Shown piece after piece: positions 1 through 64,000 of a stretch of 64,000 bases of DNA. The stretch comes from Lepidodermella squamata (lineage: Eukaryota > Animalia > Gastrotricha). The notes beneath the pieces are model-generated. The model did not search any database. It saw nothing but the letters and a program-made list of their open reading frames with translations, and was not told the DNA's origin. The DNA is taken from assembly GCA_047495785.1 (NCBI GenBank), contig JBLDXI010000013.1, forward strand, positions 2,914,001 through 2,978,000. Direction: 5' to 3'. The translations under genes and the position numbers were made by a program. Positions within the stretch are counted from its first letter, which is position 1; the number at the start of each line of letters is the position of its first letter.

Positions 1-32
1 CGCGCGTATATATAGGAGTTGTATATTTTTAG

Positions 33-3000
33 TTGGAGACTAGGCTAAGCGATATCGCGCGAGAAAATGTTATTTTGAAGGAGACTAATGAAAAGCTCAC
101 ACAAAGGTAACTTGCCGTCGAAGCCTTCATTTTTTCGCATTATCAATTATTGTACGATCCACAGTGCTTTTGATGTCGATCGAGAACGCGGCCTTCAAGA
201 TCGAGAATCTGCTTATCGTATTCAAATTCAACAGTTGGAGGCCACGCTCAAGGCTGATTTCGGTGAAAAGTCTTCCATTCTAGAAAAGTTGACAGAAGAA
301 CGAGCAAACGCAGACAAAGTACGACAGGAGCTCAAGGACGAGCGCTTGAAATGCGCGCAGTTGAAGCAAGAGCTGGATGCAATGAACGACAAAATGAAGA
401 TATTTTCGAAGGCTAGCGCTGTTGATTTTGACGAGCTTGGCGAGGCTTTGATGCTTATTCGCGAGAGAAAACGCAATGCAAATAATGTCGCGAACGAGTC
501 AGCAATACTGAAATCGATCGGTAATGCGGCACATGCCCAGGACGGCATCAAAGATTGGAAGAAGTTGTATGAAGAGTTGGAAATCGTTCAAGCTGAAACA
601 GTGAATGAGCTTGATAGAACACGAGCTATTCTTAGTGTTCAATATAGGATTAATAAAGATTACGCGCAGGAAGTTGAAGCAACATCACGCCGCCTTGAAT
701 CAATCCAGTCTGAATCAGAATCCCGACTTCAAGAATACGCGAAACTGTTGGATCTTCGCTTGGCTCGCATTCGGAAGCTCGAGGCTAGACTTCGCGATTT
801 GGCCTACGGGGTTCGCCCTCTGCGGCCCATGGCTATGGTCACCCCAGCTGGTTTCGATGACGAGCAGAAGGGCGAACTCGAGGCTGGCCAAAATCTGTTT
901 GAGATCCACCTTGATACGCTACGCATCAGCTCAGACACCCTGCGTATTTTGGGCGAACCGGAAGTCACAGTTTTCTGTACCTGGGGCTTCTACGAATTCG
1001 AGCTGCAGAAGTCGCCAGTAATTCGGTCTTACAACTCAACTGCGCTTTTCGACTGCACGTCTCAATATATCGTCACAGTTGATGACTTTTTCTTATCTTA
1101 CCTTGCCCATCGTCCGCTGATTATCGAACTTCACCGAGCACGGGGCGGGCTTGATTACGAAACGATAGCTGTTGCTCGAGTTAGCCTGAAGGAATTGCTT
1201 GATTCGCAAGAACCAATTTGCCGCATGTCTGGTAGCGTTCATTTCACCGGACTCTCCGGGGCTCTCGAGGCGATTCAAGTTGCTGAACTCGACTTCTGGG
1301 TGTTACTCCGCGTGCCTATGCAACATGCTTTCCGACTGTTCCGAGAACGCCTCAAAGCCATGAACTACCTCGTCTCTGATGCGAAGAGCCGAGACGCAGC
1401 TAAGGCCGTGATGGATACAGTTGGTCTGGCGAAGTCTGCTGTTGGCGATGAAAATGTGAATATCCTTCACATTCACATTGTTCGATGCCAAAATCTGGTG
1501 GCTTTCAGCGGCAGCCATAACCAATCACAGCCACCCCGCCAGCCAAGCGCCTACGTGGCATATAAACTGCTGGATTACCCTGAACATGTCACAGCTACGG
1601 TGCCAGAGTCGAGCGCTCCTCAGTTCAACGACCACCACACCTTCACTTTGTACACAACTGCTGATACAGATCGATTCTTGAAAACCGAAGCGTTGCAATT
1701 GTTTGTGTTTGACGATGTCGCACCTGATACGGACGCAACTGCTTATCTGGGCCGGGCTCGAATTCCTATGATAAGCCTGACGAATAATCAACCAGTTCAA
1801 GGGTTGTTCGAACTAATGCGAGCTGATGGAACGGCGAGTGGGGTTATCGAAGTTCGATTATCATGGCAGTTTGCCTATAAACCGCCTTCGAATCTTATTA
1901 TGACCGGCCCGCCGAAACTCGGCCCAGATTCGGAGATTCCGGAGGTTCCAGTTCGCGACGTTGATGCGCAAAATCTTCAACGGCAGTTGCAGCAGTCTTC
2001 TCGCCCGCAAACTTCGCAGTTGTTAGGGAAAACTGTTCAAACCGCTGATTCACAGGCTAATCTTCCGCCGGGAACTCTGCCGACCCCGGTTCATTCCATG
2101 GTGGTCCCAGTCGCTGCTGCCCCGGCGCCGGCTCCTCAACTGGTCGCTGCCACCCCGTTCCCGGGTGTTCATGCTCAAATTTTACCAGATACCGCCTCGA
2201 TGAATCAATCGCTTCCACCGCCCCAGCCTACGCCGGTTCTTCAATCCGTCTCACCAGCCTCGATGCCTATCATTTCTCCCGCCCCTCAATCTGTCCCATC
2301 CGATAAGCCGAGGAGCCAGTCAGAATCCGGCTCTCAGCCTGAAGTTGTTTTCGAGTCTGACTCCGAAGGCGTTGTAGTCGAAACATCGCGTCTACCGAAA
2401 TCAGTCCGCCAATCACTTGAACAGGTCGTCTCAATTACGGTTCATTCGCTGCGAATTAAGGCAAATTCCAGCATTGGACGAGATGACAATATCACACAGC
2501 TATTTATTGCCTTTGATTTCGGAGCAATTTCACAGGACGAACTCGAAACGCCGCTGTCGCTGCCAAAACCTACTGGCGGAGCTGAACGGGACTTGTTGTA
2601 CAATTTTACGAAAATTATTCCGGTTGCGCCGTTGAAAAACCCGCAAAACCGAGCGTTTTTAGCGCAACTTATTTCGGGCAGTGACCGAAGAGCCTGTTCG
2701 CTGGTTTTCTCGGTTGTTAACGAGTCGGTCGATTCCGATGAATGCGACGACATTGCCGAGGCCTTGGTCGATATCCGAGATGTCCTAAATCGTGAAGATA
2801 TCCGCGAGAAGGAATTCGAAGGTATAAAAAACAATAATTAAATTTTGAAAAATTTATTAAATTTTTCTAATTTCAGTGCGGTCATTGTCGGACAATTCTG
2901 TGGTTGGATCGCTCAAGTTGACTATAATTTGCCACGATATTCTAGTTGCGATTAAACACGAGTTGGAAAGCGGACATCTAACAGCTTCAACGCAGCCTGA

Positions 3001-3037
3001 TTTATCTCGATCTGTAACAATGTCTCCTACCGTTTAA
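33..3037 (+). CDS. RPGRIP1L: RPGRIP1L/fantom (MKS5/NPHP8)-like ciliary transition-zone protein, 5'-partial; exons 33-106, 165-2821, 2877-3037
   Basis: Coiled coil (YAKLLDLRLARIRKLEARLRDLAYG), then C2 domains (GQNLFEIHL...FCTWGFYEFE; PSAYVAYKLLDYPEH...FVFDD) and a C-terminal C2/RID-like domain. GT-AG introns at 107-164 and 2822-2876 restore the frame. Stop TAA at 3035-3037. Confidence 0.9.
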
Positions 3038-6009
3038 ATAATGAAAGTCTCGCCATCAAAAAAATCCTCCTTAATTTTTCACCTGCTTTTTTGATACACG
3101 TGTCAATTTTCCAACACCATTTTTGCTTTAATGATAATTTATGTCGGAACAATTTCTTTGTTGTTTTGTGCCATTTTTCGTTTGTGCCGCGCGTGATAAC
3201 TTCTCATTGAAAAAAATGTCAAAAATTGGCATTTAAATATATTAAATAATGTGATGTTTTATCATTTATTGCTATTATTATTATTATTTTTATTTGTATG
3301 AAACTGTCAGCACACACACGAGAGTCAATGCGTTTTTACATTTATTATTTGAAAAGAATGAACAACCGCGGTATCTCTCCATCATTGTTTCATTTTTACG
3401 CATTCACCTCCACTGATACTACGTATTTAATGACCGTTTGAAAACAATACTGTGTTCTCGTAAAAATTGTTACAGCATTTTGGACAATAAAAATGTGTTC
3501 AATTGTGCTAATTTTATACCGCCTTTTATTCTTAGGTGACTAATATACCAGGATTTTTTTCCTGAATATTCCCCAGCGCTGTAATCGCGAAAGCCGCAGA
3601 TATCACAAGGTACGTGAGGGGTCCACCTTAATTTTATCGCGCGAGACGAGTGACGCTAAATTGGCTACTGAGCTGATTTAGAAAATTAGCTAGAAATACA
3701 CCTAAAATCATCATCGAGTACACAGGGAATAAAATTACGGGAAATTTGTTGACTCTAGCTTTGGAAAAAAATTAATTACGAAGCTGAATAGGGCCTTACA
3801 ATTGCATTCCTATCAATCTAGGAAAACAAGTGACACCTCTTTTCATGAAAGTGCCTCTTTTCTCTAGGTATTATATTCAATTATAAATTAAAGGGCCCGT
3901 GTTTACTTTTCAGGCGTGAATGAGAAACACGCAGGATTTTTTTCTCACATATACCTGCGATTTTCTTTCTATTACATATTTTGCACCAGTGATAATAGCA
4001 GATGATTGCCCTTAGCATCGCCCCGTCGGTGATGTATCGACCGGGCGCTGATTGCTGATAGCTGACTGTCTGTTAAGTGATTTATTGTTGTTATTGCTAG
4101 GTTATTACTACGGCTGCTGTTCGCAACGCAACGTCAGGGGGCGTTTCAGTAAATGGCTTCTAGGATAGTAGCTGTGTTTACGCACTGTTATACTATAAGC
4201 TAAACACTCCAAGACCAAGGGCAATCGGTTGTTTAGACTACCTACCGACATTTCAGCCGCCCGTCACCTCTCGTTTAGTTTACAATGATCTATTGAGCTG
4301 CGGGCGCCAATCGGTTTGCATTATTACAATTAGACGGTGCGAATGATTGGCCGCTGCCGATTTCGGTGATATGATACTCGAGTGCGATGAGCCCCGAAAC
4401 GATAACCCTGAAACGCTGAGTTCATGTTTACGCAATTAACACAACAGCGCCGCGCCCGTTCAACCGATTATCCCAGCGTAAAAATAGCGATTTTTCAAAC
4501 TCGATATTTATATTATGAGTACTATCTACTACTCCACAACTGACTACAGCAACATAGCGAAAAATGTTCATAATAATAATACATTATTTTCTATGCGGTA
4601 GTGATTATTGAAAAATAACGAATTGTTCTATACTTACTATTTACCTCGCAGCGTGATTGTTCTTAGTGCGTCTTTGCCTTTTGTTATTTTCCCATCATCT
4701 TTGTTTGCCTGCAGCCCATAGCGCATCTATCCGGCAGTATTATACACATACTTGTGGTTTTTTCCCCTCACACCTTGTCATCCGTCTCGAGGACCAGCGT
4801 TAAAAAAAACATCCCTAAGGCGGATAATGACCAACAAATCATTTGACCTTTTCTTTCATCACTCAAGTCATTATTAGGTAGTAATAAATAGCGTGCGTTT
4901 AAAATCGCGCGTGGGGCCGGCCTCGTGATGGCCTCGAGCACACATGTTTGAATAAACGACGGTGGGCTAAATGTCAAACTAGCATGCTATAATATATCTC
5001 GCAAAGCCGTCATCATCATTATCATCAAGGCCACGTGTATAAATTTGCACTAGAAGTTTTATTTTAAAACAAATCCGGATAATTTTTAGCGGTTTAGTGA
5101 AGGCGGTGTTTTCTCGCGCGTCAACAGGTTATCTGAGACTCGAGACCAAATTTATGCGCTTATCCCCGTCGCCGCCGCCCTGTTTTTTTTCGCCGTAGAT
5201 CCCCGGAAAAATAAATTATTATACCTTGTACAACTGCATCGTCTTTTGTACAACCACGCGCGTGTGCTGTATGAAAATGTGCCGTTTTTCGTTGCGGTGT
5301 GTCATCGTTATCATCCTTGAGGCATGCGCGTGTTTGTGCACCCGAGTGTAGGCATGCTTTTCGATGTATAACTTGCCGAACGCAGAAAACAAATACCTTA
5401 TATAAAAAAGATGACTTTTTACTCTCGCTCCTTCTCTTGTCTTCATACAAGTTATGATGCCATGTTATTTTTACCCGGCCTTTTTACGAAACGCCTATTA
5501 GACTGAACACGTGCGCGGGGAATACCGGTGGTTGTAGTCTTACTATAAAACGCGGGTCCCGTTATAAATAACATATTCGAGCTATCCCCCACAAGTAAGT
5601 GCGAGTAGTAGTATATAGCCAAATATTATCAAAAGGGCCGAGCCCCAGTGAGACTCGCTTGGTCTGCTTGGGACAATATAACGAAACGCTTTGTTATATC
5701 GCCTTTATTTTTCGGCAAAGCGGTGAAAAAGCGAGTTACGCCGGAAGTCTCATCACAATAGAGACTGGACATTGCAAAAACCAGCTTCATTAGAGCCAAC
5801 GTTTTTCCGCCTTAATTTTACTAAGCCTGACTTGGTACAAGAGAGGCAAATAACACTTTTATTTATTTATTTATTTACCGTTTCCTACGATCCAGCAAAT
5901 GTGTCTCTCCCCTTGATTATAGGTCGTTTTCGGTTTATTATTAAGTCATATTTATAATATGTGACGTGCTTCGGAAAAAGGAAGTCGAAACCTTTTCTCG
6001 TTTTGAAAA

Positions 6010-9000
6010 ATGTTGGCTCGAGCGCTTTACGACAATTACGCCGATTTTGCTGACGAGCTGACGTTTCGCCGCGGAGATACGCTCGTAGTAATAGAGCGAG
6101 AACTCAGCGGGGCTCCAGGTTGGTAACAAACGATGTTGTATCTTTTCATTTCATCAATCATTCTTATACAGGATGGTGGCTTTGTTCGTTCCGAGGTCGA
6201 CAAGGCATAGTTCCAGCCAATCGTTTACAACTCATTGCAGGTCAGTTAGCACCAAATATCGTGTGCGGTAAATAAAAATATTATTTTTTCGCGGCCCACG
6301 AGAGATAACGCGGGAAAAATGATCTGGCGATGAGCGTGGGCGCGAAAACAATTATAATTAATTGCCAGTTGTTTTTGACGGTTATATTACTAGATATTTT
6401 CATTAGGGTGCGATTTCCCAGATTTTTTATTATCACTCGGCGCATCAATATCGCGCAAATCATAATACGCGCTCGACGATAAGTCGCGCTGTTGGAGGTC
6501 GGCAGGCAGCATAAGGCGCTCATTTTTCTTATTTTTCCTACCTGATATTATGTGTTTCCACGTATAGTTCAATGTGGGGGGCATGTGGGGTAAGAAAAAA
6601 TAACTACCTCAATACAACAATCATCCCATTGTTTTAACATGTACAACTACATCTATGCCTAGTTTACCTAATACATATATTGAAAAATAGGTGAACGGTT
6701 GTTGGAGGATGTGTTGTATAAGTATATATTACTGTAAAGCGCGCAACTACTTGTGCGATAACTTTTGGCGTGACCGTATAAAAAATAAGCGCGCAGAAAT
6801 AGGCGCACGCATATAATAGCGGAGCCTAATAATATTATTATTATTTCCAGCAATAAAAACGCGCGCGTCTCGTCGAAAGAGCCGCGCGCGAGCGTGCGGT
6901 TATAAGGTTATACCGTGGCCTTATTCTCTGTTAAGGCGTATGAAAAGGAAACGCCGCTGCTTTTTCAGCCGCGTTTGCTTTGCGTGTGGCTGAGCGCTTG
7001 CATTCGAAGGCGAAAAAAACCGGCTCTTTGCTTCATTTGCGGCGGCGCGCTGCTTCCCAAGATGCAGCTCTAGTTTTATAATAAAACACCAACGCTGTAT
7101 ATATCTCAACACTGGCTATCTGTCCGCCTCGTATAAAAACGTACGGTAGGTAACCAGCTATCATGTTGAGCGAAATCGCTCGCGAACGCATCCCGTACTA
7201 AATAAGGTAGGTAGGTGTAGGTAGGTACAGTGTATAATGGGTGTTTTTATTATAAGTCTACTACCAATATATTATAGAATGGCCGCCGATCATATTGCTG
7301 CGGCCCGCTATAGAGTCCATTTTTGCGGTCCCGCGTGCCGGCTTCAAGTTATGCGCGCAGCTTCTAAAAATGTGTATTGTTTTTATCATAATAATAAATG
7401 GCACGCATTTTTTAGAGCCGACCCGCCGCCATCGGCAGGTTACGGGCGATCATTATTACCGCGCTAATGTTGGCTTACCTATAAGAAAAAAAAGGCGCAC
7501 TCCAGTAACCCGTTCTTTTCCATCAAACCTTTGCGAGGAAATAGCTAAAAAATTGCTTCATTCGTGACTTTTCCCGCAATTATCTCGCGTTGATTATTGT
7601 GTGTTTTTTCATTTCTTGAATATAGTTCGCGACACAGACGATCTTAACAGTAGCGGCGTTAGCAGTCCTAACACCGGTAGTTCATCGTTCAAAAACCGAG
7701 GCTATTTTTACGCGCCGTTGAGTGACGGCCAAGCCGCTTATTTAACTTCGCCGGCCTCGTCAAGCCTTTCGCCGTCGATTAACACCAATCTACCGCCGCC
7801 GGCCTACAGCGAAAGCGACCCGTCGCCTGGCCTCGCCTCTGATCCGGAACAGGGCGAAACAACATACGAGGTAATATTATATGCCATTAAATAATTATGT
7901 TTATTTGACATTTTTCATGCCGGCCAAGTGTGATGCACTCGATTGCCATTTTTTCGGGGCTCGTAAAATAGCAATAATTTTTATTTCGCATTTTTTGTTA
8001 TATTCTATTAAGGTGTTCGTTAAGCTTTGTTCTATATCTCAAGTGGCTAGATAATAACGACAGTTCAGCGATGTTATCTTGTAAAAACGCACACCTTTTT
8101 CGCATCTTAGCGCTGTTTTTACAACTACACTCTTGTAAGGCAATAAAAACAGCCGTTTGTTTTTTATGGCGTAATATTGTTGGAAATTAAGACTAAATTA
8201 TGAACATGCATGCAGCGAAAAAGAGTCTGGGCGGTTAAAAGCTTTCGCGCCTGCTCTTTATATCGCATTATTTTATCGCTTTTGTATCAGAAACATTAAT
8301 TTTTCCACCAGCCCAGATTCACCTTGCCAAAAGGCTTATATGTCAAAATCTGCTCTGAAGTCTAACCCAGAAAAAAGATTATTTTATTCCCCTCTTTTAG
8401 ACTTATTAGAATTTTCAAAAAAATTATTTCCAAATAATTCTCCTATTATATCATTTCCTATACTAATTTCCTCTTTTGATTCCTGCAAAAAATTGGACAC
8501 GATATTCTGTTGTTTCCGCAATCGCATTCTCATTATATTTGAAGCGTGTTAGGACACGTGTCACATGACACGTTTTCTAGATTCTCGGGTACAGTTGTCG
8601 CGAAGTGCCGCTAGCTAGCCACCGTCTTCCTTTATTCACGATTCGCACTTTTTATATTAGGTCACAAATTATTAGACCCTGCGTTTACTGCTTCGTCTCA
8701 CGATACATTTTTTTACGTTTATTTCCTCAAGTTCTTGTTTTCTGCTTCCGGACACTTGGAACAATGCAAGTTGGAATTATGAAAAATTCCAATGGAAATG
8801 GTTGCAATCAAAGAGCTCATTATCGAGTTGTAATTAATTTTTGAATAATTTATTAATTAATTAAAAATTATTAAAATAAGTAAAAAAATATTTTTTGGCA
8901 TATAATATAATGTATCTATTTATTGCAGAATTTTGCGTCACTCGAGGGCGAAAATCTGTACGAAGACCCGACAATTTGGGACCAGCCTTCTCACGGCGGC

Positions 9001-12000
9001 GAAGTAACTCCGACAATGCTCAAACAAAACCGAAGCGGCTACGCGATTCGCACCACTGCCTCGGCGTCAGCCTCAACGAACACCCACCAGGCCTCGCCAA
9101 ACAGCGGCCTACTCGTTACAACAACCGCACATCATCGCATTAATCCAGTTGAAACAAGTTACCAGGCGAATAGCACCGATTCGGGTGTCTACAGCCAACC
9201 GCCGTCGAATCGCAGTAACGTCGGCGATTACGCCGAGGACCTCTACGACTACCCAGCCGCTTTTCAACAAATGCACGGGAAATTTGATAATTTAACAACT
9301 GCGACAACTACCTCGAATGTTAACGCGCAGGACGGCGTTTACGATTTAGTCCCCGGGCCGAATGACCAGCAGATAGGGGGTGACTATGATTTTGTCTCTA
9401 TGCCGCACCCTGCGTTGAGAAACCAACACCAACAGGCGCCGATGGGTGACTACGACGCCCTGCCGCCGATGATTCTACTGCAGGAGGTTCCGACGCCGAT
9501 TGCGCAGCAAAATGCGCCGTCCGAGTCGTTGGAAACGCTACCTGAATTTTCGCCCGCCGAATGCGAGAAGGCGTTCGAATGCCGGCGTAACGTTATCGAG
9601 CGACTTGTTCGCTACGAGCACGCTGTCACGCGGGCGGCGACGCGATGGGCCAAGTTGTTTAGCGTGTCCGGCTGGCGGAAGAGTAACTACCTGGCGGCTA
9701 ATGCTTACCCGATTCGAACGACGGGTGAGCATTTGTCGAATGCTATGACTACGTTTGCGGCTTTTGCCGCTGCGGCGTTATCTCGCCTCGATTTTCCGAC
9801 TTTTTCGACGGTTTCCGCGCTACGGCAACACTACGAGCCTATGTACATCGAGGCGACTAATTTCAAGAAATATCTCAACAGGTAAATACAATTTCTGTGG
9901 AAAGTTTGGACCCGTAGCCTAGGTCATATTGAAGCACTAGTTTATTTTTCACTATTTTCTGGAATTTCAGGAAAAATATGAAAAAAAATCGGGAAAAATA
10001 TTTTACTCAAAATGAAAATTTAGCCCGCTGTTTCGTCAATTTTGAGAGGTTTTGGAACGTTTTTATTTGGTAATCTTCAAAATTTCCTCGCTTCGCTCGT
10101 TTTTGGTTGAAATCACTACACTTAAAAAAATCCCGGAATTAGCGGCCTTTAATAACCCTCATATACAGCCAAAATTAAGATAATAAGGCCCGTCCCAGCC
10201 CTCTCATTAAACATTACTCTGGAAAAATAATTCGCTGAGAGGTTAAATTATTCAATATTTAAAAAGCTCTTATAGTCAATTTGGGAAATACAGCAACATT
10301 TTTTTCCATCCCTGGCAGCTCCAGGATTCAAGATCGCACCCTGATTATAAATGTCACATTTCGAGTAATTTTGTGAAATGGACGATCGAAATTTCTATAG
10401 AAAATCAAGCAGTCTTAATTCATCTGGATTTCTCAAAATCGATCAAATAATCAAATTCTGGAAACTTTTCAAAAATGGCTTTTTGGGCGAATCATTTGAC
10501 TCATAATCATAATCATAATTATCATAATCATAATTGGCTCCGTTAATGATGAAATTTTTCTTTTAATGTCAGGCTATCATTAAATTAATACGTAAATTCG
10601 TTAGAAAATCCGAAAATTGGCTTCATTATTTAATTTCCCTTAGTCAATATTCTGGAAAACCTGTGATTTTTCCATCGAATTTTAGCTCAGGATTTAGGTG
10701 GTCGGAAAAAGCTGTATTGCTACGATTAATTTAATTTTCAAAGGCTGTTTTATTCCTTAAAAGTAATTTTTAAGGGTTCTGCCGAGCTTTAATTAAATAA
10801 TTAAATTAAATTAAATTGATTTTTTATAGCGTGAGTTTGGTGAATTGGTCGCTCGAAAATGCTGCGCCACATTTGGTTGGAACCTTCGGCGTTATGCTGC
10901 ACAGCCAGCGAACTTTTCTCAATAATCTACAGCAGTTTTCGAATGCTTTAAAACGTGCCGATTTCACAACGATCACATCGACCCGAGGCTCGACGCATAA
11001 TCTCAGCGAAGAAAAGCCTCGCGAACGTCTCCCGAACGAGCCGCTGCCACCTCAACCGCAGCAGCAGCAGCAACAGCAATCGCATAGAACTTACATGGTT
11101 GTAAAAGACGTGCAACCCTCTCCTGTGCTGACCCACCCCCAAGAAATACCGATCGTGCACCTGCAACGCGACAACTCGGTGCCGTCTACGCCTAAACAGG
11201 CGCAGCGCGGCATTTCGACTGTTCATATCACAATACCGGCAGTTACAGTCGGCAGTTCGGGCGCTACTAACAACAACAGTACAAGCAGTGTTAGCACGAT
11301 GACGACTAACGCAGCCCCAGCACCGCCCGCCAGTGCAACTTCGACGCTGAATAGGCAGCAAAAATCGTTGAGGTTCGCAGAAGATCCGGCGCTCACGTCG
11401 CAACTCGCCGGCGATCTCGACCAGCGAACCGGCGAGTTGAGCTTCGTTGTTAGTACGTTTGTACTGTCGCTGCGGCGGACTCAGCCGAACAGCTTCAACC
11501 GGTTGGAAATGCCGGATGGACAGCGTTATAATGGTGGCTTTATCGAGTGCGGCAAATTGCTGGTCAATGTAGCGCATAGGTAAATGAGAATTCTTTGAAT
11601 TTCTGCTTTTTGGTGTATCAATCTAGCTTTCAACCTGGAAATAGGTCCATTTATCCTATAAACTATAAACTCATAGGAAACTGGAAGCCAAAACCCTAAA
11701 CGCAGATTCCAAGCTATTTTTTAAAAGATGAATCTTTTTCTAAAATTGGGAATTCGAACCTAATCTTTATCTACTGAATGAGGAATGAGGGATGTTGAAG
11801 TTTGGATACAATAACAATGGATCCACCGCCAATATTGAAGTTCCAGTACTAAATTTTTCCGATTGCTAGCATTTCGAGTTTCCCCTGATCGATAGTGATG
11901 TCCCTTCAATGCGTAGGATTGAAGAAAAATTGTCGACGGGGCTTTTTTAACTGATTTTATCGGAAAAATCACTAATCTGTTAAATTGATATCGAAAAATC

Positions 12001-12767
12001 GAAATCCTAAAACTGACCTGCCGATTTTTCGAAGCTCGAAAAACTCCATTTTGAGGTAATCGAGTACTGAAGCCTTAATTCAATTAGGTGTTGGAACCCT
12101 AAATCTAGGGCAATGGGAACCCTAGAACCCTAAATTTAGAAGGTTCCCCCAAAATTGCCGAAAATGTGTTTCGCAAATGTGTTTAGCAAGCTAAGTTAGT
12201 TAGCGAAATATGAGGAAACCTCTCCAGGAAACCATTATGCGGAAAATATAAAACTACCATGAATTAGTGTGAATTTCCTCTCACGCTAATTTCTTCTATA
12301 TGGTTCTCTTCACTTGAGCTTACCCTATTTATAATTTCACAGTTTTACTGATTCATTTGATGAATTGGAAAATTCAAGAATTGAAATTACAGGATATTGC
12401 TCCCAGTAGAAAATTATTTCCCACTCGAGATTTTTTAGTATTTACGTGAGAATTAGCTTTGATTCGTTTTTTTCTTTCCAGTGTTGTAATTATCGGCGAC
12501 AAATTGGCAACTCATATATCAGAACCCGATAGATCGGAAGCGATAAAAACGTCTACGGACCGGCTTCGCGTCTGCATTCGCGTTTTCGTCGAGAAGTTGA
12601 AAAATCTGGCAAGTGCCGGCACGCGGTCGGCCGGCGCCGTCGACGACCTGATCACCCACGTCGAGGTGCTGCGGTCGCAAGCCGACGCCATCAAGCACCG
12701 GCTCGGCGCCGCTGATTCATCTTCTTCTCAAACCCTTTCGACGCAGACGGCGACGCTGACGAGGTAG
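6010..12767 (+). CDS. BCAR1: CAS-family scaffold (p130Cas/BCAR1/NEDD9-like); exons 6010-6118, 6172-6240, 7626-7870, 8929-9881, 10830-11579, 12482-12767
   Basis: SH3 domain split over two small exons missed by the ORF track (MLARALYDNYADFADELTFRRGD...GWWLCSFRGRQGIVPANRL). YxxP motifs (YEDP, YSQP, YDYP), a helical bundle, and a C-terminal FAT-like domain (FIECGKLLVNVAHSVVIIGDKL). All junctions are GT-AG and phase-consistent. Confidence 0.88.
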
Positions 12768-13692
12768 ACAGACGGACGACATCATCAGGCCCTGAAAACT
12801 CAAGCTAAAACAAAATAGGTGCATTTTTTTCAAAAAATCTTGACAAATAAATCGAAAAAGCTGTACATTTTCTCTCTGTCTCGGTGACGTATCTTTCTAT
12901 AATACTGGAAAAAATTGAATCGTTTTATCACTATATATAAATCTGTCGAAAAGGGATTGACGCTTAAAAAATCATTTTTACGCTGGCCTTAAAATTTGGA
13001 TAACAATCAAAGATGAGAAAAAAAACTCGCATGTAAGACGACCTTTTCCGCTTGATATTTTATTTTTCATAACGCAAACCCATCTCTCAAGCGAAAACTT
13101 TTATGTTACGTTTCATGTCCTCTCGATATGTCTTCCTTTCCGCGCAAATTTCGTGTCGATTGATTTTTACACACCATCTTATTATTTGATTGCAAGTCGT
13201 TAAGGAAGACGCAAAACTCTCATCCTCTCATCCGCATTTTATGTAAGGATCTAATGCTGCTGTGAAAATCCTCTCTGTCATCAATGCTGACGTTATTATA
13301 CAACATGAATTTTTTATTTACAAAATATTCGTTGCTATTCGTGAAAAAAATGATACGACTGAAATAATGATTCAGAAAATTTGAATAAAAAAAATTGAAA
13401 AGAAATTTGTTCTCGTTTGTTTTTTCGTGTAAAATGGCGCCATACCTGGATGACGCAAAAAACAACAATTTTTTCACGTGATCATTTGCTACTCGGCTTG
13501 GCTTGGCGTGAGTATTTTCTTCTGGTGACACGCGGCGGGTATAAGCAAGCATTACTATCAAATCTGTCATACCTGAGCCACGCGCTTTCATAAAAAATTA
13601 CTTCTCATGGCTATATAAGGCAGGTGAGCAACTGGCTTAGCTTAAGTAAATTTGTTCTTCAGAAATTGCTTTCAGCTTTAAACTCTTTCAAC

Positions 13693-13920
13693 ATGTCTCT
13701 CCCCACCGAAGCTCAAATCAAGGAAGCTTTTGACCACTTCGACAAGGACAAGAGCGGCAAACTCTCAAAGGCTGAGTTCCACCAGGCCCTCGATGAGGTT
13801 ACCGATGGACAGGCTTCTGAGGATTTCGCTAATATGTTATGGTCCCGCTACGACACCAATGGCGATGGCTTCATCGACCTGAAGGAGTTTACGGAGATTG
13901 TTCACGAGGCTAATCGCTAG
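13693..13920 (+). CDS. Small 2-EF-hand calcium-binding protein (calmodulin/polcalcin-like), copy 1
   Basis: Canonical loops DKDKSGKLSKAE and DTNGDGFIDLKE. TATA (ctatataag) at about 13612. ATG in aacATG context. Confidence 0.9.
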   Translation: MSLPTEAQIKEAFDHFDKDKSGKLSKAEFHQALDEVTDGQASEDFANMLWSRYDTNGDGFIDLKEFTEIVHEANR

Positions 13921-14334
13921 TAAGAGAGCCAAACTGTCGAATTCGTGAAAAAATGACACGACTGAAATAATGATTCAGAAAAATTGAATAAAAAAATTGA
14001 AAAGAAATTTGTTCTCGTTTGTTTTTTCGTGTAAAATGGCGCCATATCTCGACTCTCGACATACCTGGATGACGCTAGAAAAACAATTTTTTCATGCGTT
14101 CATTTGCAAGCCGACTGGATAGGTAATATTTGGTGTGTTTTCTTCTGGTGACACGCGGCGGTAAGCAAGCATAGCTATCAAATCTGTCATACATGAGCCA
14201 TTAAACCCACGCCATCATAAAAAATTACTTCTCGCAGCTATATAAAGCTGGTGAACAACTGGCTTAGCTTCAGTAAATTTATTTTGCAGAAATTTCTTTC
14301 AGTTTTAACCGCTTTCAAAGTTTCATTATTCAAC

Positions 14335-14565
14335 ATGTCTGCCCCAACTGCAGCTCAGATCAAGGAAGTTTTCGACCACTTCGACAAGGACAAGAGCGGC
14401 AAGATCTCCAAGACCGAGTTCCACCAGGCCCTCAACGAAGTTATCGGTCAACAGGTTCCTCAGGATGTCGCTGATGTTCTGTGGGCCCGCTACGACACCA
14501 ACGGCGATGGCTCGATCGACCTGAAGGAGTTTTCGGACCTTGTTCACGAGGCTCTTAACTCGTGA
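14335..14565 (+). CDS. Small 2-EF-hand calcium-binding protein, copy 2
   Basis: Loops DKDKSGKISKTE and DTNGDGSIDLKE. Upstream region is a duplicate of that of copy 1. Confidence 0.9.
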   Translation: MSAPTAAQIKEVFDHFDKDKSGKISKTEFHQALNEVIGQQVPQDVADVLWARYDTNGDGSIDLKEFSDLVHEALNS

Positions 14566-15603
14566 GAGAGACAGATTTTCAACTCCCCAAACCAAAGCCT
14601 AACATACGAACTGCCTCGAGTGGAATGCAGGATTATGCACACATCAAAAAAAGGAATGCTTATCGAAAACCGCCTAATTATGAACGCCTCTTATAGTGGC
14701 TCGCGCTTGTGATATTCAGATATATGCATAGAATAAATCGGCATTAGGATGTTTGCTTGAAACGGTTTCTTCTTATTTCGGCATGTTAACATGGATAAGC
14801 GTTAAAAATACGACAATTTTTGACAACCCAATCTATTCCAATCGATCGGAAAGATTCCGAAGATCCGAAATAGATTGTATTATCTTTTCCTGATCGGGAT
14901 TGGGTCAGGGCTGACGCCAAGGTATCATGTATTGTATATCGCTAGATTGGAAATTTTTCATAGAATTTGCATCGTCCTACTGGCATTGAGTTTTTCTAGG
15001 CGGCATGAGTGACTTAGCTGTTGCGTATTTGAACAAGGAATCAGGTTTCAACAATTAATTTGTCTGCCTGGTGGTACCTACGAATCAGTGTTATCGCGTT
15101 AGCGTGTTTGAGTGCTTTCGACGACGACAGTCGCATATGGTAAAAGTGTTCGAGCCACCCGAATCGACTTCAAAGCCCGGATTATGCGAAACGACACAAG
15201 TGGTCCGAACTCCACAAAAATCACTGTATACTTTAACCTCACCTGCTGCTATCAAATGACATACAACTTGCTAAAAACCTTATAGCTTTTTAAACGATAT
15301 TGCCTCCTTGCCTTAAGTTTAGAACTAGTTTTTGTTATTGTAATCCTGGTTGCTTTTATAATCAAACTAGAAAACATTAATTTTATGTACACGCGATGGT
15401 TCTATGCATGCGGCATTCATGCATTGATATTTGATATATAATGCGGTTTCATGCATTGATATAAAAAGCTGTCATACCTGGGCCGTTAAACCCACGCTAT
15501 ATCATAAAAAAAGTAGCCGTTCTCGCGACATCACCAAATTTGCTCTAGTATGTAATTATATTCCCTTGCCATTTTTTCAAGATCCAAACTATAGAAATTT
15601 ACA

Positions 15604-15828
15604 ATGCCTAACCCAACCGAAGCTGAAATCAAGGAAATGTTCGATTATTTCGACAAAGACAAGAATGGGAAGATAACCGAAGTCGAATTTCACCAGGCTC
15701 TTTGCAAGCTTACAGGAGAAGAGCTTCCGCCGCAACCTACTCTGTGGGCGTACTACAACAAAAACGGCGACGGCTCGATCGACCTGAAGGAGTTAACTGA
15801 ACGTATTCACGAGGCTCTCGCCCGATAA
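15604..15828 (+). CDS. Small 2-EF-hand calcium-binding protein, copy 3 (diverged)
   Basis: Loops DKDKNGKITEVE and NKNGDGSIDLKE (first ligand D changed to N). Shorter linker. Confidence 0.8.
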   Translation: MPNPTEAEIKEMFDYFDKDKNGKITEVEFHQALCKLTGEELPPQPTLWAYYNKNGDGSIDLKELTERIHEALAR

Positions 15829-16038
15829 TCGTCAACTTTAGAGCTCAATCTTCTAGTCGCCAAAGCCTAAGCTTCATGCTGCTTCCGAATGCAGAATGAT
15901 ATCAGAGCAAAATATGGGAAGTTAATCCAAACAAAACCCCATTTCGAATATTTCTTATGACTCATGTTATAGTGTTATAGTATGTAGTATGAATTTCGCA
16001 AGTGGTAATAATAAATAAAAAATGATAATTCTGAGTGT

Positions 16039-17757
16039 TCAAACTATGTAACTTCGCCACTTCAGGTCTGTAAGAGTGAAGTCATCTTCTTGCGATAGGC
16101 CGCATTTTGCATGACGATATTGGCCTCTCATACGGAACCATTTGTTCGATATCCATTTTGTTCCAGATAAAACAGGGCAGGCTGCATGCAACATTCGAAA
16201 ATCAATAGTTTCATTCTTGTGAAGGTTGAACCAGAACAAAGCTCGGCCTCGGGCTGGTGTCACCCGTAACTGAAGCTCAGGGAAAATCGTCTCACCACCT
16301 TTCTCAACATCATCAACATAGATTAATCTTCAAAAGTCGAAGTCATTATTTTAGAAAAAATACAGAAATGTCGAAATTGCTTACAATGTCCCCAAGCGAT
16401 CGCCGTCCTCCTTATCAGCTGCTTCAAACAACGCGTCATGATGCGGAACATAATGTCCTCCAGTTTGATACATTCCTACTTGATAAGATTCAGCTGAGTA
16501 CGGATCAAGCCCGACGATGGCTTCAATTCGATGATTAAGCGCTTGAAATTTGTCAGATGAGATCCAAGCAACTTTGACGTTCCGATTGTAGGTATCTGAT
16601 TCCTAATATATCGGAGAAAACCAGAAAAAAGCTAGTCGCATCGAAAGTTTCAGTTGCTTACCCCAGTTGAATTAGCACTGCTGATCACGGTTCCAATCGC
16701 AAGTCGATTCAAAGCTAGCTGTTGAATCCTGCGAGTTTCCGAAATCAATAACAAATCATGAAAAATGACTACTACAGGATTCAAGCTCAAGATCTCTTCC
16801 TTAACTGGTGACAATATGAGAAGAGGATCATTGCCTCGGCTGTTCAACCTGCAAAACAGTTTAGAACTTGGACGACGGGCTATTTGACAGAGATTGTATT
16901 GTGGCGATCTCGCCAACAAATCAGCCGCAGTTTTTTGTTCAATAGGATTTAGTTCTGGTTTCATGCTAAACGCTTGAAGTTCTTGGTCGTCGTAATAGCG
17001 CCTAAATTCAATGAAATAATTCCTCAAGTCCTCGGACATGGGCAGATTGTTGAGAGCGAAGTCACATAAGCTAGCTGCCTCGGACAAATTCCCGCTTTTC
17101 ATTGCAAAATACTGCAAGTGAAATGTCATCCAAGCTTTGTTTTCGACGTTTTCGCGTTCGATATTTTCCTTATAAAGCGCCAGGGCTTCGATCCATTTTT
17201 TCTCTTTGACCAAAGCAATAGATTGAAGTTTGAAGTTGAGCGAAAATGGCGAAGTAAAAACTGATAAAATTGGTGGACTGAGAGGAATTCCAACCAAGCG
17301 CATCGCATCGGTCATGTCTAAAAATTTCTACGAAATTTCTATGCTGCACGAGACTTAATACTTAAATTTTACGATTTGCTGATGAATGAATTATATGGTT
17401 GATAGATTGCTGCTGGCTCGCCACATCCAAGTACGAAAAATCGACCTTCTGAGATGCATCACCCAGCTGGTCTTGGGCATCTTGAATCCTCTGGACAATT
17501 TTATTGACTTCGTTTAGACTTGAAAATTTCTTGATAATATTTCGCTCAACTTCAGACAAGAAATTGAGCTCATTCGAAGCCAGATTCCGAAGATTTTTCA
17601 AGGCTTCAACAGCTGCCAGGTGGTGTTCGATCTGCGACGAGACATCTTGATTCAATTGCTGTAGACTCCGTATAATTCCTGATATAACACTGCTAGGTGA
17701 AGCTTGAACTAACACGCCTAATAAGGCTACCAAAATGACGCTGACCAATGTAAACAT
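16039..17757 (-). CDS. P4HA: Prolyl 4-hydroxylase alpha subunit-like 2OG-Fe(II) dioxygenase, 4 exons
   Basis: Signal peptide, diverged helical N-terminal region, LSPVKEEILSLNPVVVIFHD, YQTGGHYVPHHD (HxD, in an exon absent from the ORF track) and HAACPVLSGTKWISNKW (distal His and 2OG-binding Lys). Confidence 0.88.
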
Positions 17758-18247
17758 AATTGAAATAATAATGATGACTGAACCAACCGTATCATTGCAG
17801 TTGATTAATATTCATAAAAGTCAGGGCATGTGGAAACCTTTGTACATTTTTTATTTTCATTTATTTAGATTGCGTCGCAACTGCACACTCTATTGTTTTA
17901 CCGATTATTCGGCACAAAAAAATTCATCAACTGAAAAAATAACGAAATATCATTCCACTACACTCGAAAAAACCCGCTCATCGTGTTTGAAAATAAAATT
18001 CAACAAAAAAAAGAGGATTGACTCTTTCTACTAAAAACAGAGGTGATTGAATTGTTTCATTTACAAAATATTGCTCGATATTAATCAGTAATAGATATAG
18101 GAAAAGAAAAAAAACGAACTAGATCAAAAGTTTGGATGGGTAAAAACAGTTGTTTTGAAAGGCTTTTTTTACTGCGCACATCGCTCTAAAAAGATATAAG
18201 TATCTGAAAAAACTAAAATGGTTCAGTTGTTGTTCCCACATATCAAA

Positions 18248-21200
18248 TCAGTACAACAGTTGATTGTTGTTGCTAGAGTTATTTTCAGCCGTTGACGCAG
18301 ACATCGCCGAAACAGCAGCCGCCGTCAACGCCGCGTGTTTTGATTTCAAATGCTGGTCCAATTCGCCGAGTGTCGACATTTTAGCCTGGCACAGGAAGCA
18401 ACAAACCGGCGTTGCAGCCAACAGGCCGGACGTGGCCGCTGCCATGAGTTGGCTCGGGTCGAAAATCGACGCAACGCCCTGTAACGGTAGTAGACTACTC
18501 AGGAGTGAAGACGCCGCTGCTGCGTTTCCAGCCATTTTCGGCTCAAAACTAATGCCGCTACGATTTGCTAATAGGAGTAAGCTATTGCCGGCAGTTGCGT
18601 CTGACGGCGACGTTGAAGGCAGAGATTCGCCGCCGTTCATCGTATTTGTATTGCTGCTCATCTCGTCGCGAAGCACCATTTTATTGTGGCCCAACACGCC
18701 GCCACCACCTCCTCCTGAACTGTTGTTCGGCGAGGCATTCAACAGGTGCGTGTTTATGTGCACTTTCAGGTTGCCTTTTGTTGTGAAACGCTTATCACAT
18801 AGATCGCACGCAAACGGCTTGTCGCCCGTATGGGTTCGGCTGTGAATTTGCAACGCCGAAGCTGAGCTGTAAAAAAATTAAACATTCAATTTATGGCCGA
18901 AAAAATTCGTACGCGCTTTTATATATATTCGCATTTTGATTTCCGGTTAAGCAATATTTCAATAAATTAAGAATCAATTCTCATCTAGAAGGCTGAGATA
19001 GATTGGCCTTGTCGAATTTCCCAGTAAAATCAGAATTATTTCCCTATTTCCTATTTTCTTCAAGTTCGACCCAAGGTTACAGGGTCGGAAAGCTCTGGAA
19101 ACCTAAAAGGTTCCGAACCTTGTATCGACCTTTATGAAAATAGGGAATAGAGAAAGACATCCGATTTTACCAGAAAATGTGATAAGGCCAATTTATTCCT
19201 TCTAGATGAGAATCGATTCTTAGCTTGAAAATATTATGATCAAACATTTCGAATAGGACATTCGAACTTATTTTCAGCAACATTTTCCTATCCCTCTCGT
19301 GTCGATTTTTACTTGATTTTTGAACAGGAAACTTCGCTCAGTTCTATAACCTTTGGACTGATTAGTTCCTTTCCTTTTCACGTTATGCTTGAAGGCTCAA
19401 AAATGCGTCAAGCGTAAAATTTCGATTGCCACCTTGTAAGACAAATTTTAAATTTTCCAGGCATTATAGAAGCTAATTGCAATTGATGCAAAGCTTTTTT
19501 GACGAAAAAACCGCGTAAATGTTCATCAATTTATCCGTAATTTGTCATGCACTTGGGTTCATGGACATAAAGGTATATCATAACGGTATCGCGGTCAAAA
19601 ATAATGAACGAAGAACGAGAACCACGTAATTTTCCCAACCAAACGAAAAGACATTTTTAGGTATATCAGGGCTGCTAAAATAATTCAACATGGCAGTCCT
19701 AAATATCCATGTACAAGAAAAGTTAATTTGAAACTCCGACTCGTCTGGGGTTGTTTTTCTAACCTTGAGCGTGATGCTCTAATATCTAATAGTCTTATCC
19801 AGAAAAGTCCGTGATGAGCAATGGTCAGACATTTTGTCCATGCAGGCGTAGACTGAATTGAACTACTTCAAGGGGGACATTGATTGTCTCGGGGTACCTC
19901 GCAGATTAAATTAGCAGCTGTGACAAAAAAGAGTAAGTAGGTCATATTGCAAAACTTATTGAGCCTAAAATAGATGAAATAGAAGGGTGGGGGCATCGCA
20001 GACCTCTCACGATAAGCATGACCTATCAAAGTCATTCAAGGAACAGAGAGCTGAAGGCTGACGATTTTAATTAGAATGTTTTTGACTTGATTTCAACGCC
20101 TAATCGCAAAAGTGAGACAATTATACAAAAATAGAATAGACATCGCAGCCACAAGTTTACGAAGTTGATAGATCAGAGTTATCCCTAGGAAAGAAATTGG
20201 AAATTGAGGACCGGTGACAAATAGAGGCTGAAAAGGCTAAAATCGGCCTAAGATTTGAAAACAGGAGTATTATATAGGAGAGCGGCATCCATAGGCTGGT
20301 CATGATCAAATCTTCACGAGTAATAGATTTCTACAAGATTCAGGGTTAAAATAATTTCTCCCCTAAAAATGAGGTTCCAGCACTAAATAGTCCTGGCACT
20401 AAATTTTTCAGATATTAGCTACCTATTTCGGCGAGTTCGGTTTTTGATCGATACTGATGCCTCCCTGATCCTAGGATTTTTTATTTTATTTCGATATACC
20501 AAGAAGATATAGGATAGGGGTAGTTTTTATGCTCAAGCCGAACATGGAAACCGAAAGAGACGAGTGTCATTTTTTACCCGGTTTTTACCCGGTTTACCCG
20601 GTACCGCCGTCCCTGGAATTCAAACGAATACCACGGTAGGATTCCACGCCCCCGATAACATCTATTGGTATGCCTGAATTTTACTTGTTTCACTAATGCC
20701 TAAAACAAAGTCGTGTGTTGCAAAATATCAAATTTTGTGTTGCATTTTGGTTTATTTCTGATACGCTGTCGTGGTGGGCCGAGAGAATAAGTAATAAAAA
20801 AGGTCGAAAACTGCTGCAAAGTTTTCCAATAAAAAATTAAAGTGCTAATTTCGGAAAAATTCACACCTAAACTCCGAAATTTTATTGCATCATTTAATAA
20901 TCCGCGTCATATTTTCTCAGTTGAAACTTCTTTGGGTTTATCTGAGTTTATAATAGGTTCAGAACATGGGAAAATTCAACATTCGTTCAAGCCAAAGAAT
21001 AATTGTCTGCAATTTCCTGGAAAATTCGCCAAACCCCACTTTTCACTTGTTAACGGTTATATAGAAAAATTTAAAATAAATTGAATGTTCATGCCCTCGG
21101 ACAAACAGCCGAAGGTCGTTCGTAATATAAAAAAAGTTAACAAACTAATTAAAAAATCCTGCCTACCTGAATGATTTGTCGCAAACACTGCAGCTATTAG

Positions 21201-24200
21201 CGCTCGAAGTGCGCGTTGAGGTCGAGGGTGAAGGAATCAAGGCCGCCGATGGCTTCACCGGCATCGACCCACTCGCCGCCATTTGCTGCTGCTGCCTCGC
21301 CTGTTGAATCTGACTCGTCAACGCCTCAACAGACAACCCAAGCGCCGAGCCGCGAACAGACCGGCACCGCCGCCGCGCCAGGGCGATATTCGCCGCCGAT
21401 CCGTCGCCGGAAGACGTCGCTACAACATCGGCATGCGTCAGCAGATGCTGCTTCAAGTTGCCCTTGGTTGAAAAATGGCGCGAGCAAATGTGACACTCGA
21501 ACGGGCGTTCTTTCGTATGACTCCGCAGATGAATCTCCAAAGCACTACGGCACGACAGCAACTTCGAGCAATACGGGCAAACTGTTTGCTTCTTCCCACC
21601 AACAATTTGTTGGGGTATTTCAATCTCTTTCTTTGGCTGCTGGTCATCTGGCAACACGAAACGGGTTGGGGGTTCAATAGGCTTTGGCGGCGTTATTTCA
21701 GCCGCCATTTCACGGTCTAATTTATGTTGGCGCATGTGCTGCTGGAAGACTAAACTGTTAGCGAAGCTTTTCGAGCAAATATCGCAGTGTTTCAGGGCAT
21801 TAGCCGCCGCGTCCGGCCCGTTCGCTGACGACGACGAAGCCGCGTGGGTGAACATGTGGCTGCGGAGGTTGCCTTTCGTTGTGAAGGCGCGGTGGCATTG
21901 GTGGCAGCGGTACGGCCGATCGCCTGAATGCACGCGTTGGTGCATGAGCAGGGCGGATCGGCAGCTGAGCACTCGCCGGCAGATTTTGCATTCGGTCGGC
22001 TGGCGGGAGGGAGGGGCTTGCTGGTTCGATGAACTGCTCAGCAGGCCCAAATCGTCGCGATCGTCTTCGATATCGATCAGCTGGTCCTCGTCATCTGGGG
22101 CTGTGAGTGGTTCGGATTTGGTGGTCATCGATAGATCGTTCGAGTGAATCTCGGCACCGTTAAGGCTGTCTCGAATTCGATGGCGAAGAATGTGAACCTG
22201 GAAGCAATAATCGATTACAAATTTGATCATCACTCATTATCTTATACTATTTTCAAGGTCTGTGGTTCGATTTATATACAAACTCAAAACTATAGACACA
22301 ATCTATCCCGTTGTGTCATTTGGGCTCCAAAATAACTCGCCTCTCAATTAGCTTATACCTAAATAGTTACAGTTAAGAGTGAGCTCAAGATTCTGTGCTT
22401 TTCAACCACAATTTATTTAATCGAATTACATTTTGAATTATTTGTTTTGAACAAGATCAGCTCTAAAATCTAGGTAGAGCTACGCAGATTCTGTGAAATA
22501 TGAGTGTAAATTAAGTTTCCGAGCTTATCAAGCGGGGAAAACTCGAAATGTAACGCATTTAGAACAGGATGGGGGTTGAATGAAACAACATCTGCAGTTG
22601 CGAAAAACTTCATGCTCCGCCGTGAATTTTGGGGTAAAACTAGTTCATAATGTACAAAAATGTCCGGTTCCTTGACCGTTTTCGGAAAAATCTTGGTTGC
22701 ACCGTGCAATTTTTGTATATTCTCGAAGTATTTCAAGATTTGAAATTTTGATGCAGTTTTACGTCATGATCATTTCGATTTGCGTTAAGACCGGACTTTC
22801 TGTGCATGTTCTTCGGTGTACGGGAGTATGTAAATTTTCCTGATGCAACTTTGATAAATATTTTGCTAATGACTAAAGAATCACCGGCGAAAGACCGGAC
22901 TTTCGTGCAGGGTATATCTCATTTCAAGGCGACGGTCTGAGAGGGGACATTTATTTTCTGTCTGCTTTTCGGCAAGTGAATGATTCTTACTTGGGATATT
23001 GACTGAAAAGCTGGAAATATAAGATCAAATTTAACCTGGAACTAGGTATAAGATCAAACTGAGCGGCCATCTCTGTCCCATAACTGCAATTTGATCAACT
23101 TTGAAGAGCCCATTTCCGGGCTCTATTTATTCACGTCTAGACACTACGTTTCGTTCTACATTGGATGCATAAAAATCATTTGAACAACTAGATCCCTCCT
23201 ACATCATAATGAATTGGGAAGAATAGAGTCTGCGACGGTCACTTTACACGCCAATTGCCCTCTTCAACTGTAATATTAATTAACACGTACTTTTTCGGAA
23301 AAGACAAAATGGCCATATTTTAATGATCACAAAATTTTAGTGGAAAATTTCCTAAAAAATTGCAGAATATGATAAATTGCTGCCATTCACTCATTTTGGG
23401 GAATTTTTCCGTGGTTGATGAGGATACTGAAAACTCTATAATTGCCAAGGTTTACTGGTTGAAGGAAGCTGCGATTAAGCATCGCAAAATGACGATGCAG
23501 TGAAAGAAAGTAGCGAAAAATTCACATTTTCAAAAACAAAAACTTTCAATATTATTCGAATGCATTTTAGTGGCCAATTTTCCGAGGGTATGGTCAGCAG
23601 TTTTGATCAATTTAATTCCTGTCAGACGTTCCCACGATTTTCCGATTACGCATGCGGAAAACACGTGAGAAATCGCCTCTATTTTGATGAAAGTCCGAAA
23701 ATTTCACGTGATTCCAGAGCAGTTCCAACATTTTCGAACTTTTCCGACCGGAAAAAGTTACATTCTCAAGTTTGTTTTCTCACCATATTTCTAAGAATTT
23801 GGACTTATGAAGTAAATATGTTAAATTTCTTACCTTCAAATTGCCTTTCGTCGAAAAGCGAGACGTGCAAATTGAGCATTGAAAAGGCCGCTCGCCAGTG
23901 TGTGATCGCAAATGAATTTGCAGGGCGCTAGTCGAGCCGAAAACTTTGTGGCAAATACGGCACCTATGCCTCCAGTACTGCTCGTCGCCATTCGCCGGCG
24001 TTTCCATCTTCTCATCATTCGGGCTCGTCGCATTCAACGCCGCCGCGCTGGGTGAACACGACGAAAGCGAAGGCTCAGCGGCATCGAGGCTAGCCGCTAA
24101 ATTTTGCAGGGTAGTCGCACTCGCTAAGGTCTGCTGCAGGGCCAGGCAATCCTGAAGCAACTTAGCCGTCATTTTGTGGTCCTCTGGGTTGATAACATTG

Positions 24201-24610
24201 GCGGTTAGCTTCAAATCCACGCTGGAACTAGTCCGGGCCATAATCAAACTCTGCGCAGCTTCGAATTGGTTGACATACGGCTGTAAAGCTGGAAGTTGGG
24301 ACAGTTGGTGGTACAAACTTTGAATCAGCCGTAGCTGGACTAACAACTGCTGTTGGATAGAAAACAGCGTCGAATGAAGCAGGGCTAGGTCGATAACTTG
24401 GGGCGATGAGTTTTGGCGCAGGTCGGTTGCGATAGCCTGCGGGGACGACGGGGGCATAGACATTTCAACGGTGATAGCTTCGTCGCCGTCGATAGAGCTT
24501 GGCGCCGTCGATGAGGCGTTATTTGCTAAGCCAAGCGAGGCCGAGCTGCTGGCGGCGTCATCGCCTACGTGGCGTGGTTTCGACTGCTTGCGCCGATTTG
24601 AAGATGACAT
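18248..24610 (-). CDS. sall: Spalt/SALL C2H2 zinc-finger transcription factor; exons 24610-23834, 22197-21167, 18866-18248
   Basis: N-terminal RRKQSKPRH (NuRD-binding-type motif), Q-rich helix, four zinc-finger clusters each with a SAL box F(S/T)TKGNL(K/R), plus a terminal C2H2. Phase-consistent GT-AG introns. Confidence 0.93.
18969..19221. mobile_element. Degenerate inverted-repeat (MITE-like) element in a spalt intron
   Basis: aagaatcaattctcatctagaagg...ctattttc is mirrored by gaaaatag...ccttctagatgagaatcgattctt, with mismatches. Confidence 0.55.
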
Positions 24611-27600
24611 AATGGAATTTTTTGTGACACACACCCAAAATGTCCAATGACTTAAATCAATCAGATTTCATTAAGATTTACACTGCCTAAAAATAACAAA
24701 GGAATAACGACGGGGTATGTAGCTAATTAAGATTGCGGCCTCAAGGTAAAAAATAGCTTCTAACAGCGTTGCATAGTTTTTTTGAAAATTGAAACCTGAC
24801 CGCGCGCTTCGGCAAAACTTCAGTGCGAATGCGACAATACCTGGGAAAAACAACAATCCGTGCAAGTTGACCACGTGGATATATTTTTGCAAAAAAAATG
24901 TTCAGCGTGCCGGCTAATTTATGGCGGATGACGATGAGCAAGGTCTATTTTCGGCCTCTATGATCAATCAGGTTAGATAATATAGGAAGCGTCGAGAGTA
25001 AGGAAACAGGTCAACCCTTGAGATTGTTGACCACTAATGTTCAGATCTTCAATTACAGCGCAGGTATAAATAATTACGCACATGACGTGCTGTTCATCGT
25101 GAGCGAAGACATCATGACGCTGCGAAGTTGAAAAGGCCCTGGACATTTTCCCCAATAAGAGCGCGATTTAAATTTAGCTTTTTGTAGCAATACGGGGCGG
25201 ATATCGGTTAGGAATTAGTTTAAAACCCCATTCTGCTGACGTTGTGTCCATGGAAGCAGAGCAGACAAAACATTCATCAACTTTGGTCAAATTCTACAGT
25301 AAGACAAGTCGAGTTATTTTTGTTACATAGGTAATCGAATAAATTTTTCTTCAAGCTTCCCTAAATCATCTTCCTGCTATATAGAAAACCACGGAACGCA
25401 TGAAAAAATTCGGCTCAAATACGGTAAATTTTCAACTTAAAAAACTTGAGTGCAACATTCCGTCAATAATTTCGCAATCACAATTGTTTAGGCTTCGAAT
25501 GAATAATAGCAGAGCTTCAAATAATAACGCGCAGTAATAAAGGGAAATAGAATATTTCTGGGATTCTTGGACTACGCTGTTTGAGGTGCTGAGTGTTGAC
25601 GGTTAAAACTTGAAATTATGAGGAGTAAAAAGCGGCGACGGTCAGTATAGTTGATTCTAGCTTTAAACTATGAAATTAACCGGGGGACAAAGAAGTCGGG
25701 CAACATTTTTAGGCCACGACTTCGGGGCATCAAAAATACTTGTTCACGCATCGGATGATTTTTTCCAGCGCCCTATTTAGGCTGAAATTCCCAGAGTTTC
25801 ATAAAATGTCTGTTAAAAAAAAACTCAAATTTCCTACCTATTTATAGAGCAAGGTCACATTTCTCCGCATGTGTGTTATGGTACTTTTTGTCCAAATTTT
25901 GCATATTTTGTACGTCCTTTGCGAGGGGCGAAAAACCGGCGGATCTATCAATTTAGGTTGATGCTAAAATTAGCCGATTCAAAATGATCAAAAAAGTTTG
26001 CAAGAATTATGCAATTAAATTTGATATTTTACGCGCGTCAACCCGCGCACTCACCCTAGATGCAACACATCCGACAGAACGTCGTGAAAAAGATATGTCG
26101 GCTAAAAAAGTGCGAAGACTAACGGAGGTCCGTGAAGTGATTGATCGCTGTAATTTTGAAAATGACATAGTCTTTGCTACTATGAAAGTAAACATCCATT
26201 CTCGGAAAAGGACAACAGACACTGGGTGAAATTTGATAATAATGTATTTCCCCATTACGATTTTAATACGAATAAGTTCAAAATATAACTTTTTCCGCCC
26301 TGTCCAAAAACGCGCGCGATAGCTGCAGCGGCTGTTTTCCATCGTCCAACAAATGTGCGCGATTTTAGAGAGGGATGCATAAATTTTGAGCATCCGAGTT
26401 TTCTGTACTGTTGCGATTTCAAAATTAGATACAAACAACGCGCAGCCTAGTCAGACACGCGGCTCGGAAATAATATAGCAGATATGTAAAATATACCTCT
26501 ACGGCATCATCATCATCATGAAAAAGCTGTTCAAAACGATACACCCCCCTCGCGAGGAATAAATGATAATTTAAAATATTTTTTGCCTCTACACATACCT
26601 GGTGGACTCCACCTGATGAAGCTATGAAACGAGAGCCTGCTCGGAAGCCGCTAGCTCCAAAGCGTGATATCCAATTTTGTGATAATTAAATGATGAAGAG
26701 AATAAAATGCGGTTGCCAAACGAAACTGAATACGCAATGCGAAATTTGAGAAGGCTCATAAAAACAGTCGAAATTTCAAAATTTGGTGGTGAAGGTATTA
26801 GAGCTAATAGAGGTTGTAATGTGAAGAAATCTAAGTTGAGGTCATAACGGCTAATGCCGACCTATAAATTTATTGCGCACACTGGTAAATAAATTTATTG
26901 CCATACCTACAAGCGCAATTTCGCCCTAATAATAATAATGAAGACCGATAATCATCAATTTCTCAGCTATAATAACAAATACCGATATTTGAAAGCGGCT
27001 AAAATGTTTTCAAGACTTAAGCAAGCCGGGTATATTAGGTATATTATCAGCGTACAACAACAATCGCAATAATTGCAAGAAAAATATTTCATTCGCCTTC
27101 AACAATAGCACAGTTTCTTTCTATATTACCTGGGCGATATTTATTTATGTAATAATCGCCTCACTTTATACAATTTGCAATTTGCCGCAATGATTATAAT
27201 AATATTGTTATTAGCTAAATATACTGAATATAAAAGGTGCTTTTTAACCTTTTAAAAGCGTATTAATGCGCGCTTATGTTTGTGTTTTATGCCGCCATTA
27301 TTACCTCTAAGCGCGTAAAGTAGGCGCGTTAAAATATTTGCGTCCGAGAGATATAGATCCATAACATCGGCGAAAATTTTGCCGCGTATAATTCCGATTT
27401 CATAAAAATGTAATAATCTCGATCATATTATTATTATACACAGAAATTAGCGAGTGTGTGTTTATCATTCTCGCTGCTGCTGCTTTGCTGCCCTTTTTCA
27501 ATATTTTTTATAAATATGCGCAGTGCTTTGGCAGTATAGATATGTGTGCGCGCGCCCATTATCCGTTACATTTTTGATAAAATAACAATAAAAATGTAAT

Positions 27601-30269
27601 CAGAGCTTTAAAGAATGTCTATTTGTAAAACCGGCTATAATATCCATATTTCTCGTCTTGTCGAGTATATCAGGAGACATTTAGCCAGGCGCGCACTCGC
27701 TCATAATTGCAACAACACGAATTATGCAAAGGCACATAATATAAAAATAACAAAATGATATTAATATAGTAAGTGAGTGGTTGAAAAGCAGGCACCGAAA
27801 AACAAGCGAAATTGAGCGCACAGCAGTTTTCATATCTCGCTCGCCAACAGTAATAATCATCATTCAGTAAATGAAACAAATATAGTAATAATAAATGGCA
27901 ATAAAAGCAATGGCAGAGGAACCATTAGCGGGCGAGCCCAGCCAGCAGGAGGTACACAATTTTTGCGCTTATGTAATATCGCAGCAGTATCAAAACGTGG
28001 TTGGCTCGTAATGCGCGACTTATTGTTCTTGTGCAAAAATATTAGCTCAATCAATATTAAATATTGAAAAACGCAAAAACTGGAATATATGCGCGCAAAA
28101 AATAAAACAATAAAAGCCCATTATTACGCCTAATATGCAGATTTTGCAAATTGCCCATTATACAAGTTATTATTTTTCCGTATTACGGCCGCCAAAAAAA
28201 TGCCGCTTCAATAAATTTCATCTTAATATTTTTATAATCAAAGCCCGGCCTATACAATTACAAAATATGTGATGTCGTGTCGGCTGGAAACGATAGAAAA
28301 TAATGATGGAGGAAAAGCTATTTTCGCAAAATATAGAAATTATTTATTCAATCAAGCATAAAAAAATACAGAAACAACGGGCCTATTTAGCTCCCCCTCG
28401 AAATTTTATGCAACTTCACCCCTTTTATAGAATTTTTCCGCGAAAAATTGATTCGTTTCTCAGCGGAAATAGGACAACAAAAATAATAATTACTTCCTGT
28501 TAATATTTTGCCCAGATCACGCGGAAATGAAGCAGTTGAAGTCAAACTTAGTGAGCTAATGAATTATCCAGGAATATTATTTTTGCAAATCGTTAGCCGA
28601 CAAAAAATAAATGACTTCGTCTCCCAATAGTGTCGCCTTCATCGCTGTGGGATTAAAAATAAAGCCTGCGAAAACCAAACAAATTATTGAAAAAATGTTT
28701 TATCGAAGATTAATTTAAACAGGGTGCATTAAAATGTGAGAGCTATTTTTCATGTGGGTGGTATTTTGCAATTACCGGAAAAAAATTAAATACATTTCGC
28801 CATAATTATAAGAATTTTTTGCCACAACTCCCTCTCATATCTATTATCGCGCTCATCGATGATCCGCATCAATAATCGCGGCTATATTTAGTGGGTGACT
28901 TTAATTTTTCAGATTACCTCACATTTCACGGGCACGCGCTTCGTCGCCGATATTAATGCGCATATAACAACATTATATATTGCAAAAATATTAATAATTT
29001 GAAGTCCTTCAATGCATTAATTTTGATTTGCTGCTTATTTCCCAAGGGTTATTTTTCGAAAAGGATCAAAAAGCTCACGTGAACGTTTTACAGATAATCA
29101 GCCCTTCAAATGAGAGCAAAAAAGCGCCGTTTAATTAGCCGCTAAAATAGCAAATCTTTACCGAGAAAGTTGAACATTTGACTTTGATTACGAAATAGTT
29201 GCACCTGCAACTTTTTGATCTCGAATAAATCGTTCTACCTGGTGAGCAAATAGCTCAACTTTTATTTGCCTTGTAAATGTTTTTCAATAGGTACATAATG
29301 ACTCCGTTTATTGCATTATTTTTTCATCGTCTTTTTATTTCTGAATAAAATTATTCACATATTATTAAAGGCGCGAAAGCAAAGTCAGCTCATTTTTTCA
29401 CCTTTATGAAAATACCTGTGCGTGCGAGCAATATTTGGGTTAGAGCGAAAACAATAACAGTTTTATGACGAATTATCCACAAAATACTCGCGCTAATACA
29501 GAGTCAACGCAAGTGTTAAAAAACCCAACCTGTGGCTGCTACGCAATTCGTCACTGTATTATGCGAAAAAATATCCCAGAACCGTGTAATAAAAACTGTC
29601 AATTATTATTATTTTTTATTTTCATCTAATTATTTTGCGTGTGCACCGCCAGGTATTGCAACTTTTATGCTAATAACTATATATATTTAATTGCGCAGAG
29701 AAAACTGACGTTTCAGTGCAAATTATATTATTATTTTTATCATCCCCACCATTTTCACACTTGTGTGATGGCACGCAACATCAAAAAGAGAGTCATCTGA
29801 TGTCTGAGGCGGTTGCTCGGGATTGCTGGTCGCGATTGGGGACGATAATTTTTCCTTTATTTAGCCGATGCAACTTGAAACCTACACCTATAGCGACAGA
29901 CATATTTTGACTCCTGCCCTAGGTTCGGATGTGATGCATCTTTCGCATCCTTCCTGTAATAGGATCCGCGGATAAAAATAGCTCTGGTGCAATTTTCCCG
30001 TCTGTTGACCTCGTGATATATTCGCACATCGAAATCAAATTACTGCTCCGAGGCAACCTGCTAATTATGATGTTTCGCCAAACCGACAACAAGGCAGCCT
30101 TTTTGATAGCAAGTAATCCTGGATCAAACATCTCCGAAAGACTGAACTCGAAAAATGTGAAAAGGAATAGAAAAAATCGCCTGCAGCTCTCCCTAAATTT
30201 AAGACCTCATTATATAAAGAAAACAGGCCGAAAAAAATTACAATATTTTCATTTTATTTTCGCTTTAAA

Positions 30270-32416
30270 ATGTACGGTCTTCTGATAAAAGCCGCCCTGG
30301 CTTACTTGGGGCAGGCGTATCCAGATATAAGCCAAGACGTACTGGAAGAACTCGGCCTGAGTGACCAGCGTGACATGGACCAGTTTCAGATGTACAGTGA
30401 TAAGATCTTCACCCGAATGGCCAAGCTGCTGGCCGATAAGACCGGCGAGCCTGAAGACCACCTTATGGAAGGATTCGGTGGCTATGCCATCGATTTCATG
30501 TGCAAGGTCGGCTACCAGGATTTGCTTTTCAGCCTCGGCCGATCGCTGAGCGACCTCCTTAATGAACTCGACAACCTGCACGAGTATATTCGGATGTCTT
30601 ACCCAAAAATCAAAGCGCCAAGCTTTATTTGCTTGAAGGAATCAGTCGACGGCATCACGCTGCTCTACCGAAGCAAGCGTAAAGGCTTCCAGACCTACGT
30701 CATCGGTTTTTTGAAGACACTGGCAAATAAATTCTACGCAACATCGACAAGTATCGAAATATCGACCACAAGAGACATGGGCGATCGGCATGAGGCGGTC
30801 TACCGGTTGTTTTTCGACAACTCGACCCGCTATTCATCGGCAGCTGACGTCATCATGCGAGATGTTTACTTTAAAAACAAAGTAATTCTGGCGGATACGA
30901 TTTTCGAAATCTACCCGTTTCACATTCTGATCAATGACACGATGGAAATTCAATCTGTCGGCCAGGGTTTGAAGCACTTGTATTCAAAAATTCTACGCGA
31001 AGATTTTTCGTCGCTATTCGAAATTGCCCGCCCTAATGTTGAGCCGAATTTCCGTACGATTCAACATCATTTGAACAATATTTTCGAGATAAGTTGCTTG
31101 CTGACCCCTCGCGGTGGTATGAACGATGAGCCCCAGCAGGGTGCTGGCGGGAATAAGCGGGCGTTGACGGGCCCTCAAGAATCATTAGGCGTCGCAGGGA
31201 AAAGTATGGACAACAACATGATGAAAACCAATGACAGCAACGTTTCGAACGAAGCTGACCTAATTTTGAAGGGTCAAATGATTTTTGTGAGTTTTAATGA
31301 GTTTGACCTAGAAAACCAACGCAATTATTATTTTACAGATTGAAGAATGGAACTGTTTGCTCTTCATCGGCTTTCCTATGTTGGTTGTTCCCGAGCAAAT
31401 GCTTCGAGTTGGCCTTTATGTATCAGATTTGAGTTTGTTCGATTCATCACGTGATTTGATCATGGTTGCGAGTCAAGACATGAGTGACAAAAATCTTACC
31501 CAGGTTTTATTAGTTTGACCTATATAGTTTTTATGCGAATTTTCTTCTCTTTAGAAATTGCTGTCGGTAAAATCTGATGTTGTCGCTGAGGCTTCGCATA
31601 TCACTGAAAAAACCAAGGAAGACTGGCAACGAATTCACTACGCCCTACTACCGTCCACAGTCGCCCAGAAAATGATGCGAGGTGAGCCAACCTAATAAAT
31701 TGAAAAATTTAATTAATTTGATTCAAATTTAATTTTTTAGGTGAACCAGCTTATGCATTGGCTACAACCTTCCCGCGAGCTACAGTAATCTGCGTTGAAG
31801 TCATCGACGAACGATTCGACTCGTTGCTCGGTGAAGTTTTCTCTCACATCGAAGATATTCACCGTGATGCGGCGACAATTTGCGCGAAATACGATTTCTA
31901 TAAGGTGGATGGCCGTTTGACGGAATTCATGATGCTCTGCGGCGCTCCTGATGCCATTTCCAAGGCTGAAATATCCGCCTGCGTTGGGGCACTCGCCTTG
32001 GTAGCTAATGCCAAGCCAGCGCTGAGAGTTGGAATCGCTACCGGCCCGATTTCGGCAGGGGTTGTAGGCGTGAAACTGCTCGCTTACAAGTAATGACCAC
32101 TTCACAAATTTAAGAGTCCAATCCCATTTAATTTTAAACAGGCCTTTCGGCGATACAGTAAAAAATTCCAGACATTTGTCCAACCGCTGCGATCCAAGAA
32201 AAGTGTTGGTTGACGAGGCTACGATGAATGCGTGCTCGAACGACCCCGGGCTAATCTTCGAAGCAGCGTCTGCAGACAAGCAACAGGTGAAATTCGTGAA
32301 TTTAATCGTAAATCACAAAATTTCATAATTTTTCTAAATAGCTACCGCCTCAAATGGTGTGCTATTTTGCGAAGAAGGCATCGAAGCACAGCAGCAAACC
32401 CAAAGACGGAGCTTGA
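30270..32416 (+). CDS. Atypical soluble guanylyl cyclase-like protein (H-NOX, PAS/HNOBA, coiled coil, degenerate cyclase); exons 30270-31286, 31339-31503, 31555-31681, 31741-32089, 32142-32286, 32342-32416
   Basis: MYGLL start, LDNLHEY heme His, YRSKR (YxSxR), LKGQMIF, GLYVSDLSLFDSSRDL, ALLP, RVGIATGPISAGVVG, FGDTV. TATA at about 30210. Confidence 0.88.
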
Positions 32417-32536
32417 GAGACTCTGATGAGGACCTGATCATCCTTGAAAGACAGAATTATATCGTGCAATTATTGTAAAAATGTTCAAGTTGAAGTAAAG
32501 CTTTTGTGCTGTTAATATCCTTCGGACCCAAAATGC

Positions 32537-32932
32537 AAAAACAGGCTCCAAGTGGTTGATATTTTTTGATAAATTCGACAACCACTTGGGAGCCGTTCGA
32601 TTTGGGCCCTCGGGGCAACATGTCCAACCCTTGGCGCTCGGGGGAGAGCGATAGCAGGGCTGCTGCGGACATGCTGAACCACCGGGTGGTTGAGGGCGGG
32701 AGACTGAGGCCTTGAAAGGTTCAGCCGAATTCAGCGAAGTAAGCATGAATTTTCGAAGTAAGCTACATTTTGCGCCAGGATCGAAGGCTGAACCAATCCG
32801 TTACCCACGGGTTACCATGGGACGGATCGGGAGCCTCCGACGGTGTACAGACACCACCTGGCGTCGGCCGAAACAACAGCGTTGGAACTGCTGCTTTAGC
32901 GCTTGACGACATGTGTTGATGTGTCAGACTCC
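32537..32932 (-). ncRNA. Structured ~396-nt Pol III-type ncRNA candidate (possibly 7SK-like)
   Basis: TATATAAA about 30 nt upstream, 5' GGA start, many helices whose G-U wobbles work only on the minus strand, and a terminal hairpin followed by TTTTT. No credible ORF. Confidence 0.6.
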
Positions 32933-32958
32933 GAAAGAAAAGAGGCAAAAACGCCACG

Positions 32959-32966
32959 TTTATATA
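32959..32966 (-). promoter_or_regulatory. TATA box of the candidate ncRNA
   Basis: TATATAAA on the minus strand, followed by a pyrimidine-rich spacer and then GGAG. Confidence 0.5.
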
Positions 32967-33683
32967 GAGAAGGGGTATGAATCATTTAGCGCGATATTGA
33001 TTGTATTAGCCTTTATCAACTGAAAGAGCGTAGAACGTCGCGTGACGGTTGATAACATCAAATGATGCAATATTGCGGTCATAGAAAAGTTCTTACTAAT
33101 TCGATTCCATATTATCATACTTCGAGCGCCCTTTCTAGATTTAGTCTCGTTAAATAATTAAATAAAAATAATTTCCAGCATGGGCGTTTGGCCATATGGA
33201 TCTTTCACTGACCATTAATTATTTGATAATGCCCCTCTGACGCATTTTTGAAAAAAATTATTTTGGTATCCAGGTAGGGTCATTTCAACTAGACAGAAAA
33301 GTTTCGTTTTTTATCTAGCGAATATTCGAGCGAACTTCAAGAGGCTAATAGGAATCCCAGGACCTTGGCACCTTCAGGCACGTTCTACCTCTCAGATCTA
33401 CCAGATACAAGACTACCAGTAAATTGTTACAGAGCTGCTTCAGCTTTCATATAGGCTAATGCAAGAAAAGGGTGTGGCGTTAATTTAACCGATTAAGCTC
33501 ATATTATTTCGCGCACTTAACTTTCTAATCTCCTCATTTCCGGGGTCACCTTTTTGCACGAATGAGACGGGAACAGTTCGGAACACGGAACCAGGCCCGC
33601 CTGATAAGAAGAAACTCATACGAGTCATTCTTTCACCACATCCTCTTTTTTGGAATTAATTATTACACAATAACTTTGTGAAA

Positions 33684-34602
33684 ATGTACAAGCTAGCAGC
33701 TATTGTTGTTTTCGCCAGCTTCAGCCTGGCTGTTGCATTTCAACCCATCAAAACATGCGAAGAGACAGGTGGAGTGTGCGCCAATGATGGAGAGTGCTGC
33801 CCTGGCCTGTACTGTTACTCAGCAACAGGTCTGTCCATCACAAACCATGTTTTAGGACTATAGAAAAACTCTTCTTCATGAGATTCTCATCTTTTAAGGT
33901 GGATTTTCCGACATCCCAATTTTCACACCCGCCAAAATTAAATTAATTTGGGAGACTATTGAACCTTATAAATGCTGGTTTTCATAAACAATTGTTTGAT
34001 CAATTCTGAGTTGTCCAAGACTTCGAGTTTTGGGTAAATTTCCGAGTTTAAATGTTTTAAATCGATGAAATCAAAATGAATAGGTTTAGCAAAAGTCATC
34101 AATCTAAATTTTGATAAATGAAAAATAAGGTCAAAATGCTTATGCCCTATTTATGTCCGATTCATTAAGACTTCAGTGCCAAGAATCGAAGAGATGTTGT
34201 AGCCCGTTAACTTTTACAACCTACGAAATCTAAAAAACCTGTTATTTGATTCTAACAGGTAAATGTAAAAGGAAGTGCATAGCTGGTATGTTCGGTTGCT
34301 TCGACGGCCACGAATCGAAATGCAACGAAGCTGGCGGTCAATGCCAAGCGAACAGCAATTGCTGCCCTGGATTGTTCTGCAACCCCGAGAATAAGTTATG
34401 TAAGAGGAAATGCGAAACTGGCCTTCTGGGATGCGACGATGGCCATGAAACGCAGCAATGTCGCGAAACGGATGGTGAATGCAGCAATGACGGAGATTGC
34501 TGTCCTGGTTTGTTTTGCAACAGTGAAAATGGACGCTGCAAGAGAAAGTGTGTTGCTGGTATGTTTGGCTGCAATGACGGCCATGACGCCACCAGGCCGT
34601 GA
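33684..34602 (+). CDS. Secreted protein with three tandem knottin/ICK-like 8-Cys repeats; exons 33684-33828, 34259-34602
   Basis: Signal peptide MYKLAAIVVFASFSLAVA, then 3x C-x6-C-x5-CC-PGL-x-C-x6-C-KRK-C-x2-G-x2-GC-x-DGH. A phase-1 GT-AG intron joins the two ORFs. Confidence 0.85.
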
Positions 34603-35112
34603 ATTTAATATAGCCTGAACCCTGACAGCTTGCTTGATTTGATTTTAAAATTAGTGTTGACCCAAATAATCATGCTGAATAAAATTTCAAATTTCGGTAC
34701 CAGCTTTCTTTTTAGTCCTCTAGAACAGAGTATGAAGTCCAAGGAATCTGGCTGATATTGCGCCAATATTATACAAAGACCGGTTCTCCAAGGTGATAGT
34801 GCCACGTCCGGATTTAGCTAAAATTCGTAACGTGCCTTGAAAATTTAAATTAGAACGCAGAATCCAAAGCCAGGTTTCACACGTGCTCTATACAAATGGT
34901 GCCAAGGAAAATTAGTTTGAATTTTGTCTTAAATTGAAGATCAAAATGGAACCTTTTATTCGTGAAATGAATGGCGTATGAGGACGCAGCTGAATGAAAG
35001 AGAACGTGGATGAAAAAACTTGATCCTGAAAACAGTCACCATCTGCTCCTACCTTGCTATATAACGCGGCAATAAAACCTCAGTTGACAAACATAACTTC
35101 AAAACCTGAAAA

Positions 35113-36776
35113 ATGATTGCATATCTAATTGTTCCAGCAGTTTCTTTCATCGTGTTATTCTGGATATATCGAAAATATGTTCGACATCGCTACTTCGAGA
35201 GGTTAGGAATTCCAGGACCTACGCCTCACTGGCTGTATGGGAATATGGCCGAACTTCTAAGCAGTAGAGATCGAATGAAAATACCAGAATGGACCCGGAA
35301 ACATGGCAAAATGTACGGCATCTACGAGGGAGCACTGCCAATTTTGGTCATCAGCAGCCCTGAATTGATTGAACAAGTTACTGTCAAGGAGTTTTGGAAT
35401 TTTCAGGGCCATCGAGTCGGCCCATTTCAAGTATGTGCACCTTATTTCTGATAGATATAATCCAAGCTAAAATTCGAATTTTAGCCTGACCCCGAAACTG
35501 ATATGGGCACCAAGGATTCATTATTCGCCGTCGACGTGTTTTTCGCGTGGCGAGATCACTGGAAGCGTCTGCGGAACAAACTCAGCTCAGCTTTCACCAT
35601 GGCAAAGATCAAGAGTTACCACCCTCAAATGCAAGGCGGTCAGAATGAACTGTTGGAATTTATCGCTAAAACCGAAGGCTCTGAATTCAACATTCAAACG
35701 CTGTTCGCTCGATTCACGATATCAGTCATCGCCGGGATGGCGTTCGGTCTCGACTTGAGCGGCTTGGTTAGCGGCAAAAGTAAGCAAGGCGAAAGGGTCC
35801 TGGACCTTGCGATGGACATGTTTGCCTTCTTCCAAAACAAGCCAGCCCTCCTTCGAATGGCATTTTACCTAACTGAACTAGCCAGACCCTTGAAATGGCT
35901 ACTAGAATTCCAGACCAAGCTTATACCACTTGGCCCTATGGTCCCGTGGCTCAAGCTCCGAGAGCTGTGTAAAGAAGTCGTGAAATTTCGCAAGGAAAAT
36001 CCAAATCTGCGGCGAAACGATGTTCTGCAGTCTCTTCTTGATGATTCAGCCCTGAATCCTAATGCAAAGCTAGAGGACGAGCCTTTAACAGAAGATGAAG
36101 TCCTAATTCAAAGCATGGTCCTCCTCGTTGCTGGAACTGAAACAACATCGACTTGCCTAAGTTTCACTAGCTATTTGCTAGCTTCGAATCAACAAGCTCA
36201 AGACAAACTATACGCTGAAATCATCTCCGCTTTCCCACAAGGAACCGACAATATCGATGCGGAGAAATTATTCTCGCTGCCTTATCTTGATTGCGTCATC
36301 AAAGAGTCTTTAAGGCTGTATCCGATCGCGTACACTACAAATCGCTATGTCCTAGAAGACACCCAGCTCGGCGGAATTCCGCTGAAGAAAAAGTTTGGAT
36401 TAGTTCTGGCTGACATCTATTCAATGCACCACGACCCAGAATACTGGGGCAAAGACGCGGAAAAGTTCGTTCCGGAACGCTTTCTACCCGAAAACTCGAT
36501 AGATAGGCATGATGCTGCGTATATGCCATTCGGCTATGGGCCCAGAATTTGCGTCGGTAAGACTACAAATTCTTATTTTGATAATTGAGAAAATTTGATA
36601 ATTTTGCAGGAATGCGACTGGCCATGTATGAGCTGAAACTTACGCTGGTGAATATTATCAGAAAGTTCCGACTGGTCGAGCCAGAAGGCGGCTATCCGAA
36701 GACAGGCCTTCCGATAGCTGTTGAAATGGTCCTGGCTCCCGCGAATGGTGTACCCATTCGGGCTCTTAGAAGATGA
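35113..36776 (+). CDS. Cytochrome P450, CYP3 clan; exons 35113-35430, 35485-36556, 36610-36776
   Basis: N-terminal anchor, GIPGP hinge, WKRLR, AGTETT, ESLR, PERF, and heme motif PFGYGPRICVGMR across an intron. TATA at about 35058. Confidence 0.93.
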
Positions 36777-36910
36777 AAAACACTCTTTATGATTCGCATG
36801 ATAATTAAAACCAGTAGACTAAAATATATAGCTTTTATTGCACGTCGTTTCGAAATCAGTCACAATTTCATCATCAGGTGAAATGAGTTGGCATGTAAAC
36901 GGAGTTTTTC

Positions 36911-37165
36911 AGAAAATATAAGTCATAGGAATAGATATAATTCAGTAATTTCAATGTGGTTTTTAGATATAACGCCCACGAGAAATGGATGCCAAGGGCC
37001 CCAAATGGCCTAATGATTCATCAGCGGCTTAGTGGCCTCAAATTTCCGAAATTTGCGCCACTAAGCCGTTGATAAATCATTAGGCCATTTGGGGCCCTTG
37101 GCATCCCTTTTCTCGCGAGCAGGCGATCTTTAGTGAATTATATCAATACATATGACTTATTTTCT
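36911..37165. mobile_element. Foldback/MITE-like nested inverted repeat
   Basis: Inner near-perfect palindrome 36979-37115 (ggatgccaagggccccaaatggcctaatgatt...aatcattaggccatttggggcccttggcatcc). Outer imperfect inverted repeats ataagtcata...gatataattca and tgaattatatc...tatgacttat. Confidence 0.7.
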
Positions 37166-37766
37166 ATGAGATAAGTAGACCATTAAAGGTGGATATTTCC
37201 AACATCAGGTGTGAAGTTCAGCAATGACTCAAGAACTCCTCATTCAAAACAAAGCTGCAATAAGCTTGCTTTTCGTCATTCTCAGCGTCGAAATACTAGT
37301 AGAACTCATGGTAGAACTAGCACAAACCAGCATTCCGCCATTGCTACATATCAACGCTTTGAATAGACACTTGAGGGAACTGGATATCGCTGACTTGTAC
37401 GCAGCCAGTGTCGAATCCAACGCATGGTTCTTTCGAAAAACTGCCGTATACTCTAACTGCACAACAGCCAAACCGTAAAATGTCTGAAAGCCGAAAGAAA
37501 AGTATCACGCAGTTCTTTTGAATATGAGGTTTCTCGAGATCGCGCTTTCTCGGCATCGGTTGCAGTGCCAGTCAATCGCATAGAAGAATGGCATAGGCAT
37601 CATCGATGTTTCGGAGAGACACGAGAGAGAAATTGTAATTGTTGATCTTTTAACAAGACCAGTTCAGCGAGTCAAAATTATTGCTTAACTAATAGCTCAT
37701 TCAGTTTTCGCCCAGGCGGTGAGTTACTGAATGAACATCCGAAGTAAGCAAATATTTTGGAGGGCG

Positions 37767-37839
37767 ATTCCTACGGAGGATTCGAACCTCCCACTGTGTT
37801 CAACGATGAACACCGCTCTACCAACTGAGCTAGTAGGAA
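37767..37839 (-). ncRNA. tRNA-like cloverleaf with non-canonical anticodon arm (not a standard tRNA)
   Basis: TTCCTAC-TA-GCTC-AGTTGGTA-GAGC-G-GTGTT-CATCGTTG-AACAC-AGTG-GGAGG-TTCGAAT-CCTCC-GTAGGAA. All four stems pair perfectly and the A and B boxes are intact, but the anticodon loop has 8 nt and no U33. Confidence 0.8.
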
Positions 37840-38256
37840 AATGGCTGCTAAGCAGCAAATTCACGTCACAGTGAAAATTGCTAGCCTGAGCAGCAAAGAA
37901 TGAGAAAAAATGAGCGTATTTATACGGCCTTAGGCTCACCTATAAATAATTCAGACGACTGATGCAATTTTATTCAAAAGGTTGCTTAGTGCGGAGGTGA
38001 GGATTCATTATCAATTCAACGTTAAAAAATGAAACGTCAATACTGAATAACTAAGAAGATCAACCTATTGTTCTCAGTGTGAAAAGAAAAGAAAGAAAAA
38101 ATTCAATAAATAACAATGCCAAATCCAAGTCAGCAAAAGATGATTCCATTCCGTCCTGTTCTCACTTAATTTTTTGAATAACAGTTCAAGCTCAAATTAA
38201 TAATAGGTACCTTATATTGCAATTAGTCGCTTTGAGGCATTATTAGACATCTTGAA

Positions 38257-38838
38257 ATGGCGAACCCACCGTGGAATGCCCTGGCTGGAAAATGGCAGGC
38301 TGATCGCAGTGAGAATTACGATGAATATCTGAAAGCGATGGGTACGAGATTTTAAAATTTCATAATAAATATTCTGTACTGTTATAATTGAAATCAGGGG
38401 CTCCTCCTTTTATCATTAAAATGGTTACATCGTCAAAGTCCGCCCTGGAAATTTTAGTCGAAGGAGAACAAATCATAATTCCGAATTCGTCTTCGGTATC
38501 GCAGCAAGGCAATGAAATCTTTATTGGTATAAATAAATTATTTGTGTTATTTATCGATTTATTCATTAACTGATTTTAGTAAATGGCCCCGAAACTGAAG
38601 CTAGCTTGAACGAGAAACCAGCTAAAGCTCGCTCGGTTTGGCAGGATGGAAAATTGATCATCGACATTTCATCGCAATCCGATTCGCAAAAACTTACGCG
38701 AGAAATTCGCGGTGACGAGCTTGTTCAGGTTTGTATATAATTTCTTATATAATTCGCGAATAAATTATTCATATTATGTAGACAATGGAACTAAATTCTG
38801 GCGTCAAATGCGTGCGATATTTCAAACGAGCGGCGTGA
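38257..38838 (+). CDS. Fatty acid-binding protein (FABP/iLBP); exons 38257-38341, 38398-38526, 38580-38728, 38782-38838
   Basis: LAGKWQADRSENYDEYLKAMG N-terminal signature, TREIRGDELVQTM and CVRYFKR. Three introns, as is typical of FABP genes. Confidence 0.9.
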
Positions 38839-39138
38839 GCTTGGCAATAAAGTCGAAACTTATATACACAACTTTGAACTCGGAATTGATGTGTGCATAT
38901 TTTGCTGAAAACCGATTTCTTTCGCTCTGATATAGCTCTAGATCAGAAACCTCACTTTTCCTGCCGAATAAACTTTTCCTAACAACTCATCAACGTGACC
39001 AGAAGCATTAATAAGGATGAAATTGCAGAACTTTTATTCAAAAATCGACTGAAAAAACTACATAAAATGGTGCAATAAAGATCAACAGTATTGCCGAAAG
39101 AGCGAGATTTTTTCCAACAAAAACAATAGCAGAGCATT

Positions 39139-39694
39139 TTAGTTACCAGTGGTTTTCACAATAGCAACAACACGAGTCTCAAGTTGAGACGCCGTGATTT
39201 TACAAGGCAGAGATGGGTTTTTTGAGAACAGCACTTTGAAAGTCACTTGAGGAGGTTGCCACCAGGAATCGCGCTGCGTTAGCGCATACTCGCCTCGATC
39301 CGCATTCGTCGCGTCCACCTTCGCGCCCCATGCAGAAAAAGCCGCAACTTTACCGGGAAATTTGAGCACGACGTAGGTGTTGTTGTAGTCGGCCGGCATG
39401 TCGATCACGCCTTCAACCTCGTGGCCGTAGGAGGTTTTAAATTTTACAGCAGCGTCTAAATTTTCGAAAAAATATGAAGAATAATTAGAAAATTTCGCGA
39501 AAGCCTGTTTGTAAAATATTTAGGTAATTACCCTGATGGGCATCCGCTTTAACCGCTCTCCGGCACACCTCTCCGTCGTCCTTATTCAGATCGGCCAAGA
39601 CTGATCCGGTCGAATGGCAACTGAATTCCTTACTCAGCGCCAGTTGGCTCAGCGGTAAAATGATTGTGAAAATTCGCATTAAAGTCTCTACCAT
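39139..39694 (-). CDS. Small secreted beta-rich protein, paralog of the C-terminal domain of the 45032-46345 gene; exons 39694-39532, 39455-39139
   Basis: Hydrophobic N-terminus. MPADYNNTYVVLKFP...WGAKVD...GEY...QRDSWWQP...SLPC...ASQLETR aligns with MPKNYNDSFLLVKFP...WGANVD...GEY...QRDTFWQP...SLPC...ASQIETR. Confidence 0.75.
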
Positions 39695-40204
39695 CTAATA
39701 ATTTAACGAAAACACTGATTTTTTTAAAGATAATTCGCGACGTCTATTAGTTTCGGTAGGTATATTAAGGAGTCACAAACGTGTTTGGCTTGTGTGAGGC
39801 TCAAATAGAGAAGTTGAAAAAAATTATGTTCTCTCAACTCCTTATAATTTTAATTTGCTCGACGTCCAGCTGCTTCAAAATATACAAGCCACGTCATCCA
39901 ATAACAGGTGTGCATGCATTATTATACTTTCATATAAAAGTTTTCACCCCGACGGCCGTTTGATGTTTTGCATATATTACTTGCTTAAATGTTCATATAT
40001 CGCGCCGCGCATAATTTAAAATGCAGATATACAACGGCGCAATTATTTGATCGGAAATAATAATAGGCTGCAAAAAAATCAATCGCAAACATTAAAAATT
40101 ACAGAATTATTTATTGTTGAATATTTAAAACAAATCGCAAAATACTGATTTTTTAGACAAAAATAATCGAAACGGATGAGAAAAGTACGTGAAAATAACT
40201 GTTA

Positions 40205-43200
40205 CTAGACTTGATAAATAAGATCGTCGTCTTTTGCCGAACTCATTGAAGAATTGGACTGTTCCCCAAGTCGGCGAGTTCTCGATAGAGGGACTCTAGG
40301 TCCAGGCGACATCATTGGGTCGTTAAGACTGCTAATATGGCTTTCAATCGGGTCATTAGGCGGGAAGGATGCAATCGACATGGAGCTAGTTAAAGCGTCG
40401 TTATTGGGTATAGACATCAAATCGAGCTTATTAGGACTCTGCAGTACAATAGGGTTGCTAAAAGGCGCGTTCGGGTGAAGAAAAGGATTAAGCGGGGTTA
40501 TCGTAGATTCATTTTGGGCGGAAAAATATTCCTGCAATTCTTGTTTCACGACTTCGGCTATGTTTTTGCGAAGAACCGCCAACATTTCGATTTGGTTCAT
40601 ACTCGACGTGTTAGGAATAGGCGTGTGAAGGTCGTGTTGAGGCGAGCTTGGCGGGTTACTTTCGAATGAAACTGTGTTGAAACAACTCGATCGCTGCTGG
40701 TTTGACGCTGCACTTGTTGTCGTGTCTTGGGAAGACAGCTGTCTATGCTTTGAGACTGACTGCTTCCCAATATCGGCCAAGGATGGGCGACGGGTTGTAA
40801 CTATCCTCGGAACCGTGAGATTACACGGCGCTTTGCTCAGTCTCGACGATGAAGTTCCGCTGAGTGATTTTGGCACAGAGTGTTTATCGAAGCTACTGTT
40901 AGCCGATCCGCCGCCATCCTGACTGCTCAAACTACCCATGTCACGCTTTCGCGAATACCGACGAGTCAGCCGAGGGGAGGGCGATTCTTCAGGTTCATTT
41001 TCTTCGCCATTATGCGATTCTTCATCCTGATTCGATTGTGAACCTAGACTCAGCGCTTTCAGGATTGTTCTAGCTTGCCTGGAAAAATTAAAAAAAATCG
41101 CGAGAATATTAATTAAGAATGTCGCTTCTTAATGGGGTTAACAAATTCCGGGGAAATTTGGTCAAACCGGGTAAAATACCGATAATTACCGAACCAGTTA
41201 TCATCAGGGTTTTCTGGGTTTTCTCCGGTACAGTTTTTATTTCTTCAGTTGAATCGTGGATAAAGGGTGAACTTTTCTCTAGGTAGTTTTAATTTAAAAA
41301 AATTAGTTGAATTCCTTACAAAAAGGTGCCAAATTAAAGAATAATTGCGCAACTTCTGGGACACGTAAAAATAATTTATACCTAATTATGGACGATTTTC
41401 GCTGGTCCATTCCGGCGGTTGTGTTTCCGGACAAAGCCGAGAAAATTTCCTGTTTCAGCCCGCGCAATGACTTCGTGTGCAGCATCATTTCACGCCTCGC
41501 TGATTCTTTCAGCTCGAATCGAAGCGCCGATATGTCCTGTTTAATCTCCAGCATGTCGTCCGCATTAACGTCCTTCGCCCTGAGTCGTTTTTTGATCACG
41601 GCTAGATACCGGCCAATAAGTCGCTTCAACAACTCCCGTCTCTCGAGATGCCGTTGATGGTGGCTGTTATTTCGCGGCGCCTCCTCAACGGCATCAGCTT
41701 GTTGGTGGTCACCCTGTTCCGAGTCAGCCCTTTTAGGCTTATTACTCCCGCCAATTTTAGGCAAACAGCAGCTGAAAACTGTCAGGAATACCCGTTTGAT
41801 CGCGTAGTAGACCGATTTAGGGCTGATGATTACGTTGAAGGGCGGCGGTAGGGTGTTTCCTTCGTCAAAGTAGGACATCCATAGCTTAGTTCGCGCGAAT
41901 TTCCACTCGATATCAGCGTTCGCAGTTATGTTTTGAAACGAATTTGACATCATGGCCTAATGATAAGAATAATTTTCAAATTCTTAATTAATTTTTTTAA
42001 TTATTAAAAATCTTACGATCAGCATGTTTAACAGGACAATAATAGCCATCGCATGGTAGGCTAATAGCAAGAGTTCCCCAACAGCTTCAACGATCAAATG
42101 GTCGCCGGGTACAGCCAGGGTTAGTACGTTCGTATGGCCGAATAGAGACCAGAACAAGTTGAGATAAGACCTGAATAACGTTGTATAAGTTCGAGCCGTT
42201 TCCGCAGCATCTGACACCACTTTATTCCCAAAATGGCGCTCGACCGACGCGCCGCCACTCTGAGCTGCGTAGAACCAATAGAGCTGGTTCAGGCCACAAG
42301 CGAACGATGTCAGAATTAGGAAAAAAATGAGAAGAAATTTCGAAATATCGATTATCATGCATCCGAGTGAAATCTGAAGTGGGCCGAGATGCGGATTTGC
42401 TTGGAAGAGAAAAACAATTCGAGCGAAACTGAACACATTTGCGATGGCGAATAGAGACTCGGAAACCAACGTCTAAAATCGAAAAAAAATTAAGCTGGAT
42501 TAAAAGAATTAAATGATAAAATACCGGGTCATTTTTCGGCCAAAAAGCTCGAGTGATAACCCTGGGCCCGTATAGTTCAGGATAAGTTGTCATTTGGAAA
42601 TAAGCAACTGTTCGAAGACATATCGATGTCATATACAATGCGATCATGGTAAAGTCGAGCCTGAAATAAATAGTTTAAAAATCAGAATTTTTTGTTCATT
42701 TTTTACTCACCAATTCCACCATTCCTTGACGTAAGTCTTTAAACCAGCCGAATAGACCTGTTTGCATTCGTTCCAGATGAACCCGAGAACGTAGAGATAA
42801 AGTAACCATTCAAAGGCGCTCGGAGCTGGGCCTCGAATCTCCGCCCGCCCGTCTTCATACATATACTCAGACCCAGCCATTACTAACAGCGCCAAAAATA
42901 TGCCGAACGAAGTCGAGTGGTACAAAAATTTCATAAAAGGACTCCGAATCATCAGCCCAACTTTAGATTTAGGCGCGAATAGGTAGACAATTGTCGCTAA
43001 TGGGAAGGTTATCATCAAAGCCGCGCAGAGAAGTAGTTTAACCACAAATCTCAACTGCCGCCACTGGCCGATATTTCCATACCAAAGATTGGCCAAAACT
43101 TGCTGGCAATGCGGGTGGGTAACAAATTGCTTCTGCTTGTATTTAATCGCTAATTTCAGCCGGTCGAGGGACATTCCGCCGCCTTTCGACTTGCGCCGGC

Positions 43201-44329
43201 AGTTCGGATCTTCGCATTGTTTCTCCTTAGATTTGTGATGCTCGTGGAAATCAAGCGCGAGAATAGCCGCGACTTCATCGGTCGAGCGGCATTCGTCCAA
43301 TAAATCGCAGACAAATACCTTGCACTGATCAGCCATTTTAACGTAAGCATCTCGAAATTCATTCTCAACATCGGCGAGCACTTCGAGTTTATGCGATAGT
43401 TTGAACGCCGTGAGAACCGGGTCCTGGCTGGTCAGGCAAATCCAAGCCGGTGATGCTAGCGCGCTGTAGATGTTGATGCGTTTAAGGCTGAAGCGCAGCG
43501 AGTCGATTGCGCGCTCTTCTTCACACGCGTGGCACGTGCACGTGACCAAATGCGGCTTGTCAATCACGGCGCCGCGCGATAAAAACAACTGCAATATTTC
43601 GAACGCATTCCTCTGCGCGGCTAACACAATAGGCGATATGTAATTCGGGTAGTTGTAAAACGTATCGCCATCGCCGCGGTAAGTCGGCCAATCGCAGCCG
43701 AGGACCTGCGGCGTAATTTGCTCGTGTTGCGTCAATAGCTCGACAATTTTATACGAATTTTCGTGGACCGCGTGGAGTAACGCGTTGCCAATATGGATGT
43801 CACGTGATTTGACTAGAATTTTCACAATTTCGATATTTTCGTTGTCAACAGCGATTTCAAGGCCTGTTCGACCGATAATATCGCGGCAGTTAACGCTAAC
43901 CGTGCCGGGTTCTTCTAACATACTCCGAACAGTGTGACGATCGCCACGCTCGATTGCGTCGATAAAACGGCGCTCACTTTCGCTCAATTCATTAATAGGC
44001 GCCTTCAGTGATATTGAACCGAATTCGCTCCCATGTAGCAGCCGCTGATCTATATCGGTGGTGAAGCAGGATGACGTCATGCGGCGCCGGATGGTCATTC
44101 GTTTGATGAAAGCGGCCGAATGAGGGGACATATCGCCCGGTTCGTTGCTAACAGTCGCGCCCAGGCTATCACCAGCCTCCGGGTCGTCATCGTTTTCGAT
44201 AGCTGTAGCGACGTCGGGCATGTGTTTTAATTCCTCAAGGTAGAGTTGCTTCGTGATAGCCGTGCTTTGGCGCCGTGAGATCTTACCCCGCCCGGCGCCT
44301 CGAAGCCATTGCGCGCGACTCATCGCCAT
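40205..44329 (-). CDS. TRPC: TRPC-family cation channel, multi-exon
   Basis: Ankyrin repeats, HxxxCxCxxC zinc (TRP_2) motif, QKQFVTHPHCQQ, TM segments, LGPLQISLG, pore LFWSLFG, TRP box EWKFAR, PPPFN and a C-terminal coiled coil. Confidence 0.93.
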
Positions 44330-45031
44330 TTGATGCGGACAAAAGAAATCGACGAATAATATACTCAGATTGTAAACATCCCCGCGATATGTCTCTTTGT
44401 ATTTCTACTGATTAATCGGCGATTGACGGAAAAATTTGAATAATAACCACCGGGGAAGTGGCACAGTCCAGAACCCGAGCTATAATGATAGCCTCCTCTC
44501 TAATTACCGGCAATCAGCATAATTTTTTGGCGCGATTGCGCATCTTTTTTTTGGTGTATAATTTTTGGTGCGCGCCAAGTTATAAAGCGGAACAAATAAA
44601 AATAATTCTGATATGAGCTGGAAGGGATATGAAATAAATAATGTCCCATTTATGAGACCTTTCAATTTTGTGAATTTGACATGCGGGAGTCGAGAAAGTT
44701 TTTCTCAAATTAAAGTAAAATGAGTAAAATTTATTTAGTAAAAAAATGATGGCGTAGAACCTAAAGAAATTAGGTTCTACGCGCGTCTCGGTTTCTAGGT
44801 TAAACGAGAAGAGGTGGGATAACAGAAAGGATGAGGCTGTTAGACCGTGATTTTATCGCATGATAAGGCTGCGAACGTCTCGCCCGGCTTTGTGCTCATC
44901 TCGCACCTTTTCGCACAGCAATTGAGTTGCGCAATCTCGACCAACCGCGCCCATGGTGGGCCTATAAAAAGAAATCTTGTACCACAAATCTCCTTCACTG
45001 CGATTTTGAATTTCAACTGAATTTTATTTCA

Positions 45032-46345
45032 ATGAATTTTGCGCTAACGTTGCTTCTCGGCTTTGGCCAGCTGCTATGCTTGGTTTACGGCCACAGCTGG
45101 ATAGCTTGTACTGATTACGAGGAGATGAGCGGGCTCTATTACTCGCACGCTAAATGCCGCGGCTTTCCTCGTTCCGGTCACCTGTACACACCAATTTCCC
45201 AACCGTTCGGCTACGAGTCCGGCTACGCTTACGTCCCGACCGAATCATTCCCTTGCAAGACTCTACGCAATGACGTCTGCGGCTACAACGCTCAACATCC
45301 GATGGCTAAGTACCACATCGGCCAAACTGTGGTCATTGCTCACCCTGCTAAGGTAAGTTACGCTGTTACTAAGGGATTTTAATTTTAATTAATTCGAATT
45401 TTATTCCAAGAACCACGCAAATGATCCCCGCTGCAATCAGAACCACAATCAAGATAACGGAAATTTCGTCTACGGTTTTAGGACAGACACGACCACTTTC
45501 ATCGACCCCGTTCGCTCGCACTTCATGAACCGATCCAACCTCGTCGCTGATTTAGGTAAATAAAGTGAGTCCTTATCACGAGCTTAGCCTTCAAATTCCT
45601 TATTTTCAAGGCGTTTCACCTGTAACTGGTCGGCCTGGTTTCACGTACAACGACTTTATCACCTACCCTAAGCAAGGTTTCCAGAACGCGCCGGCCTATT
45701 GCCAAGGCCCGGATAGCGCGCTAGCAACGAATAACATTACGATTCATCGCTCGTGGGCTCCTGGTCGCTACTCTTTCATGTGGGTCTGGTTCATGGGATC
45801 GACCTCGATTTCAAGCGCCTACTCGAGCTGTTGGGAAGCTGATGTCTATGCTACAAAGGCCGAAGCTGATGCTGCTCGAAAGGAAGCTGTGACTCCAGCT
45901 CGCCAAGGTAAAGTTAATTTTCCTTTTTATTTACATTTTTAATTTTATTTTCAAAGACACGCCTGTTGTTTACAATTCAAATTGGGGCTCTGGAGCTGAT
46001 GGTTTGATTTACATGCCGAAAAACTACAACGATTCGTTTCTGTTGGTAAAATTCCCGACTCGAGTCGGTTCGATCTCGTTTTGGGGCGCGAATGTCGATT
46101 CAAGCCGTGCCAGCACAGGCGAGTATAGACTGTGGCAGCGTGACACATTCTGGCAACCGGAAACTGTCGGTTTCACCGTGTCATTCTCCAACGAAGCATC
46201 TCTACCGTGCGGGGTGGCTGCCTCGCAAATCGAAACCCGCATTTTGAGCTACGACACTCTACTACAGCCGGGTAAACGGTACTTTTTGATGCACCGCCCT
46301 ACGCAGAGCACTAACCATGGCTGGGTGCACTGGAGCGGAAAGTGA
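45032..46345 (+). CDS. Secreted His-brace/LPMO-like protein with a C-terminal beta-rich (possibly carbohydrate-binding) domain; exons 45032-45352, 45411-45555, 45611-45907, 45957-46345
   Basis: 20-aa signal peptide ending VYG, followed by HSWIACTDY. Second His in PAKNH. C-terminal GRYSFMWVW...AYSSCWEADV. TATA at about 44963. The gene model is solid; the function is inferred. Confidence 0.65.
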
Positions 46346-46491
46346 CGCGACCTTCTCTTCCCCCAATCTGCTGATAAATACCGTAGTAAAACATTTGTTC
46401 AAGGTTAGAATTTTAAGGTAGATCTGTGATTTTATTCAAATTTTTGTGCAATAAAAAAGGGGCGTTACACAACAATAAAATAACTGATTTT

Positions 46492-47634
46492 TCACGCCAT
46501 TGTTAAATGCCGTTGTTGGGCGAAGTCCATAGACAAGGCGAATGGCCTATTTGAAACAACTAATAAGTCATTCGAGTGCCGCCGTTCGGTTCTTTCATCG
46601 TGGAAACTCGACGATGAATCTTCCTCATCGCATAGCCATGGGCTAACAATTTGAGGGCTAGCATTGCGGGCTCGATCGATCGGTGAGGCATTCACATGCT
46701 GGCGGTCTTCCAACCTATGCACAATGTTCGATTGATTGTGGTCTGGCGTGCAGTATATTGCCGGCGGAGACGGGGAGATGACTCTATTACGTTTTTTAGA
46801 ATATTTCGAGTAGATTACGTAGAAGAAAGTGACGCCGATAACTATTGCCACAACACCGGCTACAACTGTTCCGATGATGATTGCCGTTAAATTAAACTGC
46901 CGCTGATTATTTGGCTTGGCTGGGGTGGTTATCGAAGATATTTGATCGACATCATCAGTGCAATATTCGCAATAATAATAATTAGTATTGCGATTTTCCG
47001 ATAATTTTTCATTTGCTGCTGAGAGCAAATCGATTGAGCCGGATCTTCCTGAATTTGAAATTGAATCTTTTGAAGAAGGCGCGGGTTGAACTGCTGGTCG
47101 AAGAATCGCCGATTTTTGAGCAAGATTAAATCCGCGACGATTACGTGCTACAACACGACTACCAGCTTCCGAACAAAATCGCCAAGCTGCCGATGGTTTG
47201 AGGCTAAGTTTAAATTGAATGCCAGTTTTACGGTGGAATGCGACGTTTGAAAATTCCAAGTCATTTTTAGTCACATGTAGGCTTTTAGGTGAATCATTGA
47301 ACTCAAAACCGGGACAGCATTGTTTGAAGTTCAGCAAATTTTCTAGGCAGAAGCCAATCAATTCATCGGCAACGATTCGCTTCAGTGACCTCCGAATTAT
47401 CAAAAATTCGATTATGGTCAAATTCATTTGAAAGCCAATCTTTCGCGGGCAATTTTCCAGAGCGCCGATGCATTTTCGACTTATTAGATTGCCGTCGTTG
47501 CTAATAGCCAATTGGATGCCAGTTCCGCACGTGACTGAGCATGGCGACCATTTTTCTTTGCGCCGGAACCTTTTGAAGCTTTCGACCTGGCTCGCGAGGG
47601 TATATACGACCAAAATTGCGCTGAGGATATTCAT
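46492..47634 (-). CDS. Type-I membrane protein, array member A (shortest and most diverged)
   Basis: Signal peptide, WSPCSVTCGTG, NFKQCCPGF, RNRR site and a TM helix. Confidence 0.8.
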   Translation of the reverse strand: MNILSAILVVYTLASQVESFKRFRRKEKWSPCSVTCGTGIQLAISNDGNLISRKCIGALENCPRKIGFQMNLTIIEFLIIRRSLKRIVADELIGFCLENLLNFKQCCPGFEFNDSPKSLHVTKNDLEFSNVAFHRKTGIQFKLSLKPSAAWRFCSEAGSRVVARNRRGFNLAQKSAILRPAVQPAPSSKDSISNSGRSGSIDLLSAANEKLSENRNTNYYYCEYCTDDVDQISSITTPAKPNNQRQFNLTAIIIGTVVAGVVAIVIGVTFFYVIYSKYSKKRNRVISPSPPAIYCTPDHNQSNIVHRLEDRQHVNASPIDRARNASPQIVSPWLCDEEDSSSSFHDERTERRHSNDLLVVSNRPFALSMDFAQQRHLTMA

Positions 47635-48119
47635 CGTATTCGTAAAAGGTAATTCTATAAATTGAATTTAATATTCACTCGAAGCTCCAGCGAAAAACGG
47701 CTCGTGGGTTACCTTTTTTCAAACGAAAACAATCAACAAACCAAAAACACGCAGTAAATAATCATAAAATATTCCTCCGTTATCCTGAAGGCGGAAAATC
47801 TAGCTTAAAAAAAATTCAAAAAATATAAACAAACAGCGTTGTTTTCGAATGCCCATATAAATATTTATATTATGCAATTGTATAAAAAAAGGCAAGACAA
47901 TATCTCATTTCAAAATCGATTAATTTTATTAGATCGAACGTTTGATAGGCAAGTGGCTTATAGGTAACGCAAAAATAATAAAAATTTATAAAATAATAAT
48001 CGGCTATAAAAAATTGCAAAATTTGTAATTTTATCTGTAAAACATAATAATAGAAAAAAATGATCATTTGCGAGGGTTTTTTAAGCTTGTTTTTAGCCTC
48101 TATATCGGGTCAAACAACT

Positions 48120-50182
48120 CTAATATCGACGAGAAGGATCGTTGTACTTAAGTCCTGGGAGCTGCTTATTAGCGCCATTAATATGCGGTAGGCTAAGGTG
48201 CCGCGAACCTTGATAAGGGGGTTGTAGTTTGGCGTAGGACGTCGGAATAGGGGGCTGGGCGGCGTCGATCGATGCTCGTATAGTACTGCGATTGTTAGCC
48301 GCCTGCGAGATCGCCATGTCCGCCTTATGGTTTTTGTTGTTTTCAAAGTAATTCATGCTATTAGCCCCCACACCGCCCTGGGGTTTGCGTACAGATTCTG
48401 CGGAGTTATCTGAACAATGAAAAAAATGATGTTGAAGGACAAAACGTAGGTTGAATGAACAAGCTTACTCCCTGAAATAGGTTCTAACTCCGAGTTGATT
48501 TTGTTGTTTTTGTTTTTCACGCAGTTTGGGTAGATTGTGAAGTAAAACGCTACGCCAAGAATGATAAGAACGACAAATGCAGAAACTGAACCAGCTATAA
48601 TAGCTACTTTGTTCTCTTCCACAAATGTTGAGGCGCTCGATGAAGATGAGGACGAAGATGACGTTGCATCTTCACTCGCGCAGGGACTCTTTGTAGGTAG
48701 GCAAGAAGAGAAAACCCAGTTTTCTCCAGTTTCAGCACTAAGAGCCGCTATAATCTCCTGATCACTCATCACTGATTGGAAATCAGTTTGGCTGATCGAT
48801 GTCGCAGTGTCTCGTTTTTTGCGGCCACCGCTTGCTGTTCCACCTGCCTGGCAGAACTTGGTCGACGTTTCCCTGTTCACCATTAAAGTAGTCCTGAAGC
48901 AACAACCATTTTCCCGTTTGGAAGTATTCGCATAGTTTGAGTCGATTATATCGACGCTTTCAGCATAAGAGACACTCGGCGTTGATTTGAACGTGTAACC
49001 CGGGCAGCATTTTGTGAAATTCCCTGAGCTACTTTTACACATTTTTGTCAACTTGGTAGCAACAGCTCTTTTGATACTATTCCGCTGAGAAAGGTACTTG
49101 TCAATTGTAGGAACTGGCGAGAACAGTAAATCAACCCCATAAGCCTGTTCCTCAGCAGTTGGCGGGCATTTGGGATAGGAATAGGACGAGCAGGATTGGG
49201 ACGAGTAAGTTCCATCGCTATTCAGCCGCCATTGAATTCCAATACCGCATGTTGTAGAGCAGCTTGACCAGCTGTTGGGCATGACATTAGTGTTCGAAAG
49301 CAACCAAGCGGCTAGGTATTTATCTCCTGTTGGGAGTAGATCACTCGTCAGCGATAGATCAGCCAGGGCTTTGACAGTGGAAGCTCCGCTTGAGTTGGAT
49401 GATTTCAGCGAGCTGCTTGTTGTCGTTGCATTGGAGGAGGAATTTGATGACTGAACTGTTGCATTGGTAGCAGTTAACGCTGCTGTTGTTGCAGCGACGT
49501 TCGCATTTTGAGCAGCTGCAGTTGCAGAATTTCCAACATTCCCAGAAGTTGCAACAGTGTTACTCGAGGCAACTGTGACTTTCGTGGTCGCAGACGCAGC
49601 TGGAGTAGGACTAGTTGAAGCATTCCCTGCCGCTGTAGTTGATTGATATCCATTGCTGACGGTAGTAGTAGTCCTAGTGGTTGAACTAACCGTTGTTGTA
49701 ACTGCTGCATTACTCGTCGCGGTAACTGCTGTTACACTTTTCGTCACTATCGATGAGATAGACACCGTCGAGCTAGTAGGGGGGCCAGTCTGAGTTCCGC
49801 CAACTGTCGTTGTCGCCGGCGAACTGTCATCTAAGTTATTACATGGATTAATTGTGGCCAAAGTTGGGTTGCTTGTGGGAACAGTAATGACTGTCTGGGG
49901 TAGAATGCCTCCGGCGGCATTCGTAGTTCCTGCAGCGATCGCTGGAGATGTGTTCACTCCTACGTTTGTGTTGGGTATCTGAACTGTTGTAGGCGTGGCG
50001 ACCGTGACCACAGTAGCGTCAGAATTGGTTCCAAGAGGATTATAAGTTGAGATTTCTAGGCCTATTCCAGCGATGACTCCTTGAAGTTGGCAAGCTAAAC
50101 AAAAGAGGAATTCGGTTTTAGATTTACGGAGAAAGGAAGTCATCTTACCTAAGCTTGCTATCAGGAAAGACAGGACCTTCAT
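48120..50182 (-). CDS. Type-I membrane protein, array member B (mucin-like stalk); 3 exons
   Basis: S/T/A-rich region, WSSCSTTCGIG, CCPGY, GCCFR, RKKR and TM. Intron 48468-48410 joins the 48120-48371 ORF as the cytoplasmic tail. Confidence 0.85.
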
Positions 50183-50432
50183 TTTATTTTCTCATGGACA
50201 TGTAAAAAACTCATAAATGCCACGTTTACCAATTCATGAACAACGGAACGAAAATACCACGGGACTACTGGTGCACTCAATATTTAATACCCACTCAATC
50301 AAATTAAACTATTTTCCGCTGCCATTCGATGTTTCCAGCAACCCTAATACATGTCTGTTACCATGGTTGGTCATGCATAAAAGATATTGTGATTGCTAGC
50401 CAACAAATTTTATTTCAAAACCAATGTTAATA

Positions 50433-51926
50433 TCAGAGAATGACTCTAGTTGGGATCTTCCCTGGGTGATGAATTTGGCGGCGTATAGCATCAGAAATAG
50501 CTCGATCGCTGTAAATTGCCATAGCCTTGTCAGATAATACGTCATTGAAATGCGAGCCAACTGCAGTTTGAGAATGTCGTTCCATCACCGGGCGAACTCT
50601 GTTCTTCTTACAGTAGGCCGGGTAAAGATAGAAGTAGAAAAACAAGAAGAAGATCAAAGAAACAATCGCAATTGAGCAAACGCTAGCAATGATCGCAGCT
50701 TTGTTCCTTTCAAAATAGGAACCTCCGTCTGAAGACCTAGACGATTGTTCACGGTCTTCGCTGAGACACGGATACTCCTGGGGCATGCATGACGAGAATG
50801 CCCATGTCTCTCCAGTTTCAGCTGTTATCGCTGCGTTTAGATCAGGATCCGCAGCAGAGGACATCAAATCCGCTTGACTCATTGTAACATAAGACGATTG
50901 TCGCTTCCGCCTAGTAGTAGAAGCGCCACTTGCTGCTTTGCAAAATCGGCTTGTCGCCGACCTGCTGAGCATGATTGTTACTCTGAAGCAGCACCCATTC
51001 GGTCTTAACGATGTATTCGCAAAATTTGAATCCATAACATCATCGGGGCTGACATAGGACATTGCTGGAACGTATTTCAAAGAGTAACCGGGGCAACACT
51101 TTGTGAAATTCGTTCTGCTGCCAAGGCATTGCTTATTCAGCTTCTCAGCTAGAAGGCTTTTCATTGTTTTTCTATGCTCAAAGTAATCCTCCAAAGAAGG
51201 AACAGGATTGATGAGCCAATCGACGCCAAAGGACTTTTCAAGGTCGCTGGGAGGGCACTTTGGTGAGCTGAAGGAACTGCATGACTGGTGTTCTAATGAG
51301 CCATCTGACAATCGTCGCCATTGTACTCCGAGGCCGCAAGTCGAGGAGCAAGATGACCAAGTCGTTGCCATCAGGTTGATATTGGAGGCCAGAAACTTCG
51401 ATAAATATCTATCGCCATCTGATAGATCTTTATCCGTCAGCCATGAAAAATTCGCAAAGTAGTCCGGATCGGTTTCGGCTGACATTACACCAATTAGAGG
51501 AGCAAAACCAACAAAGCTAGCCAGGAAGTTTGATTTTACCGGCGAACTAACAGAGCTGGTTGTCGAATTCGGAGTGCGAACTGTCGTTGTGCTGACACTG
51601 TTCAGGTAGGCGTTGTAAAATTCAAGGCTTCTATTGTTCGAAGTCGTCCAGTTGTACCAACGCCCAACAGTAAGATTGAAGTTCACGAGTAGGCTACCGA
51701 TATTAGTAAAATTAGAAATGCCAGACCATTCAGCACTGGACAAAAACTCCATTAGCTCCGATACCGTTTTGTTCGTCCAAAAAGAAATCGAAAGCTTGCT
51801 CATAATGGAAGTAGGGGTCGACGTCTGTTGGCTGGATATTGTGGCGCCGTTCAGCAGAGCTTGATCTAATTGCATTGCGATGGATATTGATATACCAACT
51901 AAAAGAAATTGTCTGGAAATTCTCAT
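50433..51926 (-). CDS. Type-I membrane protein, array member C
   Basis: Signal peptide, N-terminus rich in N-glycosylation sequons, shared module with RRKR, and TM. Confidence 0.85.
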   Translation of the reverse strand: MRISRQFLLVGISISIAMQLDQALLNGATISSQQTSTPTSIMSKLSISFWTNKTVSELMEFLSSAEWSGISNFTNIGSLLVNFNLTVGRWYNWTTSNNRSLEFYNAYLNSVSTTTVRTPNSTTSSVSSPVKSNFLASFVGFAPLIGVMSAETDPDYFANFSWLTDKDLSDGDRYLSKFLASNINLMATTWSSCSSTCGLGVQWRRLSDGSLEHQSCSSFSSPKCPPSDLEKSFGVDWLINPVPSLEDYFEHRKTMKSLLAEKLNKQCLGSRTNFTKCCPGYSLKYVPAMSYVSPDDVMDSNFANTSLRPNGCCFRVTIMLSRSATSRFCKAASGASTTRRKRQSSYVTMSQADLMSSAADPDLNAAITAETGETWAFSSCMPQEYPCLSEDREQSSRSSDGGSYFERNKAAIIASVCSIAIVSLIFFLFFYFYLYPAYCKKNRVRPVMERHSQTAVGSHFNDVLSDKAMAIYSDRAISDAIRRQIHHPGKIPTRVIL

Positions 51927-52204
51927 TTTTTTAGGTGATCGCCCCCATAACATTGGCAAACAAAAAACGATTCCTCGCCCGCTCTATACACCACCGTGTT
52001 TTCATTAATTATTCATAATTTGACAAGTGCGCGACCTCCCGAATCCCCATTTGAATATCAAAAACTGCAACGAAAACAATTTTATTCCAGCAAAAACATG
52101 AACTGTCGGGGTTGGTGACGTCACAAGAAACAAAGGCGGGGTTCCAGCGGGGTCAAATTTACAGAATTATTAGTCAGTAATAGAGTGATGTGACGTCAAA
52201 CACG

Positions 52205-54552
52205 TCAAACACGGCGATTCGGCTCATTCTGAAACAGGACCTTTCGCGTGGCCTGGAGCATAGCCGCATCTAGATAAGGATTTTTCTGAGTGCCATCCCA
52301 TTGCCCCAAGTTTGTACCGACAGGTGTTTGAGGGCGCCGAGACTCATCAACTGCCGCCACCCCATTCACCTTATTATCTTGTTGTTTACATTTAGGATAA
52401 ACGCAAAATATAGTTATCAGAATGGCTACAAGCAAAACCAGGCCGCCAATGCTGGCCCCAACTATTAGACCGATGTTGCTACCACCTTCTGAGCTCGAGT
52501 CACTGTTGGTGCCATTGCCTGTCTGGCCGGACTTTGAACCGCCTGAAACTGATACAACATCTTCACTAGTGCACGGGTTGGTTTGGGGTAGACACGATGA
52601 GAACAGCAATGGCTCTCCGATTTCAGCCAACATCATCGACCAAAGTTCAGAGTCCGCCATATAGGATGCTAGATCACTTTGAGCCATAACCCCAACATCT
52701 GCAGCACGTTTACGACGTTTTTTCGCGGTCTGAGCCGCCGTTCCGCCAGCTGCGCAATATTTTTGCGTGGCGACTTTGCTAATTAGATAAGTCGTTCTGA
52801 AGCAGCAACCATTCGCCTTTTTCGAGGTGTTTGCGTAGTTTGAATCGATTACGTCATCTTCTAGCAGGTACGAGAAAGTAGGCTGTTGCTTGAATGTATA
52901 CCCCGGGCAGCATTTTGTGTAGTTTGCCTTACAAGCCGTGCTCAGTTTCTGGGCAACATTTTTCTTGATGATCCTTCTCATAGAAAAATATTTGTCGAGA
53001 GTTGGAACTGGTGACCAAAGTAGATCAACTCCACAGGTTTGCTCTTCAACGGTCGCTTGGCATCGGGTTGGATTGTCGCATTGTTGATACTCCTTACTGC
53101 CATCGTCTTTCAAGCGCCATTGAACACCCATTCCACAAGTTTGAGAGCAGCTTGACCAAATGTTTTTTGATAACGAGGCAACAGGTGGCGCCATCTTTAG
53201 CAGATATCGATCACCTGCAGATACAGCATCAGATGATGATTTCGAAAGAGCGACCAGGGTAGAAACCATTGCGGCTTTGATTGATGCCGTTGTTCCGCTC
53301 TCCGAAGCTCTCTGTGTCGTGCTGGCTCCTGATTGGCTATCCTCGCTACCTGATTTAGAGCCACTAGCAGCTTTTGTACTTGCCTCTTCGTTGACCTTGG
53401 CAGCTGTCGACGCTGCTCTTTGAGTGGTTGAAACGTCACTACCACGAGTACTTGACGTCGACACGTCGCCGGAATTTTTCGTCGTTGCGCTGTCCTGGCT
53501 AGCTGGTTTGGTTGTGGCGGATGGCGTGCTCGTTCCAGAGTTTGAACCTGCGACATTCTCAGAAGCGGCTTGGGATGTGTTTGTTACCGACGAGCCATAT
53601 TTCGGCGTTGTATTTGCCGAGCTATTCGTTACAGCCGATCCAGACCCGCTGGTGTTGCTGGCTCTCTGTGTACTAACAGCCGTACCAGCCGCTGAAGGCG
53701 TTGTGTTGTTCACTTGACCGCCGGATGAAGAATTTGTAGCTGAAGATCTTGTGGTTGATTGCCAGGCTGCGGGGGAAGTTGTTGAACCATTCGATGATTT
53801 CTGAGTCGCACCCGACGTAGAGGTAGCATTGACATTCGACTTCATCGTTGTAGTTGTTCCGCTGTTCACATTCGTAGTATTGGAAATGGTACCGGCCTGG
53901 GTTGTATTAGTCGCTATGCGCTGAGTGGTTACGCCATTGCTTACTGTCGACTGTGTCAGGTAGCTATTAACACCTTGCGTCACATTTGTCACTGCGCGTT
54001 GCGTTGAGGTTGCGAATCCACCAACCGTGGAATTGCCAGGCGTTCCACATGTCGCACATGTCGTTACGGGTCGACTTGTGGTTGAAACTGGGTCATTTTC
54101 AATTGGCTCGCAAGTTGTCATGTTGATTGGAGGGTACTTCGTGCAAGAAAAGTTCGTGCAAACATTGCTTCCCGTCGTGCAATTCGTCATGACGAATCTT
54201 TCAAACGCAATTGGGCAATACGAGATATTGATTCTATGGGAAAATAAGCATTCAGTTGCATTATTTGACGTCCATCGTGTGCAGTTGACAATGTCGTAAG
54301 TACAGCTTTCGTTCGTTGGCCAGTTGAGAAAACCGACACTTTGGTAGTAAACAACTGACGGTTTTGCTGATGTAGTGATCTGGCTATTTCCTGTGCTTCC
54401 GGCTATTGTAGTGTTTTCTGGTCTTCGCGTTGAAGTCGATTGGGGAAAAACTTGACTTGCCAATGTCAGGGCTACTACAAAAGTGATTAAATGAATTTAG
54501 TAAATTTTTTCAGCTGAAATGACTCACTTAATAGCACAGCTAGCATTGCCAT
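52205..54552 (-). CDS. Type-I membrane protein, array member D (Cys-rich N-domain plus mucin stalk); exon 1 54552-54528
   Basis: MAMLAVLLIALTLA after splicing, small Cys-rich domain, S/T stalk, shared module with KKRRKR, and TM. Confidence 0.85.
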
Positions 54553-55197
54553 CGATATCAAATGATTATAATCGCCTCAGTTCTGATTTTTATTTTCAAT
54601 TTCAAAGAACTCTAAATGTTTCAGCGCACGCAAGCAGAGTGCTCTTAAGCGCGGCTGTAGCAACGCTTTGAACTGTATACGTCAATATATTTTAGCTGCT
54701 TGGTTCCGCCACCAATATTCGATAACATTAGTTGAACGCATCGAACAAACTCTACACACCTCGACAGCATTTGAGTGTTGAATTATAAACGCGCTGTTCG
54801 AAAAATATGTTTGCCTCGACGGCAATAATAGCGTCATTACCGCTGATGGATGATAATTCACCTCCTACTTGTCGCGGTGAGTTGATGATGCGAACGTCAA
54901 TTCATTAAATTTTTATGATTTCAGGCTGCCATGTTTTGCTGCCAACTTTGAAAAACTCAAGAACCAACTTATTGAATTGAACAATCAAACGGAATGCAGA
55001 AACAAAGTGCTTTATTTTTATGCTCAAATGCTGAAAGCTGTACATATTAAGGTGGAACCGGGATAAATGTGCAAGACATCAAGCTTTTCCTTATAGTGAA
55101 CTATGAGAGACGGATGCACAATACTGAAGACAGTCACTGTCACTGGTTCACAAGGGGTGATAATCACTGACGACATCGATCATCACGAAATATTGTC

Positions 55198-58100
55198 TTA
55201 AAAGCGCCGGCCTGCTCTGTGGGCTTTTGGATCATGAACCGGGCGAAAAGGTGGCTGGGATGCCGCCATCGGAACCTGTTCTTTGGCTTGAGTCTCAGCT
55301 TGTGTTATAGCCCCATTCAACTGAGCATTCTTAGCATCAATCCACATCTTATCCATGTTTGAGCCAACAGCAGACTGCAATCTGCGCTCTTCAGACCGGT
55401 CGCTGTCGATCTGTGTCTTATTTTTTCTTTTCTTTATGAACTTGGGGTAGATGTAACAATTAAAGAAAACTATGAAAACAATGAGTAAAGCTGCGCCAAC
55501 ACAAGCGCCGACGATAATGCCAACTTTGCTCTGATCACTAGACGCCGATTTAGCAGTTGTGGCATCTGAACCAGAAGAACCGCCTGAAGCTGAGCCAGAA
55601 GCAGTGGCAGTGAAGCCATCTTCTGTGACGCACGGGTTAGTTTGGGGTAGACAAGTAGAGAACAACAAAGGTGCGCCTATCTCGGCAAGCATAATCGACA
55701 TGAGATCCGTGTCTCCCATGAACCATTCGAGATCAGATTGGGATATCGTTCCAAGAGAAGTTGCTCGTTTCCTTCTATTACTCGGTATCCCACCAGCCAT
55801 GCAAAATTTCTGGGTTGCGAATGAGCTCAAAGTAAACGTAACTCGAAAGCAGCAACCAGTAGAGCTCTTTGACGTATTAGCATAATTTGAATCGATGATA
55901 TCATCAATCGTAACGTATGATATAGTAGGTGCCTTCAGAAACGTATAGCCAGGGCAACATTTCGTGTAATTCGCAGCACTGCTTTTGCAAACCGATGTCA
56001 GTTTCGTGGCTATAGCCTTTTTAAACTTTAAGCGGTCACTGAAATAGGTATCAATCGTTAGGACCGGCTTTATTAAAAGATCACAGCCTGATTTCTGCTC
56101 TTCGAGAGTACTCTCGCATCTCGGCAATGAAGGGTTCGAGCACTGCTGATATTCCTTAGTGCCATTGTCTCTCAGTCGCCATTGAATACCAAGACCACAA
56201 GTTGTAGAGCATGATGACCAAGATCTGGTGCTCAAGTTGATGGTAGAACTAAGCCAAGTGGCTAGATAGCGATCACCAACGACCAGTTTATCCGCTGTTA
56301 GGCTTGAGCTGGCTAGATACCCGATATTGGCTACTCCGGCGCTCGCAATCGTCATTGCCTCTGCTTGATTAGTAACAACTGAGTTTACCGCTGTCGTGGC
56401 TTGTTGTTTAGTTGCTGAACCAGAAGAAGATGAACTAGGATTGTTGGAATTTGACTGTGTCGAAGACGCTTGATTGGCAGCAGTGGAAAGCGTTGAACTC
56501 GGATTATTAGAATTTGACTGCGTCGAAGACGCTTGATTTGCAGCAGTGGAAATCGCTGTAGAGGCTGTTGCAGCAGTCGGAGGAATGGAGCTTGATACAG
56601 CAGCTGCTTTTGTTGTCGCTGATGGTGATGTAGTTACTGCTGATTGAGCTGCGGTTGAAATCATTGAGTTCGAAGATGTTGAGCCAGATAAAGCAGTGTT
56701 TCCGGAACCAGCGGCGTTTCCGGAGTTCGAAGCAGTAGCGGCCTGCAACGGCGTCGTCATTGTACAATTCTGGTCAAAGCTAAAGGTGACATCATTCCAA
56801 CTCCAGCAGGGTCCAGTGAGATAGTTCGAGCTCCCTGTATCATTGGATGGACAAACGCTGTACCAGACCGGAGAATCAACAGACCAAGTGTAGCAGCCAT
56901 AGGTAGCAGGAGATGGCGTAGTCGCTACGTTATTCGTGCAGTTTTGCTGAAATTCCCAAAGCACATCGTCCCATTGCCAGCAAGGGCCGGAGTTATAGTA
57001 GGCACTTCCACCAGTTGCAGGACAGATATCTTCCCAGGTTGGAGAGCCCGTGTAAGCATTCCAGACATAACAGCCCCAAGTAACTGTTGAGGAATTGCTT
57101 GGTGGCGTCACAGTAAGAGCTCCCGTACAATTTTGCTCGAAACTCAAAGTGTACTGATTCCAAACCCAACAAGGCCCAGTCCAATAGTCTGAACTACCGA
57201 GGGCAGGGTCTGGACAAATGCTGAACCAGCTTGGGGTGTCGATGTACCAAGCAAAGCAGCCGCCCAAGTTGCTTGACGTCGAGTTACTGCAATTGTTGCT
57301 GAAATCTGAGGTGTTCTGATTCCATGCCCAGCACGGACCATTCCAATATTCATCGCTTCTCTCGGTAGAAATGCATGGATATTGCCAGAAAGGAGCCTGT
57401 GCGTTGGGATTCCAAGCGTAGCAACCGTAAATTGAAGAGCTTGAATTCGTGCAGTTTTGATCAAACTGCTGGGTGACGATGTTCCATTTCCAACATGGCC
57501 CTACCTGATAATCAGAGCTACCGCCAGAAATCGGGCATGGTGCATCCCAATTAGGTGCGCCAAGTTGGGCATTCCAAACGTAGCAACCAATCTGCAAAGA
57601 GTTTGAAGAGCAGTTGCTCTCGAATGCCCCTAACTCAGCTTTCCATTGCCAACATGGACCATTGAAGTAGTCATCGCTTCCATTTACCGGACAGGGTCTC
57701 TCCCAGTATGGCCGGCTTTCAAACGGATTCCATGCGAAACATCCCGGATCAGTCGCATTCGTACAGTTTTGTTCGAATTTTGAAATGGTGAAATTCCACG
57801 ACCAGCATGGGCCTTGGTAGACGTCATCACTGCTTTGATATTGCGGGCATGGATAGTTGTAAGTTGGTCCCCAAAACGTTGCATTCCACACGTAGCAGCC
57901 GTGCATAGTTGGAGCCGTGTAGTTGGTGCAATTCTGATCGAATTTCTGTAAGTCATAGTTCCAACTCCAACATGGGCCACTGTAATAGTTATCACTCCCG
58001 CCACTTTGAGGGCAATAACTGAACCAATTAGGACTGTTGTTTATTTCACTCCAAACGTAGCAGCCTGAGTAACTGCTCGTCGTTACTTCGCTGCAGTTTT

Positions 58101-58533
58101 GCATGAAATTACTTGTGATGTTGTCCCATGCCCAACACGGACCGTTGTAGTAGTTATCGCTGCCACCAGTTGAGGGGCAAGGATTTGTCCACGAAGGTGA
58201 ATATATGTCCCAGACGTAACAACCTGTGGTGTTCGTGCAATTTTGGATGTAGGAGTATGTGGTGTAGTTCCAGTGCCAACAGGGACCGTTATAGTAATCA
58301 AGACTACCCAGCGCGCTGTTACATGGTTCGTTCCATATTGGACCATTCCAACCTTGGTCCCATTGATAGCAGCCATTTGAAGTTACATTTGTAGAACCCT
58401 CTGTCGTAGTTGACTCTTGAAGTCTTACAGGACCAGCCAGCATCAAAGTCATCAATAAACCTGAATTAAGTCAACTTAATTTTATCAGCTAATATATATT
58501 TTCTCACTAACCTATAATTACTTCGGCAGTCAT
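55198..58533 (-). CDS. Type-I membrane protein, array member E (10 Trp/Cys repeats plus mucin stalk); exon 1 58533-58512
   Basis: Signal peptide after splicing, ten ~50-aa GC(Y/F)xW...C...GPCWxW...NC(T/S) repeats, shared module with RRKR, and TM. Confidence 0.88.
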
Positions 58534-58929
58534 TGCGCTTAGAATTATGACGATATTACCAAGTCAGGCATCTTCTTATGCTCGAATCATTGGTCGAGCA
58601 AATTTTCCGTCAGTAAAAGGATCAAAATTTACGAGACTGCACTCTCGTAAATCACTGCTCCGCCTGTATTTTCCCCGCCAAGCAACCTTAAGTATAAACA
58701 TGTCTCCTTTCACCCGTTCAATAATTCATAACTTTTAGCTTTTAAAATGTTATGGTGCTTTATTGTCCTTCTCATGATCAGTCAATAGATGTTCGAATGT
58801 TATTGTCAATCAAGGTTTGAGTTTGTGGGCGATACTGTGAGTTCATATCGCCCACGATCAAGGGAAAACAGACACCTCTTAAAGAGGGTGTTGATCCTAC
58901 GTCGAGCCTAAATCCGTCAAATGTACAAA

Positions 58930-59128
58930 TCGCGACTTCCGCGCCAGAACAGTGTGCCGGAAATAGAAACAAATCGCGTAAAACTAACTTTTTGCATCTT
59001 CGCCAAGTCAGTCCAGTCGCGTGCCTGATTGCTGGAAAAAAAGTTTAACGCCAGTTTTTTCTGCGCATCAAATACATTACGCCATTTGTTTCTATTTCCG
59101 GCACACTGTTCTGGCGCGGAAGTCGCGA
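58930..59128. mobile_element. MITE-like element with 45-bp perfect inverted repeats
   Basis: tcgcgacttccgcgccagaacagtgtgccggaaatagaaacaaat (58930-58974) and its exact reverse complement at 59084-59128. Confidence 0.75.
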
Positions 59129-59283
59129 AATAAAAAATCAGTCCTTGGAGGTGGCAAATTTATTGCATATACAACAGCCTAAGCAACAAAATGACAAAAT
59201 TCGAAGAATACAAAATTTTAAAATGTTTACTGCCGATAAATCAAATACATGAATCATAATCTGAAATGTTATGCTGTTTGGAG

Positions 59284-62010
59284 TTACACGTCTTGTATGA
59301 TGCTTCTGCTTTTAGAGGCCCGATCTCTAGAAAAAAGTATCTCGTCAGCTTGGGCCAAAACTTTCTGCAAGTATAATTCGGCCGTAGTTTTGTTCATTGT
59401 TGTACCAACTGCAGATTGTAAACGGCGCTCTCCCGATCGCTCGGTCTCCGGCTGAACCTGATTATGCTTCTTCTTTAGGTATTTCGGGTATACGTACAAA
59501 GCGAAGACAACGAAGAAAACGACTATTAAGATGGCACCATTGCACAAGCCAATGATAATGTTAGTGATATTGCCTGATTCAGCCGCAGCTGCATTCGATT
59601 CAGCGGAGTTGATCTTCGTCGTTCCTGATGATTGAGGTGCAAACCCGTCCTCTAACTCGCATGACTTAGTCTGCGGTAGACAGGTTGCGAAGGACAAAGG
59701 CGCGTCTATCTCTGCTAGCATCAGCGACAGAACGTCCGTTTCGTCCATAAACGACTTGAAGTCAGCCTGCGAAATTAGGGCCGAATCCGCCGCCCGCTTA
59801 CTCCTCACGTTGATCATCCCGCCAGCTTGGCAGAATCTCTGCGTTGCAATTTGGTTCAGCGTATAAGTCACTCGAAAGCAGCAACCTGGTGCGTTTTTCG
59901 ATGTGTTCGCGAAGTTTGAGTCAATGATGTCATCAATCGAGACGTATGGGATATTCGCTGGCTTTGAATACATGTAACCAGGGCAACATGTTGCAAAATT
60001 AGACGAGCTGCTTTCGCACATCCCTGTTAATTTCGTGGCGATAGCTTTCTTTATTTTCAGCCGATAGTTAAAGTAGGTGTCCAATGTAATGACAGGCTTT
60101 ATCAACAAATCGAAGCTCGATCTTCGTTCCCTAATTGTACTTCCACATCGAGGCGTATCTGGGTTCGAGCATTGTTGATACTCTTTGGTGCCGTTTTTTA
60201 TCATTCGCCATTGGATACCAAGACCGCATCTAGATGAGCATTTTGACCAAGCCCGGGACAAAGTCACAGCGGAGCTGAGCCAGGTAGAAAGATAGCGGTC
60301 GCCGACCACTAATTTCTCAGGAGTAAGAGTGGAATCTGCAAGCTCAAGCAGGTTTCTTGTTCCCGCGTTAGTCTCGGTAGAATTTCCGACTTTTGTGGAT
60401 GGATCTTTAACGTTATTAACTGTTGACGATTTTGCAGAGGTTGACAAAGTAGCTGCGCTGGTTGGAAGTACTGTTGATTTGACCGAAGCAGACGTTGACA
60501 TTACATGCAACATGGACAATGAGTTGAATGCTGTCGGTCGATTCGGTTCTGAATAAGGTGAACTGCTAGAAACAATGTTTGAAGCAGCGACCGTCGTCTT
60601 GATCGGAGTTGTTGATGAAAAACCATTCGGCTCAGAAGATTTTAACATCTGCGACAACGTTGTTTCAGCAGAAGAAGCTGAGATAGATTGGGAAACGGCA
60701 GAAGTCGAGGGCAGCTTTGACCAAGTTGTTGCCGATATTTCTCCGATGACAGTAGGCAGCAATTCAATAGGTGATGTATTCAACGTTGTTAATTGAGCCT
60801 CAAAATGAGGAGATGATGAGCTCGGAGCTGTATCGGCTGAAGTTTCGTAAGGGATTACCGTCGTAGTCTGATCCGAGGATATCTCACCATTTTGAGTTAT
60901 CCCTACATAGATTAATGATGCTGCGTCGGCTTTACTTTCAGAACCTGTGGACATTTCTAATCCCTTTGTTATTGAGCTTAGTTCAAACCCCAGACTAGAC
61001 GTTCCATTGGACAATGAACCTTCGTCCGATGAATATGATGTAGCGTAATCCAGTGTCGATGAAGCTTCCGTGATGATTGATGTTTCGTCAAGTATCGATT
61101 GATCTGACGTTTTGCTTAGCATTGTATCCGGACTGGTTTCATTCGCAGATGGATCCGTTGAAAAGCCAGTTTCCTCAATGGTTTGCTCTGGCGAACTGTC
61201 TGCTGCCACGTCGGTTGTAGTCTGCTCATTTGTGGCTTCCTTCAGCATTGATGTTAATATTGCTGGCACCGAAACTTCCTCCTCGATGGTAGAAGCACTG
61301 AGCTCTTCAACAGTTCCAGTGGATACCCTTGGGGCTGTTTCGGTGATAGTCTCTTGCGATGTCGGTGACGTGTATTGAAAATTAGACGAAATAAAAGTGA
61401 TTTCAAGTTCGGATTCGGTTGCGTCTGAAGTAGGGTAAGTATATCCATCCTGCACTGTTCCGAGGCTTGAAATGCTCGGCGTTGTCTCAATGGCTGAAAC
61501 TGTAGATTCCACTGCAGTCATCAAGGAGGTGCAATTCTGGTCGAAAGATGAGTTCGAAATCGCAATCCAACACGGACCATGAAGCAAGTCATCGCTGCCA
61601 CCAGCTGGAGGGCACGGTTCAACCAGCTCTGGACGATCGTTAGTGTCACTCCAAATCGCACAATTAGCTGGACAAGGGTCCCTCCAATACCATGAAGCTG
61701 CCGAGTTCCAGAGGAAACAACCAGTGTTAGCCAGCGTGATATTGAAGCATGAAGATATGTCATGCGTAGCAGTGTCGTTGTTCCAGACGTAACATAGTCC
61801 TATTTATTCATGCAATTTCATCTGAGGTTATTTGTACATGTTACTTTAGCTTTGCGGCTTACCGGAGTAGTAATCTAAAGTCCATTCATTTCTGACGCAT
61901 GTCTCTTGCCAAGATGGAGCGTTTGACTTGGGGCTCCATTGGAAGCACCCGTTTTGCGCTGATACCGACATTATAGTCGTTATCATCAAAAGGCTTGACA
62001 TATACAACAT
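59284..62010 (-). CDS. Type-I membrane protein, array member F (about 2-3 degenerate Trp/Cys repeats plus acidic mucin stalk); exons 62010-61863, 61799-59284
   Basis: MLYMSSLLMITTIMSVSAQNGCFQW... exon spliced through a GT-AG intron into the long ORF. Shared module with RSKR, and TM. Confidence 0.85.
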
Positions 62011-62449
62011 CTGTGCCATAGGTAGTTGTGTATGATTTCAATTTCTCTCTGGAGTATGTAACAAAACAAAACAATAGTCAAATCGCAATTGTCTCTCCGC
62101 CCAATAAACGCCGTTTGAAAAATTAATTGTCTGTGCTCCCACTCGTGCGCATTATATTATTATTCATCAACACTTTATGGGTGTGATCGTCCATTTTTTG
62201 TGATCAGAGTTCGATTAAGGTGCGTGGGGCAAGGCGGCACATGTGGGACGAAAGCGAACTCCCACGCATCCTCTTGGACTATCAATTTTTTGTGTTGTAT
62301 TTTTAGCCCTAATACTTATGGACGGACTGAAAAATAGTGAATTGTGGGTAAAAATCCACACGAGCGCTTGCGCAATCAAGGCGCGCGACTTTGCCAAAGG
62401 AATCAATCAATGAAATATAGATTTTTCGATTTAAGCCATTGAATAAACG

Positions 62450-63963
62450 ATGCAGCTTTATCTTGTGTTGATTGCCCTTATTTCAGGAGCGTTTGCCGAG
62501 AAAACACTCAAACAAGTTCGCCGTGAACTGCGAAAATTTAGCGAACTGCCTGAGGTTGGCCAAATTTATCGATTTCGAAGCGAACCTAACCAATGGGTGA
62601 CAGTTGCGCCTCATTCACTGCAGAATCTCTTCCTGTCCAAGATTTTCCTAATTTTCCCCCACGAAGCCGGAAGCTTTGAGTCGATTGTTTGGAAAAACGT
62701 CCTGGCAGTTGGTTTGAAGAAGGAGGTTCAATTTGCTGATGTTTTACTTCTTGATCGAGTTCCTCAAACTGGAAGCGCCGCTGTAGACTTGATTTACAAA
62801 TCGCTCCCTACTCGAGTCCCTGGGAGCGCAATTCACTGCATTGGGGTTGGCTTCGGCACTCGACTCTGCGCTATTCTCGGCAAACTGTTGCTCGACGAAC
62901 ATGGAGACGGTCTCGCTCGCATCACTGCCCTCGATCCAATGGGGAAAATGGAGGTGGAATTGGCAGGCAATGATGCGGATCTCAGAGCTCCTATCGACTT
63001 TGATCTAGTCGACGTCGCTGGTTTTGTCGATGCTTACCACACTTCGTTTTTAGGCACGAAAGACCTCGTAGGCGACGTCGATGTTTTCGTCAATTCAGCC
63101 ATCATTCAACCTGAATGCCTGCCCCTCAGCCTCGCGACTGAAATTATCAACGTTTGCCACGAAAGTCGCTTGAAATGCCCGCCGATGGACACGTTACACA
63201 GCTGCGCGTTTGGAAACAACTGCCCTAGGAGCCTGATTGATGAACTCGATGAAGCCGTCAGATCGGCCCCTAACTACGCTGCTCAGTATGATTCGCGCTA
63301 TTCGGAAGATATTTATCTGATGTTCCGGCCTTCGCAAGAGCGTGCGGCTCTGTTATTTGCATCCTCGCTGCAGCCTTACGTCAACTGCCCAGCTTGTAAA
63401 CCTAACCTCAACTACAAAATGTGCCCATGTGACGAAGCTACACTCCTAAGGGTAAGCTTATCACAACTAATAATAACCAAGTAGCTTCGCTCATTTTTCA
63501 GAAAATTTTGAAATTATTGAATCTATTTATTTTTAAGTGGGTATCGATTTTGTAGAGAATTGCGATTTTTGATTCCATGTAGGACGGACGCCGTTAATCC
63601 ATTAGCTCTAATCCAAAACAGTGTCTCTTAGCAGACCAAATTTTTTAGCTTGACAGAAACATCCTAATGCATCGTATTTTATCTTATATTTTCCTGATTT
63701 TTCTGACAAAAATCACGAAACCCGAAGAAACTTTTTTCCGCTAAAATCAAGCCTAAATCATTTCTAAGGCATTATTTTTGCTTCTTTTTTAGAATTACGA
63801 AGAATGTCCCAAGAAATGTGCCAAGCCAGAAAATTTCGGCATCAAGCTTCGTACTAATGCGACTGGAACCTTCCACGTCTCAACTTCCGGCTGGTGGCCC
63901 TACTTCGAATGCGTCACTGACGAAGACTTTGCAGTTCTCGACCCCAACGCCCGCCCAGTTTGA
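62450..63963 (+). CDS. Secreted pancreatic-lipase-family alpha/beta hydrolase, catalytically inactive; exons 62450-63451, 63793-63963
   Basis: Signal peptide. IHCIGVGFG in place of VHLIGHSLG, RITALDP, FVDAYHT, GDVDVFVN...QPEC. Last exon GTFHVSTSGWWPY resembles the end of the lipase domain. Confidence 0.8.
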
Positions 63964-64000
63964 AAGAGCGAAAAATCGCAAATTTCCGTTGGACTGAATC

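Follow-up and report, generated by a model that had tools for sequence, protein, structure and literature searches.

On its minus strand the window, by which we mean the whole 64-kb stretch of Lepidodermella squamata DNA analysed, carries two structured loci, RNA1 and RNA2, that share a short sequence motif. The features of RNA1 are the following.

32537 to 32945, minus strand: RNA1, a highly structured orphan RNA of ~400 nt, ending in a long hairpin and a T5 run (32537-32541)
32959 to 32966, minus strand: TATA box TATATAAA upstream of RNA1, read in the sequence and aligned with its counterparts in the paralogs RNA3 and RNA4 described below
32745 to 32772, minus strand: motif copy a, CAAAAU-GUA-GCUUACUUCG-AAAA-UUCAU, core at 32754-32763, in a predicted single-stranded linker after a Y-shaped domain
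32728 to 32751, minus strand: hairpin of motif copy b, stem AAUUCA..UGAAUU, with the core GCUUACUUCG (32735-32744) in and around a predicted 7-nt loop
32615 to 32711, minus strand: conserved 3′ domain of RNA1 (GCCUCAG, CCGCCC and the long hairpin), its pairing kept in the alignment with RNA3 and RNA4

The predicted fold of RNA1 has an MFE of -171 kcal/mol and a z-score of -9.1, compared with -5.5 for the plus strand, and in a structure scan of the whole window the RNA1 windows were second only to one palindrome. An Rfam search of RNA1 matched no family. Counted from the inferred 5′ end of this RNA, the motif begins after about 180 nt. The second locus, RNA2, is built around a structure that resembles a tRNA.

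37674 to 37915, minus strand: RNA2, a locus of ~240 nt around a tRNA mimic, z-score of the whole-locus fold -6.2
37917 to 37924, minus strand: TATA box TATAAATA of RNA2, placed 78 nt before the 5′ end (37839) of the tRNA-like part
37844 to 37894, minus strand: 5′ hairpin of RNA2, about 20 bp, z -4.0
37766 to 37839, minus strand: tRNA mimic with perfect acceptor, D and T arms and consensus A and B boxes, cloverleaf z -4.1
37731 to 37759, minus strand: motif module of RNA2, CAAAAU-AUUU-GCUUACUUCG-GAUG-UUCAU, core at 37740-37749, read in the sequence
37674 to 37735, minus strand: 3′ hairpin UUCAUUCAGU/ACUGAAUGAG, tail AGUUAAGCAAUAAUUUU and a T4 run (37674-37677), z of the 3′ domain -4.0

Each of the RNA2 subdomains thus folds with a z-score of about -4, and 46 nt upstream of the RNA2 TATA box there is a nearly reversed octamer, AAATTGCAT. 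As a cloverleaf the tRNA core has a 7-bp acceptor stem, a 4-bp D stem and a 5-bp T stem, with the B box GGTTCGAATCC. The anticodon arm offers an 8-nt loop at best, or closes as a 7-bp stem with a tetraloop, and ARAGORN reported no normal anticodon in the mimic. The best Rfam match to it is tRNA-Sec at 21.5 bits, which is below threshold, and the Rfam tRNA thresholds are not reached. The first T4 run lies ~90-95 nt downstream of the mimic, compared with 1-6 nt in five of the six real tRNA genes of this genome that were checked, the sixth being without a T run. Having no 7-nt anticodon loop with U33, no readable anticodon and no adjacent terminator, the RNA2 core was rejected as an ordinary decoding tRNA. 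RNA1 terminates in T5 and RNA2 in T4, and the 3′ end of RNA2 is uncertain because its T4 run is weaker than the T5-T6 terminators of the bona fide Pol III genes in this genome. The motif lies about 150 nt into RNA2.

Exact copies of GCTTACTTCG occur three times on the minus strand of the window, at 32754-32763, 32735-32744 and 37740-37749, two within RNA1 and one within RNA2, and a repeat search of the window groups the three into one family. Re-reading these copies agreed with the coordinates and sequence first given for the motif. Copy a of RNA1 (32772-32745, minus strand) reads CAAAAT GTA GCTTACTTCG AAAA TTCAT and the RNA2 copy (37759-37731, minus strand) reads CAAAAT ATTT GCTTACTTCG GATG TTCAT, with the CAAAAT and TTCAT flanks common to both. 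The original prediction counted 21 identical positions between them; the sharing holds, and the count in our alignment is 23 of 29 columns. A plain local alignment of RNA1 with RNA2 is only moderately unusual, with a score of 26 where shuffled sequences average 18.5 (sd 2.4). Genome-wide, in 121 Mb, the 10-mer GCTTACTTCG has 163 occurrences, whose flanks are random. The gapped form CAAAAT-N3/4-GCTTACTTCG is found at three loci, two of which are RNA1 and RNA2, 5 kb apart and on one strand; the reversed pattern, used as the control, gave one match. A genome search had been proposed as a check on the motif, and it shows the motif to be rare, with two of the three gapped loci strongly structured and the third not, this third locus and a looser fourth being unstructured with z-scores of about 0. 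The genome-wide counts are decisive that the motif is shared by more than chance. The motif was not found as an array with a 19-nt period.

RNA1 has two diverged paralogs elsewhere on contig C13, RNA3 and RNA4, both newly found here. RNA3 was taken from the genome list of GCTTACTTCG sites, and RNA4 from a BLAST search with RNA3 as query. Aligned over 458 columns, RNA1 and RNA3 share 55% identity, and the longest blocks that they keep identical are GCTTACTTCG, CTTACTTCG, TGGCGCAA and GCCTCAG. Only RNA1 and RNA2 had gone into defining the motif, ahead of the comparison with RNA3, and the chance of two pre-specified blocks staying identical is about 0.55^19, or 1e-5. In copy a, CUUACUUCG is invariant across RNA1, RNA3 and RNA4. 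In copy b the core of RNA3 is identical to that of RNA1, and RNA4 has one substitution, inside the loop. Overall the 9-10-nt core is exact in five of the six full copies, with flanks that have diverged by 40% or more; the CAAAAU flank and the AUUUU(G) of the plus strand are not kept in RNA3 and RNA4. The suggestion that the motif marks an RNA family is borne out: of the blocks conserved between RNA1 and RNA3, its paralog at 55% identity, the motif is the longest.

Conservation extends to the promoter, the fold and the end of the transcript. The TATA boxes align across the three RNAs, and all three have a terminal hairpin and a U run, RNA3 and RNA4 ending in T4 only. In the alignment of the 3′ domain 97% of cells pair, against 31-43% with the partners slid, and the domain holds three compensatory pairs and several one-sided changes compatible with G.U pairing. 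A covariance model of this domain, searched against the genome, matched the three family members only. All of this conservation is seen among paralogs in a single genome, and at 94% identity RNA3 and RNA4 count effectively as one lineage, leaving two that are independent. Judged by this conservation, RNA1, RNA3 and RNA4 are a real RNA family, new and read from the minus strand. It is also conceivable that the locus has no RNA function, being made of decaying repeats or of a protein-binding or recombination site at the DNA level, with the structure incidental. The sequencing runs that hold the locus are one DNA-like run and one metagenome contig only, the family is found on one contig only, the segment with the motif has been duplicated repeatedly and a palindromic repeat lies in the neighbourhood, as such a reading would have it. 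However, compensatory and G.U-compatible changes keep the helices between 55%-identical paralogs, the fold z-scores are extreme, the TATA boxes, terminal hairpin and U run are kept in three paralogs, and every stem is kept in the tRNA mimic; we regard a lack of RNA function as quite improbable.

The minus strand is fixed because the tRNA mimic and the conserved helices that contain G.U pairs work on that strand only. This bears on a plus-strand reading put forward earlier, in which the loci would encode short spliced-leader-type RNAs with a donor, CGAA/GUAAGC, followed by an Sm-like AUUUUG. The Sm site consensus is RAU4-6GR and the donor is normally AG/GU. All three window copies do read as donor plus AUUUUG, and CGAA/GU also occurs in a spliced leader (SL)-like gene of the rDNA spacer. 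On the plus strand, however, the perfect cloverleaf is lost and the conserved G.U pairs become A.C, and the TATA box, terminal hairpin and T run all belong to the minus strand. The donor-like reading, confined to the plus strand, would lie about 200 nt inside a structured region with no short 5′ exon, and only AUUUU is constant in the window copies, the AUUUU(G) being lost in RNA3 and RNA4. There is no multi-copy array, RNA1 and RNA2 being single copy or part of a three-member family. With the strand fixed, the copy number low and an SL-like gene located elsewhere, we abandoned the spliced-leader reading as extremely unlikely. The SL-like gene itself is part of the spacer repeat of the rDNA, was present in all the rDNA repeats examined, and has an Sm site, a hairpin and a T run; its CGAA followed by GU adjoins a fixed LINE insertion site.

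Folding suggests how the motif may be presented. Both a multi-branch domain before the motif and a UUCA/UGAA helix after it are predicted, in line with the original prediction, as is the display of RNA1 copy b by the AAUUCA/UGAAUU stem, for which the local fold has an energy of -4.7 kcal/mol and a loop of UUACUUC. A 7-nt hairpin loop holding UUAC is predicted in copy b of RNA1, RNA3 and RNA4 and in RNA2, on stems that differ in sequence, and these hairpins are weak, at -1.4 to -4.7 kcal/mol. In RNA2 a hairpin with the loop CUUACUU is a local folding option, and in the MFE structure of the 3′ domain the motif is paired with the 3′ tail and not displayed in a loop. The 3′ half of RNA1 copy a is predicted to be able to pair with the RNA1 5′ end.

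An additional copy of the motif segment, partial and inverted, is present in RNA3 and RNA4. In the inverted fragments beside them the copy-b core alone is kept perfectly, including a matched T/A change in RNA4, and some 260 nt downstream of RNA3 and RNA4 there is a perfect complement of this core that co-varies with it. It is possible that the motif is shared by descent only, on a segment prone to local duplication, and that a structural role in each RNA or recent copying, rather than a common trans-acting partner, accounts for its conservation. Fragments of the segment have indeed been duplicated in three arrangements (in tandem, inverted, and 5 kb away in RNA2), the motif can pair in cis with the 3′ tail of RNA2 or the 5′ end of RNA1, and gene conversion can explain the matched change in the RNA4 inverted repeat. 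What this leaves aside is a core that stays exact in nearly all full copies across 55%-identical paralogs with strongly diverged flanks, and a single structural role fails to explain the kept letters because the cis partners differ between the RNAs. Descent alone is in our judgement unlikely, and the segment shared by RNA1 and RNA2 probably arose by local copying.

Perfect inverted repeats of 19-20 bp surround the motif in RNA3 and RNA4, and they are one of several points in favour of small-RNA precursors that share a seed. Here cuts by RNase P and RNase Z would free hairpins, with GCUUACUUCG-N4-UUCAU inside a ~22-nt product. RNA2 has a suitable hairpin-tRNA-hairpin layout and a ~25-bp imperfect 3′ hairpin with the motif in its 5′ arm, and the alternation of conserved, variable and conserved sequence is like that of a miRNA family. 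However, neither RNA1 copy lies within a long duplex, and the Rfam miRNA matches are weak, hairpin-based and at another place, which makes this reading very doubtful.

The sequence CUUAC complements GUAAG, and the motif could act in trans as an antisense or kissing element, directed at 5′ splice sites of the type CGAA/GUAAGC (U1-like, or at an SL donor) or at another RNA loop. The CGAA followed by GU in the rDNA-spacer gene and the co-varying complement of copy b downstream of RNA3 and RNA4 would both suit such a role. Searches of U6, RNase P, MRP, 5S, the rDNA unit and the SL-like spacer gene gave no complementary target of the motif beyond chance, and duplex energies of the 10-mer with the tested RNAs and a second spacer site were no better than those of shuffled 10-mers (p 0.1-0.99). 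The motif is internal and not 5′-terminal, RNA1 contains no Sm site, and CGAA misfits the usual AG/GU donor. The antisense or U1-like guide of the original prediction found no support here, and we find a trans-acting antisense or kissing element quite unlikely. U1 snRNA itself, which has ACUUACCUG at its 5′ end, four stem-loops and an Sm site, was rejected, with no Rfam match either at gathering score or at E up to 10.

Other known RNA classes were compared with the two loci. The 12 U6 genes, RNase P and MRP of this genome share ATATGCAAATGAG 46-47 nt upstream of the TATA box, and no ATATGCAAATGAG-like element is present upstream of the RNA1 and RNA2 TATA boxes; with the TATA box present and this element absent, a type-3 Pol III gene of this kind was rejected. 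RNase P and MRP RNAs were also rejected, as neither RF00009 nor RF00030 matched in the window; each has a single clear match elsewhere in the genome, at 119.6 bits (C32) and 86.1 bits (C1) respectively. The telomere repeat here is TTAGGG, for which a 5-repeat probe matches at 590 places, the end of this contig among them. Telomerase RNA, whose template should complement more than one such repeat, was set aside, the longest CCCTAA-type word being 6 nt in RNA1 and shorter than that in RNA2. The Rfam 7SK models gave no match to the window at E up to 10. 7SK RNA has paired GAUC motifs in its 5′ hairpin, and a 3′ hairpin; RNA1 has two GAUC words, which its predicted fold does not pair together. A CUGA, the D-box sequence, follows copy b, and a box C/D snoRNA was rejected with the C box, RUGAUGA, absent in both RNA1 and RNA2.

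We propose that RNA1, RNA3 and RNA4 form a lineage-restricted family of TATA-preceded, highly structured non-coding RNAs of ~420-450 nt. Their most conserved element is a tandem pair of (G/A)CUUACUUCG, with the second copy predicted to be presented in a 7-nt hairpin loop on a stem whose sequence differs among the paralogs. RNA2, a neighbouring and apparently Pol III-type RNA, carries the same element and its flanks in a ~95-nt 3′ extension of a non-decoding tRNA mimic, and may bring the same site into a tRNA-processing context. The loop would be a putative recognition site for one trans-acting partner, a factor that these RNAs may bind, scaffold or titrate. The putative partner would probably be a sequence-specific RNA-binding protein, a complementary RNA loop being less likely. 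Taken as a whole, this explanation, a lineage-restricted family whose loop motif is a putative recognition site shared with RNA2, is one on which we are evenly divided. The two-component RNA system first suggested is not supported as an obligate one: the sequence sampled on either side of RNA3 and RNA4 contains neither an RNA2-like nor a tRNA-like gene.

A more specific role for the loop, which we consider very unlikely, would make use of its sequence. The conserved loop, seven nucleotides (C-U-UAC-U/A-U) closed by about 5 bp, may act as an anticodon stem-loop mimic, its likeness being to that of tRNA-Val(UAC), or may display the codon UAC (Tyr). If true, RNA2 would be a tRNA body with a sealed anticodon arm and its anticodon-like loop moved to a separate hairpin, and the RNA1 family would carry such a loop on a large scaffold. 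Both would then either bind or titrate a factor that recognises the anticodon loops of tRNAs, or make kissing contacts with the anticodon of a tRNA, a regulatory principle in an animal akin to bacterial T-box RNAs or tRNA-mimic decoys.

The broader reading, in which the loop is a recognition site shared by RNA2 and the RNA1 family, can be set beside known systems. The motif resembles the U1 5′ end in containing CUUAC, the complement of the 5′ splice-site GUAAG, but unlike U1 it is internal and repeated, with no U1 fold, no adjacent Sm site and an exon-side complement of CGAA in place of CAG or AAG. BC1 and BC200 are exapted, single-copy regulatory Pol III RNAs derived from a tRNA or a SINE. 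RNA2 is similar in being single copy, with a tRNA-derived 5′ core whose A and B boxes are intact, a TATA box upstream and, ahead of the terminator, a structured 3′ domain that is unique to it. Where the tRNA part of BC1 refolds as a hairpin, that of RNA2 remains a perfect cloverleaf, and RNA2 differs further in its extra 5′ hairpin, in having no A-rich central region and in a 3′-domain motif common to an unrelated, larger RNA family. In the TMERs of murine gammaherpesvirus 68 and in MALAT1/mascRNA, tRNA-like units act as processing signals. RNA2 likewise joins a non-decoding tRNA-like structure to hairpins in one transcript, and therefore cuts by RNase P and RNase Z could free the flanking parts; in contrast to these examples it is a cellular invertebrate locus with hairpins on both sides. 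The RNA1 family has no sequence or model match to the scaffold and sponge RNAs 7SK, Y RNA, vault RNA and bacterial CsrB/RsmZ, in which a short loop motif recurs for the sake of one protein, and the type-3 upstream element is missing, but it is like them in being compact, structured and possibly a Pol III product, and in repeating a short conserved sequence that is displayed in hairpin loops while the surrounding stems vary.

The motif originally spotted by eye is present in both loci as described, with CAAAAT and TTCAT flanks placed around a common core on the minus strand. In RNA1 the module reads CAAAAT GTA GCTTACTTCG AAAA TTCAT (32772-32745), and a second GCTTACTTCG follows it directly (32744-32735, also minus); we refer to these as copies a and b. 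The single module of RNA2 reads CAAAAT ATTT GCTTACTTCG GATG TTCAT (minus strand, 37759-37731), and 23 of the 29 aligned columns are identical between the two RNAs. Taken by itself, the local alignment of RNA1 and RNA2 is only moderately unusual. The four loci that enter the analysis, the first two in window coordinates and the others on the same contig (C13), are as follows.

32537-32945, minus strand: RNA1, candidate structured RNA of ~400 nt with motif copies a and b
37674-37915, minus strand: RNA2, candidate RNA of ~240 nt built around a tRNA mimic, with one motif copy
C13:3007839-3008339, plus strand: RNA3, RNA1 paralog, found through the genome 10-mer list and then by alignment with RNA1
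C13:3881474-3881949, minus strand: RNA4, RNA1 paralog, found by BLAST with RNA3, to which it is 94% identical

The genome comprises 121 Mb in 151 contigs, the window being C13:2914001-2978000. The 10-mer GCTTACTTCG occurs at 163 sites in 242 Mb (both strands), with unrelated flanks, so that three copies on one strand within 5 kb would be expected only ~1e-3 times per whole genome. The gapped form CAAAAT-N3/4-GCTTACTTCG was found at three loci genome-wide against one for a reversed control pattern. The third gapped locus (on contig C31) and a looser fourth (on C34) are set in sequence without structure (z ~0) and have the look of chance matches. No structure and no related flanks were seen at these sites or at the 10-mer pairs on C11, C26 and C28. 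A 20-base form of the motif gave three matches in a metagenome scan, all unrelated chance ones, and a search of the published literature returned unrelated sequences only, such as primers.

An inverted pair of 10-mers on C13, noticed in the genome-wide list, revealed RNA3, whose surroundings align with RNA1 over its full length, from the TATA box through the terminal hairpin. BLAST of the genome with RNA1 missed both paralogs. RNA3 is strongly structured (z -4.8) and shares 55% identity with RNA1 over 458 columns, the longest identical blocks being GCTTACTTCG (copy b), CTTACTTCG (copy a), TGGCGCAA and GCCTCAG. Since RNA1 and RNA2 alone had served to define the motif, at a time when RNA3 had yet to be found, its conservation here is an independent test; the chance of two pre-specified blocks, 19 positions in total, surviving at 55% identity is ~1e-5. 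The consensus structure of the 3' domain is also retained, with 97% of cells able to pair against 31-43% when the partners are slid, and it contains three compensatory pairs along with several substitutions that create or remove a G.U pair. These G.U pairs would be A.C mismatches on the opposite strand, which places RNA1 too on the minus strand; G.U counts on folds of single sequences do not separate the strands, whereas the paralog alignment does. A covariance model of the 3' domain recovered exactly RNA1, RNA3 and RNA4 from the genome. All of this conservation is between paralogs within one genome and amounts effectively to two lineages. Homology between RNA3 and RNA4 continues upstream past the TATA box for 140 nt or more, and the duplicated unit was therefore larger than the RNA. 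The proposal that the motif marks an RNA family is thus borne out for RNA1, RNA3 and RNA4; the existence of this family, with the motif as its key conserved element, is well supported.

The CAAAAU flank has been lost in RNA3 and RNA4, whereas the core CUUACUUCG is retained. In the predicted folds of RNA1 and RNA2 the motif lies between a multi-branch domain on its 5' side and a UUCA/UGAA helix on its 3' side, and copy b of RNA1 sits in the loop of an AAUUCA/UGAAUU stem, all as first proposed. In each of the four RNAs an element of the copy-b type is predicted to form a local hairpin with a 7-nt loop; the loop is constant while the stems vary.

Predicted hairpins displaying the copy-b type element
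RNA1: loop UUACUUC, stem AAUUCA-GC
RNA2: loop CUUACUU, stem AAUAUUUG/CGGAUGUU
RNA3: loop CUUACUU, stem UUUCG/CGAAA
RNA4: loop CUUACAU, stem GAAUUUCG/CGAAAUUU

These hairpins are weak (-1.4 to -4.7 kcal/mol), copy a lies outside any hairpin, and in the minimum-energy fold of RNA2 the motif is paired with the 3' tail rather than looped. It is possible that the motif is common by descent and serves cis structure only, a reading we consider unlikely. RNA3 and RNA4 each also have an inverted partial copy of the motif segment ~260 nt downstream, in which copy a has decayed and the 19-20-nt copy-b core is a perfect complement; in RNA4 the inverted copy carries a matched T-to-A / A-to-T change relative to copy b. 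Pairing within a read-through transcript, a convergent transcript bearing that hairpin, or gene conversion acting on the two repeats would each account for this pattern. That the loci are instead precursors of small RNAs with a common seed has, in our estimation, a slim likelihood.

RNA1 has a predicted fold of -171 kcal/mol with a z of -9.1 (plus strand, -5.5) and was second only to one palindrome in a fold scan of the whole window. RNA2 has a z of -6.2, and the 5' hairpin, the tRNA mimic and the 3' domain taken separately each reach ~-4. The core of RNA2 forms a perfect cloverleaf in which the A and B boxes match the consensus but the anticodon arm is sealed; this places RNA2 on the minus strand. 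Real tRNA genes of this genome meet a T5-T6 run within a few nucleotides (five of the six examined); in RNA2 the tRNA mimic is followed by ~90 nt of structured trailer and then a T4 run. RNA1 ends in a long hairpin and T5, and in RNA1 and RNA2 alike a TATA box precedes the structured part by 25-30 nt. Type-3 Pol III promoters in the genome (U6 on C3 and C12, RNase P on C32, MRP on C1) have (A/C)ATATGCAAAT(G/T)AG in common, placed 46-47 nt before a TATA-like box. RNA1 and RNA2 lack the ATATGCAAATGAG element found ahead of the TATA box in the U6, RNase P and MRP genes and are therefore not standard type-3 Pol III genes; their putative transcript ends and polymerase are read from sequence features. 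The TATA regions of RNA1 and RNA2 do not resemble each other significantly (p 0.18), and a pattern derived from them gave 11 genome sites against 17 for a control, the remaining sites being without structure downstream. We see little likelihood that the loci lack RNA function altogether. The genome has at least 31 near-identical copies of U6 itself, which cluster on C12 and C29 and frequently adjoin tRNA genes.

The original prediction also envisaged a two-component RNA system, which the paralogs do not support. No tRNA-like or RNA2-like sequence was found 2-12 kb upstream or within ~1.5 kb downstream of RNA3, or from 5.5 kb downstream to 4 kb upstream of RNA4, and RNA2 is single copy in the genome. 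On this evidence RNA2 seems to be a gene of its own that picked up the motif segment, and not an obligate partner. Duplex prediction between the whole RNA1 and RNA2 was no better than for shuffles. The suggestion that the motif is an antisense or kissing guide fared similarly, as duplexes of the 10-mer with candidate targets were like those of shuffled 10-mers, both for the spliced-leader (SL)-like gene described below (p 0.14) and for U6, RNase P, MRP, 5S and the rDNA unit; we regard a guide function as quite improbable.

Searches of Rfam at gathering and permissive thresholds returned nothing relevant for RNA1 or RNA2. Telomerase RNA was rejected, there being no template for TTAGGG, the telomere repeat of this genome, and no arraying of the 19-nt period; RNase P and MRP RNAs are both matched elsewhere in the genome, no 7SK model matched, and the C box of box C/D RNAs is absent. 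A U1-like role, raised from the complementarity of CUUAC to the 5' splice site, fails on the internal position of the motif and the lack of an Sm site in RNA1. The strand, copy number and anatomy of the loci contradict SL-type RNAs on the plus strand, which we consider extremely improbable, and the bdelloid spliced leader (sequence in PMC3795323) is absent from this genome. The 8.46-kb rDNA repeat (C2:2905400-2914100) does hold an SL-RNA-like small gene with an Sm-like AAUUUUG, a GC hairpin and a T7 run, and its spacer has a 5S rRNA gene on the opposite strand.

4394-4520 of C2:2905400-2914100: 5S rRNA gene
5158-5292 of C2:2905400-2914100: SL-RNA-like gene

Three longer rDNA repeats on C27 have insertions of 0.9-2.6 kb at one spot of the SL-like gene (unit positions 5199-5224), and in two of these units a further insertion lies in the 28S region, at about unit position 3590. 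The insertions in the SL-like gene are LINE insertions with target-site duplications, directly after CGAA|GU, a curious match to the leaders ending in CGAA that had been suggested as something to look for.

The window has metazoan genes, for an RPGRIP1-like protein, a TRP channel, soluble guanylate cyclase, a P450 and TSP1-repeat receptors. Three tandem repeats of 135-138 nt (34246-34602, plus strand), situated between RNA1 and the P450 gene, encode a cysteine-rich, knottin-like module, and between the P450 gene and RNA2 lies a near-perfect nested palindrome (36909-37169). Its 54-nt arms are 94% complementary around a 20-nt loop and are enclosed by 40-nt arms that are 83% complementary; at -117 kcal/mol per 150-nt window on either strand it is the most extreme fold of the window, and may be a MITE or foldback element, or the source of a long-hairpin RNA. 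Other strong fold z-scores, at 58951-59100 (minus, -10), 60601-60750 (plus, -8) and 44701-44850 (plus, -7), are noisy because just eight shuffles were used; these segments are located within or close to the array of TSP1-receptor genes and downstream of the gene for the TRP channel. The run holding the locus (read layout 5,701 letters) is DNA-like, with uniform cover and no transcript ends. A 268-nt contig from a metagenomic run is ~91% identical over 32400-32637, spanning the end of the guanylate-cyclase gene (CDS end 32478) and the RNA1 terminal hairpin, and the species' own run has the same variants at 32492 and 32513; a second haplotype or close strain therefore exists, and this contig could supply covariation data for the hairpin. 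No close relatives were found in protein or metagenome collections; the best relatives of the neighbouring P450 and guanylate-cyclase proteins are 47% and 37% identical, and non-syntenic.

We propose that the element would be a recognition site presented in a hairpin loop to one trans-acting partner, a site apparently repeated on a scaffold RNA and also carried by a tRNA-mimic RNA. The reading as a whole, of a family with the motif as its key conserved element and a loop recognition site for one partner, we hold to be evenly poised. A protein is the more likely partner, ahead of an RNA, given the sharp 9-10-nt edges of the conserved block and the failure to find a complementary target. Should the loop bind a single factor, these RNAs would offer a direct handle on a lineage-specific RNP and could reveal how local copying spreads a recognition element among RNA genes that are otherwise unrelated.

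What began as a motif seen by eye has led to a verifiable, structure-conserving family of three paralogs and to a tRNA-mimic RNA with the same element. To our knowledge the ncRNA catalogues of rotifers and their relatives are almost empty. None of RNA1, RNA2, RNA3 and RNA4 matches any Rfam model, and neither they nor the motif are described in the published literature or Rfam searched. On sequence grounds, we regard the RNA1 family as a putative structured small RNA that is specific to its lineage and repeats a loop motif, and RNA2 as an exapted tRNA-derived RNA in which a tRNA gene appears to have been rebuilt as a non-decoding module with a long, putatively functional trailer.

Follow-up and report, generated by a model that had tools for sequence, protein, structure and literature searches.

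A candidate single-copy gene for a large structured RNA, probably lineage-restricted and distinct from 7SK, in the gastrotrich Lepidodermella squamata

Introduction

The 7SK small nuclear RNA (Rfam RF00100 and RF01052) is the closest described counterpart of the locus reported here. The pattern described for 7SK comprises a 5'-3' closure, a GAUC hairpin and conserved ends, and its HEXIM site is placed in the distal 5' hairpin, where a paired GAUC-GAUC is flanked by uridines (PMC10083321). Two 7SK genes are present in Drosophila; the second, snRNA:7SK:94F, was found by profile similarity to 7SK, and its RNA binds HEXIM, LARP7 and Cyclin T (PMC8406779). Beyond 7SK, the RNA polymerase III scaffold RNAs (Y RNA, vault RNA, RNase P and RNase MRP RNA, and SRP RNA) are alike in having a compact and stable fold, an end formed by a U-run and a likely ribonucleoprotein role.

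A 64,000-nt stretch of genomic DNA from the gastrotrich L. squamata (the window) contains a candidate RNA gene that a preliminary description had taken for either a divergent invertebrate 7SK or a new class of RNA polymerase III transcript. The candidate resembles 7SK, and a 7SK-like family identified here in the same genome, in its length (366-396 nt when the candidate is included), in a TATA-like box ~30 nt upstream, in a terminal hairpin with a U-run and in a body made of several hairpins. It also shares the general features of the scaffold RNAs named above, although at ~396 nt it is unlike the Y and vault RNAs, which are ~100 nt long. The sections that follow compare the locus with these systems.

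Gene signals and copy number

A TATATAAA box is read on the minus strand at 32966-32959, and GGAGUC begins 26 nt later at 32932. This spacing resembles that of the TATA-like boxes found ~30 nt upstream of the U6, RNase MRP and RNase P genes of the same genome. The 3' end of the candidate RNA is a UUUUU run at 32541-32537. The layout given in the preliminary description, namely the TATATAAA box, GGAGUC, a final hairpin and UUUUU, all on the minus strand, was found in full, and from it we infer a transcript with the following limits.

32959..32966, minus strand: TATATAAA box, at -34 to -27 from the proposed start; read directly
32537..32932, minus strand: proposed 396-nt RNA, from GGAGUC to UUUUU; fold z-score -9.68; single copy

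Searches of the 121-Mb genome with the DNA sequence and with a covariance model of RNA positions 67-200 revealed a single copy of the locus, the model recovering only the candidate locus itself genome-wide. Because the candidate is single copy, its reading as a SINE, a MITE or another dispersed repeat is removed; the many decayed copies that the preliminary description had associated with such an element were absent by both searches. The open reading frames of the region had no Pfam match, and the region was therefore judged not to be protein-coding. A scan of metagenomes with the pattern GCTTACTTCG-N6-12-GCTTACTTCG returned at least 120 stretches, none of which was related to the candidate RNA.

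The candidate lies next to a soluble guanylate cyclase gene. In single-exon searches, the 357-amino acid first exon of the cyclase retrieved from a large protein collection only distant relatives, at 37% identity or less, and a 111-amino acid exon open reading frame had no protein match. That no cyclase relative exceeded 37% identity in so large a collection indicates that the lineage is poorly sampled.

Other features of the neighborhood were recorded in passing. A tandem array of small cysteine-rich (knottin-like) exons with ~136-bp periodicity, comprising repeat families D1 and D3, occupies 33678-34600 on the plus strand. At 36909-37169 there is a long, near-perfect inverted repeat whose 54-nt arms are 94% complementary and nested in 40-nt arms; of the T4-free stretches scanned, none exceeded it in folding energy per base. 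The first 17 bases of many contigs of the assembly (L022, L024, L026-L028, L034-L036 and L038) read ACACATCTCGTGAGAGT, probably what is left of an adapter or primer that escaped trimming in an amplification-based library.

We consider it moderately likely that the candidate is an independent, single-copy, minus-strand gene for a non-coding RNA of ~396 nt that lies outside all described families and is probably restricted to the lineage of L. squamata.

Fold of the 396-nt RNA

The minus strand of 32537-32932 gave a minimum free energy of -170.3 kcal/mol, as compared with -118.3 ± 5.4 kcal/mol for dinucleotide shuffles (z -9.68), and none of 100 shuffles folded as well. A comparison with shuffles had been proposed in the preliminary description, and every helix listed there was present in the minimum-free-energy fold. 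The fold divides into five segments, four of which were significant when folded alone.

32867..32932, minus strand: 5' segment, RNA 1-66, with two hairpins, UGACACAU/AUGUCGUCA and AAGCAGCAGU/GCUGUUGUUU; z -3.1 alone
32773..32863, minus strand: domain 1, RNA 70-160, a Y-shaped three-way junction closed by CGCCAGG/CCUGGCG; z -6.8
32698..32772, minus strand: central, largely unpaired linker, RNA 161-235, with ~72 nt unstructured; z -1.3
32606..32697, minus strand: domain 2, RNA 236-327, a Y-shaped junction closed by GCCCUC/GAGGGC; z -3.8
32537..32598, minus strand: 3' hairpin, GGCUCCCAAGUGGUUG/CAACCACUUGGAGCC, with an A/U-rich 20-nt loop, followed by U5; z -6.3

Domain 1 contains a short hairpin and a 26-pair hairpin that includes a GAUC/GAUU pairing; its folding energy is -58.2 kcal/mol, and 46% of the ensemble weight falls in one structure. 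The layout of domain 2 is the same as that of domain 1, and its closing pairs have a probability of 0.99. The stem of the 3' hairpin consists of 18-19 pairs.

A motif shared with a neighboring tRNA-like RNA

The central linker contains two tandem copies of a 19-nt motif, and a third copy is present ~5 kb away in a second structured region, candidate B.

32754-32772 and 32735-32753, minus strand: two tandem copies of AAAAU-N4-GCUUACUUCG, in the central linker
37740..37758, minus strand: third copy of AAAAU-N4-GCUUACUUCG, in candidate B

These three matches, all on the minus strand, compare with 0.41 expected in the window, and none of 100 shuffles reached three. Candidate B extends over ~37660-37895 on the minus strand, is single copy and has a fold z-score of -6.4. 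It includes a tRNA-like domain at 37766-37839, directly upstream of the motif, with an odd anticodon loop and a weak match to tRNA-Sec (E 0.075). Its motif copy is predicted to pair with a downstream UUAAGCAAUAAUUUUG. The candidate and candidate B have a 29-nt block in common, whose score was equaled or exceeded by 8 of 1000 shuffles. Each RNA has a closing stem of 7 pairs, and the motif comes after its 3' strand.

This arrangement bears on an alternative in which the candidate would be a precursor, cut by RNase P/Z-like or Dicer-like activities into smaller RNAs (the Y domains or the 3' hairpin), with a short-lived 400-nt form. The position of the motif after a closing stem in both RNAs, and directly downstream of the tRNA-like domain in candidate B, invites analogy with tRNA-linked small-RNA genes, and the length of the 3' hairpin stem together with weak matches to microRNA precursors is consistent with processing. 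Those matches, to microRNA precursor families at E values of 0.47-9, are the only ones that the 3' hairpin obtains in Rfam and are at chance level. Moreover, neither ARAGORN nor Rfam detected a tRNA-like fold in the candidate, and the stems of the candidate are shorter than those of typical Dicer substrates. Processing of this kind is thus an unlikely, though coherent, explanation.

Two leads on a partner for the motif emerged after several readings. If wobble pairs are allowed, GCUUACUUCG can pair with the 5' splice-site consensus AG/GUAAGU. In addition, six of the seven letters of CUACUU(U/C), the loop bound by the 65K protein in U12 stem-loop III and in the U6atac 3' stem-loop (PMC4980772), recur in the motif core UUACUUC; this resemblance may be due to chance. 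For copy 2 of the motif, the predicted position is a loop of 7 nt with a closing C-G pair, but a hairpin-loop placement of this kind is predicted for only one of the three copies. U12 was not found genome-wide, and the U6atac hits were below threshold and coding-looking; the minor spliceosome may have been lost or may be too diverged for detection.

Predicted duplexes of the motif with rRNA, 5S rRNA, U6, RNase MRP RNA, RNase P RNA and 7SK RNA were no better than those of shuffles, the best nominal duplex (7 of 200 shuffles) involving one 7SK subfamily only. Two other genomic sites carrying the complement of the motif lie in ordinary-looking DNA, and no spliced-leader gene pairing with the motif was found in the rDNA spacer. 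The rDNA unit itself is 8460 bp long (L194, C2:2905600-2914000), carries a 5S rRNA gene in its spacer on the opposite strand and contains two copies of the box ACCACATGCAC(G/A)TGGTCATTGGCGAC.

Variation between haplotypes and runs

Public contigs were compared over 31500-34500. In run X1, a DNA data set probably derived from the sequenced animal itself, 32595-32954 is represented by one full-depth contig with no differences. Elsewhere in the 3-kb stretch, X1 shows 43 variant places in ~2.6 kb (~1.7%), many of them at half depth, the pattern expected of two haplotypes. The variants nearest to the candidate RNA are at 32513 and 32955 (position -23), leaving 360-440 nt free of variants. By our own calculation ~6 variants are expected in 360 nt, and the Poisson probability of observing none is ~0.002. 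A variant-free candidate amid polymorphic flanks indicates constraint; gene conversion between haplotypes could also explain the identity.

No run listed as containing the stretch is on record as RNA. Runs X2 (labelled RNA-Seq, which is a guess, and rated probably DNA, at depth 2) and X3 yielded short contigs that are 90-96% identical across the candidate RNA. By our reading of the loose end of an X3 contig from a relative, the stem of the second 5' hairpin is kept while the loop differs, and one G-U pair is replaced by G-C. Such retention of the stem is a hint of structural conservation and not a covariation test.

These observations weigh on the view that the locus is a functionless relic: the remnant of a structured element of mobile or viroid-like type, or a structure that arose by chance and owes its lack of variation to gene conversion. 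The absence of decayed relatives of the single copy anywhere in the genome, the variant-free tract within DNA in which ~1.7% of places vary, and the identity retained in contigs of the other runs all argue against it, and we regard a relic as distinctly unlikely.

The 7SK-like family of the genome

Genome-wide searches with the Rfam 7SK models gave nothing convincing, the Arthropod_7SK hits being noise in coding-like DNA. A 7SK-like gene is nevertheless present at L176:4708-5102 (minus strand; contig C29, near 921.2 kb), in a cluster of tRNA genes with a U6 gene. DNA search revealed a family of seven copies, of which five are near-identical and located on C29 (L185-L189), and two are diverged and located on contig C9.

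L190:1504-1869, minus strand: 7SK-like copy on C9, from DNA search
L191:1202-1567, plus strand: 7SK-like copy on C9, from DNA search

Alignment of the seven copies showed RNAs of 366-381 nt with conserved ends and a diverged middle. A closure of 9-10 pairs is formed by a 5' UGUGGAGGCG with CGCCUCCAC just before the 3' hairpin, both elements being conserved. The family has a hairpin of the form UUGAUCGC...CGGC(C/A)GAUC, a 3' hairpin that ends in CUUCUUUU and a tail, CUUCUUUUG. Judged by these sequence features, the seven-copy family is probably the 7SK of this animal. Since the Rfam 7SK models miss this family as well, their failure to match the candidate is a weak test, and the lack of any Rfam match is in fact a trait that the two have in common.

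Comparisons were also made with the family itself. The local alignment score of the candidate against the 7SK-like family was 19, equal to the shuffle mean (p ~0.5), and global alignment gave p ~0.2. Covariance models of the 7SK-like 5' and 3' domains scored 4.1 bits or less on the candidate (E of 7.5 or more, with filters off). The candidate lacks the UGUGGAGGCG/CGCCUCCAC closure, the UUGAUCGC...CGGC(C/A)GAUC hairpin and the CUUCUUUUG tail. Its fold z-score is -9.7, as compared with -1.2 for the 7SK-like family, and it is single copy, whereas the family has seven copies.

The 7SK-like traits that the candidate does show are weak or widely shared. A terminal hairpin with a U-run is a general property of RNA polymerase III transcripts. 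The two GAUC motifs noted in the preliminary description are present, at RNA positions 105 and 151, but ~1.5 are expected by chance. The first (105-108) pairs with GAUU (135-138) in the long hairpin and has no flanking UU; pairing of GAUC with GAUC or GAUU inside a stem is automatic because GAUC is palindromic. The closure proposed there between the 5' GGAGUC and GGCUCC (339-344) can form, as six pairs, but only at the expense of the base of the 3' hairpin, and the resulting fold is 5.2 kcal/mol less stable than the best one. In view of these weak traits and of the lack of similarity to the family, we conclude from the sequence comparisons that the candidate is not 7SK. The identification as a divergent invertebrate 7SK is accordingly abandoned: a separate seven-copy family takes that place, and the candidate is unlike it by alignment and by covariance model.

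In a more elaborate version, the candidate would be a strongly diverged second RNA of the 7SK type that would likewise bind HEXIM and LARP7 and sequester P-TEFb; the two 7SK genes of Drosophila provide a precedent (PMC8406779). Like snRNA:7SK:94F, the candidate would be a second structured RNA of ~400 nt beside an existing 7SK, with an atypical promoter; its length, TATA box, 3' hairpin with U-run, GAUC/GAUU pairing in a long hairpin of the 5' half and possible six-pair closure would suit this role. The Drosophila RNA, however, has profile similarity to 7SK, and the candidate shows none. With no resemblance to the genome's own family by alignment or covariance model, a GAUC pairing that arises from the palindrome outside any conserved UUGAUCGC context and a closure that is energetically costly, a second 7SK is very unlikely.

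Strand, promoter and polymerase

The plus strand of 32537-32932 also folds better than shuffles, with a z-score of -5.22. In the minus-strand fold 14 of 136 pairs are G-U, and 15 G-U pairs are present in the plus-strand fold. The preliminary description had assigned the strand from G-U pairs; these pairs exist, but their number alone is insufficient for the purpose because the plus-strand fold has as many as 15. The assignment to the minus strand is based instead on the gap between the z-scores, together with the TATA box and the U-run.

The same evidence addresses the proposal that the structure belongs to the plus strand, as the 3' untranslated region of the convergent soluble guanylate cyclase gene or as part of a read-through transcript. 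The cyclase stop codon is at 32328, ~210 nt from the 3' end of the candidate RNA, the plus strand does outperform its shuffles and an X2 contig spans 32375-32637, across the U5 site. That run is probably DNA despite its label. Relative to its composition the minus strand has much the greater stability, and only on this strand is the structure framed by the TATA box and by the hairpin with U5. A plus-strand origin is consequently improbable.

The U6, RNase MRP and RNase P genes of this genome share the sequence ATATGCAAAT(G/T)AG ~36 nt upstream of the TATA-like box. Allowing up to three mismatches, the corresponding word, ATATGCAAATKAG, was not found upstream of the candidate, whose region from -40 to -75 is polymorphic. 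The absence of the word does not exclude RNA polymerase III because the 7SK-like and SRP RNA genes are also without it. The promoter word (ATATGCAAATKAG / ATATGCAAAT(G/T)AG) occurs 334 times in the genome, as compared with 3 occurrences of a control, and is also found at loci other than RNA genes; ATATGCAAATKAG is a general promoter element. Internal A and B boxes were uninformative, none in the candidate being convincing. Internal T4 runs are absent from its body, which is uninformative given that 34% of shuffles also lack T4. Type-3 RNA polymerase III genes combine an upstream proximal sequence element and TATA box with a terminator made of a T-run; the candidate has the TATA box and T5, and no proximal element was recognized in it. 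Transcription by RNA polymerase III is suggested by the TATA box and the hairpin with U5 and is plausible on that basis.

Some further observations concern the promoter word and the U6 genes. At some sites with ATATGCAAAT(G/T)AG (L159 and L160; C7, near 266.5 and 268.8 kb), a stretch reading ...CAAAAAUCAG/GUAAA follows ~80 nt later and could represent a short leader-type exon. At least 31 U6 genes are present (L002-L013 and L162-L179; C12, C29 and C32), several of them inside tRNA clusters, and many lie in a repeat unit beside a GC-rich gene for a Gly/Lys-rich basic protein. Strongly folding T4-free stretches beside the U6 genes were considered as family members and rejected, being mostly the antisense strand of the basic-protein gene.

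Known RNA classes

Rfam searches at the gathering score gave no family match across the window, and a search at E <= 10 over 901 nt around the candidate matched no RNA class save chance-level microRNA precursors. The covariance-model search that the preliminary description had recommended was thus carried out, and the candidate matched no 7SK, Arthropod_7SK, RNase P/MRP or SRP model. RNase P, RNase MRP and SRP RNA are normally each represented by one functional gene family per genome. In this genome the RNase MRP gene (86 bits), the RNase P gene (120 bits) and 22 copies of the SRP RNA gene (160-183 bits) were found elsewhere, and as none of these models matched at the candidate locus, the three identities were rejected. 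SRP RNA genes number at least 22 in total; the two copies that were read (L198 on C55 and L199 on C19) each lie ~75 nt downstream of a tRNA gene.

It is extremely improbable that the candidate is telomerase RNA, for although the size, the multi-domain fold and the open central region would fit, a telomerase template has at least ~8 nt complementary to the telomere repeat, and with TTAGGG telomeres (590 matches to five repeats, and CCCTAA tracts at the left end of the same contig) the longest match of the candidate to (CCCUAA)n is 6 nt, inside a stem and loop, so that this identity was rejected, barring a non-canonical template.

The candidate is therefore probably an orphan, a structured and lineage-restricted RNA that is possibly transcribed by RNA polymerase III. 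Of the earlier proposal of a new RNA polymerase III class, the new class is retained, since no known family fits, and the polymerase has the status of a suggestion.

Discussion

The following minimal model would account for the features of the candidate gene. Transcription would start ~30 nt downstream of the TATA box and stop at U5 after the terminal hairpin, a layout that fits RNA polymerase III, the enzyme that we infer. The folded RNA would comprise a pair of hairpins at the 5' end, two Y-shaped three-way junctions of similar design and a long hairpin at the 3' end, and between the junctions an open stretch of ~70 nt would expose the two tandem GCUUACUUCG copies. Our best guess at a function is that of a stable ribonucleoprotein scaffold in which proteins would attach to the rigid domains and the open center would offer the repeated motif to a partner that recognizes its sequence, be it a protein or a GUAAG-containing RNA. 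The neighboring tRNA-like RNA, candidate B, would share that partner.

A bolder extension, which we put forward as speculation that is unlikely to hold, is that the candidate founds a class of nuclear scaffold RNA that is new, abundant and specific to this lineage. An open platform of tandem GCUUACUUCG copies, with their complementarity to the 5' splice site and their likeness to the 65K-binding loop, would lie between two Y modules of tRNA size, and together with candidate B the RNA could titrate or deliver a splicing-related factor.

The analysis has also located what are probably the real 7SK genes of this animal, which the standard Rfam models miss. Because these lie elsewhere in the genome, the 7SK label should stay out of the annotation of the candidate locus. 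Gastrotrichs are, to our knowledge, almost unexplored at the RNA level. If it is expressed, the candidate would establish a previously undescribed family of small nuclear-type RNA, large and structured, with an unusually clear architecture consisting of two similar three-way junctions, an open motif-bearing center and a partner gene 5 kb away.

Follow-up and report, generated by a model that had tools for sequence, protein, structure and literature searches.

The window analysed here is a stretch of 64,000 nucleotides from Lepidodermella squamata (positions 2,914,001-2,978,000 of contig 13), and its genes include those for a soluble guanylate cyclase, a cytochrome P450 and a TRP channel. The heme-binding motif of the P450 is found at about 36529 on the plus strand, and the P450 gene ends, in coordinates, well 5' of the tRNA-like locus that is our subject. 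On the far side of this locus, also on the plus strand, there is a probable FABP-like gene with a probable three-exon start (38257-38740); its first exon, from 38257, looks like the N-terminus of a fatty-acid-binding protein (FABP), and the Pfam match is weak (E = 0.07). The TRP channel gene follows beyond the FABP-like gene on the minus strand. The tRNA-like locus itself is intergenic, within a stretch of about 1 kb, and stands head to head with the FABP-like gene. A spurious open reading frame of 71 amino acids runs across it and returned no record on look-up.

With regard to the neighbours, the closest homologue of the P450 is 47% identical, and the contigs concerned are non-syntenic and carry no tRNA. 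The closest homologues of the TRP channel (58-64% identical) all lie on one 18.5-kb ENA contig. Just 3' of the P450 we also observed a nested inverted repeat (36909-37169), in which 54-nt arms with 94% complementarity lie inside 40-nt arms with 83% complementarity, together forming a hairpin of about 260 nt. It may represent a MITE-like element or a hairpin-RNA locus, or else a palindrome produced artificially by the MDA-based assembly.

Fold, anticodon loop and copy number of the cloverleaf

The core of the locus is a tRNA-like cloverleaf of 73 nt, including a discriminator U, at 37839-37767 on the minus strand. Its acceptor stem (7 bp, TTCCTAC/GTAGGAA), D stem (4 bp, GCTC/GAGC), anticodon stem (5 bp, GTGTT/AACAC) and T stem (5 bp, GGAGG/CCTCC) are 100% Watson-Crick, with all 21 canonical pairs (42 stem nucleotides) intact. 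It carries U8, A9, A14, G18-G19, A21 and G26, the T loop reads TTCGAAT with canonical T54-Psi55-C56 and A58, and position 48 is a G that faces G15. The stem lengths of 7, 4, 5 and 5 bp and the conserved nucleotides of the D and T loops are those of a canonical decoding tRNA. On the same strand, the A box (TAGCTCAGTTGG, 37832-37821) agrees with the type-2 consensus for Pol III, and the B box (GGTTCGAATCC, 37788-37778) agrees with it perfectly. Fully paired stems and intact A and B boxes had already been described in an earlier note on this DNA, and all of them are present. When the 73 nt were folded alone, the minimum free energy (MFE) structure was the cloverleaf itself (-30.5 kcal/mol, z = -4.6), and none of 200 shuffled sequences did as well. 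In longer contexts of 177 and 251 nt the thermodynamic fold favours other pairings for the D and T regions, as is common among tRNAs.

The anticodon loop (CAUCGUUG) consists of 8 nt and has an A in place of U33 and a U in place of the purine at position 37; the earlier note had reported both features, together with the G at position 48, and the sequence agrees. In the MFE fold the outer bases of the loop pair with each other (C-G and A-U), so that the stem of the anticodon arm (37813-37796, minus strand) extends to 7 bp and leaves a UCGU tetraloop at 37806-37803. Two such extra pairs would be expected in a random 8-nt loop with a chance of about 6-14%. As judged by its sequence, this loop probably makes the decoding of codons impossible. 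ARAGORN called the cloverleaf tRNA-??? with an 'anticodon' of 2 bases, in line with the pseudo or undetermined call that the earlier note had anticipated. Scanning the whole window against Rfam gave no match at the gathering score; the top score for the cloverleaf within the tRNA clan was that of tRNA-Sec (21.5 bits, with a cut-off of 47), and ordinary tRNA genes from the same genome scored 72-75 bits. Two marks of a canonical decoding tRNA are lacking here: a 7-nt loop that has U33 and a purine at position 37, and a score at the Rfam gathering level.

The earlier note had also named a base-call error that restores a 7-nt loop as a finding that would count against its interpretation. Deletion of any single base in the 8-nt loop fails to restore a canonical loop, no homopolymer in the loop is longer than 2 nt, and the published L. 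squamata assembly was built from PacBio HiFi reads (PMC11660948). Given such an assembly and the lack of longer homopolymers, a base-call error in the loop is unlikely, and no correction of one base would yield a canonical loop.

The copy number was determined in the whole genome assembly (121.2 Mb, 151 contigs). Stretches of 86, 251 and 501 nt around the cloverleaf each matched only themselves, even at E <= 10. Exhaustive pattern searches of the 121 Mb detected no other sequence with the 19-nt T arm at up to 2 mismatches, and none with the 25-nt 3' half or the 27-nt 5' half at up to 3 mismatches. Paralogues with an anticodon arm closed by CA....TG were sought among the tRNA-like sequences of the genome, and none was found. 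The genome-wide count proposed in the earlier note thus gave a single copy, and the high-copy, SINE-like distribution with decayed stems that it had listed as contrary evidence was not seen.

For comparison with real tRNA genes, we used a set of about 155 distinct genes from fetched loci, covering about 32 anticodon families out of a larger total. The closest of these sampled genes was Ile-AAT, which is identical at 55 of 73 positions, mostly the universally conserved ones, and the families with TCG or CGT anticodons are quite unlike the cloverleaf in sequence. The D-arm string, allowing 1 mismatch, occurs 521 times in the genome, and the copies listed and fetched were Phe and Tyr genes. Among the tRNA genes there is also an intron-containing tRNA-Tyr(GTA) gene of 86 nt, which ARAGORN labels 'tRNA-Asp(gtc)' and whose D arm differs from that of the cloverleaf by 1 base. 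The genome is very rich in tRNA genes, most of which are arranged in tandem multi-gene cassettes; the cloverleaf stands alone, outside the cassettes. Metagenomes were searched for relatives with a pattern validated on the window, and no match was obtained. The 21-nt string of T arm and acceptor stem is absent from the bacterial, archaeal and viral collections, on which ground we rejected horizontal transfer or contamination as its origin.

By these sequence comparisons the cloverleaf is an orphan that is present in a single copy. Being single-copy and having no near relative, it is neither a SINE nor a recent pseudogene copy: the many dispersed copies of a tRNA-derived SINE are missing, and the sampled genes include no closely similar parent family of the kind that a recent tRNA pseudogene would have in its genome.

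Upstream hairpin, 3' tail and terminators

Upstream of the cloverleaf on the minus strand there is a hairpin of 51 nt (37844-37894), with about 20 bp and a 6-nt loop, and further upstream a TATA-type box (TATAAATA, 37917-37924), whose first T lies exactly 30 nt 5' of the first G of the hairpin. These two elements had been pointed out in the earlier note, as had pairings in the tail and the TTTT at 37677-37674, and all are found in the sequence. Comparable TATA spacings occur elsewhere in the genome, at about -29 in U6 genes and about -31 in candidate vault RNAs. A TATA-type hexamer would fall within 3 nt of a given point with a chance of about 0.3-0.5%, a figure that has to be read with the fact that the anchor point was picked post hoc here. 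The hairpin folds with an MFE of -24.9 kcal/mol (z = -4.3, none of 200 shuffled sequences as good), and its raw MFE places it in the top 0.08% of the 54-nt windows within the 64-kb window. Values of z <= -4 are found in 0.3-0.9% of random windows here, and in 0.3% of random 54-nt windows. It should be underlined that the z-scores of both the upstream hairpin and the tail overstate the significance, as the windows were framed after the hairpins had been seen.

Between the hairpin and the cloverleaf lies a T4 run (37838-37841, minus strand), which overlaps nucleotides 1-2 of the acceptor stem and is a potential Pol III terminator. This run is absent from the earlier note. Only 9 of 164 sampled tRNA genes have a TTTT within -15 to +3 of the tRNA start. 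T4 is the first downstream T-run in 23% of the sampled tRNA genes, and T5 in 56%. Judging from its sequence and position, the T4 at 37841-37838 would tend to halt Pol III arriving from the upstream hairpin. We therefore hold the hairpin apart from the unit of the cloverleaf; it more likely represents a separate small TATA-driven Pol III unit that ends at this T4, or part of a Pol II transcript. The earlier note's description of the cloverleaf as embedded in a longer structured RNA accordingly holds at best for the 3' tail, from which no T4 separates it, but not for the upstream hairpin, from which a T4 does.

Genes for U6 were found at least 30 times in the genome, on contigs C3, C12, C29, C32 and C33. 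Their upstream regions have two features in common, a TATTTAA box near -29 and, between about -77 and -45, a strongly conserved element with a ATGCAAAT core; the element is missing from one copy. A shared snRNA-type promoter for the tRNA-like locus was considered and rejected: by eye there is a reversed near-octamer upstream, the U6 element and its spacing are absent, and the distance from TATA box to start is the one feature in agreement.

The 3' tail (37674-37766, minus strand) begins at the predicted RNase Z site, is 93 nt long and ends with the first T4 (37677-37674). This T4 is located 89 nt downstream of the cloverleaf, whereas the first T4 after the sampled tRNA genes (n = 155) has a median distance of 6 nt and lies within 15 nt in 94% of them, which bears out the earlier observation that no T-run follows the cloverleaf directly. 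The layout is that of a dicistronic unit, in that an A/B-box promoter is followed by a structured downstream RNA with no T4 in between. The T-rich sequence TATTTGCTT, 12-20 nt downstream of the cloverleaf, could stop Pol III weakly, in a non-canonical way (compare PMC3141230). About 5% of the ordinary tRNA genes in this genome have distant terminators as well. The tRNA-His genes in cassettes on contig C1 always have a conserved 38-nt trailer before a T7, and some dispersed copies of tRNA-Thr(CGT) have 78-88 nt before the first T4. Since these genes have distant terminators too, the displaced terminator is in itself weak evidence, and long Pol III trailers may be more widespread in the genome.

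Most of the tail is taken up by a long, interrupted hairpin (37750-37682, minus strand), which begins 16 nt past the cloverleaf and has an inner 11-bp stem (37736-37726 / 37705-37695) and a 6x4 internal loop. The tail as a whole gave z = -4.0 and its hairpin z = -4.4 to -4.7 in two computations, with the same post hoc framing as above. The CGCCC/GGGCG pairing that the earlier note had proposed as a possible pseudoknot found no support, being 5 nt long only and in competition with local pairings. No Rfam family matched the tail at E <= 10, and 11-mers of both hairpins are absent from the supplements of the published L. squamata miRNA/piRNA paper. Inspection by eye revealed no convincing snoRNA boxes (C/D or H/ACA) and no convincing target-site duplications, and to read AAUUUUGA at the 3' end as a U7-like element or Sm site was equally unconvincing.

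A neighbouring candidate structured RNA was observed at 32537-32966 on the minus strand; as at the tRNA-like locus, a T-rich stretch comes after a box, which here is TATATAAA. A 29-nt motif of the tail (37731-37759, minus strand) recurs in this RNA at 32745-32772. The 10-nt core of the motif, GCTTACTTCG, occurs twice in the neighbouring RNA on the same strand, and a gapped pattern derived from this core was found genome-wide only in the tail and in the neighbouring RNA. The alignment score of the motif, 26, lies between the 95th and the 99th percentile of shuffles. The link that this motif suggests between the two RNAs is weak.

Interpretation of the tRNA-like locus

The explanation that we tentatively prefer, rating it a little short of even, is that the locus is a single-copy, lineage-specific Pol III gene of tRNA origin, in which the cloverleaf would act as a promoter and as an RNase P/Z processing module, yielding a non-decoding tRNA-shaped RNA and a trailer RNA of about 90 nt. 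TFIIIC would bind the consensus A and B boxes, and Pol III would start a few nucleotides 5' of 37839 and, as no T4 follows the cloverleaf, run to the T4 at 37677-37674, giving a primary transcript of about 170-180 nt. The acceptor stem, T arm and elbow would be recognised by RNase P and RNase Z, by which the 73-nt cloverleaf would be cut out, probably with subsequent addition of CCA. With its anticodon arm shut as a 7-bp stem and tetraloop, the excised molecule would read no codon. The 3' trailer, a long hairpin ending in U's, would be freed as a second product. The cloverleaf would thus be both promoter and processing cassette, and its RNA might itself be a stable small product. The boxes and the fold can be read directly from the DNA, and it is from these that we infer the subsequent steps.

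Among the evidence for this explanation is the retention of all 21 pairs in an orphan sequence, which points to a constraint on structure and not on decoding, as in tRNA mimics; the closed loop, the T4 displaced to 89 nt and the folding of both flanks speak for it as well. The elements that serve Pol III and TFIIIC (A and B boxes) and those that serve RNase P and RNase Z (acceptor stem, T arm and the G18-G19/C56 elbow) have been kept. It weighs against the explanation that the locus is a single instance, which offers no covariation. The earlier note had suggested an internal promoter or a processing signal for RNase P/Z of the mascRNA type; the boxes, acceptor stem, T arm, elbow and closed anticodon arm would all fit such a module and, with the published precedents, lend it partial support, but a dead tRNA gene remains as a rival to it.

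In this main rival, which we judge unlikely yet well worth weighing, a tRNA gene that once worked, dispersed and present in a single copy, would have been put out of action by one insertion and a few substitutions in its anticodon loop, and the hairpins and the distant T4 would be incidental. A genome this rich in tRNA genes may well throw up rare patterns, which a reader in search of oddities will pick out, and neither the distant terminator (likewise present at about 5% of real tRNA genes) nor the closure of the loop by two pairs (a chance of about 6-14%) is exceptional when taken singly; moreover, the comparison covered about 32 anticodon families out of a larger total. The existing families with TCG and CGT anticodons are, however, quite different in sequence, and the distribution of the changes is difficult to explain. 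At least 3 separate changes would all have fallen within the 7-nt loop, and none in the 42 stem nucleotides or the conserved nucleotides of the D and T loops, for which the chance under uniform hits is about (7/73)^3. If the gene died long ago, so that its family resemblance has been lost, its stems should have decayed as well; neutral decay is thus hard to reconcile with stems and conserved loop nucleotides that have escaped all hits in a sequence whose orphan state implies age. Had its loss been recent, a terminator should lie close by, as in 94% of real genes, and the independent changes would still have to be confined to the loop.

A DNA element would also suit the B box, which agrees perfectly with the consensus, and the position of the locus in about 1 kb of intergenic DNA, head to head with a probable FABP-like gene from 38257 onwards. 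In this view TFIIIC would bind a site of the tDNA type that insulates the P450 from the divergent FABP-like gene or marks a boundary between them, and any RNA would be irrelevant. A boundary requires the boxes only, however, and leaves the 21 intact pairs and the structured flanks unexplained; we consider this very improbable. Even less credence is given to a tRNA that works in translation, either as a decoder with an 8-nt loop of the frameshift or quadruplet type or as an ordinary tRNA misread through an assembly indel. Its cloverleaf, elbow and internal promoter are flawless, and frameshift suppressor tRNAs with 8-nt loops are known. Against it stand the missing U33 and purine 37, the failure of the Rfam tRNA models and a loop that favours helix closure; the HiFi assembly, the lack of a homopolymer in the loop and the fact that removal of any one base leaves it non-canonical all speak against an indel. 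Just as hard to credit is an origin from mobile DNA, whether as what is left of a tRNA-derived SINE or some other repeat, or as the primer tRNA of a retroelement. A tRNA head, a body and a T/A-rich end do make up a SINE-like layout, and by eye there is a loose likeness (about 11 of 14 positions) between the sequence just 5' of the cloverleaf and that with which the tail ends, but the locus is strictly single-copy at 86, 251 and 501 nt even at E <= 10, and the pattern searches gave no near matches. No family of sites complementary to the 3' end was found; there were 2 stray matches at 2 mismatches, leaving aside the locus's own opposite strand, against 1 in the control, and the primer function was rejected.

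A more far-reaching reading of the locus would be a cassette of three modules (hairpin, tRNA-like core, hairpin), in which the core provides the Pol III promoter and the RNase P/Z cuts that free one or two hairpin RNAs as Drosha-independent precursors of small RNAs. We regard such a cassette as improbable. If true, it would be a natural animal counterpart of the tRNA-like-miRNA units of gammaherpesviruses and of engineered guide arrays spaced by tRNAs.

Comparison with known systems

Three candidate vault RNAs were found in the genome, at C1:3090126-3090243 (34.1 bits with the Rfam Vault model), C1:3089466-3089581 (25.6 bits) and C9:2889845-2889975 (34.0 bits); the gathering score is 34, and the candidate with 25.6 bits falls below it. 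Each has a panhandle of its 5' and 3' ends, GGTTACTTCG, a B box, a T-run and a TATA box at about -31, and a gene for the major vault protein (MVP) is present at C21:305481-306390. To our knowledge, vault RNAs have been little described outside deuterostomes. Like the locus studied here, vault RNAs are small Pol III RNAs that combine tRNA-like A and B boxes with a TATA box further upstream, and their GGTTACTTCG resembles the GCTTACTTCG of the tail, but the order of the elements is different. A covariance model built from the three candidates matched neither the tail nor the neighbouring RNA at E <= 10, and the Rfam Vault model did not match them either. On the strength of the former result a vault-RNA relative was rejected.

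With regard to the arrangement of the unit, the closest parallels are dicistronic. In plant tRNA-snoRNA units and in the tRNA-like-miRNA units of murine gammaherpesvirus 68, read-through by Pol III delivers a second RNA (PMC3141230). A type-2 internal promoter, no strong terminator behind it and a structured downstream RNA to be released by tRNase Z are common to these units and to our locus (PMC3141230), which is, in contrast, a cellular locus of an animal. The tail hairpin, starting 16 nt past the cloverleaf and interrupted by its 6x4 internal loop, would make a poor pre-miRNA compared with that of the virus, and the C/D and H/ACA boxes of the plant units were not seen by eye. In human tRNA genes, too, the terminator can be far away and the long 3' trailer possibly constitutes a separate RNA (PMC3141230). 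The read-through layout is the same; those tRNAs decode, however, and the cloverleaf would not.

In terms of structure, the tRNA-like RNA of Arabidopsis GUT15 has a non-canonical anticodon stem-loop, is stable, enters tRNA maturation and receives CCA (PMC6152437). The cloverleaf shares the non-canonical anticodon stem-loop. The A box of GUT15 is defective, and this RNA is located in an intron of a Pol II transcript and has no autonomous Pol III transcription, whereas the boxes of the cloverleaf agree with the consensus and its locus is intergenic.

A longer anticodon stem with a compact loop has also been reported for mascRNA and menRNA (from MALAT1 and MEN-beta, respectively), which are cut by RNase P and RNase Z and are non-decoding (PMC11693755). 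The cloverleaf resembles them in this arm as well as in its acceptor stem, T arm and elbow guanosines (PMC11693755). It differs by having a full-size D arm, linker nucleotides and consensus A and B boxes; with these boxes and the full D arm it could drive its own Pol III transcription, unlike mascRNA. The latter has a reduced D arm and is found at the 3' terminus of a long Pol II transcript that contains a triple-helix element. No such long RNA is evident at the cloverleaf, where just the 51-nt hairpin lies on the 5' side and no A-rich tract is found by the RNase P site. It is furthermore an invertebrate locus without sequence similarity to mascRNA, and its cleavage by RNase P/Z and its CCA are predicted.

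If unexpressed, the locus would be merely an unusually tidy dead tRNA gene. If expressed and processed, it would show the conversion of a tRNA gene into a promoter-plus-processing cassette for another small RNA. It would then represent a cellular tRNA mimic of an invertebrate that has given up decoding while keeping the complete architecture of a tRNA and a Pol III promoter of its own, intermediate between ordinary tRNA genes on one side and, on the other, mascRNA and GUT15, which are reduced mimics carried by Pol II transcripts.

Follow-up and report, generated by a model that had tools for sequence, protein, structure and literature searches.

Does the gastrotrich Lepidodermella squamata encode a His-brace copper enzyme other than those already known from animals? 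The question is raised by a gene on the forward strand, at positions 45032-46345, of what we call the window, the whole stretch of 64,000 nucleotides that was analysed. Lytic polysaccharide monooxygenases (LPMOs) have changed views on the breakdown of recalcitrant polysaccharides. To our knowledge, AA15 is the sole LPMO family known in animals, mainly in arthropods and molluscs. A first-pass annotation, made from the letters of the DNA, had read the gene as an animal gene for an LPMO-like copper protein outside AA15. We consider it probable that its product is a secreted protein of two modules, an LPMO-type His-brace copper module and a CBM2-like module, which would oxidize polysaccharide.

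Gene structure, RNA-like coverage and selection

Three GT-AG introns divide the gene into four exons, whose coding sequence of 1152 nt specifies 383 aa (Table 1). The sequence features named in the first-pass annotation were all found where it had placed them, and the intron-containing structure that it proposed was backed by sequencing run X1, by the orthologue L010 and by SNPs between strains. We treated X1 as probable RNA on the basis of exon-only coverage and of 22 consecutive T, which we took for the poly(A) tail of a transcript ending at 46384; none of the runs in the sequencing-run listing is recorded as RNA. Read depth in X1 fell in the introns and 5' of the ATG, intron 1 being covered at a depth of 0.4-1.3 versus 4-18 for the exons. 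One X1 contig passed from position 45907 straight to exon 4, of which it covered the first 16 bases. Intron 3 is therefore backed by a read joint, and introns 1 and 2 by depth dips and comparison. The joints of X1 that were classed as 'opposite strands' resemble artefacts of low-depth contigs.

In L010, which lies on a metagenome contig, the counterparts of exons 2, 3 and 4 form a single uninterrupted frame that agrees with both of the predicted junctions (ADL-G-ISPV and ARQ-D-V). Comparison with related strains revealed 21 synonymous and 5 non-synonymous differences in the coding sequence, which shows that it is under purifying selection, and 10 SNPs and 3 indels in the 162 nt of introns; intron 2 had 6 SNPs relative to a related strain. 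On the ratio of 21 : 5 and the RNA-like coverage, we rejected a pseudogene or a chance reading frame. We conclude from the joint in the RNA run, the frame of L010 and the strain differences that this is more than a chance gene model. The candidate core promoter in Table 1 comes from reading the sequence alone; a comparable box, TATATAAAA, precedes the ATG of the paralogue L002.

Table 1. Features of the gene and its surroundings, in window coordinates
Feature	Position	Strand	Remarks
Candidate core promoter TATAAAA	44963..44969	+	63-69 nt 5' of the ATG
Exon 1	45032..45352	+	107 codons, ends in phase 0; ATG at 45032; orthologue L010 ends likewise (...HPTK|gt)
Signal peptide MNFALTLLLGFGQLLCLVYG, 20 aa	45032..45091	+	From translation; predicted cut after V-Y-G (-3 = V, -1 = G)
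His1 codon CAC	45092..45094	+	Predicted mature N-terminus; candidate first brace His
Intron 1, GT..AG, 58 nt	45353..45410	+	Kept in L010
Exon 2	45411..45555	+	Codon 2 (45414-45416) is the invariant second His of K-N-H
Intron 2, GT..AG, 55 nt	45556..45610	+	Missing in L010
Exon 3	45611..45907	+	C-terminal strands GFQNAP, GRYSFMWVW and AYSSCWEADV of the LPMO-like domain, then Ala/Glu-rich linker
Tyr codon of Y-x-x-C-W	45820..45822	+	Y201 of the family alignment
Cys codon of aromatic-x-x-C	45829..45831	+	
Intron 3, GT..AG, 49 nt	45908..45956	+	Missing in L010, contiguous there
Exon 4	45957..46345	+	Trp-rich C-terminal domain and tail; TGA at 46343-46345
CBM2-like beta-sandwich, ~100 aa	45957..46258	+	Trp at NSNW, SFW, RLW and TFW
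C-terminal tail, ~28 aa, and TGA	46259..46345	+	Predicted disordered (pLDDT < 50, residues 103-128)
Separate small gene of two exons	39139..39694	-	Signal peptide and stand-alone CBM2-like module, 46 % identical; 6 kb away

An N-terminal histidine and two further candidate ligands

A His brace depends on a mature chain that starts with His. The signal-peptidase site, called by the -3/-1 rule, falls where the first-pass annotation had put it (VYG|HSW), and its position is canonical across the family: residue -1 was Ala, Ser, Gly or Cys in 114 of 119 family representatives, and in 120 of the 152 representatives among the matches listed, the motif HSWxxC came immediately after the signal peptide. 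His1 was invariant in an alignment of 64 mature domains. So was a second His (H92 of the family), which in the window belongs to the motif PAK|NH that straddles the junction of exons 1 and 2 and had been singled out from the beginning. The third candidate, the Tyr of the Y-x-x-C-W strand, was found in 63 domains and replaced by Phe in the remaining one; it lies in the C-terminal strands of exon 3, which do end in the aromatic-x-x-C pattern described previously. The three candidate copper ligands, as identified by alignment, are invariant or near-invariant across the family.

Twelve residues were invariant in the 64 domains (H1, S2, W3, C6, C22, C58, Y77, H92, W190, W192, C204 and W205), and the window gene retains all of them as well as Y201. 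Gln157 and Glu/Asp206 were near-invariant, and the residue two before the second His was Lys in 60 of the 64 members. The genome also encodes two paralogues in which His1 is replaced by Gln or Arg, an indication that the scaffold can persist without the brace. In the Gln1 paralogue, on C10, a Thr-rich linker is accompanied by at least three CBM2-like repeats, of which the middle one is interrupted by an intron.

Fold of the N-terminal module and relation to known LPMO families

We examined the fold of the N-terminal module through the homologue P0001, which is 38-47 % identical and of which residues 21-235 were modelled by AlphaFold with a pLDDT of 94 and a pTM of 0.91. Foldseek with this model yielded 48 PDB matches at E <= 1e-3, nearly all of them LPMOs. 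With VIA-align the best 50 rows were all LPMOs (AA9, AA10, AA11, AA13 and AA15; Z 9.2-11.3), and each of these rows paired residue 1 of the model with the mature His1 of the LPMO. When the family profile was compared with the sequences in the PDB, the top three matches were AA11 LPMOs (E 0.0015-0.017), and AA11 was the sole LPMO family reached; phmmer searches with exons 1 and 4 as queries found noise or nothing among the PDB sequences. The profile alignment placed H92 on His71 of AfAA11A, and Y201 on Tyr133 of AfAA11A and Tyr141 of AfAA11B. His71 and Tyr133 are among the copper ligands of AfAA11A (PMC8668981), and in AfAA11B Tyr141 is axial and Glu139, two residues before it, belongs to the second sphere (PMC12186267). 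These findings support an LPMO fold for the N-terminal module, as seen in the P0001 model, and agree with the description of the product as LPMO-like. For the window protein itself we infer a His-brace geometry from the alignments.

AA11 (AoAA11, 4MAH; AfAA11A, 7P3U; AfAA11B, 9EXJ) shares with the family the fold from residue 1 onwards (Z 10.4-11.2) and the strand motif G-x-Y-T-x-x-W-x-W...Y-x-x-C. However, the sequence similarity is marginal, extending over some 40 of 205 positions with a second, weak stretch besides, structural alignment gave an identity of 14-17 %, and similarity to AA11 at the level of a family was not found over the catalytic domain. AA11 proteins also start differently from the invariant H-S-W-x-x-C of our family, and AfAA11A has the axial Ala69 two residues before its second His, where the family has Lys. 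The second-sphere Glu of AA11 (E-x-Y) is absent from the window protein, which has Ser in this position (S-A-Y); across the 64 domains of the family the column varies, with 25 Asp, 24 gaps and 1 Glu. Finally, AA11 is fungal, whereas the clade of the window gene is animal.

AA15, represented by the protein of Thermobia domestica (5MSZ), resembles the window protein as a secreted animal protein with an N-terminal His and the LPMO fold (Z 10.6). AA15 proteins frequently have C-terminal carbohydrate-binding extensions, and the paper on AA15 lists arthropods, molluscs, algae and oomycetes but not chordates or rotifers (PMC5823890). The Pfam profile LPMO_10 (PF03067), which covers AA10 and AA15, gave no match at E <= 10 with the window exons or with seven relatives including the orthologue, and none in a six-frame search of the whole genome. 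The family is therefore not AA15, as the first-pass annotation had maintained.

Three other families were considered and set aside. The Egh16-like/TrsA proteins have been presented as a 'new LPMO family' (PMC12377627); the proteins that we scanned showed solely DUF7492 in the LPMO-like region. AA17 was considered as oomycetes carry our family, and no AA17 structure was found among the profile matches or the listed rows of the fold searches. AA18 looks unrelated to the family; the source given for it, Santos et al. 2025, reportedly describes the metagenomic cellulose oxidase CelOCE. A review treats CelOCE separately (PMC13353379).

A CBM2-like module in exon 4

The C-terminal module could be modelled from exon 4 of the window gene itself (AlphaFold, pLDDT 74-92 for residues 1-100). 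Its best structural match was the xylan-binding CBM2b of C. fimi (2xbd; Z 8.9, rmsd 2.2 Å, 83 of 87 residues), the sole hit with Z >= 8 among 48,161 chains; further CBM2 modules followed at Z 6.2-7.2. Foldseek with the same model returned CBM2 modules in the top six places, with up to 30 % identity to a chitin-binding domain of P. furiosus. The predicted domain is the same small beta-sandwich as in CBM2a and CBM2b of C. fimi and in the chitin-binding domains of archaeal chitinases (2CZN, 2CWR and 5DHD). The Pfam profile CBM_2 (PF00553) gave no match with exon 4 at E <= 10, and scored 21.7 bits with the homologous amphioxus domain, below the cut-off of 24. At the level of the fold, the models show exon 4 to be CBM2-like, and the appended Trp-containing beta domain that had been noted in the sequence is thereby given a predicted structure. 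No hydrophobic C-terminus of the GPI type was found at the end of exon 4.

A large family related to DUF7492

A search of 1.84 billion representative proteins retrieved 487 related clusters at E <= 1e-3, 286 of them at E <= 1e-10, and a word-index protein search with the intron-free stretch of a paralogue as query gave 4 matches. The nearest neighbours in a protein language-model search were clusters labelled DUF7492 and 'lytic polysaccharide monooxygenase'. Oomycetes have many members of the family and, judging by automatic cluster labels, so do fungi. Two of its members are fused to a GH5 cellulase domain (E 5.5e-50 and 1.5e-36), and one carries a CBM1 above the Pfam threshold. A few family members have automatic names of the 'chitin-binding type-4' kind.

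When each exon of the gene was scanned separately with Pfam and NCBIfam, no match was obtained at E <= 10, because the single pieces are too short for so divergent a family. DUF7492 (PF24320) was the sole Pfam family matched by the relatives in the LPMO-like region. P0001 scored 35.6 bits, and P0001, P0007, P0009 and others scored 29-36, against a cut-off of 27 bits; the orthologue L010 (19.7 bits) and a paralogue (22.9 bits) stayed below it, and the window gene, scanned by single exons, gave no match. At E <= 0.01, DUF7492 was detected in 32 of the 64 mature domains. The alignments cover only profile positions 185-250, approximately, of 265, and this partial coverage suggests that the animal clade is either sister to the Pfam seed or an outlying branch of it.

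A literature search returned no paper that names DUF7492 and none on the family, and a search pairing the names of the animals with LPMO returned no LPMO paper. We conclude that the protein belongs to a large, uncharacterized family related to DUF7492, which is widespread and not special to L. squamata. The earlier description of the family as uncharacterized thus holds with regard to publications; it was already in Pfam as DUF7492, and some members had been named automatically.

Proposed function and alternatives

The likely course of events would begin with removal of the signal peptide, leaving a mature chain with His in first place. The first module, of about 215 aa, would adopt the immunoglobulin-like beta-sandwich of LPMOs and would most likely hold one copper ion through His1, by both its amino group and its side chain, and through the side chain of the K-N-H histidine, with the Tyr of the Y-S-S-C-W strand beneath the metal. 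Attached by a short Ala/Glu-rich linker, the CBM2-like module would anchor the protein to an insoluble polysaccharide such as chitin, cellulose or a related beta-glycan, where the reduced copper centre, together with O2 or H2O2, could oxidize and break glycosidic chains. From these parallels we infer copper binding, catalysis and the kind of substrate; the protein may help the animal to digest the cell walls of algae or fungi, or to remodel its own chitin.

Might the brace hold copper without any cleavage of polysaccharide? The protein would then act in copper handling, scavenging or buffering or in another redox role, and the CBM-like module would merely localize it to the matrix. X325/Bim1 and CopC/YcnI-type proteins are models for such a role: His-brace proteins of the X325/Bim1 type bind copper and do not cleave polysaccharides (PMC13353379), and LPMO-like families with an intact brace yet no polysaccharide oxidation are documented (PMC13353379; PMC12186267). 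The Ser that replaces the poorly conserved AA11-type Glu in the window and the unusual conserved Lys two before the second His point in the same direction. However, X325 proteins are GPI-anchored, lack CBMs and have an extra Asp ligand (PMC13353379), whereas the window protein carries a CBM2-like module and ends without a GPI-type tail, and we saw no sequence match between them. Moreover, the joining of the family to CBM2-like modules, to CBM1 and twice to a GH5 cellulase is the modularity of a polysaccharide degrader, and the near-invariant Gln157 and Glu/Asp206 could form a second sphere of their own. We regard a non-cleaving copper protein as unlikely.

More improbable still is a polysaccharide-binding or structural matrix protein that uses the LPMO scaffold free of metal, with the two His and the Tyr kept for folding or for contact with a ligand. 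There is a precedent in AA10 proteins, which were long regarded as plain chitin-binding proteins, and the paralogue on C10 has kept the scaffold with Gln in place of His1. Against this, a His at the signal-peptidase site in all 64 domains and in at least 120 representatives is difficult to account for unless the free amino terminus has a role, and the second His and the Tyr fall on copper ligands seen crystallographically in AA11.

Probable animal origin of the gene

The first-pass annotation had raised the matter of horizontal transfer, and the tree speaks against it. All L. squamata pieces fell into a clade with SH-aLRT 100, apart from the clade of the oomycetes. This animal clade also took in each of the nine labelled animal sequences, which come from amphioxus, tunicates, an annelid, a brachiopod and a bryozoan. 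The window gene is flanked by a TRP-channel gene on one side and by animal-type receptor genes on the other, on a contig of several megabases in an assembly of 121 Mb, and the neighbour of L010 is also a TRP-channel gene. As the gene sits within the animal clade and in this context, recent transfer is unlikely. Recent acquisition from a fungus, an oomycete or a bacterium, or contamination of the assembly, would fit the abundance of the family in oomycetes and, by cluster labels, fungi and the mainly prokaryotic distribution of CBM2, but it has hardly any standing beside three spliceosomal introns, animal-type neighbours, the conserved TRP-channel neighbour and the separate, fully supported animal clade.

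Significance

Returning to the LPMO-type oxidase as the favoured reading, we hold it possible, while leaning somewhat against it, that the gene and its animal relatives form a second family of animal LPMOs, independent and catalytically active, that merits a new AA family in CAZy. The copper second sphere of such a family (Lys-Asn-His, Gln157 and Glu206) would be unlike that of any characterized family, and would supply a new copper-site environment for mechanistic work as well as candidate enzymes for biomass conversion. The genome itself provides natural brace-less controls in its Gln1 and Arg1 paralogues. As the family comprises 487 representative clusters and no publication on it was found, a single study of expression and assay could give a whole DUF a function.

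A second animal His-brace family, in invertebrate chordates and spiralians, would broaden the view of how chitin and cellulose are digested or remodelled independently of microbes. If the proposal is true, the suspension-feeding invertebrates in which the relatives occur would use these proteins to open the cell-wall polysaccharides of algae or fungi, or else for remodelling matrices of their own that consist of chitin or cellulose.

Gene structure and its support

Four exons on the plus strand, separated by GT-AG introns of 58, 55 and 49 nt, were read in the window sequence (see table). The coding sequence of 1152 nt specifies 383 amino acids. HSWIACTDY (His codon at 45092-45094) comes straight after the leader MNFALTLLLGFGQLLCLVYG, and the PAK/NH motif straddles the exon 1/exon 2 junction. 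Every feature quoted in the first-pass annotation (leader, HSWIACTDY, PAKNH, GRYSFMWVW, AYSSCWEADV and a Trp-rich exon 4) was present.

Exons of the LPMO-like gene (window positions) and CBM2-like repeats of its paralogue at locus L002
Feature	Position	Strand	Remarks
Exon 1	45032-45352	+	read in sequence
Exon 2	45411-45555	+	read in sequence
Exon 3	45611-45907	+	read in sequence; contains GRYSFMWVW and AYSSCWEADV
Exon 4	45957-46345	+	read in sequence; filled by Trp-rich domain
L002 CBM2-like repeats	L002:2552-2690, 2732-~2910, 2956-3231		middle repeat interrupted by intron

Reads of sequencing run X1, classed as RNA by guess only, covered the exons, and their depth fell to 0.4-1.3 in the bins containing introns 1 and 2. 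Intron 3 showed no clear dip, and X1 gave no coverage upstream of 45062. One X1 contig passed from 45907 directly into exon 4, covering its first 16 bases. An orthologue on a metagenome contig (L010), which has the same TRP-channel neighbour, retains intron 1 at the identical codon. Its equivalents of exons 2, 3 and 4 form a single open frame (L010:2322-3155) that has ADL-G-ISPV and ARQ-D-V at the junctions, as predicted for the window gene. Compared with related strains, the coding sequence had 21 synonymous and 5 non-synonymous differences, and the introns (162 nt in total) had 10 SNPs and 3 indels. We conclude that the gene is real, is spliced as proposed and is under purifying selection.

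Introns 2 and 3 are absent from the orthologue (L010:1950-3155, aligned with window 45032-46345) while intron 1 is kept; introns were therefore gained or lost between related species. Before 46384, 22 consecutive T in an X1 contig were interpreted as the poly(A) tail of a transcript from the convergent minus-strand receptor gene at 46492-47634, whose poly(A) site they fit. Because this putative site lies ~40 nt from the stop codon of the window gene, the two 3' UTRs may overlap. DNA run X2 yielded two contig versions at each of 45532-45720 and 46048-46264, one matching the window exactly and a second with 11-12 differences, which suggests two haplotypes or strains in the sample.

Family membership and paralogues

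Scanning the window exons singly with Pfam and NCBIfam reported no match. The genome holds two more family loci, L002 and L003, both on contig C10. The intron-free catalytic-domain exon of the L002 paralogue (L002:1507-2249), used as query, retrieved two proteins, one bryozoan and uncharacterised, the other metagenomic, that begin ...A/HSWIACTDY and carry Pfam DUF7492. A profile of three sequences searched against 1.84 billion representative proteins gave 487 clusters at E <= 1e-3, of which 286 reached E <= 1e-10. Among the 152 representatives listed, HSWxxC immediately followed a hydrophobic leader in 120; residue -1 before the His was A/S/G/C in 114 of 119 representatives and residue -3 mostly V/A/I/T. 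Named members came from chordates (Branchiostoma species and the tunicates Ciona, Styela and Oikopleura), Owenia (annelid), Lingula (brachiopod), Watersipora (bryozoan) and several oomycetes, a few of them automatically named 'chitin-binding type-4 domain-containing protein'. In an independent language-model search, the nearest clusters were those of DUF7492 and 'lytic polysaccharide monooxygenase'.

The L002 paralogue (G000:C10:326488-329718, gene from L002:1362 onward) has Gln, not His, at the predicted mature N-terminus (GALS/QSWIACTDY). An N-terminal Gln would tend to cyclise. The Cys/Trp core is retained together with the Tyr and the second His; downstream come a long, mucin-like linker rich in Thr and three or more CBM2-like repeats. 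The paralogue looks like a brace-less 'pseudo-LPMO'. A third, fragmentary copy, 12 kb from this paralogue (L003, G000:C10:314661-317861, at about 1347-1843), has Arg at the His1 position (VLS/RSWIACTDY), and its matched stretch is interrupted by two in-frame TAA stops; this copy is a probable pseudogene.

Fold and candidate copper site

We modelled the mature domain of a homologue (P0001:21-235; 38-47 % identity to the window exons) with a 64-sequence alignment as input (pLDDT 94, pTM 0.91). With Foldseek, 48 PDB chains matched at E <= 1e-3, and nearly all of these were LPMOs (AA10, AA11, AA9, AA16). In VIA-align, all 50 entries listed were LPMOs (AA9, AA10, AA11, AA13, AA15) and paired model residue 1 with the enzyme's mature His1; the Z scores of 9.2-11.3 among the matches listed did not discriminate between LPMO families. 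The nearest family by sequence was AA11. The window gene very probably encodes a secreted protein with an LPMO fold and an N-terminal His.

Twelve residues were invariant in the 64 aligned mature domains (H1, S2, W3, C6, C22, C58, Y77, H92, W190, W192, C204 and W205), Y201 was present in 63, and the window protein retains them all. The histidine of PAKNH and the aromatic of the aromatic-x-x-C pattern, singled out in the first-pass annotation, are H92 and Y201. Its observation is confirmed, and this conservation and the LPMO fold of the homologue model support its reading. Against all PDB sequences, the three top hits of the family profile were the AA11 LPMOs 7P3U (E 0.0015), 4MAH (0.013) and 9EXJ (0.017), with H92 aligned to His71 of AfAA11A, and Y201 to Tyr133 of AfAA11A and Tyr141 of AfAA11B. 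In the crystal structures, His71 is the second brace histidine and Tyr133 the axial tyrosine (PMC8668981), as is Tyr141 in AfAA11B (PMC12186267). Two near-invariant positions, Gln157 (GFQN) and Glu/Asp206 (CWE), may belong to the second sphere. From these alignments, we consider a histidine-brace copper site in the window protein likely.

Relation to AA15 and AA11

The LPMO_10 model (AA10/AA15) had no match at E <= 10 on the window exons or seven relatives, in line with the non-AA15 assignment made at first pass. It also found nothing in the whole genome, a search run exon by exon that does not prove absence of AA10/AA15. Likeness to AA11 is limited to ~40 positions. Two residues ahead of the Tyr, where AA11 has Glu, the window protein has Ser, at a position not conserved in the family. 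Two residues ahead of the second His, a conserved Lys takes the place of Ala69 of AfAA11A. By these sequence comparisons, the protein is neither AA15 nor AA11. The family appears in databases only as a DUF, a literature search found no paper on the DUF7492-type family, and the AA15 paper (PMC5823890) does not cover the taxa of the animal relatives; we therefore regard it as a new family of an already known kind.

Origin

A quick maximum-likelihood analysis covered 77 domain sequences, mostly unlabelled metagenomic proteins, with window exons 1 and 3 as separate short fragments and the orthologue and paralogue included. In the resulting tree, all sequences from this animal fell in one clade (SH-aLRT 100). 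This clade, distinct from that of the oomycetes, contained 9 of 9 labelled animal proteins. Horizontal transfer, raised at first pass, was not supported: the tree, introns, animal neighbours and conserved TRP-channel neighbour speak against a recent event and point to vertical descent in animals.

C-terminal module and possible function

Exon 4 folded alone gave pLDDT 74-92 over residues 1-100, with the last 26 disordered. Its best match among 48,161 chains, and the sole one with Z >= 8, was the xylan-binding CBM2b of C. fimi (Z 8.9, rmsd 2.2 A, 83/87 residues), followed by more CBM2 modules and archaeal chitin-binding domains. The Trp-containing beta domain noted at first pass is CBM2-like in fold; the homologous amphioxus domain has a sub-threshold Pfam CBM_2 match. 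The module also occurs by itself, with 46 % identity to exon 4, in the product of a separate small two-exon gene at 39139-39694 on the minus strand, together with a signal peptide and a short segment containing Cys.

Elsewhere in the family, metagenomic P0044 and P0049 fuse the HSW LPMO-like domain to a GH5 cellulase (Pfam Cellulase, E 5.5e-50 and 1.5e-36), and P0130 carries a CBM1 above the Pfam threshold. CBM and GH5 modules are typical company of polysaccharide-active enzymes, which argues against a pure copper-handling role. For a catalytically active LPMO, putatively on chitin, cellulose or a similar glycan, we put the chances at about even.

Follow-up and report, generated by a model that had tools for sequence, protein, structure and literature searches.

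On balance, we lean towards reading the six genes at positions 46492-62019 (minus strand) of the window, a 64,000-nucleotide stretch of contig JBLDXI010000013.1 of the gastrotrich Lepidodermella squamata, as convertase-processed two-chain type I transmembrane mucin-type receptors with a base made of a thrombospondin-type repeat (TSR) and a SEA-like domain. The genes all have the same orientation and differ in their N-termini. They align with each other over a juxtamembrane module of about 220-235 amino acids, which is followed by a Ser-rich linker and a TM helix. The six minus-strand ORFs and their mutual alignment thus bear out the initial annotation, which had described six co-oriented genes with one shared module (Table 1). 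The module motifs listed there are present across the genes, except that GD(K/R)YL and GCCFR are missing from gene A, which has neither the GD(K/R)YL helix nor the CC pair in β3. This gene is indeed the most diverged member, as had been stated (21-27% identity, very long tree branch). The tail motif R(R/K/H)xQxxVG ascribed to five members is found directly in genes C, D, E and F, and in gene B once the tail intron is removed. The types of N-terminus also agree with the earlier description: none in A, a mucin stalk in B, an N-glycosylated region in C, Cys-rich sequence plus mucin in D, ten Trp/Cys repeats plus mucin in E, and a signal peptide, about two degenerate repeats and mucin in F. A 5' signal-peptide exon of gene E was sought and not located.

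Table 1. Features of the six array genes (positions in the window; S+T, serine plus threonine).
Gene	Extent	Strand	N-terminal part	Module	Putative convertase site	TM	Tail
A	ORF 46492-47634	-	signal peptide passing straight into TSR motif at 47524-47550	diverged SEA-like domain	RNRR 47134-47145	46807-46896	long
B	48121-50182; ORF 48353-50182	-	split signal peptide; mucin stalk, 49% S+T	48668-49327	RKKR 48812-48823	48530-48607	59-nt intron 48410-48468; spliced tail RKPQGGVG
C	50433-51959	-	signal peptide; ~150-aa N-glycosylated region	50754-51416	RRKR 50901-50912	50622-50699	motif 50556-50579
D	52205-54552; ORF 52205-54463	-	exon 1 with start codon near 54550; ~52-nt GTGAGT..TAG intron, splicing completes classical signal peptide; Cys-rich N-region; mucin stalk, 48% S+T	52559-53215	RRKR 52706-52717	52397-52486	motif 52316-52339, then NPY
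E	55198-58455	-	ten ~52-aa, 4-Cys Trp/Cys repeats (about 56719-58374), then mucin stalk	55618-56277	RRKR 55765-55776	55447-55524	motif 55363-55386
F	59284-62019; ORF 59284-61587	-	exon 1 from about 62019 (signal peptide, first Trp/Cys repeat); GTAAG-donor intron; then about one degenerate repeat and long mucin stalk	59647-60303	RSKR 59794-59805	59488-59577	motif 59404-59427

The similarity between the paralogs is far above chance, with E-values from 1e-30 to 1e-170, and the module is under purifying selection. In close paralogs, from which the values were taken since dS among the six window genes is saturated and dN/dS unusable there, dN/dS is 0.07-0.10 in all parts of the module, including the loop with the putative cleavage site and the segment behind it, as compared to 0.46 in the linker. 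Furthermore, a cDNA-like sequencing run (X1), which carries a SMART-type cDNA oligo, spans genes B to D. An X1 contig holds the spliced junction of gene B (loose end at 48409), gene C is covered by X1 contigs, and gene D has the highest X1 contig depth. Pseudogenes or repeat-derived ORFs are ruled out by the dN/dS values, the intact frames and the cDNA coverage.

The six genes do not form a self-contained family. Their array is one branch of a larger group: the close paralogs number about 25, and the domain occurs at about 50 loci of the genome in all. The heads found on the shared base are mucin only, Cys domains, Trp/Cys repeats and EGF, the latter in arrays of genes on contig 9 that combine EGF with a canonical TSR. 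Outside this genome, a profile search against 1.84 billion representatives returned nine matches at E-values up to 1e-3, two of them covering the domain. These distant relatives, which come from a sea urchin and another animal, were the only two found in the databases. Word searches started from P0003 and P0005 returned nothing beyond TSR proteins and a single close ortholog from sea urchin, and a word-index protein search with the gene C module gave no matches. The ESM Atlas yielded no usable match by features, and by shape only unrelated bacterial and viral clusters with TM up to 0.29.

The N-terminal regions of the paralogs do differ, in line with the initial annotation. The head types mostly track clades, however, and are not freely swapped as had been assumed. 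Plain mucin stalks account for most of the close paralogs. The stalks of B, D, E and F contain 44-49% S+T over 100 amino acids, which places them among long-stalk transmembrane mucins; the stalk of gene C is weaker (38% S+T), gene A has none, and paralogs on contig 19 reach 47-52% S+T across the whole N-region. The Trp/Cys repeat is confined to E and F. Pfam gave no match for the repeats of E, for the N-regions of C and D, or for a Cys domain common to nine paralogs. An AF2 model of a two-repeat unit of E (pLDDT 55) consists of all-β hairpins and is too poor for a fold search. On the other side of the membrane, basic residues follow the TM helix in agreement with the positive-inside rule, as read straight from the sequence, and the short cytoplasmic tail has a conserved RRxx(S/T)xVG motif. 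An NPxY/F-like motif is present in the tails of most paralogs, but the majority of the six window genes have lost it or have only a degenerate form. These motifs suggest that the tail signals in a phosphorylation-dependent manner or directs endocytic sorting.

The N-terminal part of the module consists of a helix and a short four-cysteine TSR. The motif WSxCSxTCG had been taken as a hallmark of TSP1, and the profiles concur: of the 24 close modules, 23 match TSP_1 (PF00090) and all match TSP1_CCN. The TSP_1 matches lie near the cut-off of 21.6 bits, with A (23.3) and E (22.7) above and B, C, D and F below it. The repeat has four cysteines (C28, C32, C51, C59) and one Trp, and so is not a canonical six-cysteine, three-strand TSR with a Trp/Arg ladder. 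It retains the glycosylation motifs WxxC and CxxTCxxG and is probably C-mannosylated and O-fucosylated; O-FucT genes are present in the same genome. Its best PDB match is the α-TSR of the Plasmodium circumsporozoite protein CSP (profile E about 6e-5; Foldseek probability 0.97). Both are short four-cysteine TSRs with a preceding helix and a WSxCSxTCGxGxQxR core, and both are placed after a repetitive region and near the membrane anchor. However, the similarity extends over only about 40 residues, mostly the TSR core, and CSP has a GPI anchor and lacks a SEA-like domain. An apicomplexan-type origin of the TSR is ruled out by the sister genes on contig 9, which have a canonical six-cysteine TSR at the same position. 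As the canonical form persists in these paralogs, the TSR was probably reduced to its short form within this animal lineage.

The remainder of the module gave no match in Pfam. The SEA profile (PF01390) did not match any of the six genes or 24 modules when E-values up to 10 were admitted; elsewhere in this genome it picks up at least 23 loci, of which none belongs to the family. The autoproteolysis motif GSVVV/GSIVA is absent, and the turn of the predicted hairpin has the sequence G-C-C-F-R, in which G146, C147 and C148 are invariant. In the AF2 model of the module (pLDDT 75, pTM 0.70) this part adopts a ferredoxin-like fold, a β-α-β-β-α-β sandwich right outside the membrane, which on the predicted structure and at moderate Z-scores would place it in the SEA-like/MAD class. 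The best structural matches in VIA-align were cadherin MADs (Z 8.5, 8.1, 7.9 and 6.3; CELSR1 MAD 8.5, PCDH15 MAD12 8.1, CDH23 MAD28 6.3), although Z-scores up to 8.5 are in a range that VIA-align calls common among unrelated ferredoxin-like folds and the fold itself is very frequent. They were followed by IA-2 (5.9; 85 of 89 residues, rmsd 2.6), the Gpr126 SEA domain and dystroglycan (both 5.2), MUC16 SEA domains (4.8 and 4.2) and the Notch2 HD (4.3). Nearly all of these matches cover model residues 64-213 and thereby straddle the putative cleavage site at 173-176. In Foldseek searches of the PDB the α-TSR part alone scored; matches of the SEA-like part (ACE2 neck, dystroglycan, PCDH15) were weak and below significance. 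No well-characterised family was matched over the full length of the module by this AlphaFold and Foldseek check, which the initial annotation had called for. Its suggestion of a SEA- or Notch-heterodimerisation-like fold is consistent with the model, for which SEA/MAD-type domains next to the membrane, the Notch2 HD among them, were the best structural matches. The second domain may therefore be a divergent, previously unclassified SEA/MAD-like ferredoxin-fold domain.

An R-x-K/R-R sequence is present in 24 of 24 close paralogs. Across three subfamilies and the sea-urchin and other-animal relatives only six columns are invariant, and its arginines R113 and R116 are among them. From the DSSP string, the alignment ranges and the co-occurrence of cysteines, from which the disulfide map was derived as well, the site is placed between β3 with a short helix and α2-β4 of the model. 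Its loop (pLDDT 60) is gap-rich, lies inside the fold and is flanked by blocks with pLDDT values of 93 and 84. Burial of the site was not seen in the predicted fold. Sequence and model together thus make it a predicted convertase substrate, that is, R-x-K/R-R in an accessible loop of a protein of the secretory pathway, and the genome encodes at least eight proprotein-convertase P domains. The earlier proposal of an RxKR site in a loop of the fold fits this invariant site in a low-confidence loop of the model, but the loop would be other than the β2-β3 loop, in which MUC1, Notch2 and GPR126 are cut (PMC6954182).

According to the reading that we favour, a furin-type convertase would cut this loop in the secretory pathway. 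The outer chain would then extend from the variable head over the mucin stalk and the TSR as far as the middle of the SEA-like fold, and the membrane stub would consist of α2-β4, the TM helix and the tail. We propose that the stub supplies the missing part of the fold and thereby keeps the outer chain attached, as happens in cleaved SEA domains and in the Notch HD; furin-cut SEA domains whose fragments remain associated are a precedent (PMC6954182). The ectodomain could be released by a pulling force or a second protease. A complex prediction for the split module (residues 1-176 and 177-236) scored 0.00, in a calculation in which the alignment was unused and the partner was poorly folded, and so speaks neither for nor against association.

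Alternatively, the proteins could be membrane-anchored precursors, from which cleavage frees the mucin or head into a coat, cuticle or adhesive secretion and leaves a stub that has no further role. The conserved dibasic site near the membrane and the plain mucin stalks of most paralogs fit such precursors, as does the plausibility of secreted coats and adhesives in a tiny aquatic animal. However, the segment behind the site and the tail motifs are as strongly constrained as the rest of the module. In addition, the model includes the post-site helices in the fold (pLDDT 73-84) and structural alignments pass through them; the last about 25 module residues (CLP..C..ED) have a pLDDT below 50. We thus consider a mere precursor role rather unlikely. 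It appears very improbable that the site stays uncleaved and that these are ordinary single-chain adhesion or glycocalyx proteins whose basic loop binds glycosaminoglycans or has a structural role. Conservation of basic patches can reflect binding, but the exact R-x-(K/R)-R pattern together with a small P1' residue is held across subfamilies and phyla while the loop around it varies in length and sequence, and a frameshifted copy (L023) has lost the pattern.

Cleavage could also be a step of maturation rather than shedding, if bonds between Cys147/148 and Cys214/221 held the two chains together; the chains would then be disulfide-linked and not sheddable. The close family does have four cysteines that the distant relatives lack; of these, two precede and two follow the site. 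Yet gene A keeps two C-terminal cysteines although it has no CC pair, and no cysteines follow the site in the contig-9 paralogs, P0003 and P0005. This pattern favours a local C214-C221 pair, if weakly because A is very diverged, and we regard a disulfide-tethered receptor as distinctly unlikely.

The two-chain receptor favoured here can be compared with several known systems. With the transmembrane mucins (MUC1, MUC3/12/13/17, MUC16) the family shares type I topology, a Ser/Thr-rich stalk, a short signalling tail and a membrane-proximal SEA-type α/β sandwich that is proteolytically split, the cut being a predicted one here. It differs from them by having no Pfam SEA match and no GSVVV motif, by the predicted convertase cut in another loop and by the TSR before the domain. 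In the Notch NRR, too, a small Cys-rich domain and a SEA-like domain with a furin-type loop site are found next to the membrane and give a non-covalent heterodimer, for which we propose a counterpart here. Unlike Notch, the family lacks both an EGF ligand-binding region and a large intracellular domain, no Notch/LNR Pfam match was found in the six genes or 24 modules (the neighbouring domain is the TSR), and the site is in a different loop (PMC6954182). GPR126/ADGRG6 has a SEA fold with an (R/K)-x-K-R furin site, and its fragments stay associated (PMC6954182), but it is an adhesion GPCR with a mid-ectodomain SEA domain, is cut in β2-β3 and has no sequence similarity to the family. The cadherin MADs are likewise ferredoxin-like, lie directly before the TM helix and pack on the preceding domain; they have no convertase site, follow cadherin repeats and are only 5-15% identical. 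IA-2 (PTPRN) is a convertase-processed type I protein with a juxtamembrane SEA-like domain. Its convertase site is located upstream of this domain and not within it, and its cytoplasmic domain is phosphatase-like.

Overall, the module represents a sequence family without a Pfam model and almost without database relatives, and the sea-urchin relative suggests that the domain may predate this lineage. By its predicted structure it falls into the class of cleavable juxtamembrane SEA-like domains, which governs Notch activation, the shedding of mucins, the processing of dystroglycan and the mechanics of tip links, and to which it adds a new partner domain, the TSR, and a new predicted cut position. 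A SEA-like domain acting with an adjacent domain as a proteolytic switch has a precedent (PMC6586460). As a bolder and rather doubtful extension, the TSR and SEA-like pair could be an independently evolved, Notch-NRR-like force-gated proteolytic switch, used as the universal base of about 50 receptors and cut in a loop that known cleaved SEA domains do not use. More speculative still is a second, autoproteolytic site at the invariant Gly-Cys-Cys of the β2-β3 turn, which corresponds to the G/S self-cleavage position of SEA domains. If such a switch existed, a pull by the ligand would strip away the outer chain, and the exposed stub would become available for further proteolysis or tail signalling. 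The compact module of about 220 amino acids could be used directly in existing synthetic-Notch shedding assays. This little-studied invertebrate would have a whole receptor repertoire of about 50 loci built on one base.

The six long open reading frames on the minus strand between 46.5 and 62.0 kb of the window (genes A to F) can be aligned throughout their C-terminal approximately 330 residues, which comprise an extracellular module of about 235 amino acids, a Ser-rich linker, a transmembrane (TM) helix, basic residues directly after it and a short tail. All module motifs named in the initial annotation were located in the sequence with coordinates. Gene A is the outlier: its identity is 21-27%, it forms a very long branch in the tree, and it lacks the GD(K/R)YL helix as well as the CC pair of the GCCFR strand. 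In gene D, a 5' mini-exon and an intron of about 52 nt (GTGAGT..TAG) complete a classical signal peptide. Gene F begins near 62019, where a signal peptide and the first Trp/Cys repeat precede a GTAAG intron, and removal of a 59-nt intron (48410-48468) that splits the tail of gene B restores the shared tail motif.

Positions of repeats, neighboring frames and related loci (window, position in the 64,000-nt stretch; G000, genome; C, contig; L, family locus)
Feature	Position	Strand	Description
344-aa ORF	window 62450-63484	+	signal-peptide-like start; just beyond gene F
Trp/Cys repeat, gene E	window 56719-58374	-	ten copies
Trp/Cys repeat, gene F	window 61522-62000	-	about two copies
Arrays L027-L030	C9:2.26-2.31 Mb, C9:3.30-3.34 Mb, C73:0.21-0.23 Mb		multi-exon; Cys-rich/EGF, canonical 6-Cys TSR, SEA-like domain with dibasic site, mucin, TM
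L023, family copy	G000:C18:15990-19580		reverse-transcriptase-like ORFs adjoining on other strand
Canonical SEA clusters	G000 contigs C30 (0.13-0.39 Mb), C50 (0.20-0.25 Mb), C60 (16-43 kb), C24 (1.97-2.02 Mb)		tandem clusters

The module consists of a short thrombospondin type 1 repeat (TSR) and a second domain, for which no Pfam family was found even at E values up to 10. An exhaustive profile search among 1.84 billion representatives gave nine hits at E up to 1e-3, seven of which were restricted to the TSR. The two covering the second domain are P0005, an uncharacterised Lytechinus pictus protein with mucin, EGF, the domain, RRRR and TM, and P0003 from an animal assembly, with EGF, TSR, the domain, RKRR and TM, and with VWD/EGF ORFs upstream. 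The hhalign probabilities for these distant relatives are 96.5% and 97.3%, and both the basic site and the four core Cys line up. The Pfam SEA model finds at least 23 other loci in the same genome; these canonical matches form tandem clusters of open frames of 380-560 aa, separate from the module family, so that ordinary SEA-domain genes, too, occur in expanded arrays in this animal.

With the gene C module as query, the 121-Mb genome yielded at least 25 full paralogs, most of them arrayed on contigs 19, 18 and 13. The broader second-domain profile A4 gave 53 matches, among them a contig 73 group and two contig 9 arrays. The contig 9 genes encode, in this order, EGF-like domains, a canonical six-Cys TSR, the second domain with GRKRR or RRKRR, mucin and TM. 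The architecture of the contig 9 and contig 73 arrays is that of P0003, and the combination of EGF, canonical TSR and SEA-like domain probably represents the older version of the base. The family copy L023 carries a frameshift between TSR and second domain as well as AGNPAT in place of the dibasic site; it is likely a pseudogene that adjoins a retroelement.

The AlphaFold2 (AF2) model of the module (pLDDT 75, pTM 0.70) contains a strand (70-75), a long helix (80-104), a second helix (106-112), a hairpin (132-139/149-155) and a short helix (157-167), followed by a loop with RRKR at 173-176, helices at 185-205 and a short strand near 210. When compared with 48,161 PDB representatives by VIA-align, membrane-adjacent and SEA-type domains came first, nearly all matches spanning about residues 64-213. 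Z scores were 8.5 for the CELSR1 MAD, 8.1 and 7.9 for PCDH15 MAD12/EL, 6.3 for CDH23 MAD28, 5.9 for the mature ectodomain of IA-2 (85/89 residues, rmsd 2.6), 5.2 for both the Gpr126 SEA domain and dystroglycan, 4.8 for the MUC16 SEA domain and 4.3 for Notch2 LNR-HD; with scores this moderate and a fold this common, our claim is limited to a predicted SEA/MAD-like ferredoxin fold next to the membrane, and does not extend to homology with any one match.

All 24 aligned modules carry R-x-K/R-R, and gene A has it as RNRR. A ten-sequence alignment across subfamilies and phyla retains only six invariant columns, namely the four Cys and two Arg of the site. The site loop is the least confident block within the domain (pLDDT 60, flanking blocks 93 and 84), alignment gaps cluster in it, and the genome has at least eight convertase P domains. 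The segment following the site (SQxD, AExG, F-S-T-C-L-P) is conserved as strongly as the preceding one, is modelled at pLDDT 73-84, and also reads as a helix and then a hydrophobic strand in P0003 and P0005. From these features of the site, its loop and the segment after it we infer that the predicted site is internal to the fold, separating beta3 from alpha2-beta4, and that after cleavage the membrane stub would complete the sandwich. In MUC1, Notch2 and GPR126 the cut falls in the beta2-beta3 loop (PMC6954182), so the site predicted here is in a different loop. In the distant relatives the four core Cys are the only ones, and all of them precede the site; members of the close family have in addition C147/C148 on the N-terminal side of the site and C214/C221 on its C-terminal side. 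The C147/C148 pair is missing from gene A, which keeps two C-terminal Cys; this weakly favours a local C214-C221 bond and two chains that would not be covalently linked.

Of the short TSR, Pfam sees only the tip, near the cut-off. The alpha-TSR of Plasmodium CSP ranked first in the PDB in both profile and single-sequence searches (E about 6e-5), in an ungapped 39-residue alignment extending back into the preceding helix, and Foldseek also puts CSP alpha-TSR structures first (prob 0.97, E 0.03). In the contig 9 relatives a full TSR occupies this position, and we therefore read the short TSR as a probable reduction within this lineage, not as a link to Apicomplexa. Its four Cys and one Trp include W-x-x-C and C-x-x-T-C-x-x-G, the established consensus sequences for C-mannosylation and POFUT2 O-fucosylation, respectively; the genome has two O-FucT-family loci.

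The N-terminal heads had initially been described as swapped. In the module tree E and F as well as B and C are sister pairs and the other paralogs also cluster by N-terminal type, so that heads differ mainly between clades; B and C, however, are sisters with unlike heads. In the contig 19 cluster at 2.84-2.88 Mb the stalks are purely mucin (47-52% S+T, nearly Cys-free), and nine paralogs (L004, L007, L009, L012, L015, L016, L018, L024 and L025) share a Cys-containing N-terminal domain of 100-150 aa with 30-60% identity and no Pfam match. The Trp/Cys repeat (about 52 aa, 4 Cys, 3-4 Trp; GCYxW..PxW..CP..GSD.Y..GPCWxW..F.QNC) was not found in the rest of the genome outside genes E and F; Pfam gives no match for it, and the AF2 model is of too low confidence for fold assignment. 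Judging by its richness in aromatic residues, it may be a glycan-binding module.

The tail shared by the family carries RRxx(S/T)xVG, followed in most paralogs by the NPxY/F-like W-(D/E)-K-x-N-P-Y-(Y/F); among the window genes NPY is kept in D and degenerate in B. By resemblance, these motifs may act as a site for basophilic kinases and as a signal for PTB binding or endocytosis. Among close paralogs on contig 19, dN/dS is 0.07-0.10 in the TSR and in the two halves of the second domain with their intervening loop, and 0.46 in the Ser-rich linker.

The public run X1 is catalogued only as 'RNA?'. Its contigs end in an oligo that we take to be the SMART cDNA oligo, and one of them breaks off at 48409, beyond which it reads as the reverse complement of the final bases of the upstream exon of gene B. 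This joint is the predicted gene B splice junction in a slightly different allele, and on both grounds X1 was taken as cDNA. X1 contigs cover genes B, C and D, with the thinnest coverage in the 50.0-50.4 kb intergenic gap, contig depth being a rough guide only. X1 and a second public run, X2, both differ from the window at many positions within 48001-54000, with about a dozen listed substitutions across gene C, which suggests that strains or haplotypes diverge appreciably in these surface genes.

By analogy, the closest functional counterparts would be transmembrane mucins and SEA-like 'proteolytic switch' receptors. In the latter the SEA-like domain acts jointly with the domain on its N-terminal side (PMC6586460); in the module family this adjacent domain is the TSR. 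Sequence-based membership tests assign the family neither to SEA nor to the Notch NRR; computationally, it falls into the SEA/MAD-like structural class and has the features of a convertase substrate. The proteins appear to be of a known kind, with a putatively cleavable SEA-like juxtamembrane base from which the outer chain might be shed; the novelty lies in the sequence of the family, the TSR as partner domain, the predicted position of the cut and the large expansion in one lineage.
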